Positions 1 to 64,000 of a DNA stretch of 64,000 bases are shown here, in pieces. The notes below the pieces were generated by a model that worked only from the letters and a program-made list of their open reading frames with translations, had not been told where the DNA came from and ran no database searches. Source of the stretch: Mustelus asterias (Eukaryota). The DNA lies in contig NW_027590151.1 in NCBI RefSeq assembly GCF_964213995.1, positions 310,001 to 374,000 on the forward strand, read 5' to 3'. The translations under genes and the position numbers were made by a program. Position 1 is the first letter of the stretch. Every line of letters starts with the position of its first letter.

Positions 1-155
1 TGGTGTCTCTGTAAATCAATTATCTGAGTGTATCCCTTCCCACACACAGAGCAGGTGAACGGTCTCTCCCCAGTGTGACTGCGTCGATGAATTTCCAGCT
101 GAGATGGAAAACTGAATCCTTTCCCACATTCCCCACATTTCCACAGTTTCTCCAT
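1..155 (-). CDS. C2H2 zinc-finger gene A, 5' part of CDS (runs off window start)
   Basis: ATG at 155 gives [41 protein letters not shown]. The exon acceptor (ttttacag) is at 509-510, with degenerate fingers in 203-406. Confidence 0.75.
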
Positions 156-1279
156 GGTGCGGGTGTCCTTGTGACTCTCCAGGTTAAACAATCAGTTAAA
201 TCTCACACAGAACACGGGTACAGTCTCTCCCCGCTGTGAATGCTGCGATGTATTTTCAGGCTGTGTAACTGGTTAAAGCTCTTTCCACACTCAGTGCACT
301 GGAACACTCTCACTCGGGTGTGTGCCTTGGTGCTTTTCCAGTCACACTGAAATTTAAAATCTCCTGAAGCAGACAGAACAGAGAAACATTTCCATTCTGG
401 ATTCAAAGGTCGATAATATTCAGATCCCGACGAATTGAGGACTCTGTCAGATATTGATGTGACGTTTGGTTTGAGATTTCTGTCTGTAAATCCTCACCTT
501 CTAATATCCTGTAAAAGGAATTTACAAAAGTCATCAATGTCAGTACAAGATAGAAATTCAGAACAGACAGTTCAAGTTTCTATGGAACATTCTTTCCTCT
601 CTCATTCCCCAAAAGGTGTAAATCTCCATCCCACACACTCTCTCTCCATTCTCACTCTGCTGTGTCTAATATTCACCCTCCCAATTCTCCTGAAGGTGCT
701 GATTGAGGCTGATTGACAGATCCATGCTCACTGCTTCCTGTCCTGGACACAGGGAGCTGAAAATCTCCATGCAGACTGCCAGACAGATATCTATAATACT
801 GGATAAAAGTGTAATATACAGGACATTATTTGCAGAGTGATAGAGCAGGGATTTGAGGAAGATTTATACTTGGGTAGGGAGAGCACATGATCTGGAACTC
901 GCTACCTATGAGGATGGTGGAACAGAAGATGAATGGGAAAAACATCCCATGATATAGTGGGATCTGGAAAGCAGAATTTATTTCCCTTTCCAAAAGAGAA
1001 AATGCTGGAAAATCTCAGCCGGTCTGGCAGCATCTGTGAGGAGAGAAAAGAGCTGACGTTGAGGCCAGATGACCCTTTGTCAAAGCTCTTTCCCTTTCTT
1101 TCCTTCTCTGCCACCGCTCTGCCTCATCAATAAGACATTGGGACTCAGAGGGTTGATGCAGTTTGATGGACAAGTTGTCTCCATTCTGAACACTGGGGAA
1201 CAAGCTCCTCCCAGTCAATGACAATATTACCCCCGAAAACGATGCCGGCTGCGCATGCGCCTTGTTGCATATATGCCCT

Positions 1280-2520
1280 CTTTTTAGGTCAAACCAAACC
1301 AAGTAAACAAACTCAGATTAAATCAGGACAAAGTAAAAGGGGCAGCTCCCCAAAAAGGAGGGGGAACAGCCCGAACAGAAATCAAAGTACAAAGGAAACT
1401 TAAAAACATCAAATTAAAATGTGATTATTGGGGTCAATAATGCACCCCAACCCCTGCGGTGCCCAGCGGGCGCGGAAAGCGTCAACCTCGCCCGTGGACA
1501 CCGCATGCTCCCTCTCCAGGGACACCTGGCCGCGAACGTAGCCGCGGTAGAGGGGAAGACAGTCAGGATGGACGGCCCCCTCGATCGCCCGCAGCCTGGA
1601 CCGGTAAATGGCGCGTTTCGCCAGGCCCAGGAGCAGGTTCACGAGGAGGTCGCCATCCCGACCCTCCCCTCTCCGCACCGGGTGTCCGTAGATCAGGAGC
1701 GTGGGACTGAAGTGCAGACAAAACATCAACAAAAGGTTCTTCAGGAAAACATAAAGGGAGTGCAGCCTAAGACACACAACAAAGACATGGTCCACGGACT
1801 CCACAAGGCCGCAGAAAGGGCAGTCTTCGGAGCCCGTGAACCAGTGAACCCTACGGTTGTGCGGAACTGCTGCATGCATCACCCTCCACCCCAGGTCCCC
1901 GACGTAATTGGGGGAGATCCCTCCGTAGAGGGACCTCCAGCGGGGACCTCCGCCGCCCGGCGGCAACAAGGCCCGCCAAGGTGTATCCGGGCGACAGGCG
2001 AGGAGGCAGTAGTGGAGGATGTGCAGCAGCAGCCCGCACAGGAAACGCCTCCGCGCGGTAGAAAAAGGCACGGAGGGCATTTCCGCGAGGCGGCTCAGGC
2101 TGTGGGGCACCTCACCCAGGGGAGGGGGCTGAGGCTTTGGGCCAATGTGGAATTCCGCCCGAACAGGGGAACGCTCGGGCGGGATCCCACCGCACGCCTG
2201 CGCCGTCTCAAGTTTGCGTGCAGTTTCGGGGCCGAGCACGACCGTCCTAAGGTCTAGGATGGCTTTGGCCGCGCGCCAGACGGACGTCCCCGCGCGCTCA
2301 GCCAGCACGTGGGGACTCATCCAGCCCGCTCCTCCGCCATCGAGCACGTCCCCGATTCTGGTCACCCCGGCGTCCACAGCCCTCCTCTCCGCCAGCCACC
2401 TGAAGTCATACGGCTGGAGGAGCGGATTCCTGACGGGGGAGAGCTGCGTCGCGAGGCGACCTTGTTCCAGACAGTGAGGAGGTCCTGGTAAAAGACGGGC
2501 AACTCCTGCAGGGTGGTCGG
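1280..2520 (-). mobile_element. Tx1-clade non-LTR retrotransposon, 3' portion
   Basis: ORF 1409-2542 has the ORF2 C-terminal zf-RVT-like motif WRVMH..CPFCG..ESVDHVF..C, followed by a T-rich 3'UTR and short A tail. Confidence 0.8.
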
Positions 2521-2630
2521 AAGGAGAATGTGCAAACTCCACACAGACAGTGACCCGAGCCGGGAATCGAACCCGGGACCCTGGAGCTGTGAAGCAGCAG
2601 TGCTAACCACTGTGCTACCGTGCCGCCCCA
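2521..2630 (-). mobile_element. HE1-type tRNA-derived SINE, 5' head only, fused to Tx1
   Basis: gggcggcacggtagcacagtggttagcac...gggttcgattcccggc (A/B boxes); same family as 48578-48914. Confidence 0.85.
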
Positions 2631-2742
2631 ATATGCCCTGTTTGTGAACAGAACTCCCACTCACCTGATGAAGGGGCAGCGCTCCGAAAGCCCGTGGCTT
2701 CTGCGACCAAATAAACCTGTTGGACTTTAAACTGGTGTTGTG
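2631..2742 (+). mobile_element. Penelope pLTR fragment with hammerhead core
   Basis: ctcacCTGATGAaggggcagcgctccGAAAgc; homologous to the 12390-13525 element. Confidence 0.75.
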
Positions 2743-2799
2743 AACGCGGCCCGAACATGAGGAGCTGCGGTACCGCTCGGTACAAACTGGGGCCGTGAA

Positions 2800-3090
2800 G
2801 CTCTTTACCGAGGTTCACGGCTTACACAACCTGCTTACGCAGCGTTTCCGTCCACCCGCGAGATCCGTCGCCCCCTCCGTACCGTCAGTCACCTCTGACC
2901 TATCTCCGAGCCGAAAAAACAGCCCGTCTCCGTCGCCATTATCCACACTGCGCATGCTCCAGTCAGAACGGGCCACGCCCCTCATTCACTGTGATTGGTT
3001 GGAGGACCAGCCTCTCCGCTCGGACCTCCAACCGCGCCCCTTCTCTTCCCATTGGTCCGCGCTGCCGTCAATCAGCCGGGCATTGTGACG
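2800..3090 (-). promoter_or_regulatory. CpG-rich promoter/first exon, probably of ZNF gene A
   Basis: NRF1-like tgcgcatgct, GC box, two CCAAT boxes, YY1-like aatggcg on the minus strand; paralogous to 11960-12160. Confidence 0.6.
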
Positions 3091-3127
3091 GTGACTTGCT
3101 GTTTGTCCAATAATCACAGTGACAGAG

Positions 3128-3299
3128 TCTCAGTGTAACAATGACACACACAGGCTCCAATACAATCAGAATGGGGATGGAGCACAGAGACAACACAGCA
3201 AAGCACTGACTTACTCTGAGTGTAACAATGACACACACAGGCTCCAATACAATCAGAGTGGGGATGGAGCACAGAGACAACACAGCAAAGCACTGACTT
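3128..3299. repeat. Tandem duplication, two copies of about 87 bp
   Basis: tctcagtgtaacaatgacacacacagg...agcaaagcactgactt occurs twice. Confidence 0.85.
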
Positions 3300-3529
3300 C
3301 AAAACAGAAAATGCTGCAAAACCTCAGCAGGTCTGACAGCAACTGTGGAGAGAGATTCCAGCCAACGTTTCGAGTCTGGATGACCCTTCGTCATGGATTG
3401 CCTTGATTTACTTTAGATTACTTACTCTGAGTGTAACAAACACAGTGTTTATTCCAATAATAAGTCAGGCTGCAGTGTGTTAGTGAACACAGTATTGGAT
3501 CCAATGTAATGATAGTACAGAGGGTATAG

Positions 3530-3825
3530 AATCCCTACAGTGCAGAAGGAGGTCATTGAGCCTATACCAACAATGATCCCACCCCCAGCCCTATCCCCGT
3601 AACCCATGTAGTTATCCTGCTTATCCCCGACACTAAGGGCCAATTTAGCATGGCCAATCAATTTAATCTGCACATTTTTGGAGTGTGGGAGGAAACAAGA
3701 GCACCCGGAGGAAACCCACGCATACACAGGGAGAATGTGCAGACTCCACACAGTCAGCTGAGGCATGAATTGAACCCGGGTTCCTGGCGCTGTGAGGCAG
3801 CAATGCTAACCACTGTGCTGCCAGG
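3530..3825 (-). mobile_element. HE1-type SINE
   Basis: Homologous to 48578-48914. Confidence 0.8.
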
Positions 3826-5364
3826 CTGCCTGTGTTTTAAGAAATCTCATTAAAATCTGGAACTCGGATGGGGATATGGGTTGGTGTTTGGTGGGAATCA
3901 GATTTACAGAATTGGTTCCTGTCATAGCAACAATCCAATTGCTATATGTTGGTAAGACTGAGAGAAGTATTTAAAGTGGAGACCATAGGTGTGTTCAAGG
4001 ATAATGATGGAATTTATGAACTTATGAACTGAGAAAATATTGAGAGCAAAGAAATCAATCTAAAAAATTGTAGTCACTTCACGTTGTTCCAGAAGTGGCG
4101 TCTGGTTGTGGAGATGTCAGGTTTTACACAGCACATGGTCATTCTGAATGGAGAATCTCTGAGTTGTACAATTCACATCATTTCAGGGGCCAGATTGTCT
4201 GCTCAGAAAGAGGAACGTTTCTGTGACACCAATGAAAAGCAACACACTCACTCACAGACACCCTCACACACAGAGTCTCACACCCTGCAAATTATCTCCT
4301 GTCACTTTATTGTTTTTAGTCTTTTTGAAATAAATCCTGAATGAACTATAAAATCATTCAGAAGTACTTGTTGAGATTCCCCTGAAAGACATCTATACTG
4401 TTCATTTCACTCCCTGTAGTTGTGATTTCCATATTCTCGCCACTCTTTGTAGAGAAATTTATCCTGGATTTCCTATTGGATTTCTTAGTGACTGTTTTAT
4501 ATTGATTGTCTCCAGTTTCTCAGTAACTTCATTGCAGTGTTAATCTAAGCCTACTTGTGACTAATAAATAAAAACTTTACTTTTTGCTCTTCCCCACAAG
4601 AGGAAACACTATTTCTGTATCTAAACCTTTTATAATTTTGAAGACCTCTGCTCAGGTTACCCCTCAGCCTTCATTTCTCAAGAAAGAAGAACTAGCCTGT
4701 CAATCCTTTCCTGATAAAAAAAACACACACGTTTTGAAAATCATTTATGCGATGTGGGCATTGCTGGCTTGGCCAGTATTTATGGCTAATCCCTGATTGC
4801 CCTTGAGAAGGTGGTGGTGAGCTGCCTTCTACATTAAAATCTCATCATTAAAATCTTCTCTGCACCCTTTCCAGTGCCTGGATATTTTTTTAATAATACG
4901 GTGACCAGAATGATATGCAGTAGTCAGTAAGATTCTTGATCAGAGAGTCACAGATTTTCCTAAAGTGGTTTGAGCTTATCCATGGTTTTAAATTAGATTC
5001 TTAGGAAGCAACAATTTAAAAATGATGCGTAATAAACAGGGGGAAAAAAACAAGACCCATGGCAGGTGAGTAACCGAGGCCCCAGCACTGATCCTGCGTT
5101 ACCCAAATAGGCACTGCCTGCCAGTTGGAAAAAGATCCGTTTAATCCTACTCTTTGTTTCCTGTCTGCCAATCAGTTTTCTACCCATCTCAGTACAACAG
5201 CCCCAATCCCATGTGCTTTACTTTTTGTGAAGAAGTTGCCAAGTTGACGGACGAGGGGAATCGGGTTCACGTTATCTATCTCAGGGCATAATCATCAACA
5301 ACTTGTATTTACACAGAGTGTTGTGGGGCTGGAGGAGGTTACTGAGATACTGAGGAACTTTTTA

Positions 5365-5710
5365 AAGTTCATTTTTACGGAATGTAGGCGTCACTGGCTG
5401 GGCCAGCATTTCTTTCCCATCCCTAACTGCCCTCCATTTCAGAGGGCATTTGAGAGTCAACCACATTGCTGGTCTGGAGTCACATGTAGGCCTGACCAAG
5501 TAAGGACGGCAGGTTTCCTTTTCTAAAGGGCGTTACTGAATCAAATGGGTTTTTACGACAATTGATTAAAGGTTGAGGATTGTCATTAGACTTTTAACTG
5601 AAGATTTTAATTGAATACAACTTTCACCATCGACTGTGGTGGGATTCGAACCTGGGTCCCCAGAGCCTTACCCTGAGTCCAGTGATAATTCCACTGTGCC
5701 ACTGCCTACC
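5365..5710 (-). mobile_element. Second tRNA-derived SINE family
   Basis: B box ggttcgaatccc on the minus strand; homologous to 47635-47945. Confidence 0.6.
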
Positions 5711-5773
5711 CTATTCATCCAATTGTTATTGTTTATCTCAGGGCGCAGAAACAACAGAATCCAACTTTGCCGG

Positions 5774-7045
5774 TCACACATGAAGTCGTCTATGTTTCAG
5801 CAGGCTGTAATACTGATTAAACCCCTTCCCACACATGGAGCAGTTGAAAGGTTTTGCCCCAGTGTGAACTCGCTGGTGTCTCTGCAGGCGGGATGGATCA
5901 GTGAATCCCTTCCCACACAGGGAGCAGGTGAACGGTTCTGTCGCAGTGTGAGCTCGCTGGTGTTTCAGCATATAGGATGAATCAGTGAATGCCTTCCCAC
6001 ACACAGAGCAGGTGAACGGCTTCTCCCCGGTGTGAATGCGTTGGTGTCTCAGCAGGCCAGATGACTGAGCGAATCCCTTTCCACACACAGAGCACAGGAA
6101 CGGCCTCTCCCCAGTGTGAATGCGATTGTGTTTCAGCAGATCATCACTTCTTTTAAAGGTCTTATTGCATTCTGAGCATTGAAAAGGTCTCTTGTCAGAG
6201 TGAATGTGTTGGTGTTGATTGCAGTAGGAAAACTGAGCAAATCTTTTGCCGCAAATGGAGCAGGAGAACGGCTTCTCCCCTGTGTGAATGCGGCGGTGTC
6301 TCCGGAGGCTGGATGACTCCGTGAAAGCCTTCCCACACACGGAGCAGATGAATGCCTTCTCCCCGGTGTGAATAGGCCGGTGACTCAGCAGATGCTGCAA
6401 ACAAGTAAATGTTTTCCCACACACAGGGCAAACGTATGGCCTCTCCCCAGTGTGAGTGCCCTGGTGTCTCAGCAGACTAATCCTTCTTTTGAAGGTCTTC
6501 TCACATTTAAAGCATTTAAAATGTCTCTTCTGAAAATGAATCTGTTGGTGAACAGTGTAGTGGGAGGACTGAGTGAATCTCTTCCCACACTGGGAGCAGC
6601 TGAATGGCCTGTCCTTGGTGTGAACTTGTTGGTGCTCAGTGAGATGCACTGAGTCGCTGAACGACTCTCCACAGTGAGAGCAGCTGAACGGTCTCTCGTG
6701 TGTGTGAAGGAGCTGGTGCTCTGCAAGGCGGGAGGACTGGCTGAACCTCTTCCCGCAGTGGGAGCAGCTGAACGGTCTCTCGTCAGTGTGAAGGAGCTGG
6801 TGTTGGGCCTGTTCCTCAGAGGTTTCAATGCTTTGCCCAGAGTCAGAGCTTTGAAGAGGCTTCTGAATAATGTGATCGAGTTGGTGAGCCAGCAGGTTGG
6901 ACGAACACATGAATTTCTTCCCACACACGGAGCAGGTGAATGAACTCTCACTGTTGCGAGCTCGCTGTCGTGTCAGCATGTTTTCCAGCTGTATCAATCC
7001 CTCCCCACAGGAGGAGCAAGGAAACAGATTCTCACCAGTTTCCAA
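5774..7045 (-). CDS. C2H2 zinc-finger protein gene B (13 intact fingers)
   Basis: Open 423-aa ORF of CxxC..HxxxH fingers with HTGE[KR]P linkers. First in-frame ATG is at 6979; acceptor near 7163. Confidence 0.9.
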   Translation of the reverse strand: METGENLFPCSSCGEGLIQLENMLTRQRARNSESSFTCSVCGKKFMCSSNLLAHQLDHIIQKPLQSSDSGQSIETSEEQAQHQLLHTDERPFSCSHCGKRFSQSSRLAEHQLLHTHERPFSCSHCGESFSDSVHLTEHQQVHTKDRPFSCSQCGKRFTQSSHYTVHQQIHFQKRHFKCFKCEKTFKRRISLLRHQGTHTGERPYVCPVCGKTFTCLQHLLSHRPIHTGEKAFICSVCGKAFTESSSLRRHRRIHTGEKPFSCSICGKRFAQFSYCNQHQHIHSDKRPFQCSECNKTFKRSDDLLKHNRIHTGERPFLCSVCGKGFAQSSGLLRHQRIHTGEKPFTCSVCGKAFTDSSYMLKHQRAHTATEPFTCSLCGKGFTDPSRLQRHQRVHTGAKPFNCSMCGKGFNQYYSLLKHRRLHV

Positions 7046-7194
7046 CTGAGATGGTCAATTAAATCCCTTCAGATGTACAAACCTTCAAATCCCAATGAAT
7101 TGATTGACTCTGTCTGACGTGAGATTTGATTGGCCAGACTGCAAATCCTCCTCTTCTATTTCCTGCAAAATAAGTTTACAAAGAATTACGTCGC

Positions 7195-7610
7195 TGGCAC
7201 GGTGGCACAGTGGTTAGTACTCCTGCCTCACAGCGCCAGGGACCTGGGTTCGATTCCGGCCTTGGTTACCTGTCTGTGTGGAGTTTACACAGTAAGGAGT
7301 CTAACAACAGTCCAACAGGTTTATTTGGTAGCAAAAGCCACTAGCTTTCGGAGCGCTGCTGTGTGGAGTTTGCACATTCTCTACTTGTCTGCGTGGGTTT
7401 CCTCCGGGTGCTCCAGTTTTCTCCCACAGTCCAAAGATATTCAGGTTAGGTGGATTTCATGCTAAATTATCCATTTTTCCCCCAGCATGTGTAGGTTAGG
7501 GAGATTAGTGGGGTAAATAAGTTGGGTTATGTTGTTGGGGCCTTGGTGGGATGCTCTGTCAGAGAGTTGACTTGATGGGCCAAATAGCCTCCTTCCGAGC
7601 TGTGGAATTC
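7195..7610 (+). mobile_element. HE1-type SINE interrupted by a 72-bp Penelope fragment (7287-7358)
   Basis: 13-bp TSD ctgtgtggagttt at 7274-7286 and 7359-7371. Confidence 0.8.
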
Positions 7611-8559
7611 TATGAATATATCTATCCTGGACTGACAGTGGTGACTTTTGTGAACTCCCTTTACAGGATATTGGAAAGGAGGATTTACAGCAAGAAAACA
7701 CAAACCAAACATCACGTTGAGATCTGACAGTCACTCGGATCATTAGGAGCTGATTGTTATTATCTTTGAACAGGGAAGGAGAATTGTTTGTTCTGTCTGT
7801 GACAATACACAAACAGGCCATTCGGTTTATCGAGTCTGTACTGGAGTTTATACTCCACATGAGTCTCCTCTCATTCTGATCACCACATCTCAGCTTTTCA
7901 GTTGATTTTTCCAATCCCTTTTCTCTCATAAGCTCATATATTTTCCTTTTGAAAGCATCTAAAGTATTTGTGTCAACCACTTCCAGTCGCAGTGAGTTCC
8001 ATATTCTAACAACTGTCTGAAGAAAGAAACATCTCCTATTTTCCTGTTTGATTTATTTGTTGTCTGTTCATGGTTCCCAGTAATGGAAAAACCAACAAGT
8101 GGAAACATTCCATTCACATCTCCCTACTTGTCCCATTCAGAAAGCCCGTATCAGAAGAGACAAGATTTTCTCTTGGTTTGAGCTTGTTGTGTGTAAATCC
8201 TCCCTTTCTAACCGCCTGTAACAAAAAATATCCAAAATCCATCACGATAGAAAATCCAGGTACAAGTAATTCAGAAAGCTATTGTTTGTTATGAGGGGAA
8301 TGGAGTAAAAGCAAGGAAGTTATGTTTCAGTTGCACACGGTGAGTCTGTATCTGGAGCAATGTCTACATTTCGATTTCCTTATTTTAGGAAAAATATAAA
8401 TGCATTAGAAGTTCATAGAAGGTTTAGTCGACGAACACCTGGAATAGGTGGATAGTCTGATGAGGAGCAGTGAGACAGTCTCTGCTCGAGTTTAAAAGAG
8501 TAAGAGGCAACTTAATTTAAACCTTTCAGATCCTGAAAGGTCTTGGATGTGGAGAGGAG

Positions 8560-9897
8560 TCATAGAGGTTTATAGCATGGAAACAGGCCCTTCAGCCCAA
8601 CTTGTCCATGCTGCCCCTTTTTTTAACCCCGAAACTAGTCCCAATTGCCCGCATTTGGCCCATATCCCTCTGTACCCATCGTACCCATGTAACTGTCTAA
8701 ATGCTTTTCAAAAGACAAAATTGTACCCGCCTCTACTACTACCTCTGGCAGTTTGCTCAAGACACTCTCCACCCTCTGTATGAAAATATTGCCCCTCTGG
8801 ACCCTTTGTATCTCTCCCTTCTTACCTGAAATCTATGCCCTCTAGTTTTAGACTCCCCTACCTTTGCAAAAAGATATTGACTGTCTAGCTGATCTATGGC
8901 CCTCATTATTTTATAGACCGCTATAAGATCACCCCTATGCCTCCTGCGCTCCAGAAAAAAAATTCCCAGTCTATCCAGTCTCTCCTTATAACCATCAAAT
9001 CCCAGTAGCATCCTCGTAAATCTTTTCTGCACTCTTTCTCGTTTAATAACAACCTTTCTATAATAGGGTGACCAGAACTGCACACAGTATTCCAAGTGTG
9101 GCCTTACCAATGTCTTGTACAACTTCAACAAGACGTCCCAACTCCTGTATTTAATGTTCTGACCAATGAAACCAAGCATGCCGAATGCCTTCTTCACCAC
9201 TCTACCTATGAACCTGTACCCCTAGATCTCTTTGTTCTGTAACTCTCCCCAATGCCCTACCATTAACTGAGTAAGTCCTGTCCTGGTTCAATCTACCAAA
9301 ATGCATCACCTCGCATTTATCAAAATTAAACTCCATCTGCCATTCACCAGCCCACTGGCCCAATTGATCAAGATCCCGATGCAATCCGAGGTAACCTTCT
9401 TCACTGTCCACTATGCCACCAATCCTGGTGTCATCTGCAAACTTACGAACCATACTGCAAACTTACTAACCATGCCTACTAAATTCTCATCCACATCATG
9501 AATATAAATGACAAATAACTGTGGACCCAACACCGATCCCTGAGGCACACGGCTGGTCACAGGCCTCCAGTTTGAAAAACAACCATCTACAACCACCCTC
9601 TGTCTTCTGTCATCAAGCCAGTTTTGTACCTATTTGGCTACCTCACCCTGGATCCCGAGAGATTTAACCTTATGCAACAACTTACCATTTGATACCTTGT
9701 CAAAGGCCTTGCTAAAGTCCATGTAAAGAACATCAACTGCACTGCCCTCATCTAACTTCTTGGTTACCCATTCAAAAAACTCAATCAAATTTGTGAGACA
9801 TGATTTTCCACTCCAAAGCCATGCTGACTGTTTCTAATCAGTCCTTGCTTCTCTGCATGCCTGTAGATCCTGTCTCTCAAAATACCTTCCAACAACT
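8560..9897 (-). mobile_element. CR1 LINE 3' fragment
   Basis: RT motifs PQGSVLGP, KFADD, LVRPHLEYCVQFW, broken by frameshifts. Confidence 0.9.
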
Positions 9898-10224
9898 TGT
9901 TGGAAGTGTTGTTTACTCTTATGGGAGAATCTCGGGGTCACTGTTTAAACAAGTGTTGCGCATAGAGACAGAGATTAGATATTTTTCACACAGTGGGTCG
10001 TGAATCTTTGGATCTCCATTCCTCAAAAGTAGATATATATCTCTTGGGGCAAAAGGGATATTATGGGGGGATGGGTGGGACAAGGGTATTGAATTTGAGG
10101 ATCAGCCATGACCATAATGAATGGCAGGGAACGTTCAAAGGGCTGAATGGTCTATTTCCGCTTCTATTTTCTATGCATGTTTCTATGTAAACATGAGGAG
10201 CTTGGGGCTGAAGTGTAACCAAAA

Positions 10225-11465
10225 GGCCATACGACATAGGAGCAGAATTAGGCGACTCGGCCCATCGAGGCTGCTTCACCATTCAGTCATGGGCTGATAT
10301 TTTTCTCATCCCCATTCTCCTACCTTTTCACCATAACCCCTGATCCACTTATTAATCAAGAACCTATCTATCTCTGTCTTAAAGACACTCAATGACCTGG
10401 CCTCCACAGCCTTCTGTGGCAAAGAGTTCCACAGATTCACCACTCTCTGGTGGGCCAGTGGGCTGACGAATGGCAGATGGAATTTAATTTCGACAAATGC
10501 GAAGTGATGCATTTTGGTAGATTGAACCAGGACAGGACTTACTCAGTTAATGGTAGGGCATTGGGGAGAGTTACAGAACGAAGAGATCTAGGGGTACATG
10601 TTCATAGCTCCTTGAAAGTGGAGTCACAGGTGGACAGAGTGGTGAAGAAGGCATTCGGCATGCTTGGTTTCATCGGTCAGAACATTGAATACAGGAGTTG
10701 GAATGTCTTGTTGAAGTTGTACAAGACATTGGTAAGGCCACACTTGGAATACTGTGTGCAATTCTGGTCACCCTATTATAGAAAGGATATTATTAAACTA
10801 GAAAGAGTGCAGAAAAGATTTAGTAGGATGCTACCGGGACTTGATGGATTGAGTATAAGGAGAGGCTGAATGGACTGGAACTTTTTTCTCTGGAGCGTAG
10901 GAGGCTGAGGGGTGATCTTATAGAAGTCTATAAAATAATGAGGGGCATAGACAAGGTAGATAGTCAATATCTTTTCCCAAAGGTAGGGGAGTCTAAAACT
11001 AGAGGGCATAGGTTTAAGGTGAGAGGGGAGAGATACAAAAGTGTCCAGAGGGGCAATTTGTTCACACAGAGGGTGGTGAGTGTCTGGAACAAGCTGTGGG
11101 TACAATTGTATCTTTTAAAAAGCATTTAGATAGTTACATGGGTGCGATGGGAATAGAGGGATGTGGGCCAAATGCAGGCAATTGGGATTAGCTTCAGGGG
11201 TTTTAAAAAAAAAGGGCAGCATGGACAAGTTGGGCCGAAGGGCCTGTTTCCATGCTGTAAACCTCGATGACTCTGGCTGAAGAAATTCTTCCTCATCTCT
11301 GTTTGAAAGGAACATCCCTTTAGTCTGAGGTTGTGCCCTCTGGTTCTAGTTTTATCGACTCGTGGAAACATCCTCTCCACGTCCACTCTGTCCAGGCCTC
11401 GCCGTACCCTGTAAGTTTCAATAAATTCCTCCTCAACCTTCTAGACTCCAACAAGTACAAAAGCC
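10225..11465. mobile_element. CR1 3' end (-) with nested CR1 (+, 10451-11270)
   Basis: TSD ctctgg at 10445-10450 and 11271-11276; CR1 ORF2 C-terminal peptides. Confidence 0.85.
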
Positions 11466-11649
11466 GTGTAACCGCTTCAGGTAAGTATTCCGGGATGCAA
11501 CCTCTCATACTGAATATGTACATGACCCATTAACTTCTCTTGGCTGCAAACGTGAGGTGCAGCCTGGGAGTGGGTGAAGCTGTTTGAAAATCTGATGCTC
11601 AAATTTAGTCATGTTTCCGAGCACGAGGACCCGGTGGGAGCAGAAACAC

Positions 11650-12350
11650 AAAGACCCGCCCCCTCACGGTTGCGTCACCAAGACACCAGCGCATGCGCTC
11701 TGCTCCCTGCTCAATCAAGATGGCGGCTGTTAACCTGAGCATCGTCTCGGGAAAAAGACCCGAAACTGCAAACACGGGACTTACGGGCTCATATTCGATG
11801 TTTGAGGCCTTTAACAGGTATTTAAAAACTGTCTACGTCCATCCGCCGGTTCGATTGCTCCCTCTATGTTTCTGCATCCTTACCGGCTGCTGACGAGACA
11901 GAGGAACTTCTCTCCAGTTGCTGTCACCCACACTGCGCGTGCTGCAGACGCCTTTGCTTACTGCGCATGCGCACCTCTCCCATGCGTGGAACAGGGAACT
12001 CTTCCGATTGGTCCGGAGCTGCGCATGTTTCAGGTCCCGCCCCTCATTCACTCCGATTGGTTGGAGGACCAGCCGCTCCCGCTCGGTCCTCCAGTCCCGC
12101 CCCCTCTTCCTATTGGCCCGGAACTGCCGTCAATCAGTCCCCTGGGCATTGTGATGTGGAGCACGCGCAGTGTCATTGCTGGCCTTGGCGCTTGTTTGTC
12201 CCGGAGAAGCGGAGTCAGCGTTAGGCGGTGGCTGGGAGGATTTGGAAACACTTTGTGGATCCGCAAACCCTTCAGAATCATTGTCAGCTCCCTGGTTTGC
12301 AGCTGCGGGGCTTCTCCCTCCCTCCCTCTCGGGAACAGGCCCAGGTTAAC
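11650..12350. promoter_or_regulatory. CpG-rich, probably bidirectional promoter between divergent ZNF genes B and C
   Basis: NRF1 gcgcatgcgc at 11689 and about 11962, YY1 aagatggcggc at 11717-11727, several CCAAT and GC boxes. Confidence 0.65.
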
Positions 12351-12389
12351 GGCCCCATCCTGGCTCAGCCACTGGAGAATGGTTCACAT

Positions 12390-13525
12390 GATGTGGAGAT
12401 GCCGGCGTTGGACTGGGGTAAACACAGTAAGAAGTTTAACAACACCAGGTTAAAGTCCAACAGGTTTATTTGGTAGCAAAAGCCACACAAGCTTTCGAGG
12501 CTCTGAGCCCCTTCTTCAGGTGAGTGGGAATTCTGTTCACAAACAGAACTTATAAGACACAGACTCAATTTACATGAATAATGGTTGGAATGCGAATACT
12601 TACAACTAATCCAGTCTTTAAGAAACAAAACAATGGGAGTGGAGAGAGCATCAAGACAGGCTAAAAAGATGTGTATTGTCTCCAGACAAGACAGCCAGTG
12701 AAACTCTGCAGGTCCACGCAACTGTGGGAGTTACAAATAGTGTGACATAAATTCTGATTCTAGGATCGCATGATAAAGAAAAACCCTGCCACAGCAACCT
12801 CTGCAAGACGTGCCGGATCATCGACACAGATGCCATCATCTCACGTGAGAACACCATCCACCAGGTACACGGTACATACTCTTGCAACTCGGCCAACGTT
12901 GTCTACCTGATACGCTGCAAGAAAGGATGTCCCGAGGCATGGTACATTGGGGAAACTATGCAGACGCTGCGACAACGGATGAATGAACACCGCTCGACAA
13001 TCACCAGGCAAGACTGTTCTCTTCCTGTTGGGGAGCACTTCAGCGGTCACGGGCATTCGGCCTCTGATATTCGGGTAAGCGTTCTCCAAGGCGGCCTTCG
13101 TGACACACGACAGCGCAGAGTCGCGGAGCAGAAACTGATAGCCAGGTTCCGCACACACAAGGACGGCCTCAACCGGGATATTGGGTTTATGTCACACTAT
13201 TTCACATAAATATTTCTGCTTTTTTCCTCCTGAGTCTTTATCATGCGATCCTAGAATCAGAATTTATGTCACACTATTTGTAACTCCCACAGTTGCGTGG
13301 ACCTGCAGAGTTTCACTGGCTGTCTTGTCTGGAGACAATACACATCTTTTTAGCCTGTCTTGATGCTCTCTCCACTCCCATTGTTTTGTTTCTTAAAGAC
13401 TGGATTAGTTGTAAGTATTCGCATTCCAACCATTATTCATGTAAATTGAGTCTGTGTCTTATAAGTTCTGTTTGTGAACAGAATTCCCACTCACCTGAAG
13501 AAGGGGCTCAGAGCCTCGAAAGCTT
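12390..13525 (+). mobile_element. Penelope-like element: inverted pLTR, GIY-YIG fragment, pLTR
   Basis: GIY-YIG peptide (NVVYLIRC..WYIGET..LRQRMNEHR); 292-bp inverted repeats at 12488-12779 and 13235-13526; 13-bp TSD gaatggttcacat. Confidence 0.9.
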
Positions 13526-13740
13526 GAATGGTTCACATCAGAGGATGGGGGAGGGGGACAATAAATAAGAGGTTACACTTTGGCCTCAAATCAATGAGGA
13601 CTCTGATCTCTGGGAAGGAAGGAAACCCTGGGAGATGGGCGGGGAGGATTCACAAACACCCGCTGGAGGCCCCAACATCCCCAATAAGACCCATTGGTTT
13701 TATTGTCAGTCTGCAGAAAGCAGCTGGAGAACTGAATCCA

Positions 13741-15566
13741 CAGGAAGAGTTTTAACAACACCAGGTTAAAGTCCAACAGGTTTATTTGGCAGCAAATGCC
13801 ATTAGCTTTCGGAGCACTGCTCCTTTGTCCGATTGAGTGGATATCTGCTCTCAAACAGGGCATACAGAGACAGAAAATCAAGTTACAGAATACTGATTAG
13901 AATGCAAATCTTTACAGCTAATCAGGTCTTAAAGATACAGACAGTGTGAGTGGAGGGATTAGGCACAGGTTAATGAAATGAGTATTGTCTCCAGACAGGA
14001 CAGCCAGTGAGATTCTGCAAGTCCAGGAGGCAAGCTGTGGGGGTTACCGATAGTGATCTGGATGAGGGTATAGTTGGGTGGATTAGCAAATTTGCTGATG
14101 ACACCAAAGTCGGTGGTGTGGTAGACAGTGAGGAAGGGTGTCGTAGTTTGCAGGAAGACTTAGACAGGTTGCAAAGTTGGGCCGAGAGGTGGCGGATGGA
14201 GTTTAATGCGGAGAAGTGTGAGGTAATTCACTTTGGTAGGAATAACAGATGTGTTGAGTATAGGGCTAACGGGAGGACTTTGAATAGTGTGGAGGAGCAG
14301 AGGGATCTAGGTGTATGTGTGCATAGATCCCTGAAAGTTGGGAATCAAGTAGATAAGGTTGTTAAGAAGGCATATGGTGTCTTGGCGTTTATTGGTAGGG
14401 GGATTGAATTTAGGAGTCGTAGCGTTATGTTGCAACTGTACACAACTCTGGTGCGGCCGCACTTGGAGTACTGTGTGCAGTTCTGGTCCCCACATTACAG
14501 GAAGGATGTGGAGGCTTTGGAGAGGGTGCAGAGGAGGTTTACCAGGATGTTGCCTGGTATGGAGGGGAGATCCTATGAGGAGAGGCTGAGGGATTTGGGA
14601 TTGTTTTCGCTGGAAAGGCGGCGGCTAAGAGGGGATCTTATTGAAACATATAAGATGATTAGAGGTTTAGATAGGGTGGATAGTGATAGCCTTTTTCCTC
14701 TGATGGAGAAATCCAGCACGAGGGGGCATGGCTTTAAATTGAGGGGGGGTAGTTATAGAACCGATGTCAGGGGTAGGTTCTTTACCCAGAGGGTGGTGAG
14801 GGATTGGAATGCCCTGCCAGCATCAGTAGTAAATGCGCCTAGTTTGGGGGCGTTTAAGAGATCCGTAGATAGGTTCATGGACGAAAAGAAATTGGTTTAG
14901 GTTGGAGGGTCACAGTTTTTTTTTTTTAACTGGTCGGTGCAACATCGTGGGCCGAAGGGCCTGTTCTGCGCTGTAATGTTCTATGTTCTATGTTCTAGTG
15001 TGACATGAACCCAAGATCCCGGTTTAGGCCGCCCTCATGTGTGCGGAACTTGGCTCTCAGTTCTGCTCAGCGACTCTGCGCTGTCGTGTGTCGTGAAGGC
15101 CGCCTTGGAGAATGCTTACCCGAAGATCAGAGGCTGAATGCCCATGACCGCTGAAGTGCTCCCCAACAGGAAGTGAACGGTCTTGCCTGGTGATTGTCGA
15201 GCGGTGTTCATTCAGCCGTTGTCGTAGCGTCTGCATGGTTTTCCCAATGTACCATGCCTCGGGGCATCCTTTCCTGCAGCGTATCAGGTAGACAATGTTG
15301 GCCGAGTTGCAAGAGTAGGTACCGTGTATCAGGTAGATGGTGTTCTCACGTGAGACGATGACATCCGTGTCGATGATCCGGCACGTCTTGCAGAGGTTGC
15401 TGTGGCAGGGTTGTGTGGTGTCGTGGTCACTGTTCTCCTGAAGGCTGGTTAGTTTGCTGCGGACAATGGTCTGTTTGAGGTTGTGCGGTTGTTTGAAGGC
15501 AAGAAGTGGGGGTGTGGGGATGGTCTTGACGAGATGTTCGTCTTCATCAATGACATGTCATTGATC
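13741..15566 (-). mobile_element. Penelope-like element interrupted by CR1
   Basis: pLTR plus GIY-YIG region; 13-bp TSD agaactgaatcca at 13728-13740 and 15567-15579. Confidence 0.85.
14056..14995 (+). mobile_element. Young 5'-truncated CR1 nested in Penelope
   Basis: Open RT C-terminal ORF, (ttctatg)n tail, TSD tagtg. Confidence 0.9.
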
Positions 15567-16078
15567 AGAACTGAATCCAGACAGAGGAGAGGGAGGGAGG
15601 GAGAAAACTGGGAATGGAGGAAAAGAATGTTGGAGATGATGAGATGGGTTTGGATTTCAGCCCAGGGAGGAGGGAGAGGGTGTGGAACGGGGATTTACAG
15701 GTTTGGGGGAACAAGCGGAAAAAATGTTCCAGAGAAACTAGAATTGTCTGTTCAGAATTTCTATCCTGGACTGACAGTAGTTTTGTTATCTTCTTTTGCA
15801 GGATATTTGAAGGGAAACTCAAATCAAATTTCATACGAATATTTTACAATCATTCGATTTATCAGCACCTAAACTCAATTAGCCTTTGAATGTGGAAGGA
15901 AAAATGTTTGTTCTGCCTGTGGGAAAATATTTCAAACATCAGTGTGACTGGAGAAGCATCGAGACACATGCACACACTGGAGTGAGACTGTTCCAGTGAA
16001 CTGACTGTGGAAAGAGCTTTACCCAGTTACGCAGCCTGAAAAACATCACACCATTCACTGTCGGGTGAAACCGTACAC

Positions 16079-17350
16079 GTGTTCTGTGTGGACAAGGATT
16101 TAACAGATCATCCAACCTGGAGCGACACAAAGACACCAGCACCATGGAGAAACTGTGGAAAAGTTTGTAAAACCCCATCTCAGCTGGAAATTCATCGACG
16201 CTGTCACACTGGGGAGAGACCATTCATCTGCTGTATGTGTGGTAAAGGATTCGCTCAGTCATTTAGCCTGGTGTCACACCAGCGAGTTCACACTGAGGAC
16301 AGACCTTTTAAATGCTCTGACTGTGGGAACAGTTTTAAGAGTTCTGAGGGTTTAATTCACCATCAACGGGTTCACACTGGCGAGAGACCATTCAATTGCT
16401 CTCAATGTGGGAAGAACTTCAGGCAAGTATCTCACCTCACTGAACACCTACGTGTTCACACTGGGGAGAAACCCTTCACCTGCTCCATGTGTGGGAAGGG
16501 ATTCACTTGTGCTTCCCACCTCACTGAACACAAGCGTGTTCACACTGGGGAGAGACCATTCAGCTGCTCTCAGTGTGGGAAACATTTCAGGCAGTATTCC
16601 ACCCTCACTGAACACAAGCGTGTTCACACTGGGGAGAGACCGTTTGTTTGCTCCTTTTGTGGGAAAGGATTTGTTAAATCATCCCATCTTCTTCGACACC
16701 AGCGCATCCACACTGGAGAGAGACCATTCACCTGCGCTGAGTGTGGGAAGAGATTCACTACAACATCTCACCTCAGTGAACACCAGAGTCTTCACACTGG
16801 GGAGAAACCTTTCACCTGCTCCCTATGTGGCAAGGGATTCACATGTTTATCCTACCTCAGAAGACACAAAATTGTTCACTCCGATGAGAGACCCTGTAAA
16901 TGTTCTGACTGTGGGAAGAGGTTTAAAAGCAGAAATGAACTGATGAAACACCAGCCTCTTCACACAGGGGAGAGGCCGTTTGCTTGCTCTGTGTGTGGGA
17001 AGGGATTCACTCAGTCATCACAGCTCAGCAACCATCAGCTTGTTCATACTGATAAGAGACTGTTTCAATGCTCTGACTGTGGAAAGAGCTTTAAAAGTGC
17101 AGGGAATCTGCAGAGACACCAAACCACCCACACTGAGAGAGGCTGTTCAGCTGCTCTTCATCTGGGAACTGATTCACTACTTCATCCCAAATCACTGAAC
17201 ACCTGCGGGTTCACACTGGTGGGAGGCCATTCATCTGATTTGAGTGTGGGAAGGGATTCACTGTCATCCAGCCTGCTAAAACACCAGTGCACTCCCACTG
17301 AGGGAGCATGTTCACCTGCTCCGTGTGAGACAAGGGATTCAATCAGTTAA
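16079..17350 (+). CDS. C2H2 zinc-finger gene C (11 intact fingers; start compromised)
   Basis: 423-aa ORF of tandem fingers; exon starts at 15802. The family-type ATG at 16144 is out of frame, and decayed fingers continue to about 17590. Confidence 0.8.
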   Translation: MFCVDKDLTDHPTWSDTKTPAPWRNCGKVCKTPSQLEIHRRCHTGERPFICCMCGKGFAQSFSLVSHQRVHTEDRPFKCSDCGNSFKSSEGLIHHQRVHTGERPFNCSQCGKNFRQVSHLTEHLRVHTGEKPFTCSMCGKGFTCASHLTEHKRVHTGERPFSCSQCGKHFRQYSTLTEHKRVHTGERPFVCSFCGKGFVKSSHLLRHQRIHTGERPFTCAECGKRFTTTSHLSEHQSLHTGEKPFTCSLCGKGFTCLSYLRRHKIVHSDERPCKCSDCGKRFKSRNELMKHQPLHTGERPFACSVCGKGFTQSSQLSNHQLVHTDKRLFQCSDCGKSFKSAGNLQRHQTTHTERGCSAALHLGTDSLLHPKSLNTCGFTLVGGHSSDLSVGRDSLSSSLLKHQCTPTEGACSPAPCETRDSIS

Positions 17351-17706
17351 GCAGCTTTATTTCACATCAACTTGTTCAGACTGAAAAATAAATGGTTTTG
17401 ATGTTCTGATTGTGACGAGATTTAAAAGATCTGCTGCAACACAAGCACAACACTGAGCAGAGGCTGTTTACCTGCTCCATGTGTGGGAAGGGATTCACTC
17501 AGTCATTGTATCTCAGTAAACATCAACTTGTTCACATTGAGAAGAGACTGTTTAAATGCTTGGACTGTGAGAAGAGGTTTAAAAGCTCCCTACCTAACAG
17601 CACCGTGTACCTGCACCACAGGGATTGCAGTGATTGAAGAAGGCAGCTCACCACCACCTTCACAAGAGTAATGAGGAAGGGCAATAAATGCTGGCCTGAG
17701 CATTTG

Positions 17707-18940
17707 AAAAATGGATAGAAGTCATCGGTGATTTTTCACTCAGTTATTAAGAAGCAACGGTTTAGATATGATACATAAAAGACATACAACCTGTAATAGG
17801 TAAGATCCCGGATGAAGGAAATACTGATCTCCGCTGATCGCTGAAGGTGATATTCTCCTCGGAATGGGATGTGGACAGAGATGCCCACATCCTGTAAATT
17901 AATATGAAAAAAGTAATCTGCTGAGACACCAACCCACAGATACTGGAGAGGCCTTTCACCTGCAGTGTGAGAGAGAAGCAATTTATTCTCATTCACCCTG
18001 CAGACACACCAGGGAGATAACAAGTGATTCCAGGGGTTGGATTCTGCTTTAATCACATCCAGAACTCAACTGTGTTCATTCTGATATTTGGAGTTTTTTT
18101 TTCAGTTGACGTTAATAATCCCTGGAACTGGGCTGGAGTTTAATAACCTGTATATAATTAAATCAGCTTTGTGACAAGCTCAGTGTTGGAGTCCTTGATT
18201 TCACTGAGAGGAGACTGATTGATGTCCTGTTACTGACTGTTCCATTGTTGGGTCTTTTCCCCTTTTTTAATGGAAGATTTATATTTATAATAGCGCCTTT
18301 CACAACTTCAGGATGTCCCAAAGTGCTTTACAGCCAATGAAGTTCGTTGAAGTGTAATCAATGCCTTAGTGTAGGAAATGCAGTCCCCAAATTGTGCACA
18401 GCAAGATCCCACACACAAATGTGATTGTGAGCAGAGAATCTGTTCAGTGATGATTGTTGAGGGATAAATATTAAGCAATAAACTTCTCTGCTCTTTGGAA
18501 TAACATCCTGGGAAGTTTTACACCCAACTAAGAGGGCAGATGGGGCCATGGTTGAAGGTCTCATCTGGAAGATGGGACCTGTGACAGTGCAGTGCTCCCT
18601 CAGAACTGCATCAGAATATCAGCCTGGATTTGATGCTGATGTTTCTGGATGTGGATTTGAACCCTCAACCTCCTGACTCACTGAGCCACAACTAACTCAT
18701 CATTACTCTAGATTATTTCAGTTACTCTCATGGACAAGTGTAAGGTTTCAGTCTGGGGATTATAGATGACCAGAAATACCCAAAAAATGGATAGAAGTCA
18801 CTGGTGATTTTTCACTCAGTTATTAAGAAGCAACAGTTTAGATATGATACATAAAAGACATACAACCTGTAATAGGTAAGATCCCAAATGAAGAAAGTAC
18901 TGATCTCTGCGGCTGGAGGTGATGTTCTCCTCAGAATGGT
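17707..18940 (+). repeat. Dispersed direct repeat of about 155 bp (17707-17865 and 18784-18940)
   Basis: aaaatggatagaagtca...ttctcctc[g/a]gaatgg present twice with few differences. Confidence 0.85.
18270..18692 (-). mobile_element. Deu-domain SINE (SacSINE1/AmnSINE1-like)
   Basis: gtgggatcttgctgtgcacaatt...ggctgtaaagcactttgggacatcctg...gaaaggcgctat tail; a decayed copy lies at about 59085-59285. Confidence 0.7.
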
Positions 18941-19209
18941 TTACTGATCCCGGATTAGAAGGATGCCGATCTCCTGTCTCAGTCACCTTTAACCACTTTG
19001 AGAAGCTCTTTGTTGTTTGAAGTGATTTCCCCACACACAATTCCATTTATGTAGCTTATTTCTGTGGCGGCGGGGGGTGGGACGGGGCTGGGCGGTGGTG
19101 TGGTGGCTCGTGTGGTGTGGTGGCTAGTGTTGGTGTTTATGTCAATCATTTATTTCATTATCATTTGCAAGGGACAGATGTTCAGTGAATTCCCTGTTAT
19201 TTCCATTCG

Positions 19210-19787
19210 AGTCATAGAGGTTTACAGCATGGAAACAGGCCCTTTGGCCCAACTTGTTCATGTTGCCCCTTTTTTTAACCACAAGGCCAGTCCCAGTTGT
19301 CCACATTTGGCTCATATCCCTCTTTACCCATCTTACCCATGTAACCGCTTTTTAAAAGACAAAATTGTACCCGCCTCTACTACTAACTCTGGCAGCTTGT
19401 TCCAGACGCTCACCACCCTCTGTGTGAAAGAAATGCCCATCTGGACCCTCTTGTATCTCTCCTCTCTCACCTTAAACCTATGCCCTCTAGCTTTAGACTC
19501 CCCTACCTTTGGGAAAAAATATCGACTATCCAGCTGATCTGTGCCCCTCATTATTTTATAGACCTCTATAAGGTCACCCCGAAGCCTCCTACGCTCCAGA
19601 GAAAAATGTCCCAGTCTATCCAGCCTCTCCTTATATCTCAAACCATCAAGTCCCAGTAGCATCCTAGTAAATCTTTTCGGCACTCTTCCTAGTTTTATAA
19701 TATCCTTTCTATAATAGGGTGGCCAGAACTGTACACAGTATTCCAAGTATGGCCTTATCAATGTCTTGTACAACTTCAATAAGACAT
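19210..19787 (-). mobile_element. CR1 3' fragment
   Basis: Same subfamily as 8560-9897. Confidence 0.85.
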
Positions 19788-19789
19788 TT

Positions 19790-22700
19790 GTTCGACTGGA
19801 GCAGGACAGAGGGAGAGATTCTCAGCAGCAGTGCTGAGGGTGAGTAAAGTGCTGTGATTTATTTATTTAATCCGTTTTGTCGCGGGCTTTTTTCAAGGGT
19901 TTAAACGAAGGGAAGTGGGAGTAGGCCACAGGGGATTCTGGGAGATTGTGTTTTTGTAGTATAAAAGTCACTCTCTACAGCGGGCAGCGTCGGGAGTGGG
20001 CAGCGGAGTGAGTGGGGAGTAGAGTGTGAACTGGCTTTGGCTCACAGCTTCGGCGAGGACAGGCAGAGGCAGGGTAGGGATTCACTTTTAAATTACACCA
20101 ACTTATACAAGGTAAATTGGTATGGAGGGATATGTAATGTGCTGTTTCTGCATGATGTGGGAGCAAGTGGACCCCAGGGACCATGTCTGCAGTAAGTGCT
20201 GGTTGCTGGAGGATCTCCAGCTCAAAATAGATGAACTGGACTCTGAGCTACAGACACTGAGGCTTATCAGGGAAGGGGAGAGCTATCTGGATAATGTGTA
20301 TAAAGAGAAAGGCACGTCCCTTAGACTGACTAACTTAGCTGGGGGTCAGAGACAACAGGGAGTGGCTGCAGGTGAGGCGGGAAGTGGGGGGAAGAAGGCG
20401 GGCAGACGGGGGAAGAAGGGAAGTAGTTTGCGGGAGGTAAAGTCCCAAGAACCTCAGCCCTTAAATCTTTGTAACAGATTTGAGGTTCTTGCCACCAGTG
20501 TAGATGGGAAAAATGACTGCGAGAAGGACGAGCAAACTGTCAGCAGTACCAGGGTGCAGGGTGCTGCTGCAACGGAGAAATCAAAGAGAAATGTAGTAGT
20601 AATTGGGGATAGTGTAGTTAGGGGCATAGACACTGTTCTCTGTGACCAGGAGAAGCAATACCGTAGGTTGTGTTGCCTGCCTGGTGCTCGGGTCCAGGAT
20701 GTATCATCTGGGCTGCAGAGGAATCTGGAGTGGGAGGGTGAAAATCCAGTTGTTGTGGTCCATGTAGGTGCCAATGAGATAGACAAAACAGGAACTAAGG
20801 ATCTACAGAGGGAGTACGAAGAGCTGGGGAACAAATTAAAAAGCAGAACCAACAAGGTGGTAATCTCTGGATTACTACCTGAGCCACGCACAAATTGGCG
20901 CAGGGTTAATAGGATTAAGGAGACGAATGCGTGGCTCAAGGATTGGTGTGGGAGGAATGGGTTCGAATTCATGGGGCATTGGCACCAGTATTTGGGCAGA
21001 TGGGACCTGTATAGATGGGATGGTCTCCGTTTGAACTGTGCTGGGATCAGAGTCCCAGCGAATCGTATCACTAGGGCTGTAGATAGGGGTTTAAACTAAT
21101 TTATGGGGGGGGGGAGGGTGCAGAGGTAAGAGGAATTACGAAATCAATGGTAGATGAGAGGGAGCGAGTGCAAGTGAATGAGGGCATTCAAGTAGTTAAA
21201 GGAGTAGAGGGCGAGGGAGAGGTTGATAGCGTTTCTTCAAATCGGGTCCAGATAAAAGCTGGAATTAGGACACTTTGCCTGAATGCAAGAAGCATTCGGA
21301 ACAAAGTTAATGAGTTGATGGCGCAAATCAGCACTAATGGGTATGATCTAGTGGCCATTACAGAAACGTGGCTGCACGGAGACCAGGACTGGGAGATGAA
21401 TATCCAGGGGTATCAGGCATTTAGGAAGAATAGACAGGAAGGAAAACGTGGTGGGGTAGCTCTGTTAATAAAAGATAATATCAGGGTAGTCGTGAGGGAT
21501 GACATAGGCTCTAAGGAACAAAACGTGGAATCGTTATGGGTAGAGATAAGGAATAGTAGGGGGAGAAAGACACTAGTAGGCGTGGTCTATAGGCCCCCAA
21601 ATAATAATGTTGAGGTGGGGAGGGCTATAAACAAGCAAATAATGGATGCGTGCAAAAACGGAACAGCAATAATCATGGGGGACTTCAACCTGCATATTGA
21701 TTGGCTGACTCAAGTTGGAAGGGGTGGGAGGGAGAGTTCTTAGAATGCTGTCATGATAGTTACCTTGAACAGTATGTTACAGAACCGACGAGGGAACGAG
21801 TTATCTTAGATCTGGTAATGTGTAACGAGGTAGGTAGAATTAAGGATGTTCTTGTGAAGGACCCTCTTGGGTCAAGTGATCACAATATGGTCGAATTTCT
21901 GATACAAATGGAAGAGGAGAAAGTAGGGTCCAATACCACTGTCCTCTGTTTGAACAGAGGGAAGTACGATAGGATGAGGGTTGAATTGGTGAAGGTGGAC
22001 TGGGAGAACAGACTGGTAGGTAGGACAGCTGAGGAACAGTGGAGGATTTTTAAGGAGATCCTTTTCAGTGCTCAACAACAATATAGAAGTGATAAAGAAG
22101 GGTTGTAAGAAAAGGGATAACCAGCCGTGGATAACGAAGGAAATTAAGGAGAGTATTAAATTGAAGACCGATGAGTACGGAGTGGCCAAAAACAGTGGAG
22201 AATCGGAAGATTGGGAAAACTTTAAGAAACAACAAAGAACGACTAAGAAAGCGATAAAGAAAGGAAAGATAGGTTATGAAGCCAGGCTAGCTCTAAATAT
22301 AAAAAATGATAATAAAATCTTTTACAAATATATAAAAAGGAATAGAGTGGCAAGAGTGAATGTTGGACCCTTGGAGGACGAGAGGGGGGATTTAATAGTG
22401 GGAAATGAGGAAGTGGCTGAAACTTTAAATAAGTTTTTTGTGTCGGTCTTCACGGTGGAAGACACAAATAGTTTACCGAATATTAACGATAGAGGGTTGG
22501 TAGGAGGAGAGGTACTCAATACAATTAATGTTACCAGGGAGGCAGTGCTTGGTAGACTAACGGGACTGAAGGTGGACAAGTCCCCGGGCCTGGATGGAAT
22601 ATATCCCAGGGTACTGAAAGAAATGTCAGAAGTAATAACGGATGCGTTAGTGGTTATTTGTCAAAATTCGTTGGATTCTGGGGTAGTGCCGGCGGATTGG

Positions 22701-24167
22701 AAAATGGCTAATGTTACGCCGCTGTTTAAAAAAGGAAATAGACAAAAGGCGAGTAACTACAGGCTAGTTAGCTTAACGTCTGTAGTTGAGAAATTGCTGG
22801 AATCCATCATTAAAGAAGAAATAGCAGGCCATCTGGATAAGAATGGTTCGATTAAGCAGACGCAGCATGGATTCATGAGGGGAAAGTCGTGCTTGACGAA
22901 CTTGTTGGATTTTTATAAAGATGTGACTCGTGCGGTTGACGGAGGGGAACTGGTGGATGCGGTGTTTTTGGATTTCCAAAAGGCGTTTGATAAGGTGCCT
23001 CACAAAAGGTTGCTGAAGAAGATTGGGTCACACGGAGTTGGGGGTAGGGTGTTCGCGTGAATTGGGGATTGGCTATCCGACAGGAAGCAGAGAGTCAGAA
23101 TAAATGGGTGCTTTTCTGGTTGGCAGATGGTAACGAGTGGCGTGCCGCAGGGATCGGTACTGGGCCTCAACTATTTACCATTTATATAGACGAACTGGAG
23201 GAGGGGACTGAGTGTAGGGTAACAAAGTTTGCAGACGACACAAAGATAAGTGGAAAAGTGAATCGTGTGGAGGGCTTAGAAGGTCTGCAGAGAGATTTGG
23301 ACAGGCTGAGTGAGTGGGCGAGGATCTGGCAGATGGAGTATAACGTTAACAAATGCGAGGTTATTCACTTTGGAAGAAATAATAGCAAATTGGATTATTA
23401 TCTAAATGGAAAGAAATTACAACATGCTGCTGTGCAGAGGGACCTGGGGGTCCTTGTGCATGAGACACAAAAACCGAGTCTGCAGGTGCAACAGGTGGTC
23501 AAGAAGGCAAATGGGATGTTGGCCTAGATCGCAAGGGGGATAGAATATAAAAGCAGAGACGGCTTGCTGCATCTGTACAGGGCATTGGTGAGGCCGCAGC
23601 TGGAATACTGTGTGCAGTATTGGTCCCCTTATTTGCGGAAGGATATATTGGCCTTGGAGGGAGTGCAGAGAAGGTTCACCAGGTTGATACCAGAGATGAG
23701 GGGTGTTGACTATGAGGAGAGACTGAGTAGATTGGGTTTGTATTCGTTGGAATTTAGAAGGTTGAGGGGGGATCTTGTAGAGACCTATAAGATAATGAAG
23801 GGGCTGGATAGGGTAGAGATGGAGAGATTCTTTCCACTTAGAAAGGAAACTAGATCGAGAGGGCATCGCCTCAAAATAAAGGGGGGTCAATTTAGGACAG
23901 AGTTGAGGAGGAACTTTTTCTCTCAGAGGGTGGTGAACCTCTGGAATTGTCTGCCCACTGAAGTGGTGGAGGCTACCTCGTTGAATATGTTTAAATCACG
24001 GATAGATGGATTCCTGATCGGTAAGGGAATTAGGGGTTTTAGGGATCAGGTGGGTAAGTGGAACTGATCCACTTCAGATCAGCCATGGTTTTATTGAATG
24101 GCGGGGCAGGCTCGAGGGGCGAGATGGCCTACTCCTGCTCCTATTTCTTATGTTCTGATGTTCTTAC
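19790..24167 (+). mobile_element. Near full-length CR1 LINE (ORF1 open, ORF2 disrupted)
   Basis: ORF1 20122-21099 has a zinc finger and SGNH esterase (IGDS, LPGA, HVGAN). ORF2 has APE endonuclease and RT with frameshifts and a stop; (ttcttatg)n-like tail. Confidence 0.95.
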
Positions 24168-26383
24168 TAGGCCTAATAAATATGATTGGATTTTTCGAGG
24201 AGGTGACTAGGTTTGTAGATGAGAGAAATGCAATTGATGTAGGCTAAATGGATTTCAGGCTTTTGACCGAATCCCATATGGAGACTGATCAAGAAGGCAA
24301 GAACCCATGAGAACAGAGCAATTTGAGAAATTGGATCCAAAATTGGCTGAGTGGCAGGAGGCGGGGGATTTGGTTAAAGTTTATTCCTGTGACTGGAAGC
24401 CTGTGTCCAGTGGTGTTCGGTGGGGATGATCGGTCAGAAAATATATTTCGGGAGGGTTTACAAGTCGTGGGAGTGCACAATGAGCGGCAGGATGCTTGGA
24501 TGTGTAGAAGACCAGAGAGGCCTTGTGGAACATATCCAGAGATCCGTGAAAGCAGCAGAACCTTTCCGATGAATGTAACGTGCACAATGAATAACAGATC
24601 AATTATAGATTTTCTGACCGATCATTCCCGCTAGGTCTCTTGCCTTTTGTCGTGTACATTAGTGATGTAGACGTTGATGTGGTGGGCATGATTGGTAAGA
24701 TTGCAGATCAAACAAAAATAGTGTTGTGGTCAATTGTAAGGAGGAAAGCCATAGATTACTGGATGATATGAATGGGCTGGTCAGATGGGCCAAACAGAGG
24801 CAAATGGAATTTAACCCTCAAAAGCGTAAGGTCATGTATTTCGGGAGGTCTGACAAGTCGTGGGAGTGCACAATGAATGGCAGGGTGCTTGGATTTTCTG
24901 ACCGATCAATTTCAGTCAGTAAACATAGATCAATAATAATTCCTGACAAGTCACTCAGCCAATCGCATTTTACGATCCGGCATAATGGTTTCTTATTCGT
25001 CCATTTAATTTGGATGCTGACTCCCATCTTGGCTGAACTCACTTCCCTGTTTCTGTGTAACCAAGGACGCTCATCCAGAGGTCAAAGTGAACATTCCCAC
25101 CGGCTCATTGCCAAAACTGGATAGATGCATGATCCTACGTCACTGTACGTATCTATTCTATGTCTAGACGATGAATGTCCCCATTCATAAAGTTGCAAAA
25201 TGTGTTCCCTCGCCAGAAACGTTCAGATATTAATTCTGCTAACTGCGAAGATTCGCAGGTCTTTGACTCTGAACTCTCCGCCTTTACCATCAGAACTTGC
25301 AGTAACTTGTTTTTGGCTGAAATGAACAAGAATTCATTCAATACTTAAAATACATTTATATCTGTGTAAAGTATTCGTTTCATTAGCTTACGTCATTGTT
25401 TCAAGAATCATTTAACTCTTTGTTTTCAGTGTCTTGTGTATTCTGTCCAAAAAAGCCTCATTACCTCGAGTAACATAAGCAGTTTTTGTCCCTTATTTAA
25501 GGACATATGTTATTTCATTGGAGGCAGTTCAGATAAGGTTTATGAGGATGATCCCCAGTAGGTAGGGATTGCCTTATGAGGAAACGTTGAACAGAATGGA
25601 CTCTACTCATTAGAAATTAGAAGAATAAGAGATGGTCTCATTGAAATATATAGGAGAATTGAAGGGCTTGAGAGGGTAAGTGCTGACCCGATGTTTCCCT
25701 TCAAGGGAGAGTCTAGGACCAGAGGGGACATCTCAGAGTAAAGGGGCCCCAATCGAAAACTTTTTGAGGAACATTTTCTTCTTTTAGAGGGTTGTGGGTC
25801 TTTGAAACTCTTTGCCGCAGAGAGCTGTGGGGGCAAAGTCATTCTACATATTTAATATTTATAGATATATTTTGATCAGTAAGTGAATCTAGGCTTACGG
25901 GGCAAGGGCAGTAAAGTGAACGTGAGGAATGTTGGACCAGCCACGATTCCATTGAATGACAGAGCAGGCTCGAGAGTCCGAACGGAATTCTGCTGATCCT
26001 ATTTCATATGGTGAATGGTTAAAGTCTGGTTATTTTAAAGCGAAAACCCTGGGCTTTCAATTGTGTCAGAAAACATTCAGCCGAAAGGAAAATAAGCACT
26101 GGTGAAACTAGAGTGTGTAATCGGTGCACTGTGAAACGTATTGATTTTCTGCAAACTGTGTCTAATCCAGCAACACGTTCTGACCAAATAGATACTATGC
26201 ACCGGCTGTGATAAATGCGACCAGAAACAGAAAGTGGAGAAAGAGGAAGTGTTGCTCATTAATTCATACAGACACGAAAATATCATGTAAGATAAAACCG
26301 ACCTAATACAATTTCTCAATTGCTTTTCATCTTTTCTTGTTGACTGTTGTGCTGTGTCATTTTAGCGGTGGCCCTGTAACTGT

Positions 26384-26452
26384 AGACAAGTGGCACAATG
26401 GATGACGCGTTTAACTACGGATAACAAGATTCCAGGTTCGACTGCTGGCTCG
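26384..26452 (+). pseudogene. tRNA-Arg(ACG) pseudogene
   Basis: agtggcacaatggatgacgcgtttaactACGgataacaagattccaggttcgact closely follows vertebrate tRNA-Arg-ACG, but the acceptor and anticodon stems are disrupted. Confidence 0.75.
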
Positions 26453-26668
26453 ATGTAAAATTTTGATTCTGTGATTCTGTTGACAAGTGGGATTAGGTAG
26501 GCAGGTCAGGGCCTTTCATGCATCGGTGCAGACTCAGTGGGTCGAAGGGCCCCTTCTGCACTGTAGGATCCTGTGATTCTGATTCAGTGAACTCGTCCAG
26601 GCTAATCGTTTCTGCTTAGCACTGAAAGTGCACCCTCTGCTGATCACTAAATATAACACCCTGCCCGG

Positions 26669-26945
26669 GGCTTTTGTACGGGATTCTCTGTATCTCTGAA
26701 GCAGGTGGGCTCCATGGCACAGAAATACACAGCACTATCAGAGAGAAGGTTTCCAGCGATATTTAAAGGAATCGTTTTGTTTTCTTTGTGCAAAATAGCA
26801 GACAATCTATCTGGATAATCTTTAGACGTGGCTCCTGTGCTACATATCGTTAATAAATATTTCGGAGATTTCCTCGGGAGACTTGATGTACGAGAACAGA
26901 GTTCGAGCATCAGCAGCCGAGTAACTGCAGCCCAGTTTTATGTTA
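26669..26945 (-). pseudogene. TCR alpha/delta V pseudogene, 5'-truncated, with 23-RSS
   Basis: KLGCSYS..LFSYIK, frameshift, then KSPKYLL...LSDSAVYFCAMEP; RSS CACCTGC-23-ACAAAAGCC (26707-26669). Confidence 0.85.
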
Positions 26946-27159
26946 CAGAGCAGTAATCCAGGAGAACTGCATTGATTGTTGGATTATACCGTGGTATGTT
27001 TCAAAGCAGGAATCCAGTGGAATTGAATTAATTGTTGCCTACCCAGTGATCTGCTAGGGAGCAATGATCCAGGAGAACTGGATTAATAATCAATTAAACA
27101 GTGACACTGGACAGAACAGTAACCCAGGAGAGCTGGATTGCTAATAAACACAAGCTACG

Positions 27160-27296
27160 TCTGTGGATGTTGCCGGTAACCAATATTGCTTTTGTTGCTC
27201 TCTGTAGTGCCATAGTACAGTTTAACGTAACAATCTCACCTTCTCCCTTAACATGTGATGAGAGCGGCTGGGTGCCAGAATCTCCATGACTCTGAT
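27160..27296 (-). pseudogene. TCR V pseudogene, 5' half only
   Basis: Acceptor tttcag, then DQSHGDSGTQPLSSHVKGEGEIVTLNC, frameshift, ..YRQHP; same family as the V at 62856-63162. Confidence 0.8.
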
Positions 27297-28738
27297 CTGA
27301 AACTTAAATAATAAAATAGGAAATTCCCCTTTTGTCCTTTATTGTCATTCCAATGTCTGCTGACAATACTGAACATTCCATTGCCCATCACCCTTGTCAT
27401 TTCCTGAAGCATTTAACCACGGCCTGTTCAAAGAGTTCAGTGATCAGAGTGCCGCTGGGTCAAAGGATGTTAACGAAGAGCGAACAGCTTTTAAATATTT
27501 TTACTGTGAACTCTTCAACCAGATCCAAATACAGATAGCCCCCAATGTTCATAACTGTCACTGGAAATGACAGCTCTGAATATTGGAGACCTGTGCACCC
27601 ATTAATACCTAATCGAAACAGCACTTTAAATGCAAACATACAGAAGGGAATGCTGTAGGGTTACTTGTGTAAATAAGATAGACACAGAGAAGAGAGAGAG
27701 TTTATTCTTTGTGAAAATTATGTATACCTGTCTGGATGGTGTCAGATGACTGTCTGATACTGCAATAAGGTAAGGTAAAGCCTCTATAGTCCCAGATGAC
27801 CATCAGCTGCAATGAACTCTGAGGGGAACAGCTGACTAGTGATGATTTGACCTGAGGATCAAGGCACCCCAGACGAGGGGCAAGTTTGAGAATTCGGGAC
27901 CTTCACGAATAATCTTGGGAATTAAGCTCACGCTGTTGGCGTCGCTCTGAAACACGAACCAGCGGTCTAGCCAACTAAAATAAACTGATCTGGTATTGTA
28001 CCCGGATCCTCAGTTGCTGGTCAGAGAGAAGTTGATGGGCCTGAAGCGCCGCCTTTGCGGTCAGAAGCTTAACCTCAGTCCATCAACCAGTGCAGGGAGA
28101 TTTTAAAGAATCTCCAGCACTAGTGAAATAACAGTGGAAATGGGACCTTCAAATAAACTTCATGGACCACTCTCTTATCTACTTAATGTAGGGGAAAGGA
28201 CGGTGGCAGCCACTCCTCACAGGGGAATATTCCTGCCAGCCGGTCTTCGACAGATAAATCTGTGTGAGAATTTCAAACTCAGCTTCCCGGATTCAATGGA
28301 GTGATACTAATTTTCAGCACCTGCTTCCAAATTGGGCGTTATTCACATAATACACAATCGGAGACCATGGATCCTTGATTCCCCAGAAACCATGGATCAA
28401 TGATTCCCCAGAAACAGCCCTCTGTCAATCAAGTCCAGATCACATTTAGAGAGACATACCCAAAATGTGGATCACAACACCCAATGAGGTGGCAGGACCA
28501 GATTCTGGGAACGGGGGCTCCGAGGCAGCAATAGGTGTGGATTTTTACTGAATGTTCACAACTTTCTGCCGCCTTTACATCCTCGCGTTTTATTCTAATC
28601 GTTGGGCGTGGCCCAATTTATCGATGTTCGGGTCTGCAGTATTTCAGTGCAGCTCTGAGATCCAGTCTCCCAGAGCAGTACAGCTCTGCAGTCTCCAGCT
28701 CCCCGTCAAATAAACCAGTAGCTCCAGGCAGCAGAGCG

Positions 28739-29217
28739 ATGGGAATCCTTCTTGTTTTCACTCTTTTTGTCTGTTTACCACGTGAGTACCGATCGAACTT
28801 ACCCACATTGTATGGATTGAATATCAAGATACCCCAGTCCATCTCAATTACAGACGCTGTCTGGGGTTTTAGCCCCGTTGTGTGGTTCTGCTCTGATGGT
28901 CCATTAAACTCTGTGCTTAATTTCCAGGATCTTTCAGTCAGTCAGTGACACAGAGCCTGTCAGTGGTGAACAGGAAGGAGTGTCAGTCTGTCACCATCAC
29001 CTGCGTTTTCTATGGTGGAAGCGATGTTGCTTCGTTGGAGAGGGGGTTGTTCTTCAGGCAAAGTCAGAACGGGACGAAGCGGGAGTGGATCTCCAGCGGA
29101 GGAAGATTTGCTGTGTCGTTCCATAAAGCTCAGCAGATATTTTCGCTGGAAATTCTGGATATGAGAGTTGAAGACACTGCCACCTACTACTGTAAAGCTC
29201 ATTACAGGTGCAAAACG
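28739..29217 (+). CDS. NAR-TCR V segment 1 (leader 28739-28781, V exon 28928-29217), apparently intact
   Basis: Leader MGILLVFTLFVCLP|gtgagt with a phase-1 intron. V reads SVTQSLSVVNRKECQSVTITC..FFRQ..REWISSGGRF..DTATYYCKA: IgNAR-like loss of CDR2 and a non-canonical FR1 Cys. Confidence 0.9.
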
Positions 29218-29255
29218 CACGGTGATGGGCGTGGGCTTCCAGCGATACTAAAACC
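29218..29255 (+). other. 23-type RSS of NAR-TCR V1
   Basis: CACGGTG-22 nt-ACTAAAACC. Confidence 0.85.
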
Positions 29256-29580
29256 CTCACTATAGATTATCACAGAAACAACTGAAACAGAGGAGTAAAT
29301 CTGCCCTGAAACGCGCACAGTTCCGACTCACACCGTCTGCCCCACAGTCTAGTGTGCAATGAGACTGGTTTATTACCGTTAAAGTCTTTAGTTTTGTAAC
29401 TTCCATGTATGTGACGATGCTGATGTGTTCCGCAGGATTGGTATTGGTGGATGAAGAATGGGAATGATTGATCCCAGTTGCAAACCCTCACAGTAGGTGA
29501 GATTCCAGTGTAACAGCTTGAACTGGGAACAGCAGTGCCCGCTATTTAACTAGTATCCCAACATCGAAACCAGTACCCGG

Positions 29581-29683
29581 GGCTTTTGCCGCTGAATTGT
29601 AACACTGTGTGTGCCAGGTGTTGGGAGTATATGGAGGCATGATTCTGTGAGTGGATCCGGGACGGTGGTGAATGTCTCAGCCG
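29581..29683 (+). other. 12-type RSS plus NAR-TCR (D)J segment 1
   Basis: GGCTTTTGC-13 nt-CACTGTG (29581-29609), then 74 nt reading VPGVGSIWRHDSVSGSGTVVNVSA and donor gtaagt at 29684. Confidence 0.85.
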
Positions 29684-30509
29684 GTAAGTGACTCCAAAGC
29701 CCGACGTGGTACAGACTGTCCCGGTTAATTGTCATGGTCAGTATATTGATCTGCTTCATTTCAATCCAATCGAAAAGGAAACAGATCTATTTCCTATTGA
29801 ATCTCTTCCATTGTAGATATCGATTTGGGAGCAGGATGTGATTCTAAAATCAGATCCAGGTCAGTCCTGGGGACAGTGTGTGCATGAGACCTGATGGACA
29901 ACGTTCTCAAGGAGTCCAGGGTAGTGCGGGTTAAGGGGGGTGGTGGTGATGTGAGGGTTGACAGTATCGGGGCCGTCATTGGTTAAACTAGCACAACAGG
30001 GTTAACATCAACATCAAGAACTCTCACTCCTGATAGTTTTAACAAGTTCAAATTGTCGGCACTCCGGAATCCACTCTGGGTGTTAAATTTCATCGAGGGA
30101 GATCTGTCTGCCGCTTACAACCCGACAGCAGGGGCGCAGAGCTCTCTGCCGGGCAGTAGATTGAAGTCTCAGCTGCACAATGTGAATAAGATACTGGCTG
30201 AATAAGGTCAATGTCACCGTGACCAGTTCATTTAATCGCAGTGATTCCTTCAATAGCTGACCTTGGAGACAAACAGGAAGATGTCACAACGGATTTCAGA
30301 TATAAGCGATCTTATTGTAGGCCCAGATTGAATTTTATTATGGAACAATCAGTGACTGCAATTAATGACATTTTATCTGGCATTTCTTTAAATAACCTCC
30401 ACATAACCAACCACTTTCCTCACTTTCCACCATCAGATTGAAATGTGAATGTTTGGAATTTATTTATGGTAAATGTGGATACTTAAGAGATCGGATTTTT
30501 TTTCTCTCC

Positions 30510-32790
30510 AATTCATTTACTGAACGTGGGCGTCGATAATTAGGCCAACATATATTACCATCCCACGTTGCTCGTTTGAAGATGGTTGTGAGCTGCTTTC
30601 TTGAACCGCTGCAGTCTGTGAGACGTAGGTATACCCATATTGCTATTAAGAAGGATATTGTCCCAGTGAATGTGAAGGAGCGGCGATATATTTCCAAGTC
30701 ACGATGGTGAGTCATTTGGATGGGAACCACTGATTGGTGGTTTTCCCAGGTGCTGCTCATGTCCTTCAAACTGTTAGTGATCCTGCGTTTCGAAGGTGCT
30801 GCCTAACGTGACTTGGTGAGTTCCTACAATGCGTTTTGTCATGGTTGCCACTGTTCATCAGCGTTGATGGGATTGAAAGTTTCTGGAAGTGATAGCAATC
30901 AAGAGCGCTGCTTTCCCTGGATGGTGTCGAGCTTCCGGAGTGTTGTTGGAGGTGTGCTCATCCAGGAATGTGGAGAGTATTCCATTACACTTCTGACTTG
31001 TGCATTGTCGATGGTGGACAAGCTATGCGTGTTTACGAGATGCCTTGGTGGCTGTAGGATTCCTAGCCTCTAACCTGTTTGCGTAGCCACAGGACTTCTA
31101 TAGATGGCATGAATGTTACTTGCTACTTGTCAGCCCCAAGCCTGGATATTGTTCAAGTCTTGTTGCATTTGAGCATGGGCTGCTTCAGTATCTGAGGAGT
31201 CACAATTAATGCTGAACATTGTGAAATAATCGGCGAACATCCCCACGCCTGACGTTATGATGGTAGACAGGTCATTGATGAAACCGCTGAAGGTGGTTGG
31301 GCCTCGGGCACGACTTGCAGTCATGTCCTAGAAATAACATTATATACCTCCAACTACTACAATTATCTTCGTTCGGATCAGCGTGGCCTTACACCAGTGG
31401 ATGGCTTTCCCCGTTTCCCAGTTGCTCAATTTTGCTAGGGTTCCTTGATGCCATACACGTTAAATGCTGCTGTGATGCCAAGAGCAGTCACTCTCACCTC
31501 CCCTCTGGAGTTCAGATTGTTTTGAATATTTGAATCAATGTTAGAATGGGCGAAGCAGCAGGGTAATTCCTGCAGAACCCAAACAAATGGTCTATGAAAA
31601 GGTCACTGATGTATAAGTGGTGCATGATAGCGCTGTATATGATCCATTCATAACTTTACTGACGATTGAGAGTCGATTGATGGTGTGGCCATTCGACATG
31701 CTGGATTCGTCTTGTTTGTGTGTGTTTGTGTACAGGGCATACCTGGGCAATTTTCCACAGAGCTGGGTAAACGCCAGCATTGTAGCTGCACGGGGACTGC
31801 TTGAGGAAACAAGTTCTGGAGCACAAATATTCAGTACTATTACCGGAATACTGTTCGGGCCCATAGATTTTGCAATGTCCAATGCCTTCAGTTGTTTCTT
31901 GATATCACATTAAGTGAATCCAATTAGGAGGGCACTGACCTTCGTAATGGGTCATGCAGTTGAACCTTCTGGCTGTAGATTGTTCGAAGGCTTCAGGCTT
32001 ATCTTCACCAGATCAACAACTCATTTTTCGGCATGCCTCGTATTGCTCCTGGCATGCCATCCTGCAGTGCTCATTGAGCCAGTGCTGATCCCCTGATTTG
32101 TTGTTAACGGTAGATTGGGAATATGCCGGGCCATTCTGTTACAGGTTGTGGTTGAGTAATATTCTGTTGCTGGCTCAGAGCGCATCATGGATGCTCAGTC
32201 TTGAGTTGCTAGATTTGTTTGAAGTATATCCCATTTAACACGGTGGTCGTACCACACCACATGATGGACGATATTCCCAAAATGAAGACCGGACTTTATG
32301 TCCACAAGAACTGTGATTATCGCTTCTACGGATGCTGTTGTAGACAGATCCATTTACAGCAGGGAGGTTGGTGAGGATGAGCTCAATTTGTTGTTCTCTC
32401 TTGTTTGTTCCCTCATCACTTGTCGTAGTCCCAGTCTAGCAGTTATCTCCCGATAGGACCCGGCCAGCTCTGTCTGTGGTGATGTTGTCGAGCCACGTTT
32501 GGTGATGGACATTGAAGTTCCAGACCCAGAGTACATTCCGTACCCTTCCCAGCCGCAGTGCTTCCTCTAAATGATGTTAAACATAGATCAGTAGTGATTC
32601 ACCGCTGAGGTATGTGCTACCCAGCAGGGCGTCTCACTTGGTGTCATGCGACTTCATGGGTGCAGAGCTGATGCTTACCACTCCCAGGGCAACTCCCTCC
32701 GAATTGTTTACAACTGTTCTGCCACCTCTGCTGACTCTGTCCTGCCGATGGATCACGACATAATTAGGGATGAGGATGGTGGCATCCAGG
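30510..32790 (-). mobile_element. Old decayed LINE (CR1/L2 group)
   Basis: Remnant peptides FINDL..VGMFAD, KSMGPNSIP..LNICAPEL; a related tail occurs at about 51400-51750. Confidence 0.7.
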
Positions 32791-35639
32791 CTATTGCTGT
32801 AATTTCTCAGTATCCCTGATAATCGTAAATTGAAATAACACTGTGCAGTGAGAGAGTAAGGATGGTGCGATCATCGTATAAAAGGAACAATTATGAAGAG
32901 AATATTCATCCAGAACCAGCAGGAAATAATCAATCAAATGGGAGAGAAGGATTGGATTATTCATGGAGAATCCTCAAAGCAAAACCAACCACATGGATGG
33001 ATAATGAGATTTGAGGAGTGTTGAGCTGAAATATGTCGGGAATGCTGTGAAAAGTTTTGTCTCCTTTCTCAAGGAAGAATCTACATACTTCGGGGGATTT
33101 TCACACAGGTTCATCAGGCTGATTCTTGGGATAAATTCATTGTCCTTTGAGAAGAAATTGAGGATCCATGCCTATTAGAGTAATGAGGACTGACCACATC
33201 AGAATGGATGATATTCTGAAATGACTTGGCAAGGCAGGTTCTGGGTTGTTGTTTCTCTAGACTACGAAGTATATAACTTGGGGTCCTATTTTCAGAATAA
33301 TGTTTCAGCCATTTGATCTCAGAAGACGAGATATTTCTTCAGTCAAAGCCATTGTGGTGAAACTGTAAAATCTATATCTCAGAGAGATGAAGATAGTCAA
33401 TGCTAAATGCATTCAAGGCAGCGTTTGTTATATATCTGAATACTAAAATGATCAGAGGCTTTGGGGATTGTAAGACAATTTGATGTTGAGGCAAGAGATA
33501 TGTCGCAACATTACAAAATGCTGGAGTAGTTTTGAAATGGTGAACAGACGCTCCTCCTTCTATCAGTCAGAAGTTTTGCTTCGATGATTCAATTTCTAAG
33601 GAAAACAATCACTAACGATCTACATCTCTCTGGAAAGTTGGAATATGCTGGGTCTTTTTTTCTGGAGACTGGAAAATCACGAGGAGGATACATGAATATT
33701 GTTGAAATTATGGAAGGATCTAATAGGGTGGATGTGGGCCAATTGTTTACTGCTGAATGTACCCAGAGTAAGGTGGTATTAACATGCGACAGAAATACAA
33801 CCCCAATTGATGTCACTACTGGATGCGAAGGTCCCAGAGTGCAACCCTGGCCCAAAAGAACATAGAGCTTTATTTTGTTTTAGGAAACGTAGATGAACAG
33901 AATCACAGGAAAGCCAATTAGCTTTTAACAACAAGAATATAAACATTTATTAAACATGAAGAGTTTACCTATAATACAATACTACTTCACCCCACATTTG
34001 TATTCACAGATGTGCACAGGTTTTAAGGATAACACAGATTCAAAATATATATTATGCTCTATTATTGTTAGTCAATACACAATTCCTGCAAACCAATATG
34101 CCAATGCGGTCAGACACACTCCACTCTGAAACTAAGTGACAGAGGCCATCCAATCAAACTTCTGTGGATTTCTCTTCAAATCGCCCCAGTTGATTATGAC
34201 ATTGTGAGTCAACTGGCATGACTGGACTCTGGTTTGCACATAAATATTTCCGATACCCCACTCTCGAGTGTCGGAATCTTCTTCCAAAAAATGCTTTCCA
34301 TCGGCTCTTTTCAGCAAGCATCAAGATCCAGGATTTCCAACTCTCCTTTCAGTATTCCTTTGAATTGAATTGTCATGCGCATTCAAAACTCTACACGAAC
34401 AGCCAGGTGCTGTGCCTTGTTAATAGAACACTACTGCTTCACAGACTGTAGTAAGATATCACATCTTAATTATTATATAAGACAGATGGTTTGCCGACGT
34501 CAGCAGGTCTCCCAGTTCAGCTGTGCATTCAACTGGAAACCTCAGTTATTTATTTACCTTTAATGGACCTTTGTTCAGTTTCCAATTCCGTTGTTCAGTT
34601 CAACGGTTCAACAGTTCAACGTTGTCCAATTTAGTTTCCAATTACCTTTGTTCAGTTTCCAGTTCAGTTGTCCCTTTACGTTCAGTTTTACAGGACTTCA
34701 CTTTTAATTCCCTCTTTTCGAGAACGATCTGTTCATTAATTCCTGGGAGTTCATCTCTTCCCATTACTCCATTGTAATGGATTCAGTCGCTGGCACAGTT
34801 GTGAGAGCTACTTTCTCTGTCACCGCCGAGCTCCAAGTGCCTTGGGGTCAGTTAAAATGAAACTCAAAGATACATCATTATCTCAAGGTGTCTCCTGTCT
34901 GCCAATATACCATCTGTTCCTTCTTTACTCTTGTTTCCTTTTCACATCGTAAACTTTTTATACACAATGCAGGCACAGTTTAATATGAATCCACAACGCC
35001 CCCAGATGCAAACACCACCCTACATGCAAATGCACGCACAGTGGTTAGAACTGCTACCTCACAGCACCAGGGACCCGGGTTCGATCCCGGCTTGGGTCAC
35101 TGTCTGTGTTGGATCTGCACGTTCTCCCCGTGTCTGTCCTGGTTTCCTCCTAGTGAACAATGAACAAGGAAAATTACAGAACAGGAAAAGGTCCTTCGGC
35201 CCTCCAAGCCAGCACCAACAATGCTGCCTGTCTTAACTAAACCCCCGAGCCTTCCGGGAACCATATCCCTCTATTCCCATTCATATTCGCAAAACGCCCC
35301 TTAAAAGTCACTACTGTTTCCACTTCCACTACCTCCCCCGGCAACGTGTTCCAGACACCCACCACCCACTGTGTAAATCTGTGCCCCCTTGTAATTGACT
35401 CTTCCACGCTGGGAAAAAGCTTCTGAATATCCACTCTGTCCATGCCTCTCATAATCTTATAGACTTTTATCAGGCCGCCCCTCAACCTCCGTCGTTCCAG
35501 TGAGAACGAACCAGATTTCTCCAACCTCTCCTCATAGCTAATGCCCTCCATACCAGGCAACATCCTGGTAAATCTTTTCTGCACCCTCTCCAAAGCCACG
35601 ACATCCTTCTGGTACTGTGGCGAATAGAATTGAACACTA

Positions 35640-36428
35640 TAATAGCAAATTGGATTATTATCTAAATGGAAAAAAAATACAACATGCTACTGTGCAAAGG
35701 GACCTGGGGGTCCTTGTGCATGAGACGCAAAAACCCAGTCTGCAGGTGCAACAGGTGATCAAGAAGGCAAATGGGATGTTGGCCTATATCGCAAGGGGGA
35801 TAGAATATAAAAGCAGAGATGGCTTGCTGCATCTGTACAGGGCATTGGTGAGGCCGCAGCTGGAATACTGTGTGCAGTATTGGTCCCCTTATTTGCGGAA
35901 GGATATATTGGCCTTGGAGGGAGTGCAGAGAAGGTTCACCAGGTTGATACCAGAGATGAGGGGTGTTGACTATGAGGAGAGACTGAGCAGATTGGGTTTG
36001 TATTCGTTGGAATTTAGAAGGTTGAGGGGGAATCTTATAGAGACCTATAAGATCATGAAGGGGCTGGATAGGGTAGAGATGGAGAGATTCTTTCCACTTA
36101 GAAAGGAAACTAGAACTAGAGGGCACAGCCTCAAAATAAAGGGGGGTCAGTTTAGGACAGAGTTGAGGAGGAACTTCTTCTCTCAGAGGGTGGTGAATCT
36201 CTGGAATTGTCTGCCCACTGAAGTGGTGGAGGCTACCTCGTTGAATATGTTTAAATCACGGATAGATGGATTCCTAATCGGTAAGGGAATTAGGGGTTAT
36301 GGGGATCAGGCGGGTAAGTGGAACTGATCCACTTCAGATCAGCCATGATCTTATTGAATGGCGGGTCAGGCTGGAGGGGCTAGATGGCCTACTCCTGCTC
36401 CTACTTCCTTTGTTCTTATGTTCTTATG
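35640..36428 (+). mobile_element. Nested CR1 3' fragment
   Basis: Near-identical to 23380-24160. Confidence 0.9.
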
Positions 36429-37032
36429 TATATTCTATAAAGCTGCAATATGACTTGCCAATTTTTAAACTCAATGCCCCGGCCGATGAACGCAAGCATG
36501 CCGCATGCCTTCTTGACTGCCTTCTCCACCTGCATTGCCACTTTCAGTGACCTGTGTACCTGTACCCAGATCCCTTTGCCTATCAATACTCTTAAGGGTT
36601 CTGCCGTATACTGTATATTTCCTATTTGTATTAGTCCTTCCAAAATGCAAGACCTCACATTTGTCCGGATTAAACTCCATCTGCCATCTCTCTGCCCAAG
36701 CCTCTAACCGATGTATATCCTGCTGAATCCTCTGATGGTCCTAATCACTATCCGCAAATCCACCAACTGAAAACGTACTAATCAAACCAGTTACATTTTC
36801 CTCCAAATCATTTATATATATTGCAAACAGCAAAGGTCCCAGCACTGATCCCTGAGGAACGTCACTTGTCACAGCCCTCCATTCAGAAACGCACCCTTCC
36901 ACTGCTATCTCTGTCTTCTTTGACCGAGTAAGAGTTTTGTATTCACCTTGCCAGCTCATCTCTGATCCCATGCGACTTCGCCTTCTGCACCAGTCTGCCA
37001 TGTGGGACTTTGTCAAAGGCCTTTCTGAAGTC

Positions 37033-38676
37033 ACAATGGAGAGGGATGTGTTGACTGGGAGTGTTTCGGAGGGGAGTGTTGAACCGTTGGAGAAATTCTC
37101 CATTTCAAGGGAGGAAGTGTTAGGTTTGTTAGACATATCCCCAGGGCCTGATGGAATCTTTCCAAGGTTGCTCAGGGAGACGAGAGATGAAATCGCTGGG
37201 CCTCTGACGCAAATCTTTGTCTCGTCACTGGACGCAGGTGAAGTCCCAGAGGATTGGAGGATAGCTAATGTGGTCCCGTTATTTAAGAAGGGGAGGAAGG
37301 ATAACCCGGGTAATTATAGGCCGGTGAGCTTGACATCCGTGGTGGGAAAGTTGTTGGAGAAGATTCTTAGAGATAGGATGTATGTGCATTTAGAAAGGAA
37401 TAAACTCATTAACGATAGCCAGCATGGTTTTGTGAGAGGGAGGTCATGCCTCACTAACCTGGTGGAGTTTTTTGAAGAAGTGACCAGAATGGTTGACGAG
37501 GGAAGGGCCGTGGATGTCGTCTATATGGACTTTAGTAAACCGTTTGACAAAGTCCCTCATGGTAGGCTGGTGAAAAAGGTTGGATAAAGGGGGAGGTGGC
37601 TAGATGGGTGGAGAACTGACTTGGTCACAGAAGACAGAGGGTGGTAGTGGAAGGGTCTTTTTCCGGCTGGAGGCCTGTGACTAGTGGTGTTCCGCAGGGC
37701 TCTGTATTGGGACCTCTGCTGTTTGTGATTTATATGAACGATCTGGCGGAAGGTGTAACTGGGGTGATCAGTAAGTTTGCGGACGACACAAAATTGGCAG
37801 GACTTGCAGATAGTGAGGAGCATTGTCAGAGGCGACAGAAGGATATAGATAGGCTGGAAATTTGGGCAAAGAAATGGCAGATGGAGTTCAATCCTGCTCA
37901 ATGCGAAGTGATGCATTTTGGTAGAAATAATGTAGGGAGGAGCTATACGATAAATGGCAGAACCATAAAGGATGTAGATACGCAGAGGGACCTGGGTGTG
38001 CAAGTCCACAGATCCTTGAAGGTGCCGTCACAGGTGGAGAAGGTGGTGAAGAAGGCATATGGCATGCTTGCCTTTATAGGACGGGGCATAGAGTATAAAA
38101 GTTGGGGTCTGATGTTGCAGTTGTATAGAACATTGGTTCGGCCGCATTTGGAATACTGCGTCCGGTTCTGATCACCACACTACCAGATGGACGTGGAGGC
38201 TTTGGAGAGAGTACAGAGGAGGTTTACCAGGATGTTGCCTGGTATGGAGGGGCTTAGTTATGAGGAGAGATTGGGTAAACTGGGGTTGTTCTCCCTGGAA
38301 AGACGGAGGATGAGGGGAGACTTAATAGAGGTGTACAAAATTATGAAAGGCATAGATTGGGTGAACGGTGGGAAGCTTTTCCCCAGGTCGGTGGTGACGT
38401 TCACGAGGGGTCATAGATTCAAGGTGAAGGGGGGGAAGTTTAACACAGACATCAGAAGGACATATTTTACACAGAGGGTGGTGGGGGCCTGGAATGCGCT
38501 GCCAGGCAAGGTGGTGGAGGTGGACACACTGGGAACGTTAAAGACTTATCTGGATAGCCATATGAACGGAGTGGGAATGGAGGGATACAAAAGAATGGTC
38601 TAGTTTGGACCAGGGAGCGGCACGGGCTTGGAGGGCCGAAGGGCCTGTTCCTGTGCTGTATTGTTCTTTGTTCTTT
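37033..38676 (+). mobile_element. Nested CR1 (RT region)
   Basis: RT motifs and (ttctttg)n tail; same subfamily as 48920-49692. Confidence 0.9.
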
Positions 38677-38967
38677 GTCCATGTAGACAACATCTACTGC
38701 CCTATCCTCATCAATCATCTTTGTCACTTCCTCGAAAAACTCCAGTAAGTTAGTGAGACATGACTCCCCTTCACAAAACCATGTATCCTCTCACTAATAC
38801 GTCCACTTATTTCCAAGTGGGGATAAATCCTGTCTCGAAGAATCCTCTCCAATAATTTCCATGATGTAAGGCTCACCGGTATGTAATTACCTGAATTATT
38901 CTTGCTGCCCTTCTTAAACAAAGGAACAACATTGGCTATTCTCCAATCCTCTCGAACCTTCCCTGTA

Positions 38968-40652
38968 AGAAGTCTCACAACACCAGGTTAAAGCCCAACA
39001 GGTTTATTTGGTAGCAAAAGCCACGAGCTTTCGAAGCGCTGCTCCTGCATCAGGTGAGTGGGATTTCAGTTCACAAACAGGACATATAAAGACACGAACT
39101 CAATTTACAAAATAATGGTTGGAATGCGAAGTTTACAGGTAATCAAGTCTTAAAGGTACAGACAATGTGAGTGGAGAGTGAGTTAAGCACAGGGGAATGG
39201 ACGAGTTAACCCTCTCTCCACTCATATTGTCTGTACCTTTAGTACTTGATTAGCTGTAAAGACTCGCATTCCAACCATTATTTTGTAAATTGAGTTTGTG
39301 TCTTCATATGCCCTGTTTGTGAACTGAAATCACGTGATGAAGGAACAGTTTGATAAGGTGCCTCACAAAAGGTTGCTGAAGAAGATTGGGTCACACGGAG
39401 TTGGGGGTAGGGTGTTAGCGTGGATTGGGGATTGGCTATCCGACAGGAAGCAGGGAGTCGGAATAAATGGGTGCTTTTCTGGTTGGCGGATGGTAACTAG
39501 TGGCGTGCCGCAGGGATCGGTACGGGGGCCTCAGCTATTTACCATTTATACAGACGATTTGGAGGAGGGGACTAAGTGTAGGGTAACAAGGTTTGCAGAC
39601 GACACAAAGATAAGTGGAAAAGTGAATAGTGTGGAGGGCGCAGAAGGTCTGCAGAGAGATTTGGACAGGCTGAGTGAGTGGGCGAGGATCTGGCAGATGG
39701 AGTATAACGTTAACAAATGCGAGGTTATTCACTTTGGAAAAAATAATAGCAAATTAGATTATTATCTAAATGGAAAGAAATTACAACATGCTGCTGTGCA
39801 GAGGGACCTGGGGGTCCTTGTGCATGAGACGCAAAAACCCAGTCTGCAGGTGCAACAGTTGATGAAGAAGGCAAATGGGATGTTGGCCTATCTCGCAAGG
39901 GGGATAGAATATAAAAGCAGAGATGGCTTGCTGCATCTGTACAGGGCATTGGTGAGGCCGCAGCTGGAATACTGTGTGCAGTATTGGTCCCCTTATTTGC
40001 GGAAGGATATATTGGCCTTGGAGGGAGTGCAGAGAATGTTCACCAGGTTGATACCAAAGATGAGGGGTGTTGACTATGAGGAGAGACTGAGTAGATTGGG
40101 TTTGTATTCATTGGAATTTAGAAGGCTGAGGGGGGATCTTATAGAGACCTATAAGATAATGAAGGGGCTGGATAGGGTAGAGATGCAGAGATTCTTTCCA
40201 CTTAGAAAGGAAACTAGAACTCGAGGGCACAGCCTCAAAATAAAGGGGGGTAATTTTAGGACAGAGTTGAGGAGGAACTTTTTCTCTCAGAGGGTGGTGA
40301 ATCTCTGGAATTGTCTGCCCACTGAAGTGGTGGAGGCTACCTCGTTGAATATGTTTAAATCACAGATAGATGGATTCCTGATCGGTAAGGGAATTAGGGG
40401 TTATATGGATCAGGCGGGTAAGTGGAACTGATCCACTTTAGATCAGCCACGATCTTATTGAATGGCGGGGCAGGCTCGAGGGGCGAGATGGCCTACTCCT
40501 GATGCTATTTCTTATGTTCTTATGTTCTTATGTAACAGCGCTTCGAAAGCTAGTGGCTTTTGCTACCAAATGTACCTGTTGGATTTTCACCTGGTGTTGT
40601 GAGACTTTTTACTGTGTTTACCCCAATCCAACGCCGGCATCTCCACATCATG
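38968..40652. mobile_element. Penelope inverted-pLTR remnant containing CR1 (39349-40533, +)
   Basis: Penelope TSD acct[t/c]ccctgta at 38956 and 40653; CR1 TSD aacag falls inside hammerhead stem II. Confidence 0.85.
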
Positions 40653-43600
40653 ACCTCCCCTGTAGCCAGTGAGGAATCAAAGATTTCGCTCAAGGCCCCA
40701 GCAAATTCCTGCCTTGCCTCTCTCAGTATTCTGGGCTATATCCCATCAGGCCCTGGGAACTTGTCTATCTTAATGTTTCTCAAGAACCTCAAGACCTCCT
40801 CCTTTTTGATGGCAACATGACTCAAATCATCCACACATCCTTTCCGAGACTCATCATCCACCAAGCCCTTCTCTTTGGTAAATACTGACGCAAAGTACTC
40901 ATTTAATGTCTCGCCCATTTCCTCTGGCTCCACGCATTGATTCCGTCCCTTGTCCTTGATTGGGCAAACCCTCTCCCTGGCTACCGACTTGCACTTTATA
41001 GATGCATAAAAACCCTTGGGATTTTCCTTAATCCTGCTGGCCAATACTTTTTCGTGACCCCTTTTAGCCCTCCTTACTCCTTACTTAAGTTTCTTTCCAC
41101 TTTCCTTATATACCATACTTGCTTCGTGTGTTCCCAGCCTCCTAGCTTTGACGAATGCTTCCTTTTTCTCTTTGACGAGGCTCACAATATCTCGTTATCC
41201 AAGGTTCCCAAATCTTGCCATACTTGTCCTTCATCCTTACAGGAATGTGCCAGTCCTGGATCCCTATCAACTTACACTTGAAATCCTCCCACATGCCAGA
41301 AGTTGATTTACCCTCAAACATCTGCCCCCAATCTACATTCTTCAGTCCCTGCCTAATATTGTTATAATTAGCCTTCCCCCAATTTAGCACCCTAACTTGA
41401 GGACTACACTTATCTTTATCCATCAGTACCTTAAAGCTTACTGAATTTTGTTCACCGTTCCTGAACTGCTCCCCTACTGAAACATCGACTACCTGGCCGG
41501 GCTCATTCCCCAATACCAGGTCCAGTATGACCTTGTGGGCTATCTACATACTGTTTCACCAAGCCCTCCTGGGTGCTCCATACAAACTCTGTCCCATCCA
41601 CTTAGTGCCCATTGCACTAAGTGAGTCCCAATCTAGGGGAAGTTAAAATCTCCCACCACAACAACCCTGTTACTTTTACACTTTGCTAAAATCTGCCTAC
41701 ATTTCTGTTCCTCTATCTCCCGCTGGTAGTTGGGTGGCCTATAGTAAACCCCCAACATTGTGACTACACCCTTCCTATTCCTGAGCTCTACCCATATTGC
41801 CTCGCTGTATGAGCCCTCCGAGGTGTCCTCCCGGAGTACACCTGTGATATTCTCTTTAACCAGTAGTGCAACTCCCCGACCCCTTTTACATTCCCCTCTA
41901 TCCCACCTGAAACATCTGTACCCTGAAATGTTAAACTGCCAAACCTGTCCTTCCCTTAACCACGTCTGTGTAATGGCAACAACCTCATAGTGCCTAATAC
42001 TCATCCAAACTCTAAGTTCATCTGCATTACCTGTTACACTTCTCGCATTGAAACAAATGCACTTCAGTCCACCAGGCCTTCTTTGATTAGCAACCCCAAC
42101 CTGCCTGTTTCTCTGAGTCTTACTGGCTCTACTTTCTGGTTCCCCTTCAGCTAATTCGCCTTTGCATTGGATCCCACCCCCCTGTCAAACTAGTTTAAAT
42201 CCTCCCGTGTGACACTAGCAAACCTCCCGGCCAGAATATTTATGCACTTCCAGTTCAGATGCAACCCGTCGTTCTTGTACAGGACCCACCTGCCCCAGAA
42301 GAGACCCCCAATGGTCCAGATATCTGAAACCCTCCCTTCTACACCAGCTGTTTAGTCACGCGTTGAGCTGCACTATCTTCCTATTCCTAGTCTCACTAGC
42401 ACATGACACAGGGAGTAATCCTGAGATTGCAGCCCTAGAGGTCCTGCTGTTTAACTTTCTACCTAACTCCCTTAACTGCTGCTGCAGGACCTCATCACTC
42501 TTCCTGCCTATGTCGTTAAGTGCCAAAATGTACCACAATCTCTGTCTGTTCACCCTCTCCCTTCAGAATGCTTTCTGTCCATTCAGAGACATCCTGGACC
42601 CTGGAACCAGGGAGGCAAAATACCATCCTGGAGTCTCTTTCACGTCCACAGAAGCGCCTATCTGCATCCCGAACTATAGAGTCCCCTATAATTATTGCTC
42701 TAGTCCTCTTTGTCCCTCCCTGCTTAACAACAGAGCCAGCCGTAGTGCCAGTGCTTTGGCTGCTGCTGCTGTTATCTCCTGATAGGCCATCTCCCCCAAA
42801 GGTATCCAAAATGGTATACTTGCTAGAGAGGGGGATGACCACAGGGGATTCCTGCACTGATTGCCTGCCCTTTCTAGTGGTCATCCATCCATCTTCCTGC
42901 ACCTTCTGTGTGACCACGTCTCTAAAGCTCCTATCTGTGATGTTTTCCGCCACCTTCATGCTCCTACATGCATCCAACTGCTGCTCCAACCTATCCATGC
43001 GGTCTGTAAGGAGCTGCGATTGGGTGCACTTCTTGCAGATGTAGTCGTCCGAGACGCTGGAAGCATCACGGATCTCCCACATCTCACACGTTTAGCACTT
43101 AACCCCACTGTCCAACATTTCGAACACCACTTAAATTATTTGAGAAAATTTATAAAACTCTTACCTTCATTTTTACCTTCTCACAGTGGCCTTTTTTTGG
43201 TCAAGGGAGGAGGGAGGAAGGGAAACACTGATGTAGTGTTTCTGGTTTACCGTTCTTTGACATCAGATCTTCTGCTTCCCACTTCTTGGTCGATGTTGCT
43301 TGTCTGACTTCTCACAGAATGCTCCGCTTTCTGTCCACAGTTCGAAAGACGTGCTGGTCATGCTAAATTCTCCATCTGTGTACACAAACAGGCAATGAGG
43401 TGTCGCGACTGGGGGATTTTCACAGTAACTTTAGTGCAGTGTTCATCTACGCCTATTATGACGTTAATAAGTAAACGTGAAAACAAAATGTTTAACATGA
43501 ATCTAACTGGAGCTTTACTCTTTCTTATGCATAAATGCAAAACTAAATTCACTGAAACCTATTCCTTATTTCCAGTATCCAACATTGCAAACAGAGACTT

Positions 43601-44259
43601 TGTGTTTCCAGTCATTAACAGAAAAAGGTACAGACATTAAGAAGAAGAAACGTAAACTCAGACAGGCCAGAATGAAGATCTCACTGTCACACTGAGTATT
43701 TCGAGCAGGGAGTATTGATACATTCAGGTACCAGGCCGGTGAAGCTAGTAAGCAATATTTTCACATACATAAATTCGGCCGAATTGTCTATTCTTCTTCT
43801 GCAGTTTCTATACGTTGTAAAATTTAGTGCAAAATCCGCCAGAGAATCCAGGAGAGAATCAGTTAATGGGCCGAAAGAATTGAAATTGCCAGACAGCCAG
43901 AAGAGGCAGTTTCCAGTGAGTAACAGTAAAATCACTGCGGAAACAGAACAAACTGAACCCAACCGGCAATTGAGAGACTTTGGGACAGGGCCCCACGATT
44001 CTGAGAAACTCAAAAACTACAAAGCAAAAATAGAAATGAAATAAAACTGACTGTAACTATTTCAATTTAAAGAGAAATTGAGAAATAATGTTACTGACAG
44101 GGAGAAGAAGACAGAGAAATAGATTAAAATGCAGGCATAGCTTCCAGGAAATGTTAAACTGAAATGAATGAATTTCAAACGTTCAAGATCATTCAGCCCC
44201 ATTGGGACCTCTTGAATCTTGCTGTGCTCAGTGATGTAACACACCTGGGTTACTATATC

Positions 44260-44935
44260 ACAATCATTTCGAGAAACGTACACAAGCAGGACCAAGGCCT
44301 TCATGTCGCTTGTCATTCCAACACACCATCCTGCTCTCATGTCCACATATCTTTGCTTGGTCTGCCACAATGTTCCAGTGAAGCCCAAAGCAAACTGGAG
44401 GAACAGCATCTCATCTTCCGATTAGGCACTTTATAGCCTTCTGAACTGAAAATTGAGTTCAACAACTTCAGAGCATTAACTCATTCCTCCAGCTCCATCC
44501 CATTTCCATGTATTTCGTCTTTTTGTCACAATTTATTTATTTATTTTCATCTTTACATCATTCCTAACTATCGCATTCCATCTTCCACCACCCACTACGG
44601 TCTCCCCTTCTCCTATTCTAATCGGGCCTTGTGTTAAATGTCTCAGGTTTTTCTTTGACACTCTGCTTACCATTGTTCTGCCATTTATACAGGCTGACAT
44701 CTCTATGTCCGCTATATGCACCCCTGTTAGCCATGATCACCACTATTAACATTCCCTTATGTCTTTTTGCCTATGCCAACTTTGTCAATCCCCTCCCGTC
44801 TTCACCCCTCACCATAACAGTATCAATATCATTCTATTTTCTCTTGTCTTCAGCTCTGATGAAGGGTCATCATGGCTCTTTGCTCTTCACAGATGCTGTC
44901 AGACCTGCTGAGATTTTTCTGCATTTTCTGTTTTT
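44260..44935 (+). mobile_element. Older Penelope-like 3' fragment
   Basis: GIY-YIG C-terminus KLEEQHLIFRLGTL. Its 3' tail is shared with short copies at about 1000-1085, 3300-3395 and 52360-52540. Confidence 0.75.
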
Positions 44936-45400
44936 TTTAATTTATGTAAACATATTGTCTCACTGACAATGAAATGACCGCTCGGGTTAGTCTTTCAACA
45001 CGGAAAATGGAAACTGAAATATAGCATGCATCACAGGATCATACAGTGTGGAAACATGACATTCGGGTAGCTGCTGCCCCTCTATAAGTGAAAACCAATT
45101 CTTCTCACAAACCATGATATTTCCCCTTTATCTTGTTTTTGTTTTCCTGTTCAGGCACTTGACTATTACTCGTTTGCAATCACTGTTGAATCAAATCCAA
45201 TCAGTATTCTGGCACTGCATTCCATATGTTAGATCTTGCTGTCCAAAATAAAATACAATCTCATTTTTCCACTACGTTATGTTCTATTAACAGTTAATAT
45301 AGCTCGATCGCCATTACTTTTATAACAATAGCGCATGAGAACAGAGTTATTCTCATGATTGCCACATTGCCCAAAATCAATATTTTGTTTTATTCTTCAG

Positions 45401-45706
45401 ATTCCAGTTCCCTGGTGTCTAAGGATCCGCCTCTCCAAATTTGTGCTGTCGATGATACGGTGACTTTAAGCTGTGAATATTCAGGTCTCTGTCAGCACAC
45501 ATTGCATTGGTACCGTCAGTCCCCAGGGCAGGCTGCCAAATACCTGCTTCAGACACACACTTCAGGCGGGGAGAATAAAGAAAACGCTGACGGGCGTAGA
45601 TTTTCTGCTTCTGTCGATTCTGCCGAGAAGATCAGCCGGTTAAACATCACCAAACTAGAACTGAGCGACTCTGCTGTGTATTACTGTGCACTGAGTCGGC
45701 GCACAG
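45401..45706 (+). CDS. Supporting TCR V-delta segment 1 (leaderless), apparently intact
   Basis: Phase-1 acceptor at 45400; TLSCEYSGLCQHTLHWYRQ...DSAVYYCALSRR with CDR1 Cys; perfect RSS CACAGTG-23-ACAAAAACC at 45707-45745. Confidence 0.9.
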
Positions 45707-46136
45707 CACAGTGACACAGAACACGGAGAGAGCTGTACAAAAACCTGAACATGGTGAGGATTACAGACACAGCGGTGTAGAACACGGAGAGAGCTGTACA
45801 AGAACCTGAACACAGTGAGGTTTACAGACACACAGTGATACAAATCGCGAAGATAGCTGTCCAAACATCCGGACATGGCGAGTATTAGAGGAAGTTGTAA
45901 TACTCAACATGTTCAGGTTTCTGTACAGCTCTCTCCGTGTTCTATATCACCCTGTCTGTAATCGTCACCATGTTCAGGTTTTTGGACAGCTCTCTCCGCG
46001 TTTGTATCACTTTGTCTGTAATGCTCAATATGTTCAGGTTTGTGTACAGCTCTTTCCGTGTTCTGTATCACTGTGTCTGTAATCCTCTTCATGTCCAGGT
46101 TTTTGTTCAGCTCTCTCCGTGTTCTGTGTCACTGTG
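45707..46136. repeat. Two opposed tandem arrays of about 61-bp units, each unit a 23-RSS (3 on +, 4 on -)
   Basis: Heptamers at 45707, 45768, 45831 (+) and 46130, 46069, 46008, 45948 (-), each 22-23 nt from a nonamer. Confidence 0.9.
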
Positions 46137-46439
46137 CTGTTTGCCGACTCAGTGCACATTAATACACAGAGAAGTCTCTCAGTTGTAGTTTGGAGATCTT
46201 TAACTGGTTCATTTTGACTGGAGACTTGGCAGTAGCAGAAAATCTCCCTTCGGTAGCGTTTTCGTTGTTCTCTTCTGAAGTGCGCGTCTGAAGTAAAAAT
46301 TTCGGAGCCTGTCCTGGGGATGGACTGTACCAGTGTACTGTGTACTGACAGTTCCCTGAATATTGACGCCCTAAAGTAACTGTCTTGCCGGTAGCAGAAG
46401 TTTGGAGAAGTGAACTGTGTGACACAGAGGAACTGGAAT
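46137..46439 (-). pseudogene. Supporting TCR V-delta segment 2, pseudogene
   Basis: Paralogue of 45401-45706. First Cys is changed to Arg and YYC to Y*C; CDR1 Cys is kept; perfect 23-RSS at 46098-46136. Confidence 0.9.
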
Positions 46440-47634
46440 CTGCAGGATAAAAAAAACGAATCAATTGTCTTGTCACTGTTTACCCGGGGAAACTTGTCAA
46501 TTGTGTCTTTGCAGTAATTTGCTTAATCGAAGTTGATTCGAAATTTAGTGACTATTGGAAATAAACAAGCCGAACATATCTCCAGACCTTTTTTTTCACA
46601 ACAAATTGAAGAGCACTGTGGAAGTGGTGGTGCTGGAGCAGATACAATATTAACTTTCAGACGGATATTGAGGGGCAAAAACATCTGGAACAGGGCAAGG
46701 TTCCAGTGCCAAGGGAAATACAATAAGGTGAATGTGTAACATTGACAGCACCTTCAAATAATTGTCATTATTGGCAGAAATATTTTTATTAAGTATTTGC
46801 TCCTAAATATATGGACCAGACTTTAAAAAAAACCTCATAAACGTTCATTCTTCTGCTCAATTAATTTCTGTCCAGCTTTGATTGCCTGAAGGATAATCAG
46901 CAGTTTTATGGCCCTGCACATATCAAAGTTCAACACAAACTACAGATATTCGTCCACACCCGTTCAGCCAAAGTGGCAATGAATATCTGTGGGTCAAAGG
47001 TGATAATTCGCCTCAGTTCAACCCTACAAGATAAATCCTGCCTGCCGTTGGGCTACATGTCTATTTCCGTCCATCAATTTTCTCGTTTTATATTTATTTG
47101 AAAAAAAAAAGTAGATTTCGCTCTATTTCTACATCCGAGTTGTTTTCTGTCTGCTCTTCGTGGTTTCTAACCGTCGTGAGAACGTATCCTAAGAACTCTC
47201 AGTTGGCGGTTGGGCTCAGTCGGTTCAGTTTACGCAGTTGTTTTTCTGTTACTCACTGGGAACTGCCTCTTCAGGGTGGCTGAGGATTAGTTCCTCCAAT
47301 CCATTGGTTGATTGTTTCCTGTGCCTTCCGAACAAAATAGCTTCTGAGTTTTGCATCATACGCTTGCCACTTAACAGGAATAGGCCATTCGGCCCAGCTG
47401 GTCGAAACTTGTTCTTGTACGCCCCTTCTCCTCTCGAGCACGAAATAACCATTTACACCCTAAGCCGTGTGTCTATTTATTCATCTTTCCCGTCCATATT
47501 TTTTTCAAGCTGTGCGATAAATTCATTGCGCCATGTCTCAAAACAGTGACTTTCACATTCTGAGTGCCTCTGTGTATACATATCTAAGTGTTTCTGTCCG
47601 TTCTGATAGCAATTTCATATGTAATCCTCCTTGT

Positions 47635-47945
47635 TCTGGGGACCCAGGTTCGAATAGATGGTGAAATTTGACTTCATTAGAAAACAAATCTGGAATTAGG
47701 AATCTCCTGTTCACCATTACAGATTGTTGGAAAACCCCATCTGGTTCACTTATGCCCTTTCGGCAAGGAAATCTTGGTCTTTACCTGGTCTGGCCTACTT
47801 TTGATTCCAGAGCCGCAGCAATGTGGATGACACTCAACTGCACTCTATAATGGCCTGGCAAGCCACTCATTTCAAGGGCGACGAGGGTTGCATAATAACT
47901 GCTGGCCAACCAGCGAAGTCCATGTCACACGAATGAATAAAAAAA
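47635..47945 (+). mobile_element. Second-family SINE
   Basis: Homologous to 5365-5710; tail gaatgaataaaaaa. Confidence 0.6.
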
Positions 47946-48577
47946 GAACCCTCTCCCACCGAAGGAGCGGTTTCTGCACATGCACCTCCCTGAAACTATA
48001 ACATAATTTTAAATGTTTCAATGCTACTTTGTCATGTCTTAGCGGCATTCCAGTAACCAAGGGCAAAGCTTTTCTAAACTTTCGATATTCATACACATTG
48101 TTGATTATTTACTTTCTCAGGATCGTAAGAAATTAAAGCCGAAAATTAAAGAAATAAAAATAGGAACATGGTAGACCAATCCACCTTGGGGACCAATTTA
48201 AAAATAGGAAGTTTAGTTCTGATCATGTACCTTAATGTTAACTTTGCGTCCTACTCTCAAATCCACTGATTCAATTAGTATTCAAAAACAAAATCCATGG
48301 AACGGCTGAGAGCCCACAGCCTCGGGACACCCCGGTCTTTTAGGAATTGTTTATGTTTCAATGAGCACAATTCCATGTTTTTAAAATCGAAAAAAATGAA
48401 ACCGATTTCTCAACTATGAGCGTTCAATACGTGGAGGAGTGTGCAATTTAACAATTCTGTCAAAGCATTAATGATTATTTACAGGAAGGCAATAAAGGCA
48501 TGTAGGATAAAATTAATTGTAGTTATTGTTTACCCAAGAATGAAATACCATCTACAGCGATAAAAAGCTATTTTAGA

Positions 48578-48914
48578 ATCATAGAAACCCTACAGTACAG
48601 AAAGAGGCCATTCGGCCCATCGAGTCTGCACCGACCACAATCCCACCCAGGCCCTACCCTCACATCCCTACATATTTTACCCGCTAATCCCTCTAATCTA
48701 CGCATCCCAGGACACCAAGGGGCAATTTTAGCATGGCCAATCAACCTAACCCGCACATCTTTCGACTGTGGGAGGAAACCGGAGCACCCAGAAGAAACCC
48801 ACGCAAACACGAGAAGAATGTGCAAACTCCACACAGACAGTGATCCAAGCCGGGAATCGAAGCCAGGTCCTTGGAGGTGTGAAGCAGCAGTGCTAACCAC
48901 TGTGCTACCGTGCT
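48578..48914 (-). mobile_element. Full-length HE1-type SINE
   Basis: tRNA-like head and CR1-derived tail; a more decayed copy lies at about 60020-60330. Confidence 0.85.
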
Positions 48915-48919
48915 TTTGA

Positions 48920-49692
48920 ACAACAAAGAACAAAGAACAAAGAACAATATAGCACAGGAACAGGCCCTTCGGCCCTCCAAGCCCGTGCCGCTCCCTGGTC
49001 CAAACTAGACCATTCTTTTGTACCCCTCCATTCCCACTACGTTCATATGGCTGTCAAGATAAGTCTTAAACGTTCCCAGTGTGTCCGCCTCCACCACCTT
49101 GCCTGGCAGCGCATTCCAGGCCCCCACCACCCTCTGTGTAAAATATGTCCTTCTGATATCTGTGTTAAACCACCCCCCCTTCACCTTGAACCGATGACCC
49201 CTCGTGAACGTCACCACCGACCTGGGGAAAAGCTTCCCACCGTTCACCCAATCTATGCCTTTCATAATTTTATACACCTCTATTAAGTCTCCGCTCATCC
49301 TCCGTCTTTCCAGGGAGAACAACCCCAGTTTACCCAATCTCTCCTCATAACTAAGCCCTTCCATACCTGACAACATCCTGGTAAACCTCCTCTGTACTCT
49401 CTCCAAAGCCTCCACGTCCTTCTGGTAGTGTGGCGACCAGAACTGGACGCAGTATTCCAAATGCGGCCGAACCAACGTTCTATACATCTGCAACATCAGA
49501 CCCCAACTTTTATAGTCTATGCCCCGTCCTATAAAGGGAAGCATGCCATATGCCTTCTTCACCACCTTCTCCACCTGTGCCATCACCTTCAAGGATCTGT
49601 GGACTTGCACACCCAGGTCCCTCTGCGTATGTACACCCTTTATGGTTCTGCCATTTATCGTATAGTTGCTCCCTACATTATTTCTACCAAAG
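48920..49692 (-). mobile_element. CR1 3' fragment
   Basis: Near-identical to 37910-38676. Confidence 0.9.
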
Positions 49693-50206
49693 GTTTTTGT
49701 GTCATGTTCCAGTGTTCATGCCGCGGCAGGTATTGGACCTGCCAGTGCAATGTCGGGTTACCTCTCTCGGTGTCTCGTTCACATTTCCCGGATCAGAGAG
49801 AAATTATGGACTCCGCGACTCCACTCTCTCCCAGAAGAAAGCAGGGAGCAGGGTTCGGAATGTCCACAATGTGTGCTCATTGAAAAAAGTTAGGAGAGTG
49901 TGGAATGTTGTGAGGATTACCCAATGTCTCCCGAAAACCAATGATGGTGCAGATGGGATCAGCTGCACTTCTTCCCCGCAGGATACTTGTCCTTTGGAGT
50001 CTCACATTGCTTCAATTCGGTCTCACAGCCGGACCCGACTTCAGTTTTTACTCTGCTGCCAAGTTTAAATCTGGAATTGAAAATCTTCCTCTGGAAAGAA
50101 CCCTGCTTTAGAAGCAGAGCATTGAAGTGATACTGATCATGAATATAAACTGACGGTGAACACTAACCTAAACAGCCTGTATGTAACACGGGCGAATTTG
50201 GAGTAA

Positions 50207-50306
50207 CGTCCGGTGACTGAAGACAGTCACCACCTTCCAAGACCCATCTGAAAATCTCCATTCTCCCGATAGTGACAGCCCTCTCAGTCAGACCAGTACA
50301 AGAGTG
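50207..50306 (-). pseudogene. NAR-TCR J segment 2 with degenerate 23-RSS
   Basis: DGSWKVVTV aligns to SGSGTVVNV of J1, and the downstream flank is homologous to 29690-29760. RSS GATAGTG-23-ACAAGAGTG at 50268-50306; splice donor lost. Confidence 0.7.
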
Positions 50307-50635
50307 ACTGACACCTCAAACCAACAGCCAGCATTACCGGACACTCGGCGTTTCTCAATTATTCAGAGGATTTGCATAAATAATGAACACTGATTGCTTA
50401 AAAAAGCTAATTGAATCAAACTGCTTTATGACTCTCTGAGCACCTGGGAAAATGGCCCAGGAACATGAGCAGAGATGAAGGATTCTTATCAACGGAGAAA
50501 CACCTTAAAGAATTATAACTGATAGGAGGAAATTATAATGAAATTAAACTAGATTGAAATGGGAATAACATCAACCCGACAGATCAAGTTACCGATCCTG
50601 GAAATTGCTGGGAATTACTGCTTCGATTGACCTGA

Positions 50636-51127
50636 GGGATTTGTCCTTCTCTTTTCCATTGTGGTGTCCCATGTGTGTAGTACCAGTGCTGAGCTTTACA
50701 GTAATAGGTGGCGGTGTCTTCAACTCTCACATCCCGAATTTCCAGAGAAAATATCTTTTCTGCTTTATCCAACGACACAACAAATCTCCCTCCGCTGGGC
50801 ATCCGCTCCCGCTATGGCCCGGTCCGGAATTGTCTGAAGAAATGTCCATTTTCTAAATCATAAACACCATAGAAAAGACAGGCAATGGCGCGAGCTTGAC
50901 ACTCATTCCGGGTCACCGCTGCCGGGCTGCGTGTCACTAACTGACTGAAAGATCCTGGAAATTAAACACAGAGAATTTAAAGGACCATCAGAGCCGAACC
51001 ACACAACGGGGCTAAAATCCCAGGCATTGTCTGTAATTGGGATAGACTGGGGCAGCTTTATATTCAATTCACGCAATGTGGGTTCGTTTGATCAGACACA
51101 CAGCGTGACAACATGGAGGATTCCCAT
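50636..51127 (-). pseudogene. NAR-TCR V segment 2 pseudogene with 10-nt extension and 12-RSS
   Basis: Paralogue of V1 (RNECQ..C..FFRQ..SGGRF..YYCKA). The leader splice donor is deleted and there is an in-frame TAG. RSS CACAATG-12-ACAAATCCC at 50663-50636. Confidence 0.88.
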
Positions 51128-52948
51128 CGCTCTGCTGCCTGGCGCTGATGGTTTATATGCCGTGGAGCTGAAGACTGCAGAGTTGGACTGCACTGGGAGA
51201 CTGGATCTCAGAGATAAATTGAAATACTTCAGACTCGAATATCGGTAAATTAGGCCACGCCCACCGTTTAAAACGAAACTCAAGTATTTAAATGGGGAAC
51301 CCAGCTGTGAATTTTCGGTCGAAACTCCTGGCAGCGAGAACCCAGAATCGCAGCAGGCGACTAAAAGTTGTGGATGCCATTCTCTACTTGGTGTCGAGCA
51401 GATAATTTATTGTTATTCATTCAGGGGATGTGGGCTTCGCTGGCGATGCCAGCAGACGTTGCCAATCTCTAATTGCCTTTGATAAGGTGGTGGTGAACTG
51501 CCTTCTTGAAACTTTGCAGTCGCTGCAACGACTGTAAACCTACAGCGCTGCTAGGGAGGGAATTCCAGAACATTTACCAAGGGACCGTGAAGGAATCTAG
51601 TACATTTCCAAGTCTGGATAGTGGTAATGTTCCGATGTGTCCTTCGAGATTGTACCGGCTAAGGAGGCTTGGTGAGTTCCTGCAGTGCATCGTGTATATG
51701 GTGCACATGGCTGCATTGGTCGAGGAGGGAATTAATGTTTGGGCCTATTAAAACAGATTTCAAACAATCGACAAGCAAAGCGAAATGAATGCTTTCCGAG
51801 GGGTACATGCCATTATGCCGCGACGGAAGAACAATCTCTATCTTGTTTATCCCTGTATCCTAATCAAACAGGGGACCACGATGAAACAATAATTTAGAAA
51901 GAGCCGAGTGAATTCATCAATGACACAACGACTACTGAATAAATAGCAGAGCTTTAAAACCACCAGAATCAGTGCCTAACGTAATATCCAAGGATAATCT
52001 GGCTAACACAATAGAAATGTGGTCCAGAGAAAAATAAACTTGAAAGAAACGATTGGAATAATCAAGAAGGCTGGGGCTGGAATAAAAATATCTGATAATT
52101 TCCATATGTTCTTCAGTCTGAATTTTTGACAGCTCCCACGTGATGCGCATTGGGCATTTTCATGATGTTTCCAGTGCTGTGTGAATGTGTTTGTGAGAAT
52201 GCATGTTCTGTGGTGTGGATGGTCGGTGGCGTCTGTCGGCATCATTTGTACTATGTGGGAATGACTTACATTTTGTGAGGAACTTATATGTTGCACGGGA
52301 CTCCTACTTCTGTCACGTGAGTCCATTCGACAGCATTTGACTATCACTGTCATTTCGATACTAAAACAGAAAATGCTGGAAAATCTCAGCAGGTCTGACA
52401 GCATCTGCAGAGAGAGAATAGAGCCAACGTTTCGAGTCTGAATGACCCTTTGTCAGAGCGCTTCGCTCCACAGATGCTCTCAGACCTGCTGGGATTTTCC
52501 AGCATTTTCTGTTTTTGTTTCAGATTCCAGCATCCATAGTATTTTTTTATCTTACTATCTTTCCGATTCTCATCTGTTCTAATATCACTGAGCTATGCTG
52601 CCTGCTGCCTCGTGGCTATAATATTTCTTAGCTGTATCATAATAGTGAACATGTCACATGATAAGCATGCCTTACATTTGCCCAAGTATTAACTAATTAA
52701 ATTTAAAATTACCCAGGCTGCACGAGATATAAAGATTAGATCGTTGCCTCCCTGAAGCAGGGAGGCAACATTCTAACTCCTCCCAGAATGAACATGGAAA
52801 GTGGCTGCTGAATCTGTTTGTCCAAGTAAGTGTAAATAATTGTGGAAATTAATTGCCTCCTTGTAGAATTCCAACAATATTAATGTGGGCATCTTTGACA
52901 TTGTCACAGAGAATCTTTGTTTTCAGCTATCATTGTTTCTCATACAGA

Positions 52949-55071
52949 ATGCACGGCGAATATCTGGTGCAGTTTATGCCATTTACTATCGAATTCTTGC
53001 TGCCATTGGAGTTCCGGGTAAGTCATGATGTTAAACCAGACGCATCATTGAGTCATGAAGTTACCGCAGGTCATGGTGATAAAGAACATGACGTACTTGT
53101 TTCCAGGTATCTTCTAAACCATTATTCGCTCAGTCGTATCCTATCTTTACATCATTTTCATCATTTAAATATGTCTTTTATTTGAACTCAAGCATTACTC
53201 ATTACGTTTCTGACACACTCAATACTCTGTGGCTGTTCTTGCCAGCTTGTGCATACCGAGGTGAGGTTGTTCATGTCTTTGTAACCTATAATTCCCGGTC
53301 ATTCAGCTAGAGGGGGCAACGTGAGAAAATACTTCCAGCAATGAAATATTTGGGCATGATTCCAAAATCAGCGAGCACAACCTCCCAGTATTTACTCTGT
53401 CAAGCCTCCTGAGAAATTTGTTTGTTTCAACAAGATCGCCTTTACTCTTCGAAACTCCAGACAATATATATCCTTTTTTCACTTCTCATTATGGAACAAT
53501 TAATGTCATTGCTCAACAGATTGGAAATGTAGTTTCCAAGCAACCGGGATTTCTGATATAAACACATTCGATGCTCGTTAAATTGTGTTAACTTGACACA
53601 TCCTACTTACTGAAAATATTCCCATGGAATCCTAACAAGTCAGACTGATCCGTATCACATTATACCGTTTAACAACACAGATGTAGCTAATAAGTCAACC
53701 ATGTTTACAGGCTATTCTGCTTATCTGTTACATGGTCCAAAGCTTGGATGCCAAATTTTATATGCAACCTGGAAATCTTCAGCCTTCGGTCCTAAACTTT
53801 GCAATACCCGCCGAGTACTGCATTGCTGTTCTTCCTCGCTCTGCTCGTTACATGTTTTCTTTAAGTATATCACATTGTCAAGTTATTCAGCGTTTAAGTT
53901 AATATCGCCTCATGTTGTTAGATGTCAAATTTTGCTGCATTACTTTCCTGTGAAGTGGCTTGAGACATCTTTAGCGTTAAATTGTCGACATAAATGCAGT
54001 CTGCCCTTGTAGCTCTTTATGAAATACAATTAACCTTGGAAAGCAAAGAATGGCTGTCTCAAGATAAACTAGCAAAAGTGTCACAAATAAAACCGCCACA
54101 CCCATGTGTCTGCTTGGAATTTGTTGAATAACTTTACAACTTTAATTTTGCTTTTGCTCTCAGTTAACTTGGTGGCGATCGTGATCCTCTCCCGAGCAAG
54201 GTGTGGTCTTTCCAAATGCATCATTCTATATCTGCTTTCCATGGCAGTGAAATATATCCTTGTCGTTGTCACTGGTGTGAAATTCAACCGGATTATTGGC
54301 ATTTATTTTCCAGTAAGTTTTATGCCGTTCACTCCAGCCTGTACTCTGAGTACTCTGATAATCTATGCAGCCAGTGAGAGTGCTGGTTAACCGTCGTTTT
54401 CATCTCTGATCCTTATGTAGCCGTTGGCTGCCAGAAACTGCAAACAAACTATTGCACTGAGAAACCAAAAGCTGTGGTGATAGGAATGGTCTGTTTGTTG
54501 AGTTGCTTAAAAATATATATTTCCTGGTAGTTTTCGTTTAAACTGGTCTAAATAACGAACAATGTGCCATGGTTTTGCAACATAAAATCAACTTTCTACA
54601 CTTCTTTTTTCGTGGACAGCCTCAAACTAGTTTGCACGTATATAAAATCCCATTCTGCCATTCCTTCTGATTTTGTTGTTTAATGCACTGACCGTCAGGC
54701 ACATCCTGGCGGCCAGTGGATCCTGCCGTCGGCTCTGGGCTCAGAGCAGTGCAGAGGATCAGAGTGACTCAGAAATGAAGAACACGCAAAAGTCTGTTGT
54801 TTTACTCTTCGCCATCTCGGGAATTTTTATTCTGTTGTAGATGACATACGTTGTGGATTTTCTCTATGTGAAAATTACAAATGAAACTTATTTCGGAGGA
54901 TTCAATTTCAATGACCCCAAATCCATTCGCCAAGAAAGTGGAAACGTGCTTCAATTGCTGAGCTGTTGCACTAACACGTGTATTTATGCAGTGACGCAGA
55001 GGAAATTCAGAGAGGAGTTGAAAAATGCAGCAACATATACTGGCAGTCTCATTGTAAAGATAGTAAAGTAA
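52949..55071 (+). pseudogene. GPR139/GPR142-like class A GPCR pseudogene (exon 1 52949-53017, exon 2 54164-55071)
   Basis: AIYYRILAAIGVP|VNLVAIVILSRARCGLSKCI..., ending LLSCCTNTCIYAVTQRKFREEL; multiple stops and frameshifts. Confidence 0.8.
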
Positions 55072-56409
55072 GAATTCCAAAGGATTTGGTTTAAATTACT
55101 AATCGAAATGTATCTTTTCATTACTGAATTTATCGCCTTGACATGTGGGGTGAAATTGATCTGAGGTAGCTCTGTAAGAAGACCACCACGAGTTTCCCTT
55201 CTATTCCATTGTAGTGTCAGTTGAGGAAAGTTGAATCAGATGTAAAGAAGGCAGTTACTTTCTGGTCACTAGCCTGGTGTGACCAGTCCCTTCTATTATG
55301 TCTTCATCCTTCCTGAGAGATTTCCTCTTAAGAACATAAGAAACTGGAGAAGAGAGGCTGTTCAGCTCCTCCGATCAGTGCTGTCATTTAATATGTTCGA
55401 CGCCAATACTCTTTTTGAAACAATAAATCTTCTCTGTCCCTTTCTCCTTTAAACCACTCAGTGCCGCAAAATCCATCAACATCAACCTGGAATATGTTCA
55501 ACAATTGAAAAACCACAGCGATCGCACAAATAAATCCAAAATTCGCAACTATTTGAGCGCAGCCATTTCTCATCATCCCAGCCCTTCTTCATTAATCTGA
55601 AACTCTGATTCTTAGTTTCACACCATCAGGATGGAGAAATAGCTTATGAGTATCCACGCTGTCAACTTCAAACTGAAGTTGAAACCCGTCACTGAAATCT
55701 TCACATGATCTGAAATGCCGACATACACTGGAATATAGATGAATGAAAGACGATCATTTGGAAACATAACCTTTTCTCAGCGGGTTTGAGAACATAGATG
55801 TGGAGATTAGAGAAAAGAAAACTCGTGGCACAATTTCAGAATAAGGGGCCACCAATTTAGCAGAGATGAGGAGGAATTTCTTCACTCAGATGTTTTTTTT
55901 TTGTCCTTCAACATATTGAAGGCTGAGTTGGACATATTTCACAGTTATTGGGAACTATCTGGCCAGTGAGTATAGGGAAATTGTTATTGCAAGGAGCTAG
56001 CATGGAATGGAAGGGCCGAAATCCTGAATGTGCTGTAATGATTCTATGATTGTATCCCATGTGGAAGGAGGTGGGCGAAGTAGAAAATCTCAGCAATAGT
56101 GATCATAGTACCAGAAATTGATGAAACCAATTGAAAGGTTGATGGGATATATGAAATAAAAACTGGAGGAGAAATCGTGTCACCGATTTGAGGCGAAATA
56201 TTGATCCAGTAAACTGCAGTCGAATACAGTTAGGCACTAATGTATTGGATCAGTGGGTGGTGGTTAAGAGAAAATAGTTTTGTTACAGTTGCAAAGCAGG
56301 AGAGCAAGCCGTTGAACACGACTTAAGTCCAGCTGAGACAAGAACAGAGTGAAAATCGAGAAGCAGAACTATAGAAAACGGTACACAGAAAGAATAGAAA
56401 AATAAAGAG

Positions 56410-56461
56410 ACACACACACACGCACAACACACACACACATACATACACACACACACACACA
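56410..56461. repeat. (CA)n microsatellite, interrupted
   Basis: Direct reading. Confidence 0.9.
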
Positions 56462-56849
56462 TTAATCCAGCTCAGTTTCGTTCAATGCCAACCCAGAGGA
56501 CGATAATACTCGGAGATAATTGATACCATTGCATATCAACGGGAGATGAGACCGAGTGCAATGCGACTGATGGGGGTGATCAACGCTGGAGTGTGAGGAA
56601 AAAACACTGAGAGTGAGGGCGCGAGAGAGAGATTGACAAACACAACAGACAGGCCTACGGGAACCACATAGAGAGATCAGCAGAATGAGTCTGAGCAGGT
56701 GGAGAAACGCTAACTGACGAGATACTGAACCAGATATAGACACTTTAACTGGTTGAATGTATTTAATCGAATGTACATCACATTGCTGCTGCGGTTGCAA
56801 AATATCACAACTTGTGTGGAGTCAGAACGTCATGTGAGAAAGACGGGGC

Positions 56850-57230
56850 ACTTTTTGTACGGGTGTCTACTTTAGTGACCCGTACAAAAAGTGCCCCGTC
56901 TTTCTAACATGATAACGCTGTGTGTCCGAGTACATAGTAATACACCGCACTATCAGAGCACTGCGCATAGTGAGTGGTTAAAGGAACAGTTCTTGCTGCT
57001 TTATCGAAGGTGCCATAGAGCAGCCGCTTCCCAAAGGCAGTCACATTTTTTCCCGTACTCTTTTTTTTCCCAATGGATATTGAGAGCGTTTCTCTGGGTG
57101 CTGAATATACCAGAAGACAGCAGGATAAGTATAGTGATGTCGAATAATTGCAGTTTAACTTCACACTGTCTCCGTAAGTCACTCTGACACTCGGTGGATC
57201 CTGAAACACTGCCTCCATTTCCTCACTGGC
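56850..57230 (-). pseudogene. TCR V pseudogene with disrupted RSS
   Basis: VFQDPPSVRVTYGDSVKLNCNYS; WYIQHP lies in a shifted frame; DSAVYYY (second Cys lost); heptamer CACAGCG at 56922-56916. Confidence 0.8.
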
Positions 57231-57415
57231 CTGAATAAGAAGAATGAATATCGATGTCAAACAGAGAAAATGGTGTATGATATCAGAATACAGAACACAG
57301 CATCAGCCCGGGTTCAGGCCTTAGTAATAGCTTCATAAATCCTGCATCATCCACCCTCCGCCTTAACAATCGAACCAAATGAGCCAACACCTGAAATGTG
57401 AACTTGAATGTAGAC

Positions 57416-59010
57416 CTAGAACATAGAAAGCCACAGCACAAACAGGCCCTTCGGCCCACAAGTTGCGCCGATCACATCCCCACCTCTAGGCCTATCTATA
57501 GCCCTCAATCCCATTAAATCCCATGTACTCATCCAGAAGTCTCTTAAAAGACCCCAACGAGTTTGCCTCCACCACCACCGACGTCAGCCGATTCCACTCA
57601 CCCACCACCCTCTGAGTGAAAAACTTACCCCTGACATCTCCTCTGTACCTACCCCCCAGCACCTTAAACCTGTGTCCTCTCGTAGCAACCATTTCAGCCC
57701 TTGGAAATAGCCTCTGAGAGTCTACCCTATCCAGACCTCTCAACATCTTGTAAACCTCTATCAGGTCACCTCTCATCCTTCGTCTCTCCAGGGAGAAGAG
57801 ACCAAGCTCCCTCAACCTATCCTCATAAGGCATGCCCCCCAATCCAGGCAACATCCTTGTAAATCTCCTCTGCACCCTTTCAATGGCTTCAACATCTTTC
57901 CTGTAATGAGGTGACCAGAACTGCGCGCAGTACTCCAAGTGGGGTCTAACCAGGGTCCTATAAAGCTGCAGCATTATCTCCCGACTCCTAAACTCAATCC
58001 CTCGATTAATGAAGGCCAGTACGCCGTACGCCTTCTTGACCGCATCCTCCACCTGCGAGGCCGATTTAAGAGTCCTATGGACCCGGACCCCAAGGTCCTT
58101 CTGATCCTCTAAACTGCTAAGAATGGTACCCTTCATATTATACTGCTGCTTCATCCCATTGGATCTGCCAAAATGGATCACCACACACTTATCCGGGTTG
58201 AAGTCCATCTGCCACTTCTCCGCCCAGTCTTGCATTCTATCTATGTCTCGCTGCAACTTCTGACATCCCTCCAAACTATCCACAACACCACCTACCTTGG
58301 TGTCGTCAGCAAACTTACCAACCCATCCCTCCACTTCCTCATCCAGGTCATTTATGAAAATGACAAACAGCAAGGGTCCTAGAACAGATCCCTGGGGCAC
58401 TCCACTGGTCACTGACCTCCATGCAGAGAAAGACCCCTCCACAGCCACTCTCTGCCTTCTGCAGGCAAGCCAGTTCTGGATCCACAAGGCAACAGCCCCT
58501 TGGATCCCATGCCCTCTCACTTTCTCAAGAAGTCTTGCATGGGGGACCTTATCGAACGCCTTGCTGAAGTCCATATAGACCACATCCACCGCTCTTCCTT
58601 CGTCAATGTGTTTGGTCACATTTTCAAAGAACTCAACCAGGCTCGTAAGGCACGACCTGCCCTTGACAAAGCCGTGCTGACTACTTTTGATCATACTAAA
58701 CTTCTCTAGATGATCATAAATCCTGTCTCTCAGGATCCTCTCCATCAACTTACCAACCACTGAGGTTAGACTCACCGGTCGGTAATTTCCCGGGCTGTCC
58801 CTGTTCCCTTTCTTGAATATAGGGACCACATCTGCAATCCTCCAATCCTCCGGAACCTCTCCCGTCTCCATCGACGATGCAAAGATCATCGCCAAAGGGT
58901 CCGCAATCTCCTCCCTCGCCTCCCACAGTAACCTGGGGTACATCCCATCCGGTCCCGGCGACTTACCAACCTTGATGCCATTCAATAGTTCCAACACATC
59001 CTCTTTCTTT
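57416..59010 (-). mobile_element. Young 5'-truncated CR1 with open RT ORF, upstream of the V pseudogene exon
   Basis: Uninterrupted 516-aa ORF with all RT motifs. Confidence 0.95.
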
Positions 59011-61221
59011 ATACCTGTGCGACCGGTGAGCGGAACTGGCAACGGAGATGACAGAATGACAGGTTTTCTGACATATGTAACTTTCCATTATCCCTCCAAT
59101 CTATACCACTGAAATAGATTACCTGATCATCACTTTGTTCTTTCTGGAGTTTGATGCGCGCCAATTGACTGCCACGTCTTCTATATTAAGTCAGTGATGA
59201 AAATTCGAAGACTTCTTTGGCTGCAAATCTCTTTGTGAAGTTCTGATGTCGTGAGCGGCGGTATATAAATGGAAGTCTTTCTTTATTGTCGTGGAGAGAT
59301 AGAGTGCGAATCAAAATCAGAAGACGGGATGGAAATGTTTACACGGAGTGCAGTTTTAACCGTTACATCGAACTCAATATCGAGTTTCTTTCTCGGTATC
59401 TTTCTGACTCTGTATATCTTCGTGTCACTCTATAGCTCATCGCCTCGACAATCCTATCTCTGAATTTATTGTGTCCCTCACCATGTCTCTGTACCAGGAA
59501 GGCAGGTAGTGGAAGAAATATGCAGACAAATTACGCAATAATAGTAATGGAGATTTTTACTGTCTCGTATTAATTCCATGGAAGACGTCAGTAAAGAGGG
59601 TCAGGGAATAGCTTCCTACGATTGGTTTCAGATGCTTTTATAATCCGAAATGTTAGGATAAAAAGCAAGGACAAAGGGAGATTTGCTGTTATATCTTGTA
59701 GTCGGGAAGAAAGCAGATCAGATCAGGGAAATAACTGGAGGGGAACATCCAGCTATATAGATCATACTTACTCATTAAGAGGTTCGAGATGAGTAAATGT
59801 TTGACGGAAAACAACGAACCATTTGATTCAGTGACAGGTATATTGAACGATACGCAGTGAACCAGAATGTTTGAGTGATTCACGTAGATGACTGAAAATT
59901 CAAAAAAGAAATTCTCACGTACATTGCTGGGAGTAAGCTTACCAGTGCTGCTCCAATTACGTTTGCCTAATGAATATGGAGGTTCGGGAATGCAGTTGAT
60001 GAAATGATCAACAGATCCATACAGTGCAGAAGGAAGCCATCAGACCCTTCGCGTCTGCACGGACTTTCTGAGAGAGCATATTTCCCAGCTCCTCACCCCT
60101 GCTCTATCAGCATAACCCCACAGATTTGTCCTGGCTAATTATTCTAACCCACATACTTCTGAGCAAATTAGCATACTAAATGCACCTAACCTGCATATCA
60201 TTGGACTGTCGGAGGAAAAGGGGCACCCCACACAGACACTGGGAACATCTGCAAACTCCACGCAGCCTGGAACTGAACACGGATTCCTGGAACTATGAGC
60301 CAGCAGTTGTAACCACTGTACCACTTAATGACAGCCAAGCACGCACGGTGGGTTGAATGACCCATCGCACGATCTGCAAATGTTATGGGTTTACAGAATT
60401 CCCTTGGTGGTTTACACACTTCCCTGTGCGGATGTGAGCAGTGAAGGTAAGGTGGCGCTGCTCCATTGGATGACTGTCGATAAAACGCGAAATGCAGCCA
60501 TGATCTGCTCCGCTACTTTTGCTTTCAGCGTCTTTGCCCGGGTGCAGACAGCAGCGGAATCAATCGCTTCAGCAATTGCCGATGGCAAGAAGTGGCGCTG
60601 GTCAACAAGAAAGCATCACTGCTTAAATCTGATGACCATTTTCCATTTCCAACCAATCCAAGAGCAGGGAACACACGTGACCTTAAATCTCTGTCGCTAA
60701 CTTTAGCTATCTATTTCTTATTTACACCGCCAGTCTCATGGTCTCTATAATAACGGTTTCATTAATTGAGACAAATAGAAAGGGCACATTGATTGTCAGG
60801 TAGCGATGTGAAAACTCCGCAATGATGGTCACGCCACTTGCTGGTTGTTTTGGGTAACTTTGTTTGTCAAACTCTGTCGTCACCTCTTGAATTATTTGAA
60901 TTAATTTCCAGTCATTTTACAGCGGTAAGGAGGTTTACAAAAAGGAGAAGTTGGTATAACATCAAGACAAAAGCAATGAGACAGAGTTATGAGGAAAGTC
61001 ACATGAGACACAAAACTAACCAGAAAACGCGATTCTTCACAGCTTTCATTTATTCGCGGGGAATATCCATCAATTCCGGCAGATTAGCCAATCCTTTCTC
61101 TGGGAAACACCTCTCAGTTTCTCAAAAATTAAACCAGATTACATCTCGGGCTACCTTTTACTCTAGTTTGGAATTATCGGCAGAATTAGAGCATTCTGTT
61201 ACCTTCTATCGAGATCTACAG

Positions 61222-61700
61222 ACGGAAACCATTTGTTCTCCATGCTACTTACTGATAATAATGATCTTGCTGCCCGGCGAGTCCATGATTAAATGGTAAC
61301 CATGTCATCCAGTGGTTATTTTTAAACCCTGACTTTCGAGCCAATCTGTATTTGTGTGACATGAATGAGTGACAAAACTTCAGTGTTCGAGGCTCATTTC
61401 GAATTAACAATTCGGGAAGGACAGTGTGGACTGGACTGTTGTTACTTGATAACCTGCACTACCCCAACTCTACTCTGGTACATGCAGTATTCTGGGGAAG
61501 CTCCGAGATATTTGCTGAAGAAATATAGCTTAGGGGGTGAAGAAAGGTCCCCAAACCGAGGTTCTCTGCAGATTTGCAGAAGGGAAACAAAACAGTTCCT
61601 TTATATCTCGCGGGGGCTCTTCTGTCGGATACTGCCGCGTATTTCCGTGCGATGGAGCACACACTGATACAGAGATAGAGCGGATCCAGTCCGAAACCCC
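61222..61700 (+). pseudogene. TCR V pseudogene with decayed leader and RSS
   Basis: Leader-like CYLLIIMILLP with gcgagt donor (61222-61276); LLWYMQYSGEAPRYLL, frameshifts, SDTAAYFRAMEH; heptamer CACACTG at 61660. Confidence 0.8.
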
Positions 61701-62816
61701 CCAGAATGGGAGTTCCAGTTGGTGGCCAGAAGGTGGCGCTGTCGCACCGGTAAATCGGGGCAAGTATTAAACCCAGTGAGAGTCACAGGAATCTTCCGAA
61801 AAGAACAAAATATAACCCCCCATAAGAAGAGGTGAGGAACATTTACCGAATTGTATTTGTTGATTTTATCGCGTTCATAATAAAACTTGCCTTTATAAAT
61901 CTATTTCGTTCACTTAGTGTTTTGAGGCTGTTTCCATGCCTGTCTGTAACATTAAACAACCCTTCTTCATCTCCCCTTTGAGATTTCTGGAGCCTTTGAC
62001 CCGAGACCAGTTCTCTGGTTTTATTTGATCAGACTGTGTTGTTGTGTCAGAGACAGCTTATGAAAAATGAACAGATTTCAGAACTCATTGACTTTGATCA
62101 TTCAATTGAATTTTACAATGTTTCCCTAACAGTATTCAAATAATCATGTGATTTACAGAAACAAGGAGTAGCGAGAAACAGATGAACAAGCCAGATATGA
62201 TAAGAAGTTTAATGCTACCCTGGTATTAGGTGGAGACAGTCATGGAGATGTGGAAATTGGCTGCTCGGATTTGTTTGAGAAACCAAAGTCACAACCTTAT
62301 GAAATGTGTTAAGGGTGTGCAAACTGTCTCGAATGCAGCTATGAACAGCTCACCCTCAAAGGCCCCCAGAAACCGAAAAGGGAGAAGAAGCGAGTGGTGT
62401 TCAATATGGTAAGCAGGCACGGAAAAGGAAGGAAAGGACAATTAGAGACTTCGGGATCAGGGGACGTCACACAAACATGGGGAACTGTACGTCTGCTGTC
62501 TGTGTGGCCCTTCACGGCCAAGTTTGACGGATGTTTGGGATTTTATCACCCAGGTCTGATTATACAGAGTTGATTATTAGCAGAAGGGACGATTTAATTG
62601 ACACATTCATTATGTGATGGACTTGTCGGCCTCAAACGATTCTGCAGTTTGTTTTCTCGGCCTCTCCTGGAAACAGTTGGGTGACAGTTGATCCGAGGTG
62701 AATATGGTTTCCTGTCGGTTTGTGTTTGAGCGGCTGACAGCGCCGCTGCTCATTGTGGCTGCATCTGCCAGAGGTTCTACACAGTAGAGCGGAACTCTCA
62801 CTAACATTGATGAGAC

Positions 62817-62855
62817 AGTTTTTGTATCGGAGTCAGACTGCTTTCCATCACTGTG
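62817..62855 (-). other. 23-RSS
   Basis: CACAGTG-23-ACAAAAACT. Confidence 0.93.
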
Positions 62856-63314
62856 AGTCTGAAAGCGCAGTAATACACGGCAGCGTCAGACAACTGCAGA
62901 TCCGAGATAGTCAAACTGATGGATTTATTCGGGATTTGGTGGTCAGTCGAGAAACGGATTTCAGCAAAATCTGCTTTGTATTCATTACCCCCCGAGTACT
63001 TCTCCAGTATGAACTCGGGCTGGGAGTCTGGGTGCTGTCGATACCAGTATAAATAATAGTTGATTTCTGCAGTATCATAGTTGCAGTTTAATGTCATCAC
63101 GTCTCCTTCTGTCTTAACATCTGAGGACAGCGGCTGAGTGACAGAATCTCCATGGGTCAGACCTGGAAAATATGTTCAAATAGATAAAGAATAGAGTGAC
63201 GTGTACTCAACAGTAAGATTCAACCCAAGTTTTGGAAATGAGAAAACAAACGTGACGTCCAAAAATACCTGTGAGAAATGCCCCCCACACAATCCAAATG
63301 ACGAGTATCTTCAT
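62856..63314 (-). CDS. Conventional TCR alpha/delta V segment, intact (leader 63314-63269, V exon 63162-62856)
   Basis: MKILVIWIVWGAFLT|GLTHGDSVTQ..LNC..WYRQHP..DAAVYYCAFRL; canonical splice sites. Confidence 0.93.
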
Positions 63315-63387
63315 TGTCTCTGTCCGCTCTGTAAAGGGGGAATCCGATATTTGAAGACACCCATTCTAATCCCCACCCTTAATAATC

Positions 63388-63420
63388 TGATGACGTGTCT
63401 CAGAATGCTCATGCGTCAGT
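63388..63420 (-). promoter_or_regulatory. CRE-like motifs in the putative V promoter
   Basis: TGACGT at 63391 and TGCGTCA at 63412, 77-100 nt upstream of the leader ATG. Confidence 0.4.
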
Positions 63421-64000
63421 TCCGTGTCTCGCCAGTGTCACCGTGAGATTGGTAACTGCTATGGTGACTGTCAGTAAATAGAAGCTCCCCAACTTGTACT
63501 CCGTTCGGTGTCCCTGTCGGGCGAATTGTTCCGCTTTGGAAACGGATGCCAAGAAAAAAAACCTTAATTTTGTTATTGGAACGGAGGAGTAAGGAGTGTT
63601 GATGGATTTGGTGGATTTCCAATCAATGTTCTGTGCACATTCTCTTAGCTTTAGCATCCGAGCATTAGTGCCTGTGACTCCAGTGAGAGCTCAGAGAACA
63701 GTGGAGGCTGTGGGCCACAGAATAATTTTAAAGCTGAGTGAAACCAAAATTTTAACTAAAGTGTATGTCACGGTTCAAGCAGATCAAGGCACAAAAGTGG
63801 ATTTAAACGGAAAATCAGATGAACTGTAATCTGATTGAATAGTAGAGCAGATTTTCAGGCAGCCTAATTTTTATGTTCGAATGTTCAGATATCGGTGGAT
63901 GGGCTGTGAATACCCTTGCAACCTTCGTTGTTTTACTAAAGGTACAGAGAAATCAATCAATGAAGTCCAGTTGCCTGTTCATTATTCCGGAGATAATGTA

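Follow-up and report, generated by a model that had tools for sequence, protein, structure and literature searches.

An inherited D-J fusion in a shark NAR-TCR cassette, likely made by RAG in an ancestral germ cell

The stretch of DNA analysed here (the window, 64,000 nucleotides long; G000:C119:310001-374000, with cassette positions given in window numbering) carries on its forward strand a cassette of NAR-TCR type. A leader exon (28739..28781, +), made of an ATG, 14 codons plus 1 nt and a GT donor, aligns with the leaders of paralogues and precedes an open V1 exon (28928..29217, +) with a Cys in the a-b loop (RKEC), no Trp at the WYRK position and an extra Cys near its 3' end, three codons before the exon end (29209-29211), which may be unpaired. 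The V1 RSS (29218..29255, +; CACGGTG-22-ACTAAAACC) is followed by 326 bp of V-D intervening DNA (29256..29581), 65-77% homologous to the same stretch in unjoined cassettes, and by a D 5' 12-RSS (29582..29609, -) with a perfect heptamer, a spacer of the family type and a degenerate nonamer (GGCAAAAGC; ATCAAAACC in the family). On the + strand this leftward signal reads as a heptamer CACTGTG at 29603-29609, a 12-nt spacer and a nonamer at 29582-29590; a reading with a 13-nt spacer (nonamer 29581-29589) was rejected because the paralogue alignment has no insertion. The first-pass annotation had placed a 12-type RSS in front of a 74-nt open segment, and the type stands by heptamer and spacer length, whereas the nonamer departs from consensus at 4 of 9 positions. 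The segment itself (29610-29683), open in the J frame (VPGVGSIWRHDSVSGSGTVVNVSA), comprises a D part (29610..29628, +; 15-19 nt, with the joint between about 29624 and 29629) and a J part (29625..29683, +; nearest to the J type of L012/L017, 89%, with an xGSGTVVxV motif), and ends at the J splice donor GTAAGT (29684..29689, +).

An intron of 15.7 kb (29690..45400, +), collinear with the ~2-5-kb introns of paralogues and enlarged by repeat insertions, leads to a supporting TCR-delta-type V1 (45401..45706, +) with a CDR1 Cys (GLCQH) and an acceptor in phase with the J donor. Behind it lie a perfect 23-RSS and then tandem RSS repeats (45707..45869, +), which also occur in paralogues; V and RSS together span 45401-45745. 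V1, the J donor and the supporting V1 are thus open, and both V signals are in place, as had been claimed on first inspection. The supporting V1 has an extra Cys at codon 15 (QICAV), absent from the six paralogous supporting V exons compared, which may be unpaired. A second cassette faces the first on the opposite strand: its supporting V (46137..46439, -) is broken by a stop in the YYC codons, its J2 (50210..50267, -) has a 23-RSS and a donor that are both decayed, and its V (50636..50954, -), a pseudogene by a stop and the loss of the leader donor, is germline-joined to D, with the 3' 12-RSS of D present. Behind each of the two facing supporting V genes (window 45707-46136) the 23-RSS recurs in tandem, in repeats of 61 bp; paralogues show this too, with up to five good copies in L034. 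The window also holds other conventional TCR alpha/delta V segments at 26660-26880 (-), 61400-61700 (+) and 62817-63100 (-), the last with a good 23-RSS.

Several traits place the cassette among NAR-TCR genes. The top three matches of V1 among PDB sequences are VNARs (best E 1.1e-15), and a protein search gave 54 shark and ray homologues at 54-72% identity; no model or ORF of the window copy or of a close orthologue appeared in the V1 protein searches, where the best matches reached 72% among longer proteins and 69% among those of near length. V1 has the MGILL.. leader, the RKEC Cys in the a-b loop and FFRQ instead of the WYRK Trp, and leader, loop Cys and absent Trp are features of NAR-TCR V genes as described in the available text of PMC1845163. 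A supporting V-delta with a CDR1 Cys lies downstream of the NAR J, in phase and across an intron collinear with those of paralogues, and RSSs were found for V1 and for the supporting V1. Based on its N-terminal V, its leader, Cys and Trp traits and its supporting V, the cassette can be assigned to NAR-TCR; its two V domains may be made by separate V(D)J rearrangements, and the chain may be expressed on C-delta. A run search for the window sequence gave no RNA run among the matches listed. In other sharks, some gene models (P0001, P0005, P0007, P0008) give the impression of a complete CDR3; they were set aside as evidence, as their 'TV/SV/SLW' residues look like J-heptamer read-through, as in P0002.

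Ordinarily, every immune cell cuts and joins its D and J pieces afresh. In a census of 40 V-bearing places (30 loci from one genome search, 10 from another; in the own-genome search 40 of 81 candidates were scored), 14 of the 40 cassettes have the unjoined layout V-22 / 12-D-12 / 22-23-J, with a D of 13-19 nt and a J of 52-59 nt. The window aligns with these unjoined cassettes up to the D heptamer and then again from J, while ~400 bp in between are absent; D and J are exactly the elements that flank this gap in the alignment. The window cassette lacks the D 3' RSS, the J RSS and ~375 bp of spacer DNA. The breaks fall at the coding ends, and the 5' signal of D is kept; leader intron, V-D spacer and J-V intron are all retained. 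A genome-wide search for the pattern 'D-RSS, 35-65 nt, J core' gave 3 matches and its reversed control 0, so that the arrangement is not due to chance; a fully joined V-D-J had no genome-wide match to an exact pattern, which is not proof of absence. The comparison confirms that D and J of this cassette are already fused in germline DNA, and the earlier claim of such a join is borne out by the 14 unjoined paralogous cassettes and by the position of the gap.

The border within the fusion is drawn differently from before. A D remnant of ~13 nt had been proposed, resting on the 53-nt J of a neighbouring pseudogene family, for which a gap has to be introduced; without gaps, the J type that matches best is the 59-nt one of L012/L017, which extends back to 29625, and the D-typical end GGGAGT extends to 29628, indicating a D of 15-19 nt with little or no trimming. 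One could also read the 74-nt element as a long J with its own 12-RSS, i.e., as a D-less type of V-J cassette, since the 22/12 pair between V and this J-like segment formally amounts to a V-J locus. This reading, to which we assign hardly any probability, is refuted by the homology of the RSS and of the upstream spacer to the D 5' RSS and the V-D spacer of paralogues; moreover, all 14 unjoined cassettes have a separate D and a J of 52-59 nt with a 22/23-RSS, and none has the unjoined J of equal length with a 12-RSS that had been named as the refuting case.

The join is present beyond a single sample. Contigs bridge it in three of four runs from two studies (X1, X4 and X5), whereas no X3 contig spans it; the further runs X10-X13 contain small shares. 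The X1 and X4 contigs show 0 differences across the join, being two samples of one study that is possibly the source of the assembly, which leaves room for a somatic lymphocyte rearrangement or a mis-assembly captured in the genome sequence. This explanation is refuted, and we regard it as negligible, since the X5 contig, from another study and another organism (organism B), carries this join too, with 38 differences in 736 nt among the differences listed (~95% identity); in addition, the own-genome search found no unjoined twin of the window cassette above 81% identity. The fusion is therefore inherited and older than the split between the two organisms. Among the differences listed between organism B and the window, only 1 (synonymous) falls in RSS, DJ and donor (144 nt) as opposed to 37 in 592 nt of intron (p 0.005, assuming that 19 unlisted organism-B differences lie further downstream).

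The window cassette is one of three D-J joined cassettes among the 40 (with L002 and L011); 18 have V joined to D (one junction common to 17 and another in L023), two are inverted, and in three the sequence breaks off in the V-D spacer. The three D-J junctions differ from each other and sit on separate branches of the tree. Altogether, the family holds at least 8 distinct germline recombination junctions, namely 3 D-J, 2 V-D, 1 supporting-V-to-D and 2 inversions with perfect signal joints. Copy numbers are soft because some near-identical places (L024 and L025 are 100% identical over 3553 bp) may be haplotype copies, while the junction types are unaffected. L011 has the same D and J as the unjoined L016, minus about 3 nt on either side, and over 4.8 kb downstream the two are 99.4% identical; the V side matches at 94-95%, which hints at a join or crossover between two cassettes. 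In L002 (2471-2500) the D part is long (26 nt), and its opening letters, ACTCCC, are a D end in reverse complement. The supporting V of L002 is frameshifted, so joined cassettes do decay. The V-D join of cassette 2 (window 50636-51127, -) is old and common to 17 other cassettes (L024-L030, L049-L058), often in tail-to-tail pairs; of the cassettes sharing it, some are open with good RSSs and others decayed.

Sister cassettes bear directly on the agent. In L015/L039 (G000:C122:393147-398930), an inversion of 5.7 kb has linked D to the end of its own, inverted supporting V and is closed by a perfect CACTGTG|CACAGTG signal joint; the 99.5% identity of L015 to the unjoined L013 makes it a recent event. 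In L022 (2080-2890; G000:C110), the end of the NAR V is joined to the RSS of J, the V-J spacer is inverted, and the RSS of the NAR V stands head to head with a 12-RSS matching that of D-delta in another perfect signal joint, a configuration that we interpret as a multi-step germline rearrangement. Such a perfect joint is a hallmark of RAG. The supporting V is fused to D-delta in 3 of the 10 cassettes whose supporting V end was read, with one shared junction; these fusions (L033:2650-2720, L091, L093) keep the 23-RSS of D, have three J per unit and lie closest to C.

Taken together, breaks at the coding ends, retained introns and sister cassettes with the hallmarks make it likely that RAG cut and joined D to J in the germ cell of an ancestor, and the retention of all introns excludes retroposition. 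The window junction is itself old, and no outgroup D or J is near enough for P/N nucleotides to be recognised in it. Germline joins made by RAG are established for shark Ig light chains, according to the available text of PMC2193156. A deletion independent of RAG, by microhomology or unequal crossing-over, might also have taken out the D-J spacer, and GAGT, readable as the end of D or the start of J, would allow for a short microhomology; we nevertheless consider this very improbable, as neither break is more than a few bases away from an RSS border, equal precision is seen in three D-J junctions, two V-D junctions and one V-D-delta junction, and perfect signal joints close two inversions.

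Whether the joined cassette is still in use is a separate question. Our preferred reading, held with moderate confidence, is an inherited D-J fusion, likely made by RAG in an ancestral germ cell, in a cassette that is probably still usable and whose tip would be completed by a single V-to-DJ join. Four exons are open, with intact splice sites, though flanking non-coding DNA has diverged by 16% on the window branch; the chance of no stop in four exons at this divergence, counting substitutions only, is 0.017. The branch pN/pS of the supporting V1 (0.40-0.43; Fisher p 0.026) indicates constraint, V1 and DJ form a 22/12 RSS pair, and the splice phase is correct. Decay of the TATA box was weighed and discarded, since the element varies among unjoined paralogues too.

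The same cassette might instead be decaying slowly and be used rarely or never, its join being real but a side effect of leaky RAG activity in germ cells on a family of duplicates. This possibility is not a small one, even if we find it doubtful. It would fit the many changes in the V1 framework, whose branch pN/pS of 0.57-0.71 cannot be told from neutral (p 0.33) and exceeds that of the L002 branch (p 0.002), and which has a P-to-L change in common with the decaying L051-L056 clade. It would also fit the D 5' nonamer, alone among 20 in having no TTTTGAT core (retained in the 19 other D 5' signals), although the nonamer of the unjoined L012 is likewise 4 positions off consensus. The intron swollen by repeats, the pseudogene state of the facing cassette and of several other joined cassettes, and the lack of own D, J or C point the same way: in C119:300-584 kb, downstream of the cassette, the first J segments appear at a distance of 198-206 kb and the sole C exon at 217 kb, on the same strand, and the D near these distant segments is already fused to another supporting V. 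Against decay stand the four open exons with intact splice sites after 16% non-coding divergence, the constraint on the supporting V1 and the near-identity of RSS and DJ in organism B, so that we judge the window cassette usable with fair, not strong, confidence. The cassette of L011 and L034 (G000:C173:94075-140230), with a recent D-J join, an open V, an intact supporting V and its own D, J and C, is a better candidate for a functional pre-joined receptor.

If the window cassette is used, its history and assembly may have run as follows. RAG would have fused D to J in an ancestral germ cell; in a thymocyte, V1 would then join DJ by a deletion of 392 bp, about one in three times in frame; the supporting V1 would be joined to a J-delta or D-J-delta ~200 kb away, J would be spliced to the supporting V across 15.7 kb, and the finished chain would pair with a gamma chain. 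A direct 23/12 V-to-J join spanning ~200 kb would conform to the rule, and TCR loci normally make joins over such a distance. The earlier view gave a single rearrangement for the N-terminal domain; the chain, having no own D, J or C, still needs a second one of ~200 kb.

Pre-joining would remove one of two variable junctions and fix the D frame, with two D frames lost. The CDR3, much of which had been taken as fixed by the fusion, is thereby reduced to one junction and one D frame, but its J half is fixed in unjoined cassettes as well, as D and J are present once per cassette. If V and DJ were joined bluntly, the reading frame would be off by one base, so that bases have to be trimmed or added. 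The predicted CDR3 would have ~20 residues; its front would vary, and its back would be fixed and GVGSIWRHDSV-like (..GVGS-IWRHDSV..). The tip would thus be less diverse than in unjoined cassettes and semi-restricted; the single variable junction and fixed D frame agree with the proposed semi-invariant receptor, but the V junction varies and the receptor would not be invariant. Early (neonatal) expression, also proposed at first, may be envisaged by analogy with shark Ig (available text of PMC2193156 and PMC4279169).

The cassettes belong to larger repeated units. A TCR constant exon was matched in 19 of 40 genome candidates (at least 19 exons; L034-L035, L082-L094), and 15 of the 19 C exons follow a NAR-TCR cassette of the same strand at a distance of 16-58 kb. 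In two units read fully, NAR V-D-J is followed in turn by a supporting V, two 12-D-23 segments, five J and C. By the 12-D-23 and few-J layout the C exons are probably of delta type, PDB matches not separating alpha from delta. We interpret the layout not as a single translocon but as a series of NAR V-D-J / V / D-D-J(5) / C miniclusters, some of which may be haplotype copies. A bolder proposal is that the NAR-TCR/TCR-delta system of this shark lineage is organised like antibody genes, as ~19 self-contained miniclusters that RAG continues to edit in the germline, with the window cassette as an old product kept by selection across species as a semi-invariant, innate-like single-domain receptor; we put it forward tentatively and think it unlikely to hold in full.

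With at least eight distinct germline junctions, which differ in age and include retained signal joints, the family extends RAG activity in germ cells from Ig to TCR loci. Matched joined and unjoined sister cassettes (L011/L016, L015/L013, L023/L008) could show whether pre-joining gives an early or dominant T-cell repertoire, and a fixed D-J offers a defined NAR-TCR tip for ligand hunts, the ligands of NAR-TCR being described as unknown in the available text of PMC7615758.

The following comparisons refer to the available text of the sources cited. No germline-joined NAR-TCR was found in the literature searched, including PMC5931798, PMC3457774 and the PMC3964593 supplement, a scope outside which the founding NAR-TCR papers (Criscitiello 2006, 2010; Ott 2021) lie; germline joins are already known for shark Ig, marsupial TCR-mu and newt TCR-delta. 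The NAR-TCR of cartilaginous fish has the same IgNAR-like V with leader, its own D and J, and a supporting V-delta with CDR1 Cys and RSS (PMC1845163, PMC5931798, PMC3457774), and differs from the window cassette in that D and J of the latter are pre-joined. For the TCR alpha/delta locus of sharks, a translocon has been described (PMC12227049, PMC6795676), in contrast with this genome, where most cassettes have their own D-D-J-C-delta unit in a minicluster layout recalling TCR-mu and shark Ig.

Germline-joined shark Ig clusters occur as VD-J, VDJ and VJ (PMC4279169), and a pre-joined D is found in bamboo shark IgNAR (PMC8692893). As in the joined shark Ig clusters, the cassettes described here show precise loss of RSS and spacer, unjoined sisters, several independent events, retained introns and, apparently, little or no N addition (PMC4279169, PMC2193156); they differ in belonging to a TCR locus, in the D-J form, which is not among the forms in PMC4279169, and in signal-joint inversions kept in the germline. 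TCR-mu was named as the only germline-joined TCR case (PMC7615758, 2023), to which the newt TRD V-J was added in 2025 (PMC12698447). The newt pre-joined V-J is likewise fused in the germline, sits in a TCR-delta locus and is expressed by one third of the clonotypes, but it is complete, a single event and without a NAR domain, whereas the window join is a partial D-J (PMC12698447). Finally, marsupial TCR-mu resembles the system described here in its three-domain chain, tandem clusters and germline-joined element (PMC7615758, PMC3457774); V-mu-j, however, encodes the supporting domain in one fully joined exon that most likely arose by retrotransposition (PMC7615758, PMC3457774), while the window join is partial, lies in the antigen-binding N-terminal domain and has kept all its introns.
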